Shown one piece after another: positions 1 to 64,000 of a stretch of 64,000 nucleotides of DNA; the stretch's first letter is position 1; each line of letters begins with the position of its first letter. The notes below the pieces were generated by a model. That model was not told where the DNA came from, made no database searches, and was given only the letters and a program-made list of their open reading frames with translations. The position numbers and the translations under genes were made by a program. Source of the stretch: the human T2T-CHM13v2.0 reference genome, Homo sapiens. The stretch is taken from the NCBI RefSeq assembly GCF_009914755.1, contig NC_060938.1; one strand, written 5' to 3'.

Positions 1-1905
<1,905 letters not shown>

Positions 1906-1909
1906 AAGT

Positions 1910-2960
1910 CAACACAGAGAATTTAAAAAAAAAATAAAAGAAGGTTGTATATTCATGAAAAAAGAATAGAAGAATAGAAGGGTATGGAAAGAGGGAAGTC
2001 AGAGAATATTCAGAGAAGGATTTCTTGGGAATTAAGCCAAATTTTTAATTTTTAATTGTAGGGTAGGAAAATCAGTTTGGGTAAATCTTCAATAAAGTAT
2101 TACAGGGGGAACAAAGAAAACCAAGGGGAGGAAATTCTCAAAAATATAACACAAGACATGTTCTCAGAACTGAAAAACATAAATATCTAGAGAAGAGGAC
2201 CCCCATAATGAATGAAGAAGAGCCACACTAAGGTATCGTCATGAAATTGCAGAACACCAGGGTAAAGAGAATGCTCTTCAGAAGCATATGAATACTAGAA
2301 AATAGTGCAGCAAGGCCTTCAAAATTCTGAGGGAAAATTATTTTTAACTTATAATTGTATACTTATTCAAACTATCAGCCAAATGTAAGATTAAATCCAT
2401 TCAAATATGCAAGAATTTACAAGTATTTTGGTCTCTCATATGCTGTTTTCTAGGAAGCTACTGGAGGATGTACTTCAGCAACATGAGGGAGAAAGAGCAA
2501 GACATGGATTTCAAAAAGCAGGAACTTCAACACATGAGGACAATGAAGGGAAATCCAGATTGACAGCTATGTAGCAGCCGGGAAAGCAACTAGTCCAACT
2601 GGAAGCAAGAGGAAGAACAATGGCTTCAGGAGGAATGTCTCAGGGTAAGAGTTTAAAATGTCGTAGTGCTTAAAATTGTGTTTGACTATTTAAAAAAAAA
2701 AATGATACTATATGACCAAAAAATATAGTGAAAAGTACATAGAAATTAGAAAATTTTAAAAGAGACAAGTATTAACTCCAGGGAAAACAAAAAGTTGCAT
2801 GAGAAAGGAATCTACTTGCTTCTTACAGTCAAAAATATTTTACAAGATCATGATTTCACAAATTTGATTATTGAATTAAACACTAATATATATATATTTT
2901 TTCAGAATATGAGAGAGAAGAGGGCAGAGGAGAGCATAAAATATTTAAAACCCCTATTAC
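1910..2960 (+). mobile_element. Ancient L1M/HAL1-like ORF1 fragment
   Basis: A-rich degenerate ORF1-like segments (gccttcaaaattctgagggaaaa...aaactatca, ctaggaagctactggaggatg). Confidence 0.5.
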
Positions 2961-3675
2961 TGAAATCACTGTTGCATAATTATAACTGAGAAAATTATTA
3001 CAGTGAAAGAGACCTAACCTAACCAACTTTATCTTGCTTCTAACCTCTAAGCTGCCCTTGTTCATTCCTGGGCATAGGCCGAACTAATTTGGGGAGGAAC
3101 TTAGCTTATAGTTTAACTTTGAAACAAAAACGATTAACAACCCTTTCCCAAAACAAACTCCCTTCCTACCTGGGGACTAGACTGTCTTTGCAGAACTAAC
3201 AAATGAGCCACAAGATTAGAAATTATGGTTTAGAAGTCATGCAGCTGAAGGCTGCAAGACTCTGACATCCCAAAATGTTCCTGGGGGATAACATCACTAT
3301 TGTAAAACCTAAGAACAGTGCTTGAGATATTTTGCAGCCCCTGCACTTGATGGATCAGCTGGCACCACCCAGATCAATAAACTGGCTCATCTGGTCTTAT
3401 GGTCCCCACCCAGGAACCGGCTCAATACGAGAGGACAGCTTTGACTCCCTGTGATTTCATCTCTGATCAAACCAAGCACCACTCCCAACTCACTGGCCCC
3501 TACCCACAAAATTATCCTCAAAAACCCCCATCCCGAGTTTTCAGGAAGACTGATTTGAGTAATAATAAAACTCCAGTCTCCCATACTGCCAGCTTGCGTA
3601 AATTAAACTCTTTCTGTATTGCAATTCCCCTGTCAGTCTAGGCGGCAGGCAAGGAAAACCCATTGTGTGGTTACA
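2961..3675 (+). mobile_element. Solo ERV1 LTR (LTR8 family)
   Basis: TG...CA ends, 4-bp TSD TTAC (2957-2960 / 3676-3679), LTR8-typical atcttgcttctaacctc-aagctg-ccttgttcattcctggg, AATAAA ~3564. Confidence 0.88.
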
Positions 3676-5256
3676 TTACCATTATGATAAAATGGTAAAT
3701 GTCAAAATTTGATAAATTAAGGTTGGCAGGAGGTGAGAAAGGGTCAGAAACTGATCATTTTATTATAAAACTTTGAGTTCACTTTGGGGGCATTGATGGG
3801 TTAATGTATCACCTGGATAAAAATATAACTTAATTTTCTAAAAAGTGACAAAACTGTGAAAATACTACAGTGTGGTGATACAATGGGAGGCAAGAAATGT
3901 AGCTTCTCATTCCAGTCCTTCTAACTCCAAAAGATTGTGGCCGTGTCTCTCTACTTCCATGTCTTTATATGAGGTCATGGCTCTAAAAACTTCTCTCAAC
4001 TTTACACTTTCAAGCTCAAATCTACCCATCTTCTGTGTGGCTATTTCTTGAGATCTCCCTTAACAATGATCCATTAACTAATCATAAAAATACTAAATGA
4101 ACAGCATCCTCTCCAGGATCTTAAATAGCTAGAAATAAACACATTCTTCTCTGACCCAGAGACATTACATGCAAGAAATAAAGCATTACCAGGTAGTGAA
4201 AGGAATGCAGGGCTCTGACAAGATCTTAATTGACTCACTAAGTTATGGAGATTTTAGGCAACAATTTACTCTGTTCTTAAATTTTAAAAGTAGTTGCCAT
4301 AGCAACTCCTAGACACAGCATATGGTATGTCTGGTACCTCCAAGATAACAGAGCAGATTCTTGATGAATTTCCCTTACAATATGTTGTGAACTTTTGTAC
4401 TTTTTAGTGTTTCAGTGGGCAATGTTATATGGTGCTAGTATTCACTGATATTATCTATATATTTTAACGCTTATTTTGAAGGATTTACACTTGCAACACA
4501 CAAAACTTAAATGCTTCTCACATCTCTTAATTTTTTTCTTCATAAAATATTACTACATACTAGTAGAAAAATTAGCAAATGAACAGTAATCTTTAAAGAA
4601 TAAATATAAATAAGGATGAAATCATATGGAAAATGTCTAGCTCATTTATAGGGAAAGAAAGAAAAATTAAAACTAGATACTATTTCTCCTCTAATCAAAC
4701 TCCTCTAATAAAATGTTGAAGAGTGGGAGGAATTTAAATTGGTACCGCCATTCCAGTAGTTAATTTGGGACTATAAGTTCAAAGCCTTTAAGACGTCTTG
4801 CCATTTGACCTAGTAATTTTGTTACTACAGGTTTTTATCCTAAAGGCATTTATAAAAAAAAAAAACAAGGATTTATATGCAAATTTTTATGAAGAATTGT
4901 ATATAATAGTTAAAAACTACAAATAATCTTAATCTACAGTAAGAGGAAATTTAAAATTAAAAGTTACATAAGCAGTCTCCTCTTATTGGGCATTCAGATT
5001 TGATGCAGTTTTTCTATTACAAATTTTACTACTATAAATTAGTATACATTTTATTACAAATTATAGCATTATTATAATTACAGCATATATGCATGTGCTA
5101 TATGTATGTACTATATATACATATATTAAATTTAAAAACACATTTTTAAAGAATGTTGACAAAATAAACAATTATACTATATTTATAATATACTGCATTT
5201 ATGCAATCATGGAAAAAGCATGGAAAGGTATATCTCCCCATGAAAAATAAAGTGGC

Positions 5257-5746
5257 TGTGGTGAACACCAGAAACTGACCTTCGACGAGTCAGGCCCTTG
5301 TATAATCCCCTACCCTTGAGTGAAGACAGAACTGATGACTTGCTTCTAACCAATAGAATATGGCAAGGTGATGGATGCAGACTGGAGAGAGAGATTATTA
5401 TACTGGCTTGAAAATTCAAGCTGTCATGTGGCAAGGAACTGTGGCCTTCCCTGCCAGTGGTCAGTAAGAAAACAGAGCCCTCAGTCACACAGCTGCAGAG
5501 AAGTGAATTCTGCCAACAACCTGAATGAGTTTGGAAGCATATTTTTTCCTAGACAAGCCTCCAGATAATAACACAACACAGTCAACACGTTGACTGCAGC
5601 CTGGTGCGATCTAGAAGCACAGAATTATTCAGTTATAGTGTCCCAGGAATTCTGACCTGCAGAAACTGTGAAATAATCAACGTGTGCTGTTGTTTTAAGC
5701 TGCTAAGTTTGTGTTGATTTATCACACAGCCTAGAAAATGAATACA
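5257..5746 (+). mobile_element. MaLR solo LTR (MLT1E/F-like)
   Basis: tgtggtg...aatgaataca termini, near-TSD GTGGC/GTGAC, MLT1 motifs (gccaacaacctgaatgag-ttggaagc, ttttaagc-gctaagttt). Confidence 0.8.
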
Positions 5747-6563
5747 GTGACTGTCTCTAGAAAGTAGTAATTTGTACAAATTTTCCTTTCTTATTTGTAC
5801 TTTTCTAAATTTTCTAAAATGTTATAATAAGAATTTCTTTGCTTTTAAAATCAAAAGATGTTATTTTCAACAAATCATCTGGAAGCAAAAAATAAGTATG
5901 CTCTGCAATTTTTTAACTGATTTTGAATGTGGCAAAAGAATATTTTTTAAAAGTGTACAATGAAAATATAGCACTAAGATTACCCCAGATTTCTATTTTT
6001 TTAAATGATCTTAACAGAAGATTTTATTTAAATCATGTTAACATAGACTGTTTCTGAAATTTTAAGCTTTCTATATTTAATAATGCCTGCTGGGAGGAAA
6101 AAAAAAGAAATCATACTTGTAAATTTTTCTTTCCAATTTTGACCATGACTTAAAATGGAAAAAGTTATGTTGATTGTGGCTAAATGTTCTCGTTTTTAGA
6201 GGCCATTATGCACTTTAAATTCTCTGTTGGCATTTTAATTTCATTTTACAAAATAAATCCCAACTGACAACAGAATAAAGCAAATTCTAAGTCAACTAAG
6301 CGAAAAAGTGTCACCGCAAACAGAAAGAACTTTGCAAACTGATGCAACATTTCATATGGCTCCTGAACCTAAATTTCCAAAGTTTCAACAGGAAATAAAA
6401 TGTGTGTATGTTGGGGGGAAGTATTGACAACTGAAACCATCTCCACAACTTACTGTCTACAACATGATGTTACTATTCAACTGTCTGCATTAACATAAAT
6501 TTACTATTGTAGGAAGTTCTTGCCAAGAAAGATTAAAATTGCAATAACCATTTCTTGTTTCAG

Positions 6564-7059
6564 GAACTTCCCAAAATTTCATTTATCTGACCACTAGACT
6601 ACTCAACTTACCGTTATTAGAGTAAATACCCATTTCTCAAGATAATCGATAGCTTAAGCTCCTCAAATGACAGTTTACTCTTTAAGATTTGATTTGAAAC
6701 CCTCACATTCGAAACTATCATATCATGAATCTGCCTAATCTTAAGCATTATAAGATGAATTTTAACTCAAATTCTCAAAACTTCATAAATATGCTACTGT
6801 TACTCTTCCTTCTCAGAGATGTCACTAAGATTGTCAAGGTAGTGATCTCTCATACTGCGGTAAACAATAAGCTTGGCTTTGTTTTATCAGCAGGGTATTT
6901 TGATGGTATTTTCAGGAAGCTAGCATTCAGCAGTCTTGGAGTTTCCCCCAGTGTATGACCAAGACCTGCTCCCTGCAGTGGCTCTCCACAAAGAACAGAG
7001 TGTTCCTCAAAGGCCACTTGAAACTCTTCCTCAGATATCTCCATGACAATAGTAGTGAG
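6564..7059 (+). other. Candidate degenerate exon in unique sequence
   Basis: Acceptor tttcttgtttcag at 6563 and consensus donor GAG|GTAAGT at 7059/7060. No frame is fully open. Confidence 0.25.
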
Positions 7060-8228
7060 GTAAGTCTACTTTAGGTTTGAGCTTCAATTCATTTTATTTT
7101 ATTTTTTAACCTCCCCACATGATGAGTTTATTTTGACTCCTAAAATACAAAATTCTTTTTTAGGAATTATTTTATTATCTGATAAGATTTACAAAACTTT
7201 TATCCTTAGTGAAAACCTGACAATTACTAACAATATTACTATTTAATTCTATCTGCCCTTATTTTTTATCCTTGTTGTGCATCTGTGAGAGGAAGTTCAT
7301 TGGGAAGAGAACTTCCCAATGATAGGCCGGTGATAAGACCATTGAGCCATTCTGGAAATCGAGATTTTCAAAAGGTTTCTCCTCAGACTGGTGTCTTTTG
7401 GGCAAACTCTGTCCTGGGTCAATTATCAAAACATCATGAGACCTTTCCTCTGTCCTGAGTTGTCCCTGAGATTCTGGCTCTGAGAGACATTTCCTCTGTA
7501 AATCTTTTCATCCACTGGGAACTACAAATAAGTTGAGTTTGCAGCTGGAGATGGCACAACCATTAGGCTAGAGATCCAATTCACAAAGTGCATGAGCAGA
7601 CTGTTCCCAGACCCCCATAGCTTAGTCTCTGTCTAAATCTATGTCCCTACCTACCCTGAGCTGGACTCCTCCTTCTCATGTGTATTTATGCCACATCTCA
7701 AATTCTTCTGCTTATCTTTCCAAGTAACATAATTTCACAATATAGAATTTATAGTAGCCATGTTGGTGAGCTTAGATATAAACAAAATTATTCATTTGAA
7801 GGGTATCATAGAACAAAAAAAAAAAAACAGTACCAGTGGTCTGCATGGTTTTATTGACATGAGGAAGTATGCCAAAGAAATTCAGATGGCAAAATTGCTT
7901 TATTAGAGATTCTTTGGCCAAGAGAAAATAAAAACTTGAAAAAATTAAAACTAGCTCTCTTCAAGATACCCCAAATCTTGATTTGAAGTGAATAACCTTT
8001 ACTATTCTTATCCATCTTATGCTTCTACATTTCCTTCTGTTCCTATAACTCCTCCTGATCTGCCTCCCTTGCTTTCTAGCCACCCAGTAGCACCCAAAGC
8101 TAAATTAACTCTTAAAATTAAACATCCTGCAGAACAGAAAAACCCCTAATGGTTGAATATAAGTTCTGGTATCATTTAAGTGTAGCATCACTGTTAAAGA
8201 ATTCCCAGAGTCTAGATAAGATAGGGAG

Positions 8229-8599
8229 TGATATGGTTTGGCTCTGTGTCCCCACCCAGATCTCTTCTCGAATTGTAATCCCCAGGTGTGGAGGGAGGGA
8301 CAAGGTGGGAGGCAATTGGATCATTGGGATGGTTTCCTCCATGCTGTTCTTGGGTTAGTGAGTGAGTTCTCATGAGAGCTGATGGTTTTAAAAGTGTTTG
8401 GTAGTTCCCACTTTGCTCTTCTCTTTTGCCTGCCACCACGTAAGATGTACCTTGCTTCCCTTTTGCCTTCTGCCATGATCGTATGTTTCCTGAGGCCTCC
8501 CCAGCCATGCAGAACTGTGAGTCAATTAAACCTCTTTTGTTTATAAATTACCCTGTCTCAGGCAGTATCTTTACAGCAGTGTGAAAATGAACTAATACA
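8229..8599 (+). mobile_element. MaLR solo LTR (MSTA/THE1D-like)
   Basis: tgatatggtttggctctgtgtccccaccca...gaactgtgagtcaattaaacctc...aactaataca. Confidence 0.9.
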
Positions 8600-8944
8600 G
8601 ATAGAAATTTATAGAAGAATTTAGTATGATTTTAGGAACATAAACTCCAGAGCTCCCAAATCTATAGCAGTTGGTTCACATTTTATGAGAACCTTATATG
8701 CAAAAAAACTTATGCAAACAATAAAATGGGAAGACCCTAAGAGTAACTTAAGGACCCTAAATTTCATAGGTAACCCAGTTGTTGATAAAAGCAGTAGATG
8801 TTGGAGAAAGTTTTTTTGGAGACTCACCCAAAAGCATTTCGTGTGAAAATACATTTGACTCAAGCCTCCAGTTCCTGAAAGGGTACTGTGCAAAAGTATC
8901 CAGCAACTGTGCTATTCAGCAACTTTGGTATACCCTTGTGTAGC

Positions 8945-10985
<2,041 letters not shown>

Positions 10986-13071
10986 TGTTGGACTCTAATT
11001 CAACCCTGTAAACAAAAAAAACGATGAATCCATTGAAGAGTTCAAAGATAACTCTCAGGATGATCCCCTGGTGGCACCAGAAGTTCTAAAACTAAACTTT
11101 ATAAAATTTTTATGTTAAATTGCCCAGCATGATTAGGACAAAATTGCCTGCTATACTCAATTAACAGTAGTGGGAAAAATATCAATAAAATTCTGAGTAT
11201 GCCAGTGATGCATAAGTTATTTGTCACTATCACAATCCTGGTATAGTTCTAAAAAAATAGAACATGCAAGAGCCCAAACCCCTATTCTCTACGGACATCT
11301 CCAAATGATTTTCATACAACTTCCTGAAATGGGTTTTGAATATCTTCTGGTCATTCTTTACATATTAGGGATGGATTGAAATAATCCTTACCAGAGAGTT
11401 GTGGCTCTTAGGGTAGCAAAAAATTACTTGATTTTGTGTTCCCAACTTGGGGGAATGCTAACATTTATCTCAAGTGACAGGACAGCCTATTTTACTAGGA
11501 CTCATATTAAATAATTTTGCAAAGCTCTGTTGCTTACTTATAAACTTCACAGTCCATATTACTCCCAATCTTTTAGAAAAGCAGAAAGAATAAATGGAAT
11601 TCTGCAGTTCAAATTAGGATAGTTCTTAAGACATTTGAGCTTTCATGACCTAAAGTATTTTTATTGGCTTTAATGACAATGAAATCAACTCCTTGAATTC
11701 ACTGACTCTCTCCTTACAAATTATTGATATATTGTCCCATGAATCTAAAAATATCATCTCTAACGCTATACACTATTGCAAGCAGGCATAACTAAATACT
11801 GAAAGAGATTTATGCAATATACTCAATCTCATCATCAACATTTGTGAGCAGCCCTTCTTCAACATTTTCCTAGACAATCCTTGCATAACATAAAACTTAG
11901 AGACCTAATTCCTAGAAGAAACATGAGAGAAAGACAGCCCTTAAACTCCAAAGTAAAGACTCCATCATGTTCTAACATAGCAGTAAAACTTCAAAGGACT
12001 GATTCTTAGATTCACGTGTCTCAATGAAAAAGGGAATAATCATCCATGAATCACTAAAAGACTCTCCCAACCAGCAATCTCAAGCTAAAGATTCTCAGAA
12101 ACCCTACAAAAGTAGACAGTCTTCAGGAGATGGCTTTGCCCAAAATCTTTGAACCAAATAAATGTCTACCTGTTATGTCAATAGCCTCCACCCAAAAGCC
12201 ATTGAACAAGACCAGCGACTGCCCACTTCAATACACATTCTTTGGCTCTATTTTCCTAGTAATTTCTTCTTTTGCTGGTCTTAAGTCTATCTTTATGTTA
12301 CCTATGAAGCTTTATTCAATGTCGTTTTTTACATTTCTAGTTACTCAGTTCCAATTTATGTATGAACTGGCTAAGCCAAAACCACTCTGACTATTGGATT
12401 TGTAGACATTTTCCTTTGGAAGCCACCCAGCTTCCCTTGGTACCAGTTCTTTGTAATAAAGCATTGGTTTAGTGGGTAATTGAACTCAACTAATAATTAA
12501 GGAACTTTAGATAGCAAATACCACAACAGGCCAGAAACACAGAAATCTAAAATGCCCTGTTACATTGTATTAGGAAAGGGAGGTTCCTGTCTCCACCAAA
12601 TACTTGAGGACCTATTGTGATAGCTAGATTTTATCACTAAATTGCACAGATGTAAAATGTTAAAGAAAACTAGGAAACTAAAGCTGTGTATTTGGAAGTA
12701 ATCTCACTTTTAAAGTAATCTCACTTTTACTCTCAAGTAAGACACACTACAGACTGCACCACAAATTATTTTGCTTTAGATAGGCCTAATGTTTTTGATA
12801 CACATATTTATTGCATGGCACCAGACCATTCTTGACAAGTGGCCCCAAAATGTTACAATATTATTTAAAGCACCATATGGGTGTTTAGGGCAAAAAACAT
12901 ATTAACTGTGGCCCCCAACAACTGGTATTGGATTTGCTGCATGAAAGTCAATTGACCACTAGTTGCAAATTGGACAGTGCCTAGTTACTTCAATAAACTA
13001 ATGCCTGACTTCGGGATAGTTCCAGGATCATTTCGAGCCATCAGATTCCCCCTCTCAGGAAAAAGGGATTA

Positions 13072-13396
13072 CAGTCATACTCTATATTCTAGGGAATTGG
13101 TTCCAGAAACCCCATGGACACCAAAATCCTCAAATGCTCAAGTGCCTCACATTAAAATTCATACTATTTTTATATGACCTATACACATCCTCTTATATAC
13201 TTTAAATCATCTCTAGGTTACTTACGATACCTAATACAATGGAAATGCTAAGCAAATAGTTGTTTTTACTTATTGTTTTTAAATTTTATATTATTTTTTA
13301 TTGTGTTATTTTTATTGTTTTTTTTTTCCAAATATTTTTGATCCACAATTGGTCGTATCCACTGATGTGAAACCTGCAGATACGGAGTGCCAACTA
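13072..13396. mobile_element. MER2 (Tigger-type DNA transposon)
   Basis: cagtc...gattggttccag left end and gatacggag-gccaacta right end, flanked by TA. Confidence 0.8.
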
Positions 13397-13411
13397 TATA
13401 AGGTAATTTAA

Positions 13412-13493
13412 GATTACAGGCATGAGCCATTTTTTTTTTTTTTTGAGACAGAGTCTTGCTCTGTTGCCCAGGCTGGAATGCAGGGGTGTGGTC
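13412..13493 (-). repeat. Inverted Alu 3'-end/A-tail/Alu 5'-start junction fragment
   Basis: Reverse complement resembles the tandem Alu junction at 13873-13962 (see findings). Confidence 0.8.
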
Positions 13494-13638
13494 AACAAGA
13501 GGCCCATAGTTCCCAGGGCTTTCCACCATAGGTCTCAACACACTTCTCTCCCCAAACACTGCTGAAACATCACAGAATGACCTTTGGTCCTTCCACAGAC
13601 AAGGTAGCTCATTCTCCCTCAAAAGAACATGAGTTCAA

Positions 13639-14225
<587 letters not shown>

Positions 14226-14515
14226 GAACATGAACTCAAAGGCCAGATTATCTAGACACCTAAGGAGATCACCTATTATAATAAAAGTCAACAACATGAA
14301 TGACACACACCAACTGAAGTGAAAATATTGAAGTAGACATGACAAGAATATAAAATAAACAGAATAAATAATACTTAAACAGACAAGGTGACAAATGATA
14401 TAAAATAGGAACAAGAAGTTTTTTTTTAAAGAGTGGGGCCAATCTCACAAAAGAATACATTAGAGGTTTACAAAAATATCTGACCATCTTTAGCTACTTA
14501 AAAATCAGTGGCAGG

Positions 14516-14818
14516 GGCCAGACACAGTGGTTCACACCTGTAATCCCAGTGCTTTGGGAGGCTGAGGCAGGAGGATCACTTGAAGCCAGGAGTTCAAGAC
14601 CAGCCTTGGTAACATAGTGAGAACTTGTCTCTACAAAAAACTAAAAAAGAAAAAAAAAAACATTAGCTGGGTATGGTGGCATGCCCGTGTAGACCTAGCT
14701 ACCTGTGGGGCTGAGGCAGTGGGGATAACTTGAGCCAAAGAGTTCAAGGTTGCAAAGAGCTATGATCACACCACTTCACTCGAGCCTGGGCAACAGAGCA
14801 AGATCCTATCTCTAAAAA
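14516..14818 (+). mobile_element. AluJ
   Basis: Diverged dimer. TSD aaaaatcagtg on both sides. Confidence 0.92.
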
Positions 14819-15704
14819 ATCAGTGATATATTGAGGGAGGGATATAACATATTTAAGCATGTTATTTTACTCTTAATCTAGTTATATTCTGGTGGTGTAG
14901 ATAATCTAGTTGAGAATTAATTTTTTAAAAAACAACTGGAATTGTGGGTCACAGCTAGGACTAGAGATTCTATTTAAATTTTTTGTGTTTCCTATTCCCT
15001 GTATATCTTAAAAAAAAAAAAAAGCAAGCAAGCAAAAAGCCTTGCTGGCATGTATCTGAAAAAAAAAACAGAGATATTCCAGAATCAAAAATGTTGTTTT
15101 CTGTGTTTTTCTATATTGAAAGCATATTGCTTTAATAATAAAAGAAAACTATTTCCAGAAAATATTCAGGGTTTCTTCTCCTCCCTTGGAAATGAAAGAG
15201 ACTATTTAGTTGTAACAGTCCATTGATCACAGATTTTTAGCTAAACCTGCTGCTACTAAAAATCAATGCTAAGTGAGCAATAGGTAATATTTCCCCACGC
15301 CTGTATTTGATTTCGACAGTTACGTTCATCCATACCAAATTCATACATTGCAATGCACCAGTGTAAGGAAGACTTTGCTTTTTGGCCTTATTTTTGAATT
15401 GAACTCACTATGCTCCACTCTGCATAAATGATCTATAGCAAACTGCACAACACCTTTATACATAACTTCCTTTAAAATGCAATTTGAAATGACTGCAATT
15501 GTTATAAATGGAAAATGCCAATAGGATTGCCCAAAGAAAATCTAGTGAGATACATAACAAATAAACCAAGAGTATTTATATATTAGAAAAACTGTAGCTC
15601 TAATGACTCTGAAATATGGTACACATAAAAACAATTTCTGTTTACAATTCTTCTTTTTAAAGCTTCTGATTCCCATACAAACAATTTGGAAGGTAATAAG
15701 CAAA

Positions 15705-16985
15705 GCAAGATTGAACTCTTAATCTTCCATTTCCCCACTCTCTGTCTGGACCTCTTTTAGGATTCCCTACTTTGTTGACTGACATCAACATCCTTTCAAG
15801 CCCACAAGTCATTTGTGATACCTCTCAACCCCCATATCCAATCCACTACCAAGTCCTGTGAATTCATCTGCTGGATATCTCTCAAATCTGTCCATCACTC
15901 TCTGTCTCCACCACCATCATTCTGGAGTAAGCCATTATCATGCTGGCCTGGACTACTGCAGTAAACTAACTTGTCTCCTGGAATCCACTGATTCATTCTT
16001 CAAGCCATTCTCCAAACTATAGCCAGACAGGACTTTCTTGATTCAAATGTGATATGATCTATATCCCCATACTTTGCTATCAAAAAAAATGAAAATATTT
16101 AAGCTAAACACATTAAGAGGTAAATATTTCTTGCCAAGCAAGGAAACATCTGCAAGTGAAAAATTCACAGGTAGTTCATTGAGCAGGGGAAACTCAGAAA
16201 TGTGTGTGTCAGAAAGGGAGAGTTATGGTGTTTGTGTTAATTAAGCATTGAAAACTAGCACTCTGCATTGGCTAAAGATTGTTCTTTACATAGTTGGTTA
16301 AAACAAGTGAGTTCCGTTGTTCATTGGTCATGAAAGAGTCTTCAGTTAGATTCAATAAGGATCTGATATCCTACGGGCCCCCTGGTCACTCAAATTCATG
16401 ATCCTTTATTAGCTTGACCTGGTGGAATTATCTGTGATGAAACACAGCGGTCAGTTTTAATATTTCTCGTGCAAGTACTACTGTTTGGAAAAAAATTTTC
16501 ACTTACATTTAAGTGAAATTCCCACTCCCAGTATTGCAGGCTTCCCATTATTCTGCGATCTGATTATTTTTACTTCTCCAGCCCAGTCATGGTCCTCCTT
16601 AATTCCTGCCCACACTGACCTTGTCTCAACACTCTTCCTTGAATATTTAGTACTCCTTCCTACTACATGAGTACATACTGTTCCCACCATCCCACTGTTA
16701 AGTTGGCATCCCTTCAGCTTAGTTAAATTGGCATTAAGAACTCAACTGTCATATCTTTTTCCCCATCCCTCCAGTGCAGGTAAGACTCTTTCATTACACA
16801 CCTGCCAATAAAACTTGTGTCTATCCAGGAGGACATTTATCTCAATTTATTTGATTAGTAGGCTTAGTTAATTAATATCTGTCTCCTCCTCTTGACTAAA
16901 AGCTACCTGACAACATGGACCGTATTTCCCTTTGCTCACCATTGTATCTTCGGGAACCTCCTAATGTGCCAAATAGAATAGTGCT
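15705..16985 (+). mobile_element. L2 fragments (with a possible old LTR at ~16075-16470)
   Basis: L2-typical catatccaatcc-ctaccaagtcctg, ctggactactgcagta and 3' cttgactaaaagct...gtgcc motifs. Confidence 0.65.
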
Positions 16986-16988
16986 CAA

Positions 16989-17295
16989 GGCCGGGCACAG
17001 TGGCTCACATCTGTAATCCCAGCACTTTGGGAGGCCGAGGCGGGTGGATTACCTGACGTCAGGAGTTCAAGAACAGCCTGGCCACCATGGTGAAACCCCA
17101 TCTCTACAAAAATACAAAAATTAGCCAGGCATGATGGCAGGTGCCTAAAATCCCAGCTACTCAGGAGGCTGAGGCAAGGAGAATCACTTGAACCTGGAAG
17201 GCGGAGGTTGCAGTGAGCTGAGATTGTGTCACTGCACTCCATCCAGCCTGGGCAACAGAGAGAGACTCTGTCCCAAAAAAAAAAAAAAAAAAAAA
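16989..17295 (+). mobile_element. AluSx-like
   Basis: Full dimer. TSD agaatagtgctcaa on both sides. Confidence 0.95.
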
Positions 17296-18989
17296 GAATA
17301 GTGCTCAAAAAATATTTCTTGAACGAATGGTTGAATGAATAGCCTATGTTTACTGATGGGAGTTTGTGACTATAAAATATTTTTTAAAAAGGGAAATTTT
17401 ATGAAAGTCTTAGTTTGCTCTGTTTTTCATAAAATTTAATTACAAAGGTATGAAGACATGATCTGTAGGTTTGGTAATATAGAAGAAGCAATGGTGAGAA
17501 GAAAAAAAAGACACAGAATCTTCCGTTATTTCCTGAAAGCTGTCATTAACTTGAGATTTTGAGAAGTCATTCTTGGACTATCCCATCAGCTATATTACCT
17601 GATGCCATCATTTTAAGTCCTCAGGCTCAGGTTATACTTAAATCCATAGTACCCACATAAATTCTTGGTTTCATTACTTTTTGCTGGTTGATTTCACAAC
17701 TTTAATATTAATTAAATATAGCCATTTTTGTCCATGTGCCTTTTGTTTCTAATAGCTTTAGCTTTTCTTTTTAACATGGTAAGCCTGTTCTCCAAAAAGT
17801 TTTATGTAAATATATTTTTATTGATTTAGCAATTATCTGATGCAAATGGACTTAGAAAAAGGATGCCTGAAGAAACGTAAGGCACTAATAGCACTAAAAC
17901 AATTGTAAAATAATTGAAGCTCCAAATACTGTCTGAGTTTATGGAGTATTTCTTTACAATAAGAATTATGAAATTATAGGAGGAAATTAGATTATGTACT
18001 TTATTAAGCTATTATCTTCCAGTACTTAAAATCATTATAGTCAGGCACTTTTTAGAAATTGCATTACTATTATACATGACAGATTAAACACAAGTTTATT
18101 TCTACTCCCTCCTGAATGACAGTGAAGAAAGCCTGCAAAGACAAACAGAACAGAACACATCACTAGATACGAATTTGGAAGCTGAAAAGCATATATAGAT
18201 GGATGATGGTACTGATCTGGCAGGCCAGAGAAAGCATAAACTTGAGTCTGGAGAATGAAGCCAATAGGAGTCAAGCCGGTTCATATGCTCTCAAGCCTGG
18301 GAATTAGAAGCACCTTGGAATGGTAGAGGGCAAGGCTATAGACTGAAGAATTTGTTGAAAGAACCTGTAAATAGCAATGAGAGTCCCAGACCCCCTCTTC
18401 CAACCAGCAAGTGAGTTCACTTTTCCCACCCTGGCAGAAATTATTCCCTGGCAAGATTAAATCTAAAGAACTCTGGTCTTGGGTCATCAGATACAGCTAA
18501 GGGCAGAGGTGCTATAATTAAAACAAAAAATGACTAAAAATCCACATATTGGATGGTAAAGCCCAGAGCTCTCTTCTCTCATATGACTCCCAAAACACTG
18601 GCAGCCAAGTTTATATCTTCCCTCAAGAGAAGAAATTGGAAGACCAGCCCAAAAGAAAAATCTATAGTTGCTGGAATTTAAGACACCCTCACAAAAAGGC
18701 CAATGCACCCCCTACAATCCTACACCAGTCAGTAAACACCAACTTCAAAAGTTAGATCATCATATCAGCATTTTAGTGCATCATTCTTAAATGTAGAAAA
18801 CCAAGGAGCATTTGTCAAAATTCTATCATTCTCTCAAGGCCCTCTCAAATGTCACCTTCTCCAAGAGGTTTTTCATGAGTCATCAATTTAGTGTGGCATT
18901 AACTATAATCTATCTTGTTGTGTAGTCATTGTAAATATCTTAACATCTGTTAGGCGGGTGGCTCTCTCCTTGACAGCAGGAACATGTTT

Positions 18990-20240
18990 ATATATAACCA
19001 GTTACCTTCTGAACAATCACTTGGCTATCATACTTTCCTCAAACATGTCCCAAACTGAACTCATTATCCTGCCTTCCAAACCTGTGTTCTCTGTCTCACC
19101 AAATGGCACATCTATCTACCTGGTTGCTCTTGTCAGAAATCTAGCACCTCCTCTATTTCTTCATATACATTCTTTCAACAAGTTCTGCTCATTCTACTTT
19201 CTATATGTATCTCAAATACATCTCAGCTCCATTCCCTTGCTGAAAACCCATCAATGGCTTCCCATCCCATTTGAAATAAAATCTGAACTCCTTAAAAAGG
19301 CTGATGATGCCTTACACAATCCAACTTCTGCCTTCCTCTCCAGCTTCAAAGCCTCCACACTCTCTCTAGAAATGGAAACTTTGTAAGACTTCTTCCCTCT
19401 ACTTGGAATATTTTCTTCCTACTCCTCCTCTAACTCCTACTTACTCCATAGGCCTCAGACAAGACTGCCCCACTTTCATCCCCAAAATATATCAGGTATC
19501 TATATTATCTTTCTGCTTGGCACTCTGTAGCACCTATGCTTTCCCTTCATAGCATGTATATTCATTTATTAAATGAATACAGTTATTCATTTAATATCTG
19601 CCTCATCTATGACCCCACAAACTCTGTGAAAGCAGGATGATGGCAATTTTACTTACTACTATATCCACAGCACAGGACATAGTCTGTAATAGGCATTGAA
19701 ATATTTGTTGAATAAAGAAGCGAATGACCATGTTTAATTTGCTTGAAAGACCAATGCCTGGTGAGTGCAGGAATTGAAAAAAAAAAATCAGACAGAAGAG
19801 ACATTATCAAAATGGAATCTTTAATATGTGGAAAACAAAGGAATGAATGAAAGATGGATCTCACGTCTGCTGTGACTGGGAAATGGACAGGGCCACTAAA
19901 ATAAGTGGAAGAGTTAGAAAGACATGCTGTTTTGATAAGGAGATGATGAATTTGGATTTGGATAAGTTGAGTTATAGAAGCCAATTCCATTTAGGTTAAA
20001 AATGCAAGCATGTAATTGGGGATATAGGTCTATACCTCCGAAAAGAGGCTGAGATGAGAGATAAAGCTATTTTGGAGTCATCTTAGTAGTGCCAAATATT
20101 TCATCAGCAGCGACTTTCAAGTAAACATATACAGTTAGTGAATCCTGGACTTCCTTTTATAAGATTTCTCACACTTAAAATGACTTATTCAATGCCTGTC
20201 TCCTCCCACTCAACTGTAAGTTTCATGAGGACGGTATTGC
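18990..20240. mobile_element. L2 fragments
   Basis: ctcaaacatgtcccaaactgaactcattatc, aaaacccatcaatggcttccc and aaatatttgttgaataaa motifs. Confidence 0.65.
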
Positions 20241-20484
20241 TCTATCCTTAGGAAGGAAGCCACTACAGTGTAGGAAGTCTGGGAACAGGGTGGTATGGAA
20301 AGCCAAGTCTTAGGCTGTTAAGTGAAGAATTACTCCTTTTCTCCACTAGCAGTATTAGCAGCCATGCCAAAGAAATTCCCATTGTATGGTGAGTCACCAT
20401 TGTTCCCCCAGTGGAATGAACAAATGATTTTAAATCACTCAATTGTCTAGTAGCATAGTTGTAATTAAAATGTGTGTTTCTCAG

Positions 20485-20862
20485 TTCAATATCCTCTCCC
20501 TGGTGTACAGCTATTATACAATGCACACTTCTACTAAATATCTACCTCAATTTACCCCACTGCGAAAAGAGATTATCCCACTATCTCAGGTACTTTTAAG
20601 ATACAATTTGTTATTTAAAACCCCAGAGAAGTCTAGACTTGGAAAGCGTATACCCAGAGACCCGCTGATATCTTCTCGCTCTACTCTTATACACAGAGAT
20701 TTGTATCTTGCCAAGTTGGTTAAAATTGATTCTCAAGCTCAAGTTATGGCTATTTGATTATGTTATATAGATGCAACTCAAAGTACTTCATCAGAAGTTT
20801 TGAACATCAGGGGCAACAGACAATCCCTATGATTAATCCATCTTCTATCTACAGATAATATG
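20485..20862 (+). pseudogene. Candidate exon, 378 nt, phase 0-0 (FNILSLVYSYYTMHTSTKYLPQFTPLRKEIIPL...STDNM)
   Basis: tgtgtttctcag| and ATG|gtaaca. 126 codons with only two TGA stops. Confidence 0.5.
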
Positions 20863-22653
20863 GTAACAATGTGACTTATTTTAAAATAATTTTATTTGAT
20901 AAAAATATACCAGCACTCTCTCTCTTTGTTAATGTTTTTGCCCCTTGACTTCGATTAAATTCAACAAAACGTGCTTGAAGCATAAAGGCATTTAACAAAT
21001 ATTTCCTAAAATGAACTGAGAAGTACCGTTACAACATTCCCCATTTCTAGAAGATAAAGTAATATGGAACCTACCTTCAAGCAAAAATCCAAGATTCCTA
21101 CCATTAACATTAATCCAGTCCTGATCTACTTCTCAGTCTGTTTTACTTTTTGTGAACTGTGCTATATTATGAAACCTAAAATCAGTGTTGAGAAAACTAA
21201 ATTATATGCCTACATTTATACAAATTATATAATTGTTCACATGGTGGATTATTACAGAATATTACCAATTCATTAGTTACAATAAACTTCTTTTCCAAAG
21301 AGTTATATAAGAATATAAGACACACATGGAATTGCTTCATTTTCAGCTTTTCCCCCACAGTACAAATCATTTTTCTCTGTATAAGATGTCACTATCTCTC
21401 CAGCAGGTTAATCCCAGGAGGTTTAGCAACTGCAATTACTACATTTAAATATTCCACATATCTGTCAAGACTTCAAAGAATTCTGTGGTGTCAGTTTAAA
21501 TATAAATATATATAATTCTAGTTAATCATCACTTAAGGCAGTTTTGAAAACCACATTACTTACTGCTGCAAATTTCAATGTTATATTGTGTATGTTGTAT
21601 AGTTTTCTATATTGCAACTCTTTCTATTAATTTATTGGTTAAGAAAATGTCCATACTGATTCTGCCAAGCATAAGTAGTCTCTTTATATAGAAAATACGT
21701 AGTTTCTCACTAAGGTAAACTTGTCAAGATCATTTTGTCTAATCATGGAAGAGAAAAGAACACCAGAAAAAAAATCACTTTATGCTTTACATAGGGCTCA
21801 AAGTCAGGTTTGAAATCTCATATAAATACAGTATTTCAAGAAAATGCTAGCAAAACATATTACAAGCTTTTCATTTGTTTCCTCTGCTTCTAAAGGAAAC
21901 CTTTATATTTACCAGTGACTACACTAATGGTCAATAGCTTTCATTCTTCTGTTGCTTTTTAATGTAAGTGTAGATTTTGTGCATTTTGTAAATTCATCTT
22001 ATAAACAGCTTCTGTGACCCTCAATGAAAATCAAGCATTTTGACGGTGTAGTAACTACAGCTACATAATTTTGCACCAGGATGGGTCATAGGGTTGCTAT
22101 ATTTACCTTTAAGTTAGATTTGTTCATGTGTCTGTATTTATTTATCCTACTTGAATAGCCCTTACAGTGAAGATAAAAGTGTAATTATTATTACAACAAT
22201 GAAACCTTCAGGGTGCCAGAACCTAATATCCTAGTGCCCAGCAACCATAACTAACACCAGTGAATAGCACTTCAAGGCTTTTAATCTCCATGACAACCTA
22301 CCTTGCATTCTTCAATAAAATACCACTTTGCATGCATACAAACATATTCTTTATACACAGCCTACTTGTTAATAAATATCACCTGCACCGAACACCAAAA
22401 AAAAAAAACCCAAAGCCTTCTTTTTAAATAACTCTAAGTTCTCCCTATAAAACTAATTAATTGAACTCAGAAGGTACTTAATTTATATCTTTACATCCAT
22501 AGCACACCTACACAACACGCCACCAAAAGACTTTCTGAAAGAGATATTGAAACTGATACCTTCTTCAATTTGAAATGCTATTCTACCCCTAAAGCCTTCG
22601 TGGGTATTGTATCAAAAACACTTTGCTGTCATGAGTAGGTCATTTCATTTTAG

Positions 22654-23180
22654 ACCTAGGCATTGCTGATGTTCTGCCATGGGGTGAACTACACTGCTAC
22701 AGGCTTAAGACTTTGTTTATTCCCTCAACTGTTGAAGACAAGTCTCTCATTTTTAGGGTAAGACTCATAGGTTTGTTGATTGTTCTGGCTCTTGCCTTCT
22801 TCTTTGGGACCCAGCTTTTGTTCATTTTGCTCCTTATTAATTCTTACAATCAAGAACAGATCAGAAAGAACTGGGAGAGAAAGCCTGAAACTTTTAGGGG
22901 GTGGTTTTTCCCACACACTTTACTTAAAGTTACCAGGGTAGAAGAAAAGGAGTGAAGTAGAAGTAGTATCTAAAGCGAGATTTGAGAGTCTCTGTTGATC
23001 TGGTTTATTCATATACCATTTTTCAAAAGGAACGAAACTGGCTTATTGCATAGAACCTTATCATCTTTTAAAATTGTCCATCTCAGGTGGCTTCTGTATA
23101 GATCAGGAAGCCATCAGAAGGAGTTCTTGTACATTCAAGAATCTCACAATGCAGGCCATTGAAGAATCTGATCAAGACAG
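22654..23180 (+). pseudogene. Candidate exons 22654-22757 (DLGIADVLPWGELHCYRLKTLFIPSTVEDKSLIFR) and 22860-23180
   Basis: catttcattttag| and AGG|gtaaga. Second segment needs one frameshift, has a stop, and ends AG|ataaca (possible GT->AT donor loss). Confidence 0.4.
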
Positions 23181-23646
23181 ATAACAATTCACTTTTTAGA
23201 TGATATTTTGCTTTCTTTTGAAAATTATTTATCCTTTTGTGTCTCTGGTTCCTTTTTAAAATGGTTTCTTTACTCTGTTGCCTACTTAAGAGACTAAGGT
23301 TCTATTAATTACTATACTGATCACATAAAACTCAATAGAATTTGAAAAGAATATTTTGAATATAACAACCTATCTAAAGAAAACAGCTAAAAGGCCTCTT
23401 TCATAAATATGTCAAAAAATAAATTCATATTGTCTAAACTAGCATTTTCTTCCAGATAACAGTTTAGGTGTACAGAAGTGGAATTCTTCTCATTACGCCA
23501 ATAATGTCCTCAATGCTATAGTCTCACCTTCCTAAAACTAAAATAATGTGGAAGCAAAGCCTAGCCATGACTCCTCCTGTCTAGATAATTTCAAATTAGT
23601 TGTACTCATCACACCCATAAGCCACTATTTTGTTTTACCTGCACAG

Positions 23647-23744
23647 GATGACAAGTCTATTTCGCTGTCTCCTTTTTCATAGTTTCATAGTGGCAGTGTT
23701 TTCAGGACTCCGAGGTTCATTCTATTCATTACATCAAACAACCG
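23647..23744 (+). pseudogene. Candidate exon (MTSLFRCLLFHSFIVAVFSGLRGSFYSLHQTT)
   Basis: ttttacctgcacag| acceptor, open frame, phase 2 to phase 1, weak donor gtacaa. Confidence 0.35.
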
Positions 23745-24810
23745 GTACAAAATCAAAAAAGCAATTATGCAAACACTGTAACGAATTCTAACAAACATTT
23801 TATTAAAATAATTCATTGTTCTCTTTGAATTTTACAAAACAACCAATTTAAGTAATTTTTCTTTTTATTGTATGATATAACTGGATTGTTTTTCCTCAAT
23901 TGACTGGCTATTTTGTCATGTAAAAATAGTTTTCAGTGTATTAATTATCACATGACTACAGCAGACAACAAGGCAAGGGCCTATTTTAGGGTTCTGAGAG
24001 CTTAGGCAACCAGGCATACTTTATAAAATCACATGGATCTAATGTTGTTGGGATTTGGGTCAGTCTAACAATGATGGTTTTTCTGTTTATGTGACAGCCC
24101 TTCCAACTATGCTTTGACCACTTTGAGGTCAACACTGAGAGCCAACACTGTGTGTCTTCCCAATATTCTCTAATTTCCAAAGCAGTGGCCACCATATTTT
24201 TTTAAAATGCATCACAAATGTCTGTTTAATTGAGCCCAGTTGAACCCCAACTAAAATCACTTTTGAGCACAATATTCCAATTAGTTTCTAGCACATTTCT
24301 TGCTTGGTATTGGTTAGAAGTCTTTTGCATTTAAAAAATTTAAAACTGGCCCACTTAAGCAATTTCCAATTGCTTTGATTTGGGCATTAAAACAGAATAT
24401 CAACGTTTCTATTTTTGTGTCTTTAAATATTGCTGTGAATAGTAATAATGCATCCTCAGCAGTAGCCTCATTCCCTGACACTATCATGGTGAGAAAAGCA
24501 CTATAGTAAGACCCAGTAACTCTGATTGAAAATAACACTTCCCCCACTATTTTTAGGTGAATGTAATTCTTACAAGAAATTTAAAAGAAATTATGAAAAT
24601 ACCATGTAATTTTCCTTCTGCCTTCAGGAAAAATAAAACCAACCCCCCACCCCCAACCCCTGCCTCAAAAAAATTCTGGTCTCTGAAAAGTCACCAAAGA
24701 AGAAGACTTTATGTGACTAACTTTGTCACACATTCCAGTGATTCACAGCACTTATATGTAACCCAAATTTCAAATGCAGCTAAAACATAAACTTATCATT
24801 TCTTGGTTAG

Positions 24811-25025
24811 CCCTCGGTAAGGCTAGTAAGATGTCTTCCTATGTAAGGAATAAAATAATTCTCAGGCCCTTTGTGGCCTTGTTTACTGCAAGCCAAAGAA
24901 TTGAGAGCTGCAATTGTTCTTCCCATCCCAGAATTCGCTTCCGACCAGCCAGCAATTTAATGTTTTCATTTTCCACAAGCTGTTCACCAAGCTCTCAAAG
25001 GCTGGGTTTTGCCAAAATTAGTGAG
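24811..25025 (+). pseudogene. Candidate exon, 215 nt, fully open (LGKASKMSSYVRNKIILRPFVALFTASQRIE...FAKISE)
   Basis: catttcttggttag| and GAG|gtatga. Phase 1 start matches the previous candidate. Confidence 0.5.
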
Positions 25026-26394
25026 GTATGAAGGCAGCCATGCCCCACCTTCTGTATTTATGTGTTTATAGTTGCTGTTTATAGAATCAACTGACTACTC
25101 TTTCAGGTTATGTAGAGATGCTGCTTGCCTGTAGATTGCTGGTAAGCAGATTCTCTAAAATCAAAACCCTGAATTTTAGTGTTGCCAGTTTCCATGGTGC
25201 AAATGTTCCCATCTTTGCTGATGTCATAATACCAACATGAGGTCACTGAACAGGAAGTTAGGAAAAGATGCACATCCTCTGCTCTCCTGAACCAATAAGA
25301 GCCAGTTCCAAGACACCATAACTGATTGCTATATTTTAGGATTTTTTTCTGATTATAAAGGTAATTGGCATAGAAAATTGGAAATAATTAAAAGTAAAAT
25401 GAAGTAGAAAACAATACCTAGAATTCTAAAAGCTAGAAATGCCAATGATGTAATTGTTAATGTGGGACACGGTACTACTGCCTACCACAAATAACCCTTA
25501 TGTGGAATTCTAATAAATCTGGATTTCAGTGTATCTTTCTAGAAACCATAGAAATTTCAATATATGCTCAAACTGAAGCCATTCCTAATGGGAATATCAG
25601 AAAAAGAAGAACTTGGAATTCAGAAGGAAAAGTAAAGAAACTGGTTAAGAATTAATAAAGGCTTTAGCAGTGAACTTTTAAGATAGCTAAAGCTGGAAGA
25701 AAATAAACTCCGAAGTTCAAACTGTGTTCCTGTATTTGTTAGCTCTCAAGGGAATTGAGGGTGAAGAAGGAGCTAAAGGCAGGAGCTTTGGCAAGATATC
25801 ATCAAGCCAAATATCAGATAATCTCATATGTTTAACTAAGCTGAGTTAATTAAATAATGATTGCCCAAGATTTTTCCACCTCGAACATCCAAATAACGAC
25901 AGATGTCTGACACCAAAAACACAACCCTAGAAGTTGGAGTCAACAGTTCAGTTCCAAGTCCTATCACAAAAGTATTAAGCACGGAAATTATCTGCAATAT
26001 AGCAAAACAAATTTAAAATGATTTTGTAAAAGAATGTAGAAGGAAGGAGACCTTGAAGCATGAGAATGGTAATAAAAATATTATTGCAAATTCAAGATAT
26101 ATAAAGTGATGTGGGTATCTCCTTATTTATGGTGCTATGCTTATTTTTTTAAATAAACTTCAAAAGCATTTACAAAGTATTCTAAAGAGTTATCATTAAT
26201 TATGATTCACTATCCATAGCTCCAAACTGTTGAGGTTTTCAAAAACTTAAAATTTTTATAGATGAGTATTTCTTTTACGTATTTCCCTCAAAATATACTC
26301 TTTCTTTGCACTATGATTTTATTGGTGAGACAATTCATTAATTGTGTGGTATTTCTCTAGATTTTACATAGCCTAATTCAGCCCATCTTTTAAA

Positions 26395-29290
<2,896 letters not shown>

Positions 29291-29305
29291 CATGAAGTTT
29301 GGTAC

Positions 29306-29913
29306 TATGGGGCCTCAGAAAACAACACTCCAAAATGAAGGCCACAGAAGCAGACTCACAGGCAAAGGTTTTTCTTTGACCCCTCCTACCCTTGTATCTC
29401 TCAGTCCCGTTCTTCCCGGAGGCCAGCCACAGAAACTAGAAACCGTATTCCCCAAGACAGTCATAGAAACCAGAAGAACCCCTTCACCCCAAAGCCAACC
29501 ATAACACCTAAAATATTCTGTGTAAGAACTAGCCATAAAGAAATTAATCTGACCTACGTTGTTTGCCTGTAGGTCATAAGACCCCCTATTCCAAAGAGGG
29601 TCCTGCCCCACACCCAAAAGGAAGGAATACTGCTCGGAGAGGCCAAGAATCCAGACAGACAGGCCATGCTGGGCTTCCCCACTCAGTCTATTACTATTAT
29701 ATTTTTGTCCAACCATATTTCTACATGGCTGTTTATAATTTATTGAACCTAAGCATTGAAATGGACAGTTTCCTCTATATCTTTGGGTCTTCATTCTGAA
29801 GGCTCCTGTGTATACTCATTAAATACATTTGTATGCCTTTTCTCCAATTAATCTGCCTTTGCCAAGTTGATTTTTCAGTGAACTTTCAGAGGACCAAGCT
29901 CTTGGTCCCTACA
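29306..29913 (+). mobile_element. ERV1 solo LTR (MER39/MER34 group)
   Basis: ggggcctcagaaaacaacactccaaaatg start, ttggtccctaca end, attaaa signal ~29818. Confidence 0.75.
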
Positions 29914-30714
29914 GGATGTACCCTCAGGCAAAAAGGTGCATACTCACAAATCTCACTGTTGCAATTCCTGTCTTTCAAAGGTAGACTCTCTCTGGTATCT
30001 GAGTGTTTTGTTGGTCTCCAGTACTTTCAAATGGGTGGTTAGGGTGTGGAGAGAGGTGTAAATATATCATATATAATAGTTATCTGTGCGAAGGTTATTC
30101 TGGTTAAATAACTCTGCCATTTCTGAAAGTCTGAGTAAATACATATTTTCACTTTCTGCTTTTTTCACTTAACATTATATCATCTGGCTTTTTGTGTGTT
30201 ATTTACTGTGTGATGTTGCTTTATGTGCTCTGATTAGCTGTATTCATTACATCTGTTGTTCATCTGGATTCAGAGCCTTTAATTCTACCTTCACATTTCC
30301 TATGTGAAGTCCTAACATTGTTTTGTACTGTCAGTTCAGTCTGTAAAACCTGGCAAAGCAGTTAGAAAATGAAACACCAGTCATTTTACGTCATGAAGCC
30401 AAATTGAGTATTTTAATCAATTCAACTTTTAATAATATGATTTGATCCACATAATAGTATATTTCTAATTTACAGTCAACAAAACCATTTCCTTGCTTTT
30501 CTCATAGTAAAAAATATTTCATTTCTCTGATTTTAAAAAGTTGATTTTTGTTCTTCCATTATATAACTTTATGGGGAAGTGTTGTTTTTCTCTTTTATTT
30601 TTCTCAGCAAATTTTAGCATAAGAGTAATTTGTAGCATTTTGGAGTTATCATGGCAAAAAGTTTACTTTTCTACAGATCACATGAAAGTTTATTTAAGAA
30701 AGACTCAGCTAAAG

Positions 30715-31538
30715 TTTCTTTATTCATTTATTCAGCAGATGTTTCATAAGGGTTTATTGCATGCGAGACAGTATGGGAGGTACAAGGGATATTAGAATAA
30801 ATAAGACACCATTCAGAGCCTCCAAAGGCTTATAATCTCTAAGGAAAAACAGAGAAGTCATTTAAAATAACAATAAATTTAAATAAGTACTATCAGTGAT
30901 AAGGATAAGAAGAAGAAATGAAAAAATTCACAGGAAGGAAGTGTTTCCTTCTGCTTGGAGAGATCTAGAGAGTCTACTTAAGTGTCAACAGTTGTGCATA
31001 ATCTTGAAAAATGACTGTTTGCCAGAAGCAAGAACTTGAGGAAAAATACCACACATCTGGTACACTGCAAGTACTTTGTCATAATAGGATATACTAAGCA
31101 AGCAGAGAAATGGCAGAATATGAGACTAGAAAAGCAGGCAGGGGACAAATGAATAACAGCCCTGTGAATTATATTTGGTATAGAAGTATCTGAATTTTAT
31201 TCTGTGGATGATGAGAAGTTATTGCAAGATTTTAAGTAGGATTAACATAACGAGATTTGAGTCTTTGAAATATTACTCTGACTGCAGAGTGGAGAATGGA
31301 TTACATCAAAGGCTGATACAGACGGGATTTGGCCCATAAGCCATATTGTTTGCCAACACCTGGAATAGATGATTCCTCCCAAAGCAACGAGATTAGCTAG
31401 AAACCTATTGCAATAGTCCAAGTGAGTTATAATGAGAGTTTGAATCAGAGCAGTGAAAATGAATGTGCAGAGGAGGAGAAAATTCTAGAAACATTAAGAA
31501 AGACTTGGTGACCAATTGGATTTTGTGGCTACTTGGGG
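30715..31538 (-). mobile_element. L2 fragment
   Basis: ttcatttattcagcagatgttt 3' end and ttactctgactgcagagtggagaatggatt motif. Confidence 0.65.
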
Positions 31539-31555
31539 AAGAAATTTAGGAGGAC

Positions 31556-32794
31556 CTTCTTGAACAATACTCCACAAGCATAGGCAACAAAGGAAAAATG
31601 GACAAATGGGATCACATCAGGTTGAAAAGCTTTTGTGCAGCAAAGGATACAATCCACAAAGTGAAGAGATAACCCACAGAATGGGAGAAAATATTTGCAA
31701 ACTCTTCATCTGACAAGGGATTAATAACCGGAATGTATAAGGAGCTCAAACAACTCTATAGGAAAAAGTCTAATAATCTGATCAAAAAATGGCCAAAAAA
31801 TTGAATAGATATTTCTCCAAAGAAGACATACAAATGGCAAGCAGGCATACGAAAAGGTGCTCAAGATCATTGATCATCAGAGAAATGCAAATCAAAACTA
31901 CAATGAGATATCATCTCACCCCAGATAAAATGGCTTATGTCCAAAAGATAGGCAATAACAAATGCTGGCGAAGATGTGGAGAAAAGGGAACACCAAACAC
32001 TGTTGCAGGGAATGTAAATTAATACAGCCACTACAGAGAACAGTTTGGAGATTCCTCAAGAAACTAAAAATTGAGCTATCATATGATCCAGCAATCCCAC
32101 TGCTGGGTATACACCCAAAAGAAAGGAAATCAATATATCGAAGAAATATCTGCACTCCTATGTTTGTTGCAGCAATGTTTACAATAGCTAGGGTTTGGAA
32201 GCAACCTAAGTGTTCATCAACAGATGAATAGATAAAGAAAATACAATACATATACACAATGGAGCACAATTCAGTCATAAAAAAGAATGAGATCCAGACA
32301 TTTGCAGCAATATGATGGAACTGGAGATCATGATATTAAGTGAAATAAGCCAGGCACAGGAAGACAAACATTGCATGTTCTCACTTATTTGTAGAATCTA
32401 AAAATCAAAATGATTGAACTCATGGACATAGAGAGTAGAAGGGTGGTTATTAGAGGCTGGGAAGGGTAGTGGAGGCCTCAGGGGCAGTTAATGGGTTCCA
32501 AAAAAAACTAGAAAGAATGAATAAAACCTATTATTTGATAGTGCAATAGGGTGACTATAGTTAATAATAACTTAGTTGTACATTTTAAAATAAGTTAAAG
32601 AGTGTAATACGATTGTTTGCAACTCAAAGAATAAATGCTTGAAGGTCATGGATACCCCATTCCCCAAGATGTGCTTATTTCAGGTTGCATACCTGTATCA
32701 AAACATCTTATATACCCCATAAATATATACACATAGTATGTATCCATAAACATTTTAAAAAATAAAAACAAAATAAAATAATAAAAATATTTTA
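31556..32794 (+). mobile_element. 5'-truncated L1MA/L1PB-like element
   Basis: ORF2 C-terminal remnants (ORFs 31789-32231), 3'UTR and A-tail. 17-bp TSD AAGAAATTTA(G/A)GAGGAC at 31539-31555 and 32795-32811. Confidence 0.93.
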
Positions 32795-33825
32795 AAGAAA
32801 TTTAAGAGGACGCCAGGTTTGGGTGACTTGAACAATCAGGTTATGATCAATAAGAATGAAAAAAAAAAAAGAGGATCAAGAGATCAGTGATCCAAAAACC
32901 TGACCAGGTCACAAATTACAGGTTTGTTAATTGTATTATTACAATACATTAAATATTTTAATCACTATATAATGAACATATTTTCAATAGAAAATTGTAT
33001 TTGTCCACTTAATCCAAAGAATATGTTTGTTATAGAAAACTGAATTTGCTCACGTAAACTGCAATGAACTAACTCACAAGTCTCATTTAGTTTCCCCTGA
33101 GGAACAGAAAATTTCAGATTCCCTTGGTTTAGCTTTTTCCTTGAGGATTTTTGAAATAAAGGCTACTTCTAGCTGCTTCAAACCTGCTACACCCAGTGTA
33201 AAAGCACTTTCTTCCACATCCTGGAAGCCCCATTTAAATACAATGCTGAGCCGATGGACCATAAATGCAACCCAATGTGGTAATTCCTAAATTCCTATTT
33301 AACACACTTGATCTCCAACATTTTAGTATGAATAACAATTAGATCCTGTGAGACGGGGTGTTTATAGTATAAAAACAGGATGAAACTCAGAAAGAAATAA
33401 AGCCCCAGAAAATCATCAGTCTATGTAGCTTAGTTATAGTAGCTGTACTTCATTAAATTCAGGTTCATTTTAGTTCATATACGTTAGTATTCTGCAAAGT
33501 TTATTGCCATCTTCTCTAGGCATTCATTTTCTCAGATAGGATAGTTTTGCTTTTTTTCTTTCCAAATCTTACATTAGTCCCTGTCTCTATAATTACTATT
33601 CTCTAGATTTATAATTGTTCCACTATGTCTTTCTTGAGTTGCAACAACCAGCTATGCACACAACCTTCCAGGTGTGGATTCACTATACTTCTATTAAAAG
33701 GTAGGATTTTATTTCCCCTGTTTTCTATTCTATGCCAGTTATGTGAAGCATTTTTATTGTTTTGGGGGCTCCAAGACAAATTAGATTCTCAAGGAAACTC
33801 TATTATTATTAATGTCATCAGCTAA

Positions 33826-34196
33826 TGTCTTAGTCTGTTTTAGCTGCTACAACAAAATCAGAGGCTGGGTGGCTTATATACAACAGAAACTTATTTCCTG
33901 CAGTTCTGGAGGCTGGGAAGTCCAAAATCAAGGTGCTGGCAGATTCAGTGTCTCTGAAATGGGCCCATTTCCTGGTTCATAAGTGGTGCCTTCTCACTCA
34001 TCCTCACAAGGTGGAAAGAGCAAGGCAGCTCTCTGGAGTCTCCTTTATAAGAGCACTAATCCCATTCTTGGGTGAAGAGCACTCATGATTTATTCACCTC
34101 CCAAAGGCTCCACTTCCTAATACTATCGCCTTTGGGTTAGGATTTCAACATACGATTTGGGGAGGGGGAGGAAATATGAACATTCAGACCATAGCA
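33826..34196 (-). mobile_element. MaLR solo LTR (MLT1A/MST-like)
   Basis: tgtcttagtctgttt...cagttctggaggctgggaagtccaa...cattcagaccatagca. Confidence 0.88.
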
Positions 34197-35939
34197 GCAT
34201 ACTAAAATTTTTCCTGTCTATATCCTGTTTCAAGTTATTATAAAAAATATAAAAGCAGTCTGCTCCCATATACAAAGGACCAAGCAATAAGACCAAAGCA
34301 GCTAAAAACATAAAACTTAAACTAAAAAGAAACTCAGGAACCACTACCCTTATACTTCCCAACCAATTAGTTTCAAATTTGAATTTGTGACCCTAATTAT
34401 GTATATAAAAGAGACAAAATTGGAAACTAAACATTGTTTTGGCTTGCCAGGTGCCAAGTGAATAATGTTCAAAAAAGGTTTGCCTTGCCTTTTATTAACT
34501 ACACCTAGGGGAAAAAAACAAAAACAAAAACAAAAACAAACTGTGCACTGATTACTAAGAGCTAGTATGAGTTCTTTGAGAAAGTATGCTGCTAGGAAGT
34601 GACTGAATAAGAATTACATGAAACTAATCTGATTTTTAATTTTCTCACCCTGCCCCACCCCCAGCTATATAATTACTGGCCTGGAAAAGTCAAAAAGGTG
34701 CTGTAAACTGAGTGTATCTATTTTCGGCCACAGACAAAGAAGATTGAATTAACCACACTCCTCCATTCCTAGCATAAGCCTTGTGTCTTGTTTATTGTTG
34801 TTTTATTTATTTTCTCTCATCCCCATACCTCTCTCCCAATCTCCTCAACCCCATAGCACCTATTTTAATTATTTGAATATATATCTTTTGTGTCTGTGTT
34901 CTTTCCAAATGGATATTTGTTTGCACATAATTATGCACACACATGCACACACACATATATAAAACTCTGTAACTTTCATTACACAGTATGTCTGTAAGAT
35001 TCATCCATGTTGCCATGCAGATAGCATACACCTAATATATTACTTTTAGCTGCTGTTAAAGCAGCATCAGATATTTCCCTAAGATATTTGGCAAAATATC
35101 TCATGTTATCTTTAAGAATAAGATGGATAGACTGAAACTGTGGCAGCAGAGTACAGGGAAATTCAAAGTTGGAAAACAATATTAAAAGTGTGTTGCTTTG
35201 ACAGATATCCCAATTATGCAAACTATATGAATGTATTGAATTATTACTTGCATCTCAAAAATATGTATGTCTATTATGTATCAATAAAAAAAGTAAGTGT
35301 GTTACTTAATGTAACAATGTCAACCTCTCTAAAGGAAGTTACCAAACCTGTCCTTCGGCCACATTTCAATACTCAATAGCTACACATCATTAATGGTCAC
35401 CATATTATACAGCATAGATGTAACATTTCCATCATCATGGAAAATCCTACTGAAACACTGTTCTGGAGCTATGCCCAAATTTCCTCATCCACATTGTTAC
35501 CAGCTAGTCAGGAAAGGAGTTATTGGTAATTCTGGAAGAAATAACTAATAAGATGAATTTAAATGTCAAGATTCAGAAAGATCACAATAGGTGATAATGT
35601 TAGCCATACACTGAAAAGCTTAAATTTAATAACAGTAACTATAAACCCCTGCACTTAGATTCAAAGTTCAAAACACAGTTGCTCAAGTATAACATTCAAG
35701 GAAAAACCTACCCTGTTAGAAGTTCAAATTTAAAAATCCTAGCGGGTAGAAATGGGGTGGTGCTGTTAGATAATCATAAGCTTACTCTGGGCCAACAGTG
35801 TGCCAAAGTGGCTAAATGTAATTCAAACATAGCCTACTAAATGGGAGGACAGTGTGAAATAGTGCCTATGTAGGTCCATCTCTATGCAGAGAATCATGTT
35901 CATCTCTGACTGTAATGCTTTGAGAAAGAGCTATCCAAG

Positions 35940-36280
35940 TGTATTAGTCCATTTTCACGCTACCTGAGACTGGGAAATTTACAAAAGAAAGAGGTTTAAG
36001 GGGACTTACAGTTCCACGTGGCTGGGGAGGCTTCACAATCATGGTGGAAGGCAAGGAGGAGCAAGTCACATCTTACATGGATGAGAGCAGGAAAAAGAGA
36101 GAGTTGTACAAGGGAACTCCTCTTTTTAAAACCATCAGATCTCGTGAGACTTATTCATTATCATGAGAACAGCAGGGGAAAGATTTGCCTCCATGATTTA
36201 ATTACCTCACACTTGGTCCCTCCCACAACAGGTGGGAATTCAAGATGAGATTTGGGTGGGGACACAGCCAAACTATATCA
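35940..36280 (-). mobile_element. THE1 (C/D-like) solo LTR
   Basis: tgtattagtcc...aactatatca termini. Exact 5-bp TSD CCAAG (35935-35939 / 36281-36285). Confidence 0.93.
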
Positions 36281-36371
36281 CCAAGATTATGCCCAGAGAT
36301 GGGAAATCATGAGGGTAAAGCATGTCATACCAAGTGGAGGTGAGGTCTTTAAATATTTTAAGATCTGTTTA

Positions 36372-36751
<380 letters not shown>

Positions 36752-37097
36752 TTACAGGAAAGTGGATTTCAGACTCAACAAGGAAGATATTTTTCTAACA
36801 AGTAGAACTGCCCCAAAATGAAATGGGTGTCTTATATAGAAAAAAGCCTATAGTCTTTGCACCTGTTCATGCAAACGTTGAATACATTATTTTTCAGAAC
36901 ATTGTTCTTAAGAATAATTATTGTATGGAATGAAGATTGAGACAATCTCTAAACTTTTCCAAGAGATTATAATATAAACATGTATCTATCTAAACCCCAA
37001 GTAATCTTGTATAATTTTAGTGATCTGCCTTCAGAAATCTATAGGACCACATTCTTTACCTGAGTTACTATGTTTAACACCTACTTTGGATTCATAG

Positions 37098-37236
37098 TGG
37101 TCAAGCAGCTAGCAGAACACTCTTTAGTTTTGCTGGGTCATTTCTAAAGAAAAGGTAGATATTCGCACCTGTCAATCAGCTTCAGTAAGGAGCCAAAAGT
37201 GAAATCAGTTGTCAGTAACCCTTACAAAGCCACCTG
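37098..37236 (+). pseudogene. Candidate exon (VKQLAEHSLVLLGHF*RKGRYSHLSISFSKEPKVKSVVSNPYKAT)
   Basis: ttcatag| ... TG|gtattg, one stop in 45 codons. Confidence 0.3.
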
Positions 37237-39119
37237 GTATTGTTCTCTTGCCTTTCTTTTTTCTGTTTTCTGTTCATTCCCTTATTTTTGTTTCCATACT
37301 GCCTTATCTTTCTTTTCCTTTTCAAATTTCACTATACCTCTTTTAGTCTTTCCCTTGTCTTTCTGATTTCTAGACTTTTCTTATTTTTAGCTCCTATTCT
37401 TCATCCAAATACATGCCTTTCTGAAGACCCACCACAATTATTTTAAGTTAACTCTCATCAACCAGAGATTTCCCTTTACAGAGAGAATCATTGTTTTCTG
37501 TTTTTACCTGAAGCATGCTAGATCAATATAACAGGAACTATACAAAAGAATACTACTTTAATTCATTTTATGAGCAGTATATCAAGAGTAGATACAGGTT
37601 TTGTGGTACCTAAATCTTATATAATCTAGAGGTACTATCTTTAATTAAAATAGCAAACACTTAGATATGAAAGCAAGTATCAGTTTGTAATGAGTGCAAT
37701 CAAAACAAAGCAAATTGAAAAATTCTTAAAGCTGATAAATGCTATAAATATCTTAATACCACAAAAATTACTATTTTGTGAATGAACTGTCTGATACACT
37801 TCTGTTATTTTTTCCCATGTTTTTTGTCTATTGTTTGAATCCCTCCTATGGCAATGATTTTGCAATATTCTCCACAGAAAGAATAACAGTACTGCTATAA
37901 ATTTGTCCCTGACAAATAGGAATATGAGATGAGTCCTATCTCATGCAATTCCTATCAATAAAGAAAAGACTTAGTGGTGCATTTATTATCAACTCTGCTC
38001 TATTATCAAGTATATGCCTGACAGGATAGAAATTCTACTTTAACTGGAGTCAGTGAGAATGAAATCCTACAATTTTCCATGTATAATGATTGGAAAAATT
38101 TTCCACAGGCTAGCTCTGGTTTAATGCATTTCTAAAGTGTTTTTCTCCTCCGCTACCCACATATTACTGGTGGCAGTTTCATAAGATACATTGATATCAT
38201 GATAAGACTCTAGCCCTGAAACATTACACTGTAACATGGAGTGAGTTGGCACAGTAGGTAGTAGAAGTATTCCTGACAGCCATCCCTACACCAGAATGGC
38301 TAGAAGTGTAACTATACCTGGAGTGGTTGCAGACCGTATAAATGAATCTCCTTACTCTAAGCTCAATGAATTCTCAGGCACTCTTACAAATAAAAATGCA
38401 CTGGCTTCTAAATTAAGATGTTTGCCCTGATACATTGGGTAATTTCCTGGTTGTTCTAGTCTAGGGTATATTTTGAATATCAAATAACATGTTTAGGATA
38501 TTTTCCCTTTTGAAAATGACAAAAATCACAGAGACTCTTATCAAAAAGCTTTCCTTTTATTCGTGCTCATGTTACTTGCTGCAATTGTGCATCAGGTGGG
38601 AAGTAGAACATGGCATGGGTGCCAAAGGGTGCAGTAGTTAGACTCTTCAAGTGACTCCAACACAAATGAGATCATGCTTGAATCTCCTGATCAAATTTTA
38701 AATAACAGATCTGTAGCCAGTTAAAGGCATATGAGAACTATCAACACAAAAGCACGTATCCTCAATCTTCACTGCACGGAAAACCCCCTGGGAGACTTCA
38801 GCAATGTCAATGCTTTGACTAGTCTCAAATCAATTAAATCTGAATCTGTGAGCATAGGACCCAGGCACCAGTGTTTGCATTTTGTTTTGTTTGTTTTTAA
38901 TATTCCTTTTTGTAGCCAGGGTTGAGAACCACCCCCTGGTTTCAGCTTTGAAAACTAGTAAGTCAATGCTGTCAGACGACCCAGTGCCCAGTTTTACTTC
39001 AACTGACCCTTGGGGTGACATTTCTCTTGTACAATTGTATAGCACCAAATATTTTTTACTCTCTGGCCCGCCATGACAATCCCAAGCAGAAAAAGAATGC
39101 AACAGGTTTAAAGAGAAAG

Positions 39120-39377
39120 GCCTCTGATTTTGTTGTAGCAGCTAAAACAGACTAAGACATTAGCTGATGACATTAATAATAATAGAGTTTCCTTGAGAAT
39201 CTAATTTGTCTTGGAGCCCCCAAAACAATAAAAATGCTTCACATAACTGGCATAGAATAGAAAACAGGGGAAATAAAATCCTACCTTTTCTCTATTATTT
39301 CAAGAAATTATTGGACACATCAAAGCCCATTATAAACCATGTATGGTCCATTGATGCCACCATTAGAACTTCTGAGG
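39120..39377 (-). repeat. Templated insertion: inverted copies of 33696-33865 and 44863-44954
   Basis: Base-by-base identity with both sources. They share TTTT at 39286-39289. Confidence 0.97.
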
Positions 39378-40421
39378 ATTTGAATGTGGCAGGAAATTGT
39401 ACTGCCCCCATGATTTACTGAGAATAGTTTACCAAGAGCAACACACTACTGAGAATCCACCCAACTTCTCAAAGAGCAAACTATTTTCCATTCTGAGGAA
39501 GATTTTATTTTTTAACAGTGTTGTGATGGCAGCAAAATTGTGGAAAAACCATTAGTCTCCAATAACTGTTGGTAACAGATTCTACCTACATTCCCCCTTT
39601 CCTTTGAAAATCCTGCTATCAGGTAATAATTAGCAATTAGCGAACACTCAACTCTACATGACTAAGAAGAGCATTTCTCAATCTGTGTTCTTGGGAACAC
39701 TAGTTTCCTGCAATGTTAATATGTGTTATATAAAATGCTGCATATTCTGCCTTCTTTGAGAGTCAACAGACACATTTGAACATTAAAGGCTCTTCGAATT
39801 CCACATAAATAAATCTGCTTAACATTACTTAACCAAATGTTTCCCAAATTTATGTAACCATGGAATCCCCACCTCAAACACACATAGACACATATACATT
39901 TCTAATATGTGGGGGTTTTAGTGATTTGGGGATTTTGTTTTGGTTTTTAGAAGAACACCTATAAAACTAGTAGTTTTCTGTGAATCATGGTTTGGAAAAC
40001 AACTTCTCCTGAGGAAATCAAAACCAAAGTTAAACAATAATGCTTCAGGCCTGGAATTTCAAGCTTGTGGGGACAGTAGGCATTCTCATAGCTGCTAAAA
40101 TCATATCGGGTGGGCAGTTATTTGTCACCATCCAGCATAAAGACCCTTATCAAGCCTATTGCTATGTCATTAATTCTAAAAAAGATATGTCCAGTAATTC
40201 AGTCCCTCTGATTTCTCCGGTTTTGGGAATGTCTGCTTCAATGTGGCACACAAGCTATAGCAGATTGGGCTCATTTTGAGCCACAGGCAAAATATTCTAA
40301 GTTCAAGTATTTACCGAATTTTACTTGCCAGTTTTCATGGCATGTGTGATATTTTTAGCTGACTAGTGATAGTCTTTAAATCCAACAACAGTACACATTT
40401 TATATGAAAAATGCAGGATAT

Positions 40422-40880
40422 TGACAAAAACTGCCTCCGTGACCAAACTTGAATCAGACTCCTTTGAATCCTCTCCTCTGCTAGGCCTCAACCTTTGCAC
40501 TTCTATGTCCATCTTTGTATCACCCAGTTTCAGCAAAAATGCTGCCAAGTCAGTTTAGTGAGAATCTGTGCCCTCAATATCTGATCACCTGGATATCTGA
40601 GCAAATTCCTCATACCCAAACCATCCCCCAAGTGATATCAGATCACTCTGGCCTGCCTTCAGGTCCATTGGTTTAGCCAGAATCCCCCCTTACCTCTGAT
40701 GCTTCCTCTTAGTAATTTTCCATCCACTGAGCCCTATCCAACTGTAAGTCCCCACTTGTCCGTGCTGTGTTCAGAATTGAGTCCGGTTCTATACTGAGGT
40801 CTCTTTTCTCCTACTGCAATCATTCCCAAATAAAATCTGTTCTTACCACTTTACTGTCTAACTCTGTTTTTTCTTTAACA
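40422..40880 (+). mobile_element. ERV1 solo LTR (MER31-like)
   Basis: tgacaaaaact...ttctttaaca termini, TSD ATAT, AATAAA ~40828. Confidence 0.8.
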
Positions 40881-41090
40881 ATATGCAAGCTTGCAATAAT
40901 AAATTTACAGCAAAAATAAACACTTTCATCTGCTTAAGAGGGCCTTATTAAAAGTACTTCGATGTATTGAAAAATTAGACTGACAGCTTTGAAACACAAA
41001 GTCCTCTGTTTATCCATAAAACATATATATGATTGCCACCAGCAATTCTAAGCTTCCTTTATGAGTTTACCTCTGTCTGCCCCTCTAAAG

Positions 41091-41279
41091 AGTGAGAAGA
41101 GGGTTCAGATTCCAGGCCCATTCAATTCTTGGCTCCTCTGCAAAGACTGCCAATTAGAGTATTTTGTGATATGGACATCTGTCCACTGGACTGAGACCAG
41201 CTCATTTCACAAAGCAGTTGTCAAGTGGTATCAACTTTCTGTGACAACCTGTGTTGGATTCAAACCCGTGCCCTTTGAG
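41091..41279 (+). pseudogene. Candidate exon, 189 nt, phase 0-0, fully open (SEKRVQIPGPFNSWLLCKDCQLEYFVIW...FKPVPFE)
   Basis: ctctgtctgcccctctaaag| and GAG|gttaca. 63 codons with no stop. Confidence 0.45.
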
Positions 41280-44251
41280 GTTACATGGCTTCCTCTTCTA
41301 TCACTAAATCTTTTAAATGCCCAGAAGTTAGACACACTAATTTTCAAAACTAGCTAATTATAAAATCATAAAGTCATCTTTATTTCCCTTAATTCATGGA
41401 AATTTTTCTGATGCTTGCATTTATTGTCAAAAAATGATCCTCTATGTACACTTTTATTCTTGGAAATCTGGGCATTTTTCCAGTCACTTTGAAAGAAACG
41501 TATGTATTTAACATTATTTAAATGGGTGCTTTTTGGGCACCTACTACCTATTAGGCAGTGTGGAAATGCTACCAGTTTCCATTATTTTTTTTCTGAATTT
41601 ATCTGCTGAATAGCTGAACAATTTTTCTCTCCACTATACCTAGTTTTTCTTTTTCTTTTTCTGTTTTTAAACTCAGTACAGTACAAGGTAAGAAGAGCAA
41701 AAAGTTTTATAAGGGGAAAGGTAATGTTTGAAGTTACATTAGTTTGAATGTAGTTTAGTTTCTCAACTATATATAATTACTTTGAAGGGGAAAAATCATA
41801 AAAATAGCTTTATTGTTACATTTTTGCCAGTGGGTGTGTGAAGTAATTTAACTTACAGGTAATGATTATGTAATTGTATTGATACAGGGCATACAGCCTA
41901 CCAAGCTTAGTGAATCATCCAGACTGACAAGAGGAGGTGTAAAAATTCTGCCTGCTTCTTTTCTGTCTCACATCCCTGCCTTTACAAAGGAGAGAAGTCT
42001 TTCTCACAAGTTGGGGAGGGTGGTGGTAAGTGAGGCATCAAAGCTCCAAGATCACGGATATAAATGCATCAAGACAATGTGTCAATTCCTTGTGGTATAA
42101 TTTTAAAAATTAATTGGATGGTGGTGAAGCTACCCAGCCCAAATGATGACTGTGCCATAAGAGATACAATGCAAATGGCTGACAGCAGCTACTTACCATT
42201 CAGAAATGAAGCTCTAAACTTTCACAAAGCTCCATTAAGATACAAATTAATTTCACTGAACTGTTCCATGTTGTTTGTCCCTGTTTTACCTCTGTAGGAT
42301 ACATTTGTTGCATAAACCCAACCATTTATTTGGACAGGAAGAAACAACACAAAATATAAAGGTCTAGTTATAGCATGGTATGCTGAGGTAATTAAAATTT
42401 CTATTTTTGCAGCCAATGACCTCTGTAGCCATAGCTGATTAAAAGTACAAAAATTTTAGATCTGGAGAATATTTGTGCCAAGGACAATGCTTGACCAAAT
42501 ATAATTAACTGAATTTAGATAAATTCTCAATCTGGCTTTCTTTAACTTGAATAGAAAAATCACACACTTCGTTGAACATGAATGGATTTGAAAATGAACA
42601 TTTGGATTATATGCGAGGATATTTTCCCAGAATAATAGACCCAAGATTTTTTGATGTGCTGCATAGAAGTTCTTTGTTGACCCAAAGAATATATCAGCCT
42701 TCTGTTTTTACTCTCTAGTTCTATTTGCTGATTTTTGTTAATATTTATAATAACAGAAATAGTAGGTGAGGGAAAGCAGGAGAATAACAGATCCATTTAA
42801 ATCTTTACTCTTTGTTTTTTCAGTGCTTCTTGTTCTTTTTCTTGGGGATAATTAGAGATAAATGGTATGGTATTATATTTGCTTGGATAGCAATACAAAA
42901 ATGCCTATTTCCATCATTTTCAGTAATAGACTTTCAAGCTATATTTTCCTCAAACTTGATCCTCATTATTCCAGTAATATTTAAGCTATTAATTTCTCCA
43001 GAGAGTGCTTTTTGAAAATGGTAAATTATAAGACAAATCCCAAAATTACATTTTCTTTAATTTACAGTATTGTTCAAGCTCTACTGTTAGCATAAATGAA
43101 TAGTCTGAACTGCAGTCTGAAATAAAGCCTTGAGCATTAAACAGTTGGCTTGGAAACAGAAACATTAAGAATATGATTGAAATTTTTTTACAGAAGATGA
43201 AATAACAGCATGCGCAAAAGCTCATTTATGATAATTCTAACATTTCTGCTACAGTTACAGAAAAGTAACAACATTTACCAAAAAAAGAAAGAAAAGAAAG
43301 AAAGAAAGGTGAAGGGTTTCACTTTCTAATCAACTGCAATGATATCAATTTTGCCCTTACTGAAAAGTGATTTTCACAGTTATAGAAATTTAATTTTTTT
43401 TCTGAGTTTCAAATTTGCCTTTTGGAAGGAACACAAAACAGGGCTTTTCAAAACAAAAGTCAATTGAAGCAAAAGTTTTTGTACTTGATGTAGGCATGTT
43501 GTAAACACATAACAATAGCAATAAATACAGTCAAACAGCATGATACTCAGAAAGACAATGAAGTCTATAAAGGTCTACAAACATCATATTTATTTTATTA
43601 TAAAAAGGCATTAATTATGCTAATATGTGATGAAATCATATGAAATTCAAGGTATATTTAAAATCATTTGTTTAATATGTTTTATTTCATACTAGTTATG
43701 TCTGTTCCTTTATTTTTGTTTTGCCTTTTTTACGGGTGGGATTTGAAAAAGGAAGATAGAGAATACTTTTTATAAAATTATAAAGAAGACCAATCTTCTT
43801 GAAAATATTGATAATCTGATAAATTGCCAACAATAACCATCTGAGGCCTAAGCAAGCGTTTGTGATTCTTCAAACGAAAAGCTTCAAATTCACTCCAACT
43901 AAGAAAATCACTTCCTCCATCTAGTGGTGACTGATTGTAATGCTACCGAATTCTAGAACACTTTTCAACTTTTTTAAAATGTCGTTTTGTTTTTATACCT
44001 ATGCTTGGGTCAGATAATTGTATTTATGTGGGAAATTAGGCTAAATTGTGTTAGTTTTCTTAAACATTTTACTACAATCTGAAGAAACACGGCATTACTA
44101 TCTGCAATATTTTATCTCTGAGCCAAAATGCATAAAACATAGCCCTTACCATTGTAGGGCTTACAATTGAGCTAGGGAGACTTGACATATATGTATGAAA
44201 GGATAAACTAAAAAGAACACACATGAACTCTCAAATGGGTGATAAAGGCAA

Positions 44252-44520
44252 TGTCAGGGCTCAGAACGCAATGCTCTAAAACATGGCATCTTGGCGTACT
44301 GAGTATTTTCAGCTGAAGGAAATTGAGAAAACCACAAAGCAGAAGGTCTCTCTCACCTTCTCTCTTGAAGGCCTTCATGTGACAGGTGTCCTGGAGGGGA
44401 GAAATGTTTCACAGAGATGCTAAAAAGAATCTGAACAAGCAGGCCTTGCTAAGTTTCCTCCCAACTTCCCCCTCCCCGCCCCAGTTTATTACCAATAGAT
44501 CATGACTTTTGATGGTCATC
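44252..44520 (+). mobile_element. ERV1 LTR fragment (MER34 group)
   Basis: tgtcagggctcagaac...tattttcagctgaaggaaattgagaa and aatctgaacaagcaggccttgctaagttt. Confidence 0.6.
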
Positions 44521-46034
44521 ATTGCTTGAAAAAGATTTGGCAGAATATATGGAACTGAAATGGCCTTTATTAAAGAGATAGAAGGAATTACATAACCAGG
44601 GAAGACTAAGAAAGGCATTTCAGACAAAAGGAACAGTTACAAACTGTTACAAGAGACAAGATAGATGCCTCCAATTCTGAAATCTTTGGAAGACAATGGG
44701 TAAGTCGTGTTCTGCAAAAATGGGTCTATGTGTTTGGTCAAGAGGAGTGAGAATGGAGTAGAAAGTAAAGTCGTTATAGCTATTGTAGATATAATACAGA
44801 GATTTTGTAGAGGGTCTTGAATGTCAAGATAAAAATGCTGGACTATATATTATTAGAATGAACCTCAGAAGTTCTAATGGTGGCATCAATGGACCATACA
44901 TGGTTTATAATGGGCTTTGATGTGTCCAATAATTTCTTGAAATAATAGAGAAAAATATCTTTACATGTGCACATATGAATTTCTCTAGAAAGAATGTCCA
45001 TAATTGTCATCAGATTCTCAATGGGGATCATTGCTCTGTTAATAGGTTTTGAATAGCAAACTGACATATTGAGTTTTGGAAAGATTCGTCTGACATTGAT
45101 GTGTAGGATAGTTTGATATGGGCAGATAACTTATTCTTCATATTTAGGCTGATCCATCCCCCCAGCACAATATGCTGCCCTGGTTACTTGGTACTTTACT
45201 TCTCCCCTCTCTGGGCACTCAGTATTTCTTTATAAAATATTTTAAGTCTTTAACTAATTCTATGATAATCTATAGATCCATATACACGATCTCATCAAAA
45301 ATAGCCTTAAGCATTCATAAAATTTAGATTTGGTGAGTACCGTGTATTTTTCTCAACACTGAGGTGCTTTCTGTCTGCACTTATATTTATATTTGGGATT
45401 CAGGCCTTTAATGATAGCAGTCATCATAAAAGTTTCCATTTGTTGAAGACTATATGCTAGGCACAAAATTAAGTATATGTGTTCAACAAATACTTACTGA
45501 GTGCTTTTTATGTGCCAGGTAGGTCATAAATCTTACAATAATCTAATGAGTTATATTCCCAATATATCCAATATGAGTTACAGTCCCCTGACTTTGTACA
45601 TGAGGAACCTGAAGTTTAGGAGTTAGGCAACATTCACATCATCACCTTTTTCATAGCTAGTACAGCTTTGATTTCAACCTAGATATCTTTGATTCAATAA
45701 GCTGTGTCAAAGGTGGAACTAAAAAAGTATTTGGTCAGGATGCAAGATTTCTGAATGCCTGTATCTTGTCCTACCATTACCTTACCTTTCCTTCCTTTCC
45801 CTTTCCTCCATCCAACCAAGCTTTATCCTCCCTAGCCCCTTTCCATAACAAAAATGCCCAAGGGATACAAGCACAGGGCCCAAAGCCAGGTAAATGTACT
45901 TTTTTACTCTGATGCTTTTGTCCAAAGGTCCAGTGTCTGAACTAATCAGGAATCAGTGGCCAAGGCCCTTTTCATAGCTTGGTAGTCCCCAGACTGCTTT
46001 CCTAATAAACTATCTGAAAGTTGTTAACTGGTAT

Positions 46035-46499
46035 TGTACCAGAGAAAAAGTAGTATCTTTTCCTCACCCATTGCAAGGCTCATGGCTGAGGCCCCCGTAA
46101 AAAAAACACAGATTAACAAGAGAAAAGTTTACAAATTTAAATTCATGTGACATAGGGAGCCTTCAAAAATAAAGACCCAAAGAAACAGAAAACGTGCATG
46201 TTTCCATGGTAGGGTTTGATGAAGAGTAGACAATTGTGTAGAAGTATGATTGGACAAAGAGGGTAAGATCTAATGATAATAAAATCAGGGGAACTTAGCA
46301 AGGCCTGCCTGTTCAGATTCTTCTCGGTATCTCTGTATTTTCAAGGCTAAGGATGTTCCTTTTCTCCAGATAGAGGGAAGGTATGATCTGCTTCAGGGGA
46401 GAAGGACGAGAGGAAGATGAGAATGGCCTTTCTGCTTGTGCTATTTTTTCAAATGCCAAGGTGTCATATGTTGGGGTAGCATGTCCTAAACTCCACCAG
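46035..46499 (-). mobile_element. ERV1 solo LTR (MER34 group)
   Basis: Antisense: cagattaacaagagaaaa, ggaacttagcaaggcctgcctgttcagattc, ttggggtagcatgtcct-aactccacca. Confidence 0.7.
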
Positions 46500-47501
46500 T
46501 ATGCAAAATTAAAGTATTCCATAACCAAAAACATCAGAGAAGTACTGCACTGCATAGTTCCCTCTTGGGGTTTAAATGTGAATATTCACAGATTAAAAAC
46601 TGAGAAGCCTCACAGGAAGATAAAGATGGGTAAATCTGCTCAAGACTGCTTTTCTCAAGTTTGTTTGACCAAGAATTTTCTTATCTTAAAACTCCTAATA
46701 GGGAGCAGAATAATGTCCCATGTCTGGGAAACAGTGGCTATCACAACAATAGGCTACAATGCTAAAAACAGGCCTCCTCCAGTGTTCCATTGCAGGAAAG
46801 CCTTCAGCACTTACAAAATTGACTTTCTCTGACCCCCAAATATTTCATGTGTTCACTTGTCCTAAATGCCAGACATTCAGCATGTGGCATAAGAATATGA
46901 GTACAAGCCTCACACTCATGAAAAATTATAAAACACAAATTAAATGTGATCACTGCTTCAGCACTTTACAATGTAAGCATCAATTACTTGTTAACTATGA
47001 TTTCCCAAACAAACCCAATGTAATTGAATCAGGAAATATCAATATCCAGACCCACATGATTCTTACTAGCCATAAACTATAACAAAAAAAAAAATCAAAG
47101 AGAAAAAGAAAAAATCCTGGTTTCAGCTTCACTGGGGTGCTCGCCGATCTATGCCCGCTGTCATGAGTGCCCCACCTGTGAACGTAAATTTCACTTGGAA
47201 GATAGAGCATGTAAGGAGGTTAACTGTGACCTAGAATTTCAAATCTGAGGGGACGGGGGAGCAGATGTGGACTCCAACGCTTATCCACACTGCCTTTCTC
47301 TAGAGAGTACTTGAAACACTCCTGTTTTCTTTGGGATTTTAGAAATTGCATTTCTGGCACCTCCACTAGCAATTCTTTCCTGAAACCCCATTCTCCACCT
47401 CACATCTATCCCATATATTTAAAACCTCAAGTTTTCTCTACCTTTCTTTGGTCTCTGCATTCCTGGCACCAAACTCTGAAGTGACCGAAAGTTCCCTCTG
47501 A

Positions 47502-47533
47502 GAAACAGCGAAACAGCGAAACAGCGAAACAGC
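47502..47533. repeat. (GAAACAGC)4 perfect tandem repeat
   Basis: Four exact 8-bp units abutting a truncated Alu. Confidence 0.97.
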
Positions 47534-47683
47534 TCCCATGCCTAACTTTTGTATTTTTAGTAGAGACAGGGTTTCACTATGTTGTTTGGCCAGGCTGGTC
47601 TCAAACTCCTGACCTCAGGTGATCCGCCTGTGTCAGCCTCCCAAAGTGCTGGGATTATAGGCGTGAGCCACCACACCTGGACC
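47534..47683 (-). mobile_element. AluS left arm only (right arm and tail missing)
   Basis: tttgtatttttagtagagacaggg...gtgagccaccacacctgg. Confidence 0.92.
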
Positions 47684-47774
47684 ATGCCTTCTTATGAGCA
47701 AGGAAAACCACATTAATATTAGGCAATTTGCATAGCCGTAATCTGATGCACTCTCTCTGTTTCTTCATCCCCAG

Positions 47775-48097
47775 TGGTATTCCTGGTTGTGGGTAGCCTA
47801 GGGCTGTCAGAGAGGCCTTGTTCCCACATTGCTTCAGCTGGAAGGAATGACCCAGGCCAGTGAACTGGTCTGCTATTGGTGGTGTGGCTCAAGGGATCTA
47901 ATGCTATGCATGTGCTCATAATACAACCCAGATCTGCACTGCTGCTTTCAGCTGAAGTCCATAACAGAGGCATCTGGAGAAAGCAGACCCCAAAAATGGG
48001 AGAGGAAAACAAGAAAAAGCCTCATGCTTTCAAGCTTGCTAGAGTATTTGTTAAGTTCACATGGAGAAACAACAATCTTTGCAGTGAAAAACTGTAG
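47775..48097 (+). pseudogene. Candidate exon (VFLVVGSLGLSERPCSHIASAGRNDPGQ*TGLLLVVWLKG...SEKL)
   Basis: Strong acceptor ctctctctgtttcttcatccccag|, one internal stop in about 106 codons. Donor unclear. Confidence 0.35.
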
Positions 48098-48971
48098 AAG
48101 GAATTATCATAAGAGTATTTTTATCACCGTTACTTGCTAAGTTAATGGATTGTGCTTTAATTCTTGAATGGTAGAAAATACTAAAAGAGCTGATGAAGTT
48201 CTCGGCCTTAAAAGACACAGTCTCCGAACTTCTCTAATTTTATTTTGATACTTATATGTGTCCCACAGTAAGTATTTGCTGCTAACACTACATAATGAGT
48301 GGCAATCTCAAAGTTACAATAAATTATGCATAATTTAGTCTCTTAGAAGGTCTATAAATACAGCGTGAAGTGTTCAGCTTGTTATTTGATGCAACATCTG
48401 AAATCAGATTGCTCTGATGCAAATGTTTATCTCAATGTTATAATTGTGGCATGAATTCTTCTGAATTTATTTTGTTTGCAAAGAGCATTTTATTAATTAG
48501 TTACACCAGTCTCAAGGGTATTAGGTTTTTTAGAGCCATCAGTGTCAAAACTTCTGCAAATATAAAATTATAACTCATTTTTAAAAGAAAATAAGTTTTA
48601 CGAAATGATTTTTAAAATACCATTTGAAGAGCATAATATATTCCTAGGGGGTATATTTTCCAAACATTTTGAAGCATTGAAATATTTATTAATATTACTA
48701 TTTATTGCTTATTATCATCCCATGTTGTTTTTTTTTTGACAAAAATTAGAGTACACAGGTCTTTGCATCCAGTTGTGATGAACTAAAATGTAAAACCAAG
48801 AAATTTTACCTTATTTTATGAAAAACTTGTCTATGATTCTTGCTTTTTTGTTTCATTTATACGTATTATCAAGCTATCAATTGTGTTGAATTTTAATACA
48901 GGAATATATTGCCTCCATTTGTTCCTATTTATAGGCACAACTTCCACTATTGGAAAGCATATTTTGTATGT

Positions 48972-51900
48972 TGTTAGGTTTTAGCCCAAGCTGAGGTTTG
49001 AGGGGAGTTGGTGGACAGGTGGCAGGTAGCTGGAAAAACACTTGAGGAATTGTAGGCAGTTGCAACATGACTTTATTTTTGGTGGGGCGTTAGCCATATA
49101 TACAACATTAGCTATATCTTTTACAAACAATAGTGGCTCCAAGCTAAGCACGAGCTATGTGAGTGGTTACCTAATGTGCCTTACATGGAGTGGTTGCATA
49201 ATGTGTGGGGTTGCGCACCTGCGCTCCAAACCGGCTGAGTTATTCTTCACTGGAAGGCCACCTCAGCCTAATCCTGACTAAAGTGCCGCCATCTCCCTTA
49301 CACTCCACCAGTTAGGCCAAGGGCATTTTTTGGGTAATGACACATGCTCATAGAGCAGAGTCCTGAATTTATAACCTCCTAGGATTTTAGCTATGCTACT
49401 TATGACTATTCGGGCCCAGCATAGGCTAGAGCCCAGGAATGTTTACCATTTTTGCGGGGGGTTTGTAGTAAGGCTTTTGACCACCTTAATTTTTCACGGG
49501 ACCCCTTGCAGGGCTGCTGTTATATTTTGCTGATTATTAGGTATAAAAGTACAACATTGTGTTTTTAAGAGGGCACAGGTGCCTTCTTGGGCAGCAGTTA
49601 CTATGTTTAAGGCCATTTGGTTCCAAAAGGTAACACCACCTTTTGATTTAACTTTATTAACAGGATGAAGGCCACTTGCATGTAATTTAGAGCCTGAGCA
49701 GTCTGCTTTGCAAGAGAGGTAACTTGTGCTTTTACACTTATGATGCCCGCTTTAGGAACAATTAATGCCAAGGAGTAGAACCACCAGGGGCTTGTGGCCT
49801 TTGCAAAAACCAAGAGCGTAGTGCTTTTCAGTTATGTGGGTGTTGGGGCAATGTGGGGAGAACAGTAGCAGGTACATAAGGCCACCCCCAGGTACAACGT
49901 TTAGTTCAGTTTGCTGTAGGTAAGGCTATCCTGTATTTTTACAAACCCATAAACTCCCAGGGGGCACAAAGTTTAGTGGGGCCTGATCTTGGCGGGGCCA
50001 CTTGTCTCAACAAACCTTTGGTGTAGTGACACGTGTTATGTTTGCAGAGGCCATGACGGGTACCCATTCCACAGTGGTGTTACCATAATGTTGCTTTGTG
50101 CACTTCAGCACCAGGGCCAGGGGTACTATATGTTCCCCCACTAGCCAGCCCCACCTATTACAAATGCTACGGGCCAGTTAGGGGTTGGGCATGCCGTGGG
50201 CTTTGCAGCTTTCTTTCTTTAAAGCTTGCTGTGTTGTGTTCCAGGTGTTAGCTATGGGACCCCAAGTTTTTAGCCATGTTTAGTTTTTGGCAGACACTGA
50301 ATGTATATGCCAAGGCAAGCCATTTGCAGCTGCTGCAGGAAGGGCAGTGCAGATTTAAGAGTTGGAAACATTGATTATGTTAGCATTAAGTGTGGGCCCA
50401 GTTTACAAGGCAATTGGAGCATGGTAACCTATGGTTGAAATGACAGAGCAGGCACAGGTACTAACAGAGGTAAATTACATTTTTTAGGCAAAATACAGGC
50501 TAACTTTTTATTCCTGGATAAAAATGCAGCCGCCAAGGGCTTCTGCCCTGGGTGATGGTACTACACCTTTTTAGCTCCCCATGGTTTCCTTGGGTTTTGT
50601 ATTTGTCCCAAAGTTACGAGGGAGCTTATAATAGGCCACACAGATAGTACATATGTTTACTGGAGAAGAGTTGTTTCCTGTCTGTTTTTCTACAAACAGT
50701 TGACCGCAGAGGCCATGTACTGAACACTTAAGGAGTGACATGCAAGTTATGCTGTAGGCCCTCCCCACAGGGAGCTTCAGTGGCCAACCACCCGTAACTG
50801 GGGGCTTGGAGGGTTTATGGCCGTAGCCAGGTTGTTTCCCTGCCTTTGGGGGTGCTGCAGCAAGCAACAACAAATTACTGTTTGTTTTTATACCTGGTTG
50901 GAGAAGGTTATTTTTAGTGTGTATTTGCAACTGAATGGGGGGTGGTTGCTTGGTGTAACAATGCCTTTACAGGGCGAGCTGCCTTTCTGTGGCCACTTAT
51001 TTAAGGTTTGGAGCACCAGGTTTAGCCTGGAACTTTAGCCCTGCAAAGAAGGGGGTGTGACATGCAAGTGTAACTTATTTTTTAAGAGCCCTTTATGTTT
51101 TTAAATTATACCCACAGTTTGCGGGTTGTACGGCACATGGAATTCCCACTTTATGTTTATTTGTTGTGCCCAGTGTTGTACCTGTTGTTTAGTAAAATGT
51201 GTTTTCCTGTTACTTTTAACAGCCAGGGGGAACCATACAGGGCACATAAGTGTTGAAGGGCTGGGATGGTGTGCTGTTGGTCAGCCACCCTACAAGGGTA
51301 GGTGAACAACAGGCCTGTGACCGTGTTTACCGCTGTTAGCGCATGCTTATACCTTTGAGACGTTGGCAGTAGCCCGATGTAGTTTGCTTGCCACCTGGTT
51401 AAGGGCACTTGCTGTATTGTTACTTGTGTAACACTGGGCAGCTGCCTCCATTTAGGGTATGCCTGAGCACAAGCCGGGCATTTTTGGCAAGCCTCCCAAA
51501 TATTTCGCGTGGGCAGGGACAGACCCCAACACTTATTGACTTGTGGTGTTAGTTTACCCCCTGCATGTTCCAGTTTTTGGTGTAGCCACAAGGCCACATT
51601 TTGTGTAGATGCTGACTTCAGCCACTGGACCTTAGTCAAGGCATCTGCCTTATTATTGCCAGGGGTGGCCAAAAGCACATGGCTTGACAAATGATAAATA
51701 GTTACACTTTTTTGATAACCCATTTTTCAGAGGTTTTGCCACATGGCTTGGCCCCAAATGGATTGGTGGCTGACTAGCCAATTTTGTATTTTTAAAGTAG
51801 TTAACCATAAGGTAGACCTTGATAGACTCCCCAGCTATTGGTACAGATTACCATAGGTGGTTTTTTTTTTTTTTTTTTTTTTTTGGTGATTACTATTTAC

Positions 51901-52181
51901 ACTGCTTTAAGTTTAGCCCATTGGCTACTTTGTTTACACCTGGCTTCAAACCACATGGTGTTGGTACTAGGTTGGACTGCAACAGCAGTTTAAGCAGCAG
52001 TAGCACCTTGGCTAGACCCATTTGTGTATCATGCCCCATTGGGAATCGGCGGATGCCCTTCCTTAAATACTGAAGGCTTGGCGTTTAAGGGTGCTTTAGG
52101 CTGACCCCTGGCCTTTTTTGTGTGTTAGAACTACAGGTTTGAAGACTTTTTGCAATGTTGCTGCTACGGGGCTTGTACTTA
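48972..52181 (-). mobile_element. 5'-truncated HERV-S/HERVL18 provirus: RNase H-integrase (~50600-52181), env remnant (~49330-50550), 3' LTR18 (48972-49302)
   Basis: LTR begins tgtaagggagatggcggcactttagtcagg on the minus strand. ORF 51157-51723 has the integrase zinc finger (H..H..CQKC) and core. TM immunosuppressive domain and CX6CC at 49502-49622. Confidence 0.9.
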
Positions 52182-52204
52182 GAAGTTCAGCTTCTACCTT
52201 CATC

Positions 52205-52425
52205 ACTATACTGAGAGCGTAGTGGTTAGGACTACCTGGGTTGGAATCACGGTGCAGCCAGCTTACACCTGTAATGCTTTGCACAATGCTGTTCACCTCC
52301 ATGTACTCAGTCTCCTCGTCGGTAAAGTGGAGATCATAATTATACATGCTTGCTGGGATTACTGTGGAAGTGAAATGAGTCAGCGTATATTCAGTATTTG
52401 GAACTTGCCTGGTACATAGTCAGTA
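52205..52425 (+). mobile_element. MIR
   Basis: gtggttaggact...ctgggttggaatc, ctcagtctcctcgtcggtaaagtgg core, cctggtacatagt end. Confidence 0.75.
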
Positions 52426-52894
52426 TATATACAGCATTCGGAACTTTCTCATACATGTCAGATAACATTGTTTCTAAAGTGTCTAGTGACTAATTTTCAG
52501 TTCTTACATTACTGAACTTTTCTGAGACATCTGCAACTTTAAATCAGTCCCTTCCTTGGAATTTATTCTCCCCTTTTATGTTTATGAGACCTTTTGTTCC
52601 TGATCGCCCCTTCTTCTCTAATCTCGCTAAGTCTTCTTAGCTGTCTCCTTGATTTCTACTGGCAGTGTTTCCTTGGATACTTTTTTCAGACCTCCTTTAT
52701 TCTTACTAAATATCTTCTCTCCGAATGACAGCTTCCATTTTCATGGCTGCTACCTGTATACCAATGACTTTAAACTGCTTTCTTCATCCCTGAACTTTCT
52801 TGAGCTCCGGATCTTAAATGTTGACAACCCTGATGTCTTAGCAGTTTGGGGTCTACTCAAAGCCCAGTTATCATTGATGAGGTCTATAAAACAT

Positions 52895-53865
52895 TTATAG
52901 AAGAATTAATGCCAATTCTAGAGAAACTCTTACATATAATCAATGAGAAAGGAATATTCCAAAATCACTCTCGAAGAGGCCAGTATAACCCTGATGCGAA
53001 AACCTAACAAAAACATTAAAGTGTTAGAGTGTTTGAGAAAAGTGAAAATTACCTTTCTGATAAAGACTATGTGAAGATCTCTCGAAACTAAGCAATAGGA
53101 AAATTAACAACTCAATAAAAATGAATGAAGGATTTGAACACATATTTCATGCACATGGAAGAGGCCCAACGTCATTAATTATTAGGGAATTGCAATTTAA
53201 AACCACCATTAGATGCCACTACATACCTACTAGAGTGGCTGAATTTTTAAAATCATACTGATCATACTAAGTATTGGCAAGGATAAGGAAGAACAGGGAC
53301 CCTCATACATTGCTAATGGAATGTAAAATAGTTGTACCATTTTGGAAAGCCTTTGAGTAGTACATACTCCTACAAGGTAATCCAGCCATTCCACTTTTAA
53401 GTATTTACCCAAAAGAAATCAAATCATATAGTTATACCTGTTACTTGCACTTAAATGTTATAGCAGCTTTATTTGTAGTAGCCCAAAACTGGAAACATCA
53501 CAAACGCCTATTAATAAATAAACAAATTGTGTATTCATACAATGGAATACACAAAACAATAAGGATGATGCATCTCCAAATAATTATGCTGTGTGAAAGA
53601 AGCCATACCCACTGATTCCATTCTTATAAAATTCCGGAAAATGTAAACAAATCTATAGTGGCAGGCAGCAGATCTGTGGTTGCCTTGAGACAGAAAAATA
53701 GGAAGGAAGGATTACAAAAGGATGTAAGAGGAAACTTTTGGGGATGACAGATGTGTTCATGCTATGTTCGTGTCTTGATTGCGGTGGTGGTTTTACAGGT
53801 GTATTTATAATATGGGTAGTTTATTGTATGTCAATTATACCTAAGGAAATCTGCTAAAAATAGAT
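52895..53865 (+). mobile_element. Old L1 (L1MC/ME) fragments
   Basis: ggccagtataaccctgat, ttaaaaccaccattagatgccact and 3'UTR motifs. Confidence 0.75.
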
Positions 53866-54223
53866 TTAACAAGAGAGACAATAGCTTAGAGATTATTTTA
53901 AAAAAGATTCTTTTAAAGGGTTTTAAGTGACTGAAGATGAATTCCTGAAATGGAGGTAATTTTGTCGAATAAATATATAAATATAAATGCTTACTCTTTA
54001 TTATAGAATGTATATAATATATGTATTTTTATTACATTGCCAGCTCATGAACAGCAAACTCAGTTATGACAATAATTAAATTCTCATCATTGATATATTC
54101 CTTTCAGTCATACAAAAATTATAGCTTTACACATTTTTTAAATGTTGTAAATGAAAGTATATTTGTCAAGTAGAAGGTCATAATATATTTTATTTAACAG
54201 CCCCAAATCATAAAACTTTTCAG

Positions 54224-54643
54224 TTGGCAATATGCCAGAAAGACTTGCGAAACTGTTTGAGGTCAAGGGTCACGGTGTATTTCAGTTGTGCCTATCAGAT
54301 AGATCGAGCCATGGCGAGAGTCACACTGTAATCCCATTATGCCATAGCTACACCTTCTTGTCGGATGCTCCCAGGGATTTATATGCATAAAGGACAAGGC
54401 CAGGTAAATGTATACTCTTTGTTACCATGAGAGTTTTTCTCCAAACTCAAGTCTTCTAGCAAGATGTGCATCACCCACTGTCTTTTTTTTTTTTTTTTTT
54501 TTTTTTCCTAGGCAAGAAACAGGCTATATTGGACATCCTTTACATCTAATGTTGCATCCTCTTGGCCCACTTCTTGGTCCCAGAACTGTTGTTACAACAA
54601 ACTGTAGGAAGATGCAGCCTGGGAGCACCCCGTTTTAGACTTA
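54224..54643 (+). pseudogene. Candidate exon pair 54224-54403 (180 nt; alternative acceptor at 54200) and 54512-54643 (132 nt) with a 108-nt intron
   Basis: CAG|gtaaat ... T24-cctag|GCA ... TTA|gtaaga. Both phase 0-0 with one stop each (TAA, TAG). Locally CpG-enriched. Confidence 0.55.
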
Positions 54644-54751
54644 GTAAGACTCTCTTGTTTTGTGCTAGACTTCTGTCAGCATGTGGGATGGCTTTAGAAG
54701 CTGTCTGATCCATTCTGGTGTACTAAAACAAACCATTGATAAATGGGAGGT

Positions 54752-55158
54752 ACTATGGTTTTTGTGCCCACAAAGTCCATGTGTTGGAAACATAATCTAT
54801 TGCAATAGTGTTGAGAGATAGGACCTTTAAGAAATGATTAGGTCATGAGGGGTCTGCCCTTATGAATGGATTAATGCCATTATCACTGGAGTGGGTTAGT
54901 TATCCAGGAGTGGCTTCCTGATAGAACAGTGAATTCGGCCCACTTTCCTGTTGCGTGCACTCACTCTCTCTTTCTCTTTCTCTTGCCCACTCTTTGCCCT
55001 ACAGCCATGGGATGATGCAGCAGGAAGGCCCTTATCAGATGCTGGCCCCTCACTCTTGAGATTCTCAGCCTCCAGAGCTGTAAGTGAATAAATTTTGTTC
55101 ACTTTAAATTACCTAGTCTCAGATATTCTGTTATATCAGCACAAAACAGACTAAGACA
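54752..55158 (+). mobile_element. MaLR solo LTR (MSTB/MLT1A-like)
   Basis: tactatggtt...gccctcatgaatggattaatgcc-like core...cagactaagaca. Confidence 0.85.
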
Positions 55159-55517
55159 GGACAGGAATTTGAGAATAAATACTCCCACCTTGTCTATTCA
55201 GCAGATAATTCTAATGCACATCCTACACAGTTCTTATCCCACCTGCCCCATGGTGAAGAGAGAGAAAATCCCATAAGAAACTAGACCTCAAGAAAGACAC
55301 ACCTAGGTAGAGTCAGGAAGTTAGATGAGGGAGAAGAGGAGTCTGGCATTCTCTCTAGGCTGTGCCAGCATTTATGTATCTTTGTATCCCTCTAATATTT
55401 AGCTAGTGTAGCTGTTTAATAAATGTTTTGAAAAAAAATTAATATAGGGAGTACAGTAGGGTAAAAATAAAGGAAGTGTATTTCTAGAATATATTTAATT
55501 ATAAATTATTATAGAAG

Positions 55518-55680
55518 TAGGTGTGATGGCACATGCTTGTAGTCCCAGCTACTCAGGAGGCTGAGGCAGGAGGATCACTTGAGGCCAGGAGTTTGGGCTG
55601 CAGTGCACTGTGATCATGCCTATGAACCACTGCACTCAAGCCTAGGCAACAAAGCAAAACCCTATGTCTAGAAAAGAAAC
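55518..55680 (+). mobile_element. AluJ/FRAM monomer
   Basis: tgtagtcccagctactcaggaggctgaggcaggaggatcacttgag...cactgcactc. Confidence 0.85.
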
Positions 55681-56564
55681 AATTATTAATGAACAGCCAA
55701 TATATTAGCTGTCAAGAAGAATTTGCTAAAAAATTTTTCATTTAAAATTCAGAGACTAGAGAAACACCATGTGTAGTATTTGGCTTCTAATCAGAATTTT
55801 ATTGAAATAAGCCTATTATTTCTTCTATAATGAAAATTTTTATTTACATCTTCTCTCTGCAAACAAAATGTTAGCAAGGGTTAGCAAGAATTGATTGGAA
55901 GCAAGAGAAGGATAACAGGAGGGAACTTGAATAAATGCTGGCAAAGACTCCCCTCCTGCTGACTTTACTATTTTCAAAAAGCAAATGAAGAAGTATGGAA
56001 GTTATTTAGTGGAATGTTTAATAGTTTTTAAGGAGCTTAGTTTCAGTGTAAAAACATTGACAAGAGCTATTGACATTAATTTATGTGAATAGATGAAAAC
56101 ATAGTGAAACTTCTATTCAGGAATATTATAAACAATAAGTTTTATAAATATTTATTGCAAAATCTACCAAATTATAACTCTTTACAGTGCATTGTTCACT
56201 TAAATTTTACTGTCATAAAGTCACAGCACAGTCAGAGTCTGGAGTGCCTGGTATAAATGTTTAGTGAATGAATTATAATCAGAGGAGGTCTCCCCACCAT
56301 GCTGACTCTCTCTAATACCATCAGGGCTTTCCCTTTGATATTGCCATAGCTGGGGGTAGTCTAGGAGGTCCCTAAAGGAGCACCCTCCCTAGGAAGACCC
56401 CATTTTCCCATAGGAGAAGGACCTTACTAGTGTTCTATTAATAAGAGGAAAGTGTTCACATTTGCATTAAATTGAATGCTCAACAAAGTCTTGGACAGAG
56501 TAGGTATCCTGAGGAGGTAGGTAGGGGCCTTGGAAGGGATCAGGTACATCTGCATCTATTTTAG

Positions 56565-56971
<407 letters not shown>

Positions 56972-57415
56972 TAAAATTTGTATTTATTTTTGCAATAACA
57001 ATTTTAGTTTTCCCCAGGATAATGGAGATGACACCGTCAACTAAAGAACAAGTTAGGAAGTTCAGGAAAGAAAGAAAACCACAAAGAAAAAAATGAATAA
57101 GTTAGTGTTGGAAGACGCTCTTAAGTAGTTGTTCCCAGTTACTGGTCAGTGGGCCAATATAGAAAAGTGATAAAATTTTCACTTAACCATTGATTAGTGA
57201 GAGAGAGAGAGAGAAATAAAGGGAGAGCAACAAAAAGAGGAGTCGCATAATTTGCAAGGTTTCTTTTTGAAGTAATCAAAATGTTCTAAAATTATATCCT
57301 GGTCATTTTTGCACAAGTCTGTAAATATACTAACTACCATTGTATTGCACACCTAACAGGTGAGTTTTACAGTATGCAAATTATAGCTCAAAGATGTTTC
57401 TTAAAAGTTAAACAA

Positions 57416-57723
57416 CTGGGCGCGGTAGCTCACACCTGTAATCCTAGCACTTTGAGAGGCCGAGGCAGGTGGATCACCTGGAGCTCGAGACCAGCATGGA
57501 CAACATGGTGAAACCCTGTCTATACTAAAAATACAAAAAAAAAAAAAAAAAAGACATAGCTGGGCATGATGGTGGGCACCTGTAATCCCAGCTACTCAGG
57601 AGACTGAAGCAGGAGAATCACTTGAACCTGGGAGATGGAGTTTGCAATGAGCCTAGACTGCACCACTGCACTCCAGCCTGGGCAACAACAGCAAAAACTC
57701 CGTCTCAAAAAAAAAAAAAAAAA
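57416..57723 (+). mobile_element. AluS
   Basis: Dimer with expanded middle A-tract. TSD-like aaaagttaaa. Confidence 0.92.
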
Positions 57724-58284
57724 GTTAAAACAAAAAGGAACAAACATAGAATATGATAAATTGAAGTTTGCTGAGCACTGGCAAAGTATAGAAATGTGTT
57801 TTTTTTATGTCTGGAGAAAGGAATGGATATTGAAGAGTTAAATAAGAATCTTTGTTGCTGCCCACTTGTACCAGCTATTTTCTTTGTGGGAATGCTCTTC
57901 CCATTCCTCCACCCACTCCCACCCCCATATTAACAAGGCTAGCTTCTCTCTATCAGTCGTAACTCAGGTTCAATATCATCTTTTCATTAAAGTATTTTCT
58001 GAATGCTTAATCTAGAATAGCCACCCATTTACTCTCTGTAACTTACCATATTTTAATACTTGCATTGCAGTTATCATGATCTGATGTGTTTATGATTAAA
58101 AATAAATATATACATATTTATTTTGAAAATTGAAACCATATATAACAAAATAAGTTACTGTCTATGTAAATATGACTTCACTATTCTACTGTCTCTATTA
58201 ACAAGACTTTATTATTCCTCCATCTTCATCAATATGATTTACTTTTCCTGGAAACTCTTACCCAAATGGACAAAAGATGCAAAC

Positions 58285-60207
58285 AATTTTTCAAAAGAAG
58301 TTTCATTGAGATGTAATTAACATACCATAAAACTCACCCATGTTGGATATAGAAGGCAATAATAGTTATTACAATTAAGTATTTGTGCAAAAATTGCCAC
58401 AGTATAATTTTAGAACATTTTGATCACCCCACAAAAAAATTTTGTGCCCATTTGCAGTCAATTCCCATCTCTCTCTAACAATGTGAGGCAACCATCAATC
58501 TCTTTTGGTCTCCATAGATTAGCCTATTCTAGACATTTCATATATGCAGAATCAGACAATATGTGATCTTTTGTGTCTTCTTTCACTGAATATACTGTTT
58601 TAGAGATTCATCCATGTTGAAGCATGTATCAGCACTTCATGACTTTTCATTGTTAAATAGTATTCCACTTTATAGATATACTAAATTTTGTTTATCCATT
58701 TATCAGTCGATGAACATTTGGGTTGTTTTCACTTTGAGATTATTATGACTAATGCTACTATGAACATTTGTGCACAAGTCTCTGTGTGAAGACACACTCT
58801 CATTTCTCTTGGGTAGATTCCTTGGATGGTTGGGTCATGTGGTAACTCCTATGTTTAACACTTGAAGAAACTACCACACTGTTTCCCAACAAGTCTGAAC
58901 CATTTTTACATTCCCAGTAGTTGATACATGAGGGTCCTCATTTCTCCACATCTTCATCAACACTTGCTATTTTCTGGATTTAAAAATATACATCTATTGG
59001 TTATATGTCTTATGGGATCTCTTGTGGTTCTGATTTGCATTTTCCTACTGCCTAATGACATTGAGCATCCTTTCATGTGCTGACTGACAATCTGTGTATC
59101 TTCTTTGGATAAATGTCCATGTAAACCCCTTGTCTATTTTTAAATTGAATCATTTGTCTTTTTCTTGTTGAGTTGTGAAGGATAGCAAAATTTGCCACCC
59201 CAAATTACACCATTTTGGCATAAAGATTATTTTGAGCTAAAGGCGATTGAGAAGAAACAGATACAAGGAAAGCTCTCTGCTCTTCCCCTAGTTACCGAAA
59301 AGCAGGACATAAATTTGTAATTTCCTCTGCCAAGAAATACAGAAGTGAATTGCTAGAACAAACTCTAGACCTTTATCTGCTTAGGGATGTCACCAATGGA
59401 ATCTGCCTAACAAACCTTGCTAAAACTAGCCCTTATCTACCACTAGTTTCCCCATATATTTGCCTTCCCACAACTTGCCACCCCAGAAGCTGAAAGTCCT
59501 TTTGCTTTGTTTTGTCACTTCTCTAAAAATGTATGTTTCTTTCATTAAGATGCTATGTAAGCCCAAGTTCTAACCACCCCTTTGAGTTACTCATCTTTAA
59601 ATGCTCCCACGTGTATGTGCAATGCACATATTAATAAACTCCTGTTTGTTTCTCTCTTGTTAATCTCTTTTGTCCATTTAATTTACAGGGCACCGCCAGA
59701 GAAGGGCAGAGGGAAAAAGACTTTCTTCCCCTAAAGTTGTAAGTTCTCAATATATTCCAGATACAAGTCCCTTATCAAATTATGTGATTTGGAAATATTT
59801 TCTTCCAGCCTCTAGGTTTGTCTTTTGCCTTTCCTGATCATGTCATTTGAAGCATGAATGTTTCTAATATTGATGAAGTCTAATTTACCAAATGTTTCTT
59901 TTATCACTATGATTTAGTATTGAATCTAAGAAATCATTACCTAACCCTGGGTCACAATTTACTCCTATGTTTACTTCTAAGAGCATTAAAATTTTAGCTC
60001 CTGTATTTAGGTCTATGATCCATTTTGAGTTAACTTTTGTGTGTGGTGTATGATACGAGTCCAAATTTTTGTGTGTAGTGTATGGTAGGCATCCAAATTA
60101 CTTTAGCAAGTGGATAGCCAATTGTTCTAGCACCAATTATTTAAATGACTCTTTTTTCCTCCATTGAATTGTCTTTGCACCTTTGTCAAAAGTCAATTGC
60201 CCATAAC
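58285..60207 (-). mobile_element. L1MB-like 3' portion, antisense
   Basis: Antisense 3'UTR and ORF2 motifs (tttgcattttcct, ttaggtctatgatccattttgagttaa). Confidence 0.88.
59176..59735 (+). mobile_element. ERV1 solo LTR (MER34 group) inserted in L1
   Basis: tgaagg...ttcttcccctaaa, TSD GTTG (59172-59175 / 59736-59739), AATAAA ~59633. Confidence 0.8.
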
Positions 60208-61645
<1,438 letters not shown>

Positions 61646-61747
61646 AGCTGGGCGCGGTGGCACATGCCTGTAATCCCAGCTACTCAAGATGCTGAGGAGG
61701 AAGGATCATTCTTTTTTTTTTTTTTTGGAGGGGGGGAGGATTTAAAG

Positions 61748-61930
61748 ATAGTAAACTTTATTTCTTAACATATGATCCGTCAAGTTTGAGACACATTTGC
61801 AAGCAATGATACTAGCCTTTTAGTCCATCCCTAAAGAACAGAGGATCCTGGAAATGTAACCATATCAATGCAGACCCTTTTACGTTATTAAATGAAGTAA
61901 AATGGGTACCCTTGAGTGATTTTTTTTTTA
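61748..61930 (-). mobile_element. HSMAR2 mariner transposase C-terminal fragment
   Basis: Minus strand translates SLKGTHFTSFNNVKGSALIWLHFQDPLFFRDGLKG*YHCLQMCLKLDGSYVKK*. Confidence 0.85.
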
Positions 61931-61944
61931 ATTTTTACAATCTT

Positions 61945-62097
61945 TCTTTAGAGATGGGGTCTTATTCTGTTGCCCAGACTAGAATGCTGTGGTGCCACCA
62001 TAGCTCACTGCAGCTTCCAATTCCTTGGCTCAAGCAATCCTCCTGCCTTAGCCCTCAGAGTAGCTAGGACTACAGGTGTGTGCTACCATGCCCAGTT
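61945..62097 (-). mobile_element. AluJ/FRAM monomer
   Basis: gagatggggtctt...caagcaatcctcctgccttagcc...ccatgcccag. Confidence 0.85.
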
Positions 62098-62387
62098 ACA
62101 AACCTCTTTTTATATAGACATATTATAAGCATCTTTTCATGTCAATATAGATCTGCCTCATTCTATAATTGTATGAATGTATCATAATGTTATAATTTCT
62201 CTACTAATAATACATTGAATATACATACCTTTATTAATATGCATTTCTATTACCATCTTTACTTAACGGTCCATTATTCACTAAATCAGAGCTTCCTTCT
62301 AGTATGCCTGACTTTTGCATCTCATTCATCCCAGTCATGCTTTTATTATATAACAGGGCACACAGTAGACACGAAAGATATTCTGTA

Positions 62388-62825
62388 AACTGGAGGGGAT
62401 ACAGGACATTTTTGAGAAGGTACAAAGTCCTCAGATGGGCTTAGAAAATTCACTGTGTAATCCATACATTATTCTACTCAATTTGCACATCTTTGGGTTG
62501 ATGTATATACTGCTACGGTGTCCTCGCCATCACCTAAATGTGACTCAGTCTGTTCTACTGTAATTATCTTGTGAATTTCCTTGTCCTGTACTTTTATTGT
62601 TGGTCTTCTTGCATTGATGATACAACAGCAACAACATTTTTAATTATTGTCAAAAGATTAACTTGCAATGTACAGAGTTTACTCAAAATTTTCTTCTTTA
62701 AGGAAAAACACTGCAAAAAGTCAAGAGGATACCAAATTGAAACACACAATGGTGCCTCTGAGTCAATATGAAATCATGATGAAGTAGAAATAAAGCCTTT
62801 CCGAGATCGCAAATTAAAAAAAAAA
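62388..62825 (+). pseudogene. 5'-truncated retrocopy of an mRNA 3'UTR (parent uncertain)
   Basis: Non-repetitive UTR-like sequence ending AATAAA (~62789), about 20 nt, then A10 (62816-62825). Confidence 0.6.
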
Positions 62826-63199
62826 TGATGCAAATAGAAAATATCCTTCACTTTTAAGGCGTAGTCCTAACTTCAGGTTTTCTGTCCTGTATTTCCCATA
62901 ATTACTACACATGCCTCATGCTCTAATTTTTTAGTTACAGTTGAAATAAGGTTTAAACTCCAATTAGGCTTTTTTCCTTGCCAAATTGTATTATATATAT
63001 TTTAAATACTACTTCTACCAAATGTTTTAACTTACTTTCTTCCAAGGATATTTGCTTTTTGACATTTTACGGAAGGCTATTAGAGGATCAGCCTCCTATT
63101 CCCTATGTTTGCCCACATAAATGCACGTGGGCTGTGGGGGTAGAGCATGGAACAGGCAAGCGCCTGTAATTGTGACTATTTCTGTAGAAGAGGAGGGCC

Positions 63200-64000
63200 T
63201 AGGGTGAATTTCCAATAGCCATTGTTGCTCTCCTTTCACCATCTACCATAGCTTGCAAGAAAAAATTACTATCAGTTTAGCATCATACACCTGAAGCTGC
63301 CAAGTTCAACTCCAGCTCAAATCAGATATATGACAAATTTCAGGACAACAATGACTCATACATTTGTAGCTAAGAATTTTAAGCCCAGGAGGTTTCACAC
63401 ATTAAACACATACTTTAAACACAGAAATAGAAGATAGTCTTTGCTAAAATAAGTGAATAATAAGAATATGTAAGCATGAAAATACATGGACATTCATAGA
63501 ACATCTCTCTACAGCTTATTAAAGGAGAGGTACAGACAGGGTCCTGGTTTACTGGTACAATTTGGCAATCAAAACAGTTCCTGAAGGAGATTAAGATGGC
63601 TGTTCCTCTTTCTAGATTTTGTTTAATTTCAGCTTTATACATTTTTCAGCTTTATATATTTTCCATAGAATCCTTCTACCTTTTTGCTGAATTTAGCATC
63701 CCTTTCATTAATGTAGTCAATATCTGCATCATTATTATAGGGACATCTTGAGCTATATTTGTCTCATGCTTCAATTTGCTTTTCCCAGTCTATGAGCATC
63801 CTATCGATTTCCTCTGTGGAAGGCACATATTCCGTGAAGAAGGCTGCTGGATATTGGGTAGAACTCCTGTCCATAGTTTTCTCTTAGTTTTAATTTCTAT
63901 GTCAGGTTTGATCTGTTTCGTCGACCATGGCACTGGCATACCTGGGCAGCAGCATAATATGAAATTCCCAGATCAGGGTTTTTCCTCTTCTATTTCCTTC
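63200..64000 (-). pseudogene. SYF2: SYF2 processed pseudogene (CDS remnant 63591-64000 plus 3'UTR; continues off the right edge)
   Basis: Contiguous minus-strand translation [76 protein letters not shown], with frameshifts and stops. Confidence 0.93.

What the first reader, a model, noticed from the sequence alone, without database searches (positions are those of the whole stretch)
39120..39377. 258-bp insertion that is an inverted head-to-tail junction of the surrounding 11.26-kb segment
Seen: 39120-39289 is the exact reverse complement of 33696-33865 (170 bp, including the edge of a MaLR LTR). 39286-39377 is the exact reverse complement of 44863-44954 (92 bp). The two overlap by a 4-bp TTTT microhomology. 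Read on the minus strand, the insert is 44863->44954 joined to 33696->33865, the junction that a circle or tandem duplication of 33696-44954 would carry. There is no poly(A), and AGG ends both the left flank and the insert. Inference: a very recent multi-template-switch event (FoSTeS/MMBIR or Pol theta-type templated insertion) or reinsertion of an eccDNA junction fragment. Zero mismatches suggest it is human-specific or polymorphic.
Basis: partly seen in the sequence, partly recalled or inferred. Interest (0 to 1): 0.88.

Follow-up and report, generated by a model that had tools for sequence, protein, structure and literature searches.

The report
Inverted insert resembling intron lariat junction
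A 258-base insert in a human chr14 intron joins two nearby pieces in circular order, and the joint matches that intron's splicing loop (lariat), so it may be a DNA copy of a lariat RNA used to patch a break, though DNA copying errors remain a serious alternative.

Summary
39120-39289 is the perfect reverse complement of 33696-33865, and 39286-39377 of 44863-44954, with a 4-nt overlap. In the whole CHM13 assembly the insert matches in full only itself, and each half only its local source. The 33.7-kb site is the original, because a dispersed repeat runs on past 33865 there but stops at the insert edge.

New here: read in the sense of its sources, the inner junction has lariat-read anatomy. The downstream piece starts at intron +1 of the annotated LOC105370432 exon-2 donor (33700|33701). 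The upstream piece ends one base before A44955. That A lies at -34 from a seven-pyrimidine-plus-AG acceptor-like site with no AG in between. The one junction base differs from A44955, as reverse transcriptases commonly misread a branch. Only 5 of 1262 AAAA sites in the window have this geometry.

My best reading (about 0.5) is a cDNA copied across the branch of this intron's lariat and used to patch a break in the same intron. The main rival (about 0.36) is DNA-level template switching through the 4-nt microhomology. It needs no mismatch but leaves both splice-site coincidences to chance.

Zero mismatches do not show that the insert is human-specific: P(0 differences | 6.5 Myr) is 0.19-0.26.

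The parts
39120..39377 (-). The insert (258 bp, or 257 if G39120 belongs to the flank). Its minus strand has the sense of the + strand sources. GC is 35% and there are no CpGs.
39120..39284 (-). Copy of 33701-33865, the first 165 nt of the intron that follows LOC105370432 exon 2. Intron +1 (G33701) corresponds to 39284.
   Evidence: exon end 33700 comes from the hub's RefSeq table
39285..39285 (-). The junction base, G in sense. It is either branch A44955 misread by a reverse transcriptase, or the last exon base G33700 copied during a microhomology template switch. This is the one ambiguous nucleotide that separates the two main readings.
39286..39377 (-). Copy of 44863-44954, the 92 nt directly upstream of the candidate branch A44955. 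39286-39289 (AAAA in sense) also matches 33696-33699.
33696..33865 (+). Source A: the last 5 nt of exon 2 (AAAAG) plus 165 nt of intron. The donor reads AAG|GTAGGA at 33700|33701. This site is the original copy, because the dispersed repeat running from 33795/33823 to 34152 continues about 290 bp past 33865.
44863..44954 (+). Source B, unique sequence.
44955..44955 (+). Candidate branchpoint adenosine at -34 from the acceptor-like site. It lies inside the AG-free zone 44951-44986 but lacks the usual U at -2. The best consensus branch site in the zone is TTTAC at A44963 (-26).
44980..44988 (+). Acceptor-like site TTTCTCTAG: seven pyrimidines, then the first AG downstream of 44955. Its pyrimidine run is in the top 1.6% of the 4162 AGs in the window. 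The two annotated acceptors rank at 2.4% and 4.4%. It is not annotated as a splice site.
44989..45332 (+). Possible unannotated exon ending at a strong donor-like G|GTGAGT (GT at 45333). This is weak support: with 25 GTRAGT sites per 64 kb, one within about 350 nt is not unusual.
39118..39120 (+). AGG at the end of the left flank, repeated at 39375-39377. It is a 3-nt microhomology or mini target duplication. The target is not a TTTT/A LINE-1 nick site.

Best explanation
The insert is a DNA copy (cDNA) of the branch region of an intron lariat. The proposed chain is inferred, not shown. A + strand transcript used the annotated exon-2 donor of LOC105370432 (33700|33701) with an unannotated acceptor at 44988, branching at or next to A44955. 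This released an 11.26-kb lariat. A double-strand break occurred at 39119/39120, inside the DNA of that same intron. The sense lariat can pair by full homology with the resected minus-strand 3' tail of the right end, which would hold it at the break. The + strand 3' end of the left end (ending AGG) has the same sense as the RNA, so it cannot pair by homology. Instead it primed by 1-2 nt at 33865. A polymerase with reverse-transcriptase activity copied 165 nt back to intron +1. It crossed the 2'-5' branch, putting C opposite the branch A (G in sense), and copied 92 nt upstream of the branch. The product was joined to the right end with 0-3 nt of microhomology. Extending a + strand end on a sense RNA necessarily gives an inverted insert, as observed. 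The enzyme is unknown; candidates from the literature are Pol zeta, Pol theta and LINE-1 ORF2p acting without its endonuclease. The insert probably has no function.
For: Shown:
- The circular-permuted order, with both pieces in one orientation and sense matching the + strand gene.
- The downstream piece begins at intron +1 of one of only two annotated + strand donors in the 64 kb. The chance of a random breakpoint landing within +-1 nt is 9.4e-5.
- This test was made after the lariat idea was formed. The upstream piece ends one base before an A that lies 33 nt before the G of a seven-pyrimidine AG (position -34) with no AG in between. This holds for 0.32% of all window positions, for 5 of 1262 AAAA sites in the window, and for 2 of 359 AAAA sites within +-10 kb. 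Those 2 are the observed run itself.
- A44955 lies inside the AG-free zone. It also lies within the 19-37 nt range that holds 90% of human branchpoints (Mercer 2015, passages).
- The only base not matching source B is at the inferred branch position. 70.4% of lariat reads carry such a mismatch. Entry from the 2' arm gives single mismatches in 67% of M-MLV cDNAs. Pineda & Bradley use exactly this pattern as the criterion for a lariat read (passages).
- There is no target duplication of 5 bp or more, no poly(A) and no TTTT/A site. The size lies within 73-414 bp. These are the features of class 2 RNA-derived templated insertions (review parts 1-2).
- Breaks inside introns of transcribed human genes are repaired from local splicing products in cis, leaving whole-intron deletions (Jalan 2025, passages).
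- The lariat debranching enzyme DBR1 scored as a modulator of Pol theta end-joining outcomes.
Against: - The 5 nt before intron +1 in the insert (AAAA+G) equal the last 5 nt of exon 2. A plain template switch with 4-nt microhomology therefore explains every base with no mismatch. Under the lariat reading this identity is chance, about 0.27^4 x 1/3 = 2e-3 (composition). Taggart 2017 treats similarity to the 5'ss region as the mark of RT template-switch artefacts.
- A44955 is not the best branch site. It has no U at -2, and TTTAC at A44963 fits the consensus.
- The one example mismatch at a branch A that I saw in these passages is T, not G.
- The 44988 acceptor is unannotated. The annotated intron ends at 34664, and I had no RNA data.
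- RNA-derived templated insertions described so far come from distant loci. The documented cis RNA repair is homology-guided and not inverted.
- A random 258-nt cDNA from an 11.26-kb lariat would include the branch only about 2% of the time.
- No polymerase acting in break repair has been shown to cross a 2'-5' branch. I saw no paper on it.
- This is a single case.
Confidence: 0.5

Rival explanations
1. DNA-level serial template switching during replication or break repair: FoSTeS/MMBIR, or transcription-coupled, BIR-like templated insertion. A 3' end at 39120 copied the + strand at 33865->33696, switched through TTTT/AAAA microhomology to 44954->44863, and returned to 39378.
For: Every base is explained with no mismatch. 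There are 4 nt of microhomology at the inner junction, and 1 nt plus 0-3 nt at the outer ones. Both templates lie within 5.5 kb. Indel-seq finds templated insertions from transcribed donors enriched within 100 kb of a break, involving RNA-DNA hybrids. 59% of those have one blunt and one microhomology junction (abstract and sections 7 and 14). Copying a displaced + strand would give the inverted orientation.
Against: The inner junction would sit by chance within 1 nt of one of two annotated + donors (9.4e-5; at most about 3e-3 if all four breakpoints, all four annotated splice sites and +-5 nt are allowed). It would also sit by chance at one of the 5 of 1262 AAAA sites with branch/acceptor geometry. 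Circle order and shared orientation each have only about a 1 in 2 chance. This haplotype shows no accompanying duplication (0 direct repeats).
Confidence: 0.36
2. Reverse transcription of unspliced pre-mRNA, not a lariat, with a microhomology template jump from exon-2 AAAA to the AAAA at 44951-44954, followed by capture at the break.
For: It shares the class 2 insertion features. RTs do jump between templates at short similarities (Taggart 2017).
Against: It carries the same two splice-site coincidences as the DNA rival. Nothing in this model makes the jump occur right at the exon-intron boundary.
Confidence: 0.05
3. A fragment spanning the junction of an 11.26-kb extrachromosomal circle, or of a since-lost tandem duplication of 33696-44954, was reinserted or copied into 39120.
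For: The junction topology is that of a circle, and AAAA microhomology would suit circle closure.
Against: The assembly holds no second copy of the segment and no other trace of the junction. The model needs circle formation followed by capture of only 258 bp, and it leaves the same splice-site coincidences to chance.
Confidence: 0.05
4. An assembly or consensus artefact in T2T-CHM13.
For: No call bears on this; I had no reads to check.
Against: From recall, this assembly was built from long accurate reads that would span all three copies. The insert has clean, precise junctions.
Confidence: 0.02

Closest known systems
circRNA-derived pseudogenes (Dong et al. 2016, Cell Res; part 1 of 2 of the text read)
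   Same: A genomic copy that carries a non-colinear junction diagnostic of a circular RNA template. There is little or no poly(A), and the insertion mechanism is unknown.
   Different: Those junctions are exon-exon back-splice junctions, and the copies lie elsewhere in the genome. Here the junction is intron 5' end to branch region (a 2'-5' lariat), with no back-splice signals beside the fragment ends, and the copy lies inside its own intron.
Class 2 templated-sequence insertion polymorphisms (Onozawa & Aplan review, parts 1-2 read)
   Same: The insert is 258 bp, within the 73-414 bp range. It lacks a TSD of 5 bp or more, poly(A) and a TTTT/A site. Its junctions are of the end-joining type. 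The source is transcribed and intronic, and remains intact at its own site.
   Different: Those inserts are defined as coming from distant loci and are single colinear pieces. This one comes from 5.3-5.5 kb away and is circularly permuted.
Lariat reads in branchpoint mapping (Mercer 2015; Pineda & Bradley 2018; Taggart 2017; passages)
   Same: Inverted split alignment, a start at intron +1, an end in the branch window, and a single mismatch at the branch.
   Different: Those are cDNA reads made in a tube. This is germline genomic DNA.
[quoted passage not shown] 2025, passages)
   Same: A break inside an intron of a transcribed gene is repaired from a local product of splicing.
   Different: That repair uses spliced mRNA, is homology-guided and colinear, and deletes the intron. 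Here the other splicing product would be used, by microhomology, giving an inverted insertion.
FoSTeS/MMBIR and transcription-coupled templated insertions (Indel-seq preprint: abstract and sections 7, 14. FoSTeS/MMBIR themselves are recalled.)
   Same: Several nearby templates, microhomology, and one blunt plus one microhomology junction.
   Different: These models make no prediction that breakpoints fall on a 5' splice site and a branch window.

Membership tests
Lariat branch-junction sequence (criteria used for lariat reads) | Inverted split alignment on one strand: the first part maps downstream of the second part. | tested here: met
   In sense orientation the insert reads 44863-44954 and then 33696/33701-33865.
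Lariat branch-junction sequence (criteria used for lariat reads) | The second part starts at intron +1 of a real 5' splice site. | tested here: met
   G33701 follows annotated exon 2 (end 33700; AAG|GTAGGA; and the hub table). This holds if the one base before it is assigned to the branch. The transcript model is a predicted one.
Lariat branch-junction sequence (criteria used for lariat reads) | The first part ends at a branch nucleotide about 19-37 nt upstream of a used 3' splice site. | tested here: inconclusive
   The geometry is met: position -34, seven pyrimidines plus the first AG, inside the AG-free zone. Use of this acceptor is unannotated and could not be tested.
Lariat branch-junction sequence (criteria used for lariat reads) | A mismatch or small indel exactly at the branch nucleotide. 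| tested here: inconclusive
   The insert has G where the source has A44955. The same G is also the last base of exon 2, so the mismatch is not unambiguous.
Lariat branch-junction sequence (criteria used for lariat reads) | Branch-site consensus: A with U at -2 (yUnAy). | tested here: not met
   A44955 has A at -2. The only yTnAy match in the zone is at A44963. Many mapped human branchpoints are non-consensus, so this lowers the claim but does not exclude it.
Class 2 templated-sequence insertion | No TSD of 5 bp or more, no poly(A), no TTTT/A target, and end-joining-type junctions. | tested here: met
   Only 3 nt (AGG) are shared, the longest A run is 5, and the target reads AAAGAGAAAG/ATTTGA.
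Class 2 templated-sequence insertion | The template lies in a distant genomic region. | tested here: not met
   The templates lie 5254 and 5485 bp away, in the same intron.
LINE-1-mediated retrocopy (class 1 insertion, processed pseudogene) | TSD, 3' poly(A), and a TTTT/A nick site. | tested here: not met
circRNA-derived pseudogene | A non-colinear exon-exon junction at back-splice sites. | tested here: not met
   There is no GT after 44954 and no AG before 33696. Both fragments are intronic apart from 5 nt.
Pol theta templated insertion (TINS) | A short insert copied from sequence directly flanking the break. | tested here: not met
   The pieces are 170 and 92 nt, copied from 5.25 and 5.49 kb away. 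The definition is taken from passages; the typical sizes are recalled.
FoSTeS/MMBIR | Serial template switches, each with microhomology, between nearby templates. | tested here: inconclusive
   There are 4 nt at the inner junction. The outer junctions have 1 nt and 0-3 nt, and cannot be resolved without the empty allele. The templates are nearby. No linked copy-number change was seen.

The most novel reading that the evidence does not exclude
This is a germline fossil of a spliceosomal intron lariat. The excised lariat of a lncRNA intron stayed at its locus, was reverse-transcribed across its 2'-5' branch, and was used to patch a break in the very intron it came from. That would make lariats a new class of template for heritable insertions. 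It would be the insertion counterpart of whole-intron deletions, and such inserts would record ancient branchpoint use in DNA.
Probability: 0.5. Interest if true: 0.85.

Novelty: new variant of a known kind. Interest (0 to 1): 0.7.

Why it matters
If the lariat reading is right, this is direct sequence evidence that the intron product of splicing can be copied into the human germline genome. So far only mRNA, circRNA and retroelement RNA are known to be copied this way. It would also show that this can happen in cis at a break in the transcribed gene. It gives a simple search image: a circularly permuted two-piece insert whose joint is intron +1 next to a branch window. That makes the question testable across T2T and pangenome assemblies. 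It would also tie the unexplained DBR1 hit in end-joining screens to a concrete substrate. If the DNA reading is right, this is an ordinary, probably neutral, two-template insertion. In four searches of the open-access library I found no description of a genomic insert carrying a spliceosomal lariat junction. The searches were 7 papers; 18 papers, 15 listed; 578 papers at 2 of 3 terms, 12 listed; 3 papers. Subscription journals are not covered.

Tried and rejected
- Insert as the ancestral source of the flanking copies: rejected. The repeat continues about 290 bp past 33865 in the source, while homology stops at 39127 in the insert.
- A paralogous 'empty site': none found. BLAST of 38400-40100 against the window gave only self and the two sources. 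The 1101-bp region against the whole assembly gave only those, the same four repeat hits, and one 72% hit of about 109 nt. The shared 13-mers near 5.9 kb were chance.
- Further templated pieces in the 200-bp flanks: none beyond chance 13-mers.
- LINE-1 target-primed insertion: rejected.
- circRNA back-splice junction: rejected, because there are no AG/GT signals beside the fragment ends.
- A lariat of the minus-strand gene G2E3-AS1: rejected. Read in that sense, the second fragment does not begin with GT.
- A candidate exon after 44988: a strong donor-like site at 45333 exists but is not statistically unusual.
- A hypothesis paper proposing lariat-Alu copies (PMC7905054, passages) gives no sequence evidence of this kind.
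- Not done: I did not open the supplementary branchpoint tables of Mercer 2015, Pineda & Bradley 2018 or Taggart 2017. They may list branchpoints for this intron, but they use other assemblies' coordinates that I could not convert. I had no access to other human haplotypes, ape genomes, reads or RNA-seq.

Full report
**1. The observation**

The finding is exact. The repeat finder on 33000-45600 returned two inverted pairs and nothing else:
- 33696-33865 with 39120-39289 (170 nt, 100%);
- 39286-39377 with 44863-44954 (92 nt, 100%).

A script confirmed both identities. Identity ends abruptly at all four fragment ends. The arms overlap by four bases. On the minus strand the insert reads 44863->44954 and then 33696->33865, which is the order a circle of 33696-44954 would carry.

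Against the whole 3.1-Gb assembly, the 258 bases match in full only themselves. Each half matches only its local source. The four remaining hits are 34-65-nt matches (80-97%) to a dispersed repeat at one end. The flanks of the insertion site are unique in the genome. There is no poly(A) and no LINE-1-type target. A 3-nt AGG is shared by the left flank (through 39120) and the insert end. Because G39120 also matches source A, the insert is 257 or 258 bp, and the outer junctions carry 1 nt and 0-3 nt of microhomology. Only an empty allele can settle this.

**2. Direction of copying**

The dispersed repeat that supplies the end of fragment A runs from about 33795/33823 to 34152 in the source, judged from four other genomic copies. 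In the insert, homology to those same copies stops at 39127, at the insert edge. The 33.7-kb site is therefore the original and 39120-39377 is the copy.

**3.

The annotation places exon 2 of the + strand lncRNA LOC105370432 at 33607-33700. All four of its splice sites have canonical signals. In the sense of its sources the inner junction reads (…AAAA)(G)(GTAGGA…). It has three parts:
- The downstream piece is the intron from its first base, G33701.
- The upstream piece is the 92 nt ending at 44954.
- One base, G, lies between them.

In the genome the base after 44954 is A44955. I formed the lariat idea from the donor and then looked downstream of 44955. The first AG downstream is at 44987-88, and seven pyrimidines precede it. 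That puts A44955 at -34, inside an AG-free zone running 44951-44986.

Human branchpoints lie 19-37 nt upstream of the acceptor in 90% of cases (Mercer 2015, passages). The acceptor-like site has a pyrimidine run in the top 1.6% of the 4162 AGs in the window. It is at least as good on this measure as the two annotated acceptors, at 2.4% and 4.4%. Its overall pyrimidine content is only average.

The insert thus meets the operational definition of a lariat read: an inverted split alignment, a start at intron +1, an end in the branch window, and a single mismatch exactly at the branch (Pineda & Bradley 2018, passages). Such mismatches occur in 70.4% of lariat reads. They predominate when the enzyme enters from the 2' arm, which is the direction required here (67%, M-MLV RT).

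**4. How much is chance?**

- The window has two annotated + strand donors. A random breakpoint lands within +-1 nt of one with probability 9.4e-5. Allowing all four breakpoints, all four annotated splice sites and +-5 nt gives at most about 3e-3.
- The branch/acceptor geometry holds for 0.32% of all window positions.
- Under the fairer null, in which a template switch needs an AAAA landing site, it holds for 5 of 1262 such sites in the window. Within +-10 kb it holds for 2 of 359, and both of those are the observed run.
- Jointly this is about 1e-5 or less under any model that ignores splicing.

One coincidence counts against the lariat reading. The five bases before intron +1 in the insert (AAAA+G) equal the last five bases of exon 2. 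A DNA or pre-mRNA template switch through 4-nt microhomology therefore explains every base without a mismatch. Under the lariat reading that identity is chance, about 2e-3. Taggart 2017 uses such similarity to flag template-switch artefacts.

Other points against the lariat reading:
- A44955 lacks the U at -2, and A44963 (TTTAC, -26) is the better consensus site.
- The only branch-A mismatch example I saw was T, not G.
- The acceptor is unannotated.
- A random 258-nt cDNA from an 11.26-kb lariat would include the branch only about 2% of the time.

**5. Locality and orientation**

RNA-derived templated insertions described so far come from distant loci (Onozawa & Aplan review). An insert landing 5.3-5.5 kb from both of its templates is therefore the main prior against an RNA origin and for a DNA one. 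Two things soften this.
- Jalan et al. 2025 show that breaks inside introns of transcribed human genes are repaired in cis from a splicing product, leaving whole-intron deletions. This depends on Pol zeta and not on LINE-1 (passages).
- By inference, the lariat of this intron contains the sequence of the break site. It can pair by full homology with the resected minus-strand tail of the right end and so be held at the break. The left end's + strand tail has the same sense as the RNA. It can use the RNA only by microhomology, and doing so gives an inverted copy, as observed.

DBR1, the lariat debranching enzyme, scored as a modulator of Pol theta end-joining outcomes in a genome-wide screen. 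This is suggestive only.

**6. The DNA rival**

Transcription-coupled, BIR-like templated insertions have transcribed donors enriched within 100 kb of a break. Of these, 59% have one blunt and one microhomology junction (Indel-seq preprint, abstract and sections 7 and 14). That pattern matches the outer junctions and the locality here. FoSTeS/MMBIR (recalled) allows several nearby templates. A Pol theta-type insertion fits poorly, given the template distances and the size. An eccDNA or lost tandem-duplication junction has the right topology, but nothing else in the assembly supports it. All these readings leave the splice-site geometry to chance.

**7. Weighing**

The splice geometry favours the lariat by roughly 1e5 or more. 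The AAAAG identity favours a plain switch by about 500. Locality favours DNA by a factor I cannot pin down, somewhere between about 3 and a few thousand, depending on how strongly a lariat stays at its locus. The priors are unknown, because no such insert is in print in the four searches I made. Those were 7 papers; 18 papers, 15 listed; 578 papers at 2 of 3 terms, 12 listed; 3 papers. I therefore put:
- the lariat reading at about 0.5;
- DNA template switching at about 0.36;
- an RT jump on unspliced pre-mRNA at 0.05;
- an eccDNA or tandem-duplication junction at 0.05;
- an assembly artefact at 0.02.

**8. Age**

With 258 bp, no CpG and 0.4-0.5e-9 substitutions per site per year on two copies, zero differences have probability 0.19-0.26 at 6.5 Myr. 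The 95% upper bound on age is 11.6-14.5 Myr. The insert may be polymorphic, human-specific, or shared with African apes. The sequence alone cannot say which.

**9. Comparison with known kinds**

The closest known thing is the circRNA-derived pseudogene, where a non-colinear junction marks a circular RNA template (Dong 2016). The junction here is not a back-splice. It also shares most features of class 2 templated-sequence insertions, except the defining distant origin. I file it as a new variant of RNA-templated insertion if the lariat reading holds, and otherwise as an ordinary local templated insertion.

**10. Unexplained**

The insertion site lies 76.5 bp from the exact middle of the 11,001-bp insert-free segment (two-sided p = 0.014). 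Neither main reading predicts this. It was noticed post hoc and may be chance.

Noticed in passing
window 33696-44954, insertion site 39119/39120: The insertion site is almost exactly central in the segment bounded by the two inner breakpoints: 5424 bp to one side and 5577 bp to the other. It is 76.5 bp off centre in 11,001 bp, two-sided p = 0.014. Neither reading explains this.
   Followed up: partly
window 44980-45340: An acceptor-like TTTCTCTAG at 44980-44988 is followed 344 nt later by a strong donor-like G|GTGAGT (GT at 45333). This may be an unannotated exon of a + strand transcript. Another GGTGAGT lies at 44699.
   Followed up: partly
window 33795-34152: A dispersed repeat of about 330 bp has copies at 69-80% identity on four other chromosomes (L004-L007). 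The family name could not be checked here.
   Followed up: partly
window 39120-39377, minus strand: The insert places a sense-oriented copy of a donor (AAG|GTAGGA) and a branch-like region inside an intron of the minus-strand lncRNA G2E3-AS1. It could act there as a cryptic splice signal.
   Followed up: no
L009 (G000:C17:18732745-18732860) against window 38824-38932: A single 72%-identical match of about 109 nt on chromosome 17 to sequence roughly 200-300 bp left of the insertion site. It is probably an old repeat fragment and does not span the site.
   Followed up: no

What the first reader, a model, noticed from the sequence alone, without database searches (positions are those of the whole stretch)
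48972..52181. HERV-S/HERVL18 provirus with an APOBEC3-like GA->AA hypermutation signature
Seen on the viral sense (minus) strand, conserved acidic and Gly codons read as their G->A products. RNase H: YTNGSS (normally YTDGS), CTNSW (TDS) and GNNKAD. Integrase: WQANYIG (catalytic D, 51382-51384), TAVNT, VKSNRKTHFTK (ESDRG..FT) and the catalytic-E region reading ATA ATT TAA AAA. Env TM: MALNIV, AQEGTC, LLKTQCC, IPNN. Most are non-CpG GA contexts, and most TGG codons survive. Established: GA->AA preference points to A3B/D/F/H-type rather than A3G (GG->AG) editing. Inference: this copy was inactivated by host editing at integration.
Basis: partly seen in the sequence, partly recalled or inferred. 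Interest (0 to 1): 0.75.

Follow-up and report, generated by a model that had tools for sequence, protein, structure and literature searches.

The report
APOBEC-hypermutated HERV-S provirus fragment
A broken, tens-of-millions-of-years-old retrovirus copy in a human chromosome 14 intron carries roughly 150-190 one-directional G-to-A changes at GA sites, the scar of a host APOBEC3-type enzyme that wrecked it while it was being copied into DNA; it is a very clean example of a well-known process.

Summary
Window 48972-52181 (minus strand) is a 5'-truncated HERV-S-type provirus: RNase H remnant, integrase, env and 3' LTR.

- **Excess is copy-private.** Against 29 sister copies from the same genome, it shows 229 G>A versus 69 A>G differences per sister outside CpG, a ratio of 3.33. 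The sisters range 0.66-1.18. C>T/T>C is 0.85 and transversions are normal (MAFFT repeat).
- **Context is GA.** 82-88% of sister GA sites read AA here, against 3-8% of GC/GT sites (Fisher p 1e-44 to 1e-54). The apparent GG excess is mostly double GGA-to-AAA change. None of the 29 sisters shows any context bias.
- **Confined to the element.** GA depletion stops at the element's ends: observed/expected 0.27 inside, 1.14 and 0.91 in the flanks.
- **Weakest after the LTR start.** 123 of 135 internal sites are edited versus 5 of 9 LTR sites, as expected for minus-strand cDNA.
At most of the named N/K residues nearly all sisters carry G.

The best explanation is editing by a non-A3G APOBEC3 during reverse transcription. 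The paralogue cannot be named. The kind is already well described, so interest is modest.

The parts
48972..52181 (-). 5'-truncated HERV-S-type provirus fragment (partial pol, env, 3' LTR) carrying the copy-private G-to-A excess
   Evidence: Matches 29 sister loci at 69-77% identity over sense positions 3-3210. Sisters continue 5' into RT sequence that is absent from the window and from the neighbourhood on this chromosome. First and last edited sites are at 52149 and 48999.
51634..52020 (-). RNase H remnant of pol (approximate limits)
Evidence: Projected from the Pfam RNase_H matches of sister ORFs (L005 E=8.8e-16, L004 7.6e-9, L007 1.6e-9). W's own pieces score nothing here.
51098..51600 (-). 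Integrase remnant (zinc-finger-like H..H/C..C stretch and core; approximate limits)
   Evidence: W piece 51104-51280 hits Pfam rve at E=2.2e-4, below the curated cut-off. Sister L004 hits rve at E=3.7e-6. Motifs lie at 51373-51393, 51322-51336, 51188-51220 and 51098-51109. The H/C spacing is read from the ORF.
49391..50850 (-). env remnant, gamma-type TM with immunosuppressive-domain motif at 49551-49616 (approximate limits)
   Evidence: Sister ORFs hit Pfam TLV_coat weakly (E=6.7e-4 and 7e-3). W's ISD stretch is identical at 16 of 19 residues to the ISD string in the label of the published HERVS Env record. A second stretch (ORF 50429-50560) is recognisable in that record by eye.
48972..49302 (-). 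3' LTR (331 bases), less heavily edited than the interior
   Evidence: Starts with TG at 49302, the point from which a second LTR-like copy in L018 aligns (sense 2880-3210). Homology with all sisters ends at 48972-48990. 5 of 9 GA sites are edited versus 123 of 135 inside.
51861..51884 (-). 24-base A run inside the RNase H remnant
   Evidence: Sisters have a mixed purine tract about 10 bases long here. W has 14 extra bases, all A.

Best explanation
This is one HERV-S (HERV18/HERVL18, LTR18) provirus. Its minus-strand cDNA was deaminated almost to saturation at 5'-TC sites, which read as GA on the plus strand. The enzyme was a host APOBEC3-type cytidine deaminase other than A3G, acting during the round of reverse transcription that produced this integration in the germ line of an anthropoid ancestor.

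The uracils were copied as A, so the provirus arrived with roughly 150-190 G-to-A changes in the surviving 3.2 kb. About nine in ten GA sites were hit, including acidic residues of the RNase H and integrase motifs, so the provirus could not have been functional.

It then aged neutrally like its sisters and lost its 5' half.

- Shown: the direction, strand, context, privacy and confinement of the changes, and the dip after the LTR start.
- Inferred: the enzyme class, the timing (at reverse transcription) and the age.
For: 1. Direction and strand. W has 229.1 G>A versus 68.8 A>G per sister outside CpG (ratio 3.33). The 29 sisters range 0.66-1.18. W's C>T/T>C is 0.85 and its transversions number 134.5, within the sisters' range. 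An independent MAFFT alignment gives 243.6 versus 65.5.

2. Context. With four different sister pairs as reference, GA is edited at 80/97 to 91/108 sites (82-88%). GC is edited at 4-5%, GT at 3-8%, and GG at 23-27% by sister context but only 10-12% when the +1 base is read in W. Fisher GA versus GC+GT gives p from 3e-44 to 9e-54. Of sister GG sites, 24-33 became AA and only 11-14 became AG.

3. Privacy. None of the 29 sisters has a GA or GG bias (all p>0.05). No genomic copy is closer than 77%.

4. No extra age. W-to-sister identity is 0.787 against 0.832 between sisters. Without columns that differ G/A, the values are 0.880 against 0.885.

5. Confinement. GA o/e is 0.27 for the interior (50 observed, 183 expected) and 0.47 for the LTR. 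The 5' flank kb is 1.14 and the 3' flank kb is 0.91. The lowest of 470 one-kb readings elsewhere in the window is 0.67.

6. Replication-linked profile. Of 144 sites where at least 70% of 22 main-group sisters read GA, 128 are edited. That is 123/135 in the interior against 5/9 in the LTR (p=0.009). Sites in the last bin before the LTR are 17/18 edited, and four of the five sites from 2877 to 2956 (one just before the LTR start, the rest just after) are unedited. For HIV-1, maxima just 5' of the 3' PPT and a lightly edited LTR are described and explained by the time the minus strand stays single-stranded (PMC1635257, abstract and passages).

7. Precedent. Human ERVs show GA-to-AA or GG-to-AG strand-biased changes, and some copies are hypermutated (PMC6955324, section 7). 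44 ultra-edited human elements are reported (PMC4866542, section 8).
Against: - No primate orthologue could be examined, so the date of the edits is inferred, not shown.
- The 5' LTR and target-site duplication are missing, so normal integration cannot be shown.
- The polarity of the changes (C-to-T at TC on the window's + strand) is also what resection of a break at the 5' truncation point would expose.
- The LTR contrast rests on only 9 sites. One of four pair-based tests gave p=0.068.
- Near-saturation hides any extended motif. The rates are GAC 23/24-29/29, GAT 19/20-22/23, GAG 17/24-24/29 and GAA 18/24-19/23, so the paralogue cannot be assigned. GAA, recalled as the A3F-favoured context, is among the less edited.
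- A twofold GG-to-AG excess in W's own context is borderline (p 0.04-0.085).
Confidence: 0.9

Rival explanations
1. Deamination happened after integration, on chromosomal single-stranded DNA. This would be a kataegis-like event by A3A/A3B, for instance on the strand exposed by resection of the break that removed the 5' half of the provirus.
For: The element ends at a rearrangement point (52181). Sisters continue into RT sequence that is absent here. The edited strand is the one that would carry the 3' end at that break (inference). Germline APOBEC-type clusters are described in print (PMC4864454 and PMC5287224, search listing only).
Against: - Editing is uniform and near-saturating for 2.9 kb (24/26, 18/21, 21/23, 27/29, 16/18, 17/18). 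It does not decay with distance from 52181 and falls only at the LTR start.
- It stops at the element's 3' end. The unique flank has GA o/e 0.91 over 1 kb.
- The other side of the junction shows no mirror-image depletion (TC o/e 0.94 and 1.04 in the first 400 bases; GA 1.08 and 1.09).
Confidence: 0.04
2. The G-to-A changes came from reverse-transcriptase error under a distorted dNTP pool (low dCTP), the pre-APOBEC explanation for GpA-context hypermutation in lentiviruses. No deaminase would be involved.
For: It would also be plus-strand G-to-A, private to one replication round and confined to the element. The GpA preference was originally ascribed to this (recalled, no call).
Against: About 89% of GA sites changed while GC and GT stayed at background. 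That is the dinucleotide selectivity of a TC-specific deaminase. The protection just 3' of the LTR start fits single-strand exposure time rather than polymerase error, which should not depend on plus-strand priming. The deaminase explanation is the accepted one for this pattern (PMC1635257, PMC6955324).
Confidence: 0.03
3. A3G-type (GG-to-AG) editing is the main process.
For: By sister context, GG sites are changed at 23-27%, against 3-8% for GC/GT (OR 4.9-7.8).
Against: When the +1 base is read in W, the rate falls to 10-12% (OR about 2, p 0.04-0.085). Of changed sister GG pairs, 24-33 are AA (both bases changed, i.e. GGA read through a new GA) and only 11-14 are AG. GA sites are changed at 82-88%.
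Confidence: 0.01
4. There was no editing event. The copy belongs to an A-rich, GA-poor subfamily, or the asymmetry is an alignment artefact.
For: W is 5-6 points more diverged from every sister than they are from each other. Taken alone, that could suggest a separate lineage.
Against: All of the extra divergence lies in G/A columns (0.880 versus 0.885 without them). No copy in the genome is closer than 77%. Two aligners agree. C, T and transversion counts are ordinary.
Confidence: 0.01

Closest known systems
Ultra-edited / hypermutated endogenous retroviruses of primates (Knisbacher & Levanon 2016, PMC4866542; Ito, Gifford & Sato 2020, PMC6955324)
   Same: Both show a plus-strand G-to-A excess private to single ERV copies, with GA or GG motifs in primates, and tens to hundreds of edits per element (section 8; section 7).
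   Different: This copy is old, so background changes outnumber edits. G>A is about a third of all mismatches, so it would fail that paper's rule that G>A be the majority of mismatches.

Its family is filed under ERV3/ERVL, whereas that paper says primate editing lies in ERVK and ERV1 'and not ERVL' (passage).

Whether this copy is in either paper's lists could not be checked.
GA-to-AA hypermutated HIV-1 proviruses (A3F/A3D/A3H-type editing in the absence of Vif), with the PPT-linked gradients of Suspene et al. 2006 (PMC1635257)
   Same: Both show a TC context on the minus strand, G falling as A rises, the heaviest editing just 5' of the 3' PPT, and a lightly edited LTR.
   Different: About 89% of GA sites are converted here. 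The paper calls extensively edited genomes relative rarities (4 of 30) (passage). No central dip can be seen here, because editing is saturated and only the 3' 3.2 kb survives.
A3G-hypermutated HERV-K(HML-2) copies and edited ancient primate gammaretroviruses (PMC2531183, PMC2564838; search listings only)
   Same: Both are fossil proviruses inactivated by APOBEC3 at the time of germ-line entry.
   Different: The HERV-K cases are recalled as chiefly GG-to-AG (A3G-type). Here the context is GA-to-AA, and the virus is a class III-pol / class I-env recombinant family.
Germline APOBEC mutation clusters in chromosomal DNA (PMC4864454, PMC5287224; search listings only)
   Same: Both involve strand-coordinated C-to-T changes in an APOBEC context.
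   Different: Here the changes fill a retroviral element exactly, reach near-saturation over 3 kb, and follow the LTR boundary.

Membership tests
HERV-S (HERV18 / HERVL18-int with LTR18) | Retroviral pol with RT, RNase H and integrase, filed as class III / ERV3 | tested here: inconclusive
   Sister ORFs hit RVT_1 (2.5e-17), RNase_H (8.8e-16) and rve (3.7e-6) in that order. W itself gives only rve at E=2.2e-4, below the cut-off. Class III placement of pol was not tested, as no reference set was at hand.
HERV-S (HERV18 / HERVL18-int with LTR18) | Class I (gamma-type) env joined to class III pol, with the family's immunosuppressive-domain motif | tested here: met
   Vargiu 2016 and Kojima 2018 state that HERVS has a class I / ERV1-like env (passages). 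W's stretch at 49551-49616 is identical at 16 of 19 residues to the ISD string in the label of the published HERVS Env record. All three differences are of the kind a G-to-A change gives. Sisters hit TLV_coat weakly.
HERV-S (HERV18 / HERVL18-int with LTR18) | LTR of type LTR18 | tested here: inconclusive
   The first 40 or so bases of W's LTR (from 49302) resemble, by eye, a stretch of the LTR in the published HERVS record shown. No Dfam or Repbase comparison could be run.
HERV-S (HERV18 / HERVL18-int with LTR18) | Small family, about 50 copies, of intermediate-to-old age | tested here: met
   The genome search gave 63 matching places, of which 30 were fetched as loci (a lower bound). The published figure is 50 copies, with mean LTR divergence 13.4% in 14 of 16 canonical copies. 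Sister-sister identity is 0.832.
APOBEC3-hypermutated provirus | Plus-strand G-to-A excess without a matching C-to-T excess, outside CpG | tested here: met
   The ratio is 3.33 for G>A/A>G against 0.85 for C>T/T>C. The 29 sisters range 0.66-1.18, and the result is repeated.
APOBEC3-hypermutated provirus | Dinucleotide context of a known deaminase (Hypermut-type test) | tested here: met
   GA is edited at 82-88% against 3-8% for GC/GT, with OR 73-144 by sister context.
APOBEC3-hypermutated provirus | Changes private to the copy and confined to the element | tested here: met
   None of the 29 sisters is biased. The nearest copy is 77% identical. Flank GA o/e is 1.14 and 0.91, against 0.27 inside.
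APOBEC3-hypermutated provirus | Editing follows minus-strand single-strand exposure (least just 3' of the PPT) | tested here: met
   123/135 interior sites are edited against 5/9 LTR sites (p=0.009). The unedited sites cluster at sense positions 2877-2956. The numbers are small.
APOBEC3-hypermutated provirus | Edits already present in orthologous copies of other primates (edits as old as the insertion) | not testable with these tools
   Only the window's own genome is held, and it has no relatives in the collection (header).
A3G-type (GG-to-AG) hypermutant | GG is the preferred context | tested here: not met
   GG with G kept at +1 is edited at 10-12% against 76-82% for GA in W's own context. 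Sister GG pairs become AA far more often than AG.

The most novel reading that the evidence does not exclude
This may be the first described hypermutated HERV-S, and an unusually old and nearly saturated one. It would be a dated fossil showing that a TC-specific APOBEC3 (not A3G) was already packaged into, and lethally edited, an infectious class III-pol / class I-env recombinant retrovirus in the anthropoid germ line some 30-50 million years ago. It shows an all-or-nothing outcome (1 of 30 copies). It also preserves a PPT-proximal protection pattern, which records how that extinct virus primed its plus strand.
Probability: 0.25. Interest if true: 0.4.

Novelty: new member of a known kind. Interest (0 to 1): 0.3.

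Why it matters
It is a textbook-clean natural record of innate antiviral editing. One copy in thirty of an old retrovirus family is edited at about nine in ten GA sites, the rest not at all. The edited copy still shows the replication-linked dip after the LTR start.

It extends documented APOBEC3 footprints to a family filed under ERVL/ERV3, where a genome-wide screen saw little primate editing. With primate orthologues it could time-stamp TC-type APOBEC3 activity.

It changes no concept. Hypermutated ERV copies with GA or GG motifs are already well described.

Tried and rejected
- **Pfam on W's own pieces.** Ten stop-to-stop pieces of W gave only a sub-threshold rve hit. Domains had to be read from the sisters.
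- **Rest of the provirus.** The upstream 1500 bases of five sisters, and W's own LTR, find nothing else in the window. A sister's RT part finds no place near this locus on the chromosome.
- **Polarising the flanks with repeats.** The 3' flank kb is unique in the genome. The 5' flank kb holds only a 145-base old dispersed repeat, 700 bases from the junction. Flank controls therefore rest on dinucleotide ratios.
- **Extended motif (-1, +2).** Editing is too close to saturation to discriminate between enzymes.
- **Published lists.** The names HERVL18, LTR18, HERV18 and chr14 were not found in the 2 searchable supplement files (307 characters) of PMC4866542. Its file 1 could not be searched. HERVL18, LTR18, HERV18 and HERVS71 were not found in 8 supplement files of PMC6955324.
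- **Paper searches.** Searches listed no paper on a hypermutated HERV-S. These were listings only.
- **Comparison method.** All polarising was done by pairs or shares of natural sister copies.
Full report
**What is there.**
Read on the minus strand, window 48972-52181 is a retroviral fragment. A search of the window's own genome returned 63 matching places, and 29 sister loci besides the window's own were fetched. They are 69-77% identical to the window copy, called W below, over sense positions 3-3210.

Sister ORFs carry, in order, RVT_1 (E=2.5e-17), RNase_H (8.8e-16), rve (3.7e-6) and a weak TLV_coat TM match (6.7e-4). W's own pieces give only a sub-threshold rve hit (E=2.2e-4).

Sisters stay homologous to one another for at least 1.5 kb upstream of W's 5' end, while homology ends for all at W's 3' end. 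That upstream (RT) sequence is found nowhere else in the window and nowhere near this locus on the chromosome. W is therefore a 5'-truncated provirus with four parts:
- an RNase H remnant at about 51634-52020;
- integrase at about 51098-51600;
- env at about 49391-50850;
- a 331-base 3' LTR at 48972-49302.

**Family.**
Repbase lists HERV18 (HERVL18) with LTR18A-C as HERVS. It is an ERV3 family that acquired an ERV1-like env by recombination (PMC5753468, passages). Vargiu et al. give about 50 copies, a class I env, and mean LTR divergence of 13.4% (PMC4724089, passages and supplement passages).

W's immunosuppressive-domain stretch (49551-49616) is identical at 16 of 19 residues to the ISD string in the label of their HERVS Env record. 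A second env stretch and the start of the LTR are recognisable in their records by eye. No Dfam run was possible.

**The asymmetry.**
All comparisons are between natural copies.

Outside CpG, W shows on average 229.1 sites per sister where the sister has G and W has A, and 68.8 of the reverse (ratio 3.33). Treated the same way, each of the 29 sisters gives 0.66-1.18. W's C>T/T>C is 0.85, and its transversion count (134.5) lies within the sisters' range. A MAFFT alignment of W with 8 sisters gives 243.6 versus 65.5.

| Measure | W | 29 sisters |
|---|---|---|
| A fraction | 0.309 | 0.237-0.262 |
| G fraction | 0.204 | 0.255-0.275 |
| GA dinucleotides | 59 (o/e 0.29) | 116-187 (o/e 0.76-0.91) |

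C and T fractions are unchanged. The sense-strand TC depletion (0.61) is a family trait (sisters 0.56-0.71).

W is 0.787 identical to 14 main-group sisters, which are 0.832 identical to each other. After dropping columns that differ G/A, the figures are 0.880 and 0.885. All of W's extra divergence is therefore G-to-A, and W is otherwise as old as its sisters. The net excess is about 150-190 sites.

**Context.**
Sites were taken where two sisters agree on G and on the next base, outside CpG, with four different reference pairs.

| Sister context | Read as A in W |
|---|---|
| GA | 80/97 to 91/108 (82-88%) |
| GC | 4-5% |
| GT | 3-8% |
| GG | 23-27% |

- Fisher tests of GA against GC+GT give p from 3e-44 to 9e-54.
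- Read in W's own context, GG falls to 10-12% (OR about 2, p 0.04-0.085).
- Of sister GG pairs, 24-33 became AA, 14-16 GA, and only 11-14 AG. The GG signal is therefore mostly GGA edited twice.
- C-to-T in W is flat across contexts (2-13%).
- None of the 29 sisters shows GA or GG enrichment when made the focal copy (all p>0.05).
- Extended context is nearly uninformative at this saturation. GGA is slightly less edited than AGA/TGA, and GAA/GAG slightly less than GAC/GAT.

At most of the named N/K/E residues W has A where 20-28 of 25-28 sisters have G. The exception is CTNSW, where the family is split 13/13.

Two statements need trimming:
- The stop in the integrase E stretch is a transversion; 27 of 28 sisters have G where W has T.
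- W keeps TGG trinucleotides in only 37-43 of 72-78 cases, against 54-56 of 72-75 in controls. Losses go mainly to TAA.

**Confinement and profile.**

| Region (minus strand) | GA o/e |
|---|---|
| Interior | 0.27 (50 observed, 183 expected) |
| LTR | 0.47 |
| First kb of 5' flank | 1.14 |
| First kb of 3' flank | 0.91 |
| Lowest of 470 one-kb readings elsewhere | 0.67 |

The first and last edited sites lie 32 and 27 bases inside the ends.

Of 144 sites where at least 70% of 22 main-group sisters read GA, 128 are A in W. By 500-base bins the counts are 24/26, 18/21, 21/23, 27/29, 16/18 and 17/18, then 5/9 in the LTR (interior 123/135 versus LTR 5/9, p=0.009). Four of the five sites between sense 2877 and 2956 are unedited; the first lies just before the LTR start and the rest just after it. 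Pair-based versions agree, with p of 0.004, 0.004, 0.010 and 0.068, as does.

This is the pattern described for APOBEC3-edited HIV-1: maxima just 5' of the 3' PPT and a lightly edited LTR. There it is explained by how long the minus strand stays single-stranded (PMC1635257, abstract and passages).

**Mechanism and rivals.**
The best reading (0.9) is TC-specific APOBEC3-type deamination of minus-strand cDNA in the replication round that made this provirus. The provirus was then non-functional on arrival, aged neutrally, and lost its 5' half.

Context excludes A3G as the main enzyme. It does not separate A3F/D/H/B from A3A, A3C or APOBEC1, and the ancestral enzymes of that time cannot be equated with today's paralogues (inference).

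Rivals:
- **Chromosomal single-strand deamination at the truncation break (0.04).** It has the right polarity. Against it stand the flat, saturated profile, the exact fit to the element, and the LTR dip.
- **Polymerase error under dNTP imbalance (0.03).** It does not explain the dinucleotide selectivity or the dip.
- **A3G as the main enzyme (0.01).**
- **Subfamily or alignment artefact (0.01).**

**Age (inference).**
Sister-sister divergence is about 17%. The published LTR divergence is about 13%. With a recalled neutral rate near 0.2% per million years, these put the family at a few tens of millions of years. No orthologue could be checked.

**Novelty.**
Strand-biased GA-to-AA and GG-to-AG changes in human ERVs, and individually hypermutated copies, are established (PMC6955324, section 7). 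So are 44 'ultra-edited' human elements (PMC4866542, section 8). That paper also says primate editing lies in ERVK and ERV1 'and not ERVL' (passage), so an edited ERV3-class family member is a small addition.

I found no description of a hypermutated HERV-S (listings; supplements). One supplement file could not be searched, and the genome-wide lists may contain this copy.

Verdict: a real and very clean example, a new member of a known kind, of modest interest.

Noticed in passing
window 51861-51884 (minus strand): This is a 24-base A run where sisters have a mixed purine tract about 10 bases long. W has 14 extra bases, all A. It looks like editing that made a short homopolymer, which then grew by slippage.
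   Followed up: partly
L020, L021, L024, L025, L028, L029, L030: These form a second subgroup of the family. They are 75-77% identical to the main group, which is 80-84% identical within itself. Their homology with W stops at or near sense position 2792 in five of the seven, upstream of the LTR. This suggests another LTR18 subtype.
   Followed up: no
L018 (oriented 469-817): An LTR-like piece matching W's LTR (sense 2880-3210, 81%) lies upstream of a body that begins only at sense position 590. This is a rearranged copy.
   Followed up: no
window 52182-52420 and 52871-53018: The DNA abutting the provirus's truncated 5' end looks like a MIR-type SINE; this name is recalled and comes from no call. 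About 700 bases further on lies a 145-base old dispersed repeat with 39 partial matches of 72-77% identity in the genome. The 3' flank kb is unique in the genome.
   Followed up: partly
all 30 copies, sense strand: TC dinucleotides are depleted on the sense strand across the whole family (o/e 0.56-0.71; W 0.61). This is unrelated to W's private GA loss and is unexplained.
   Followed up: no
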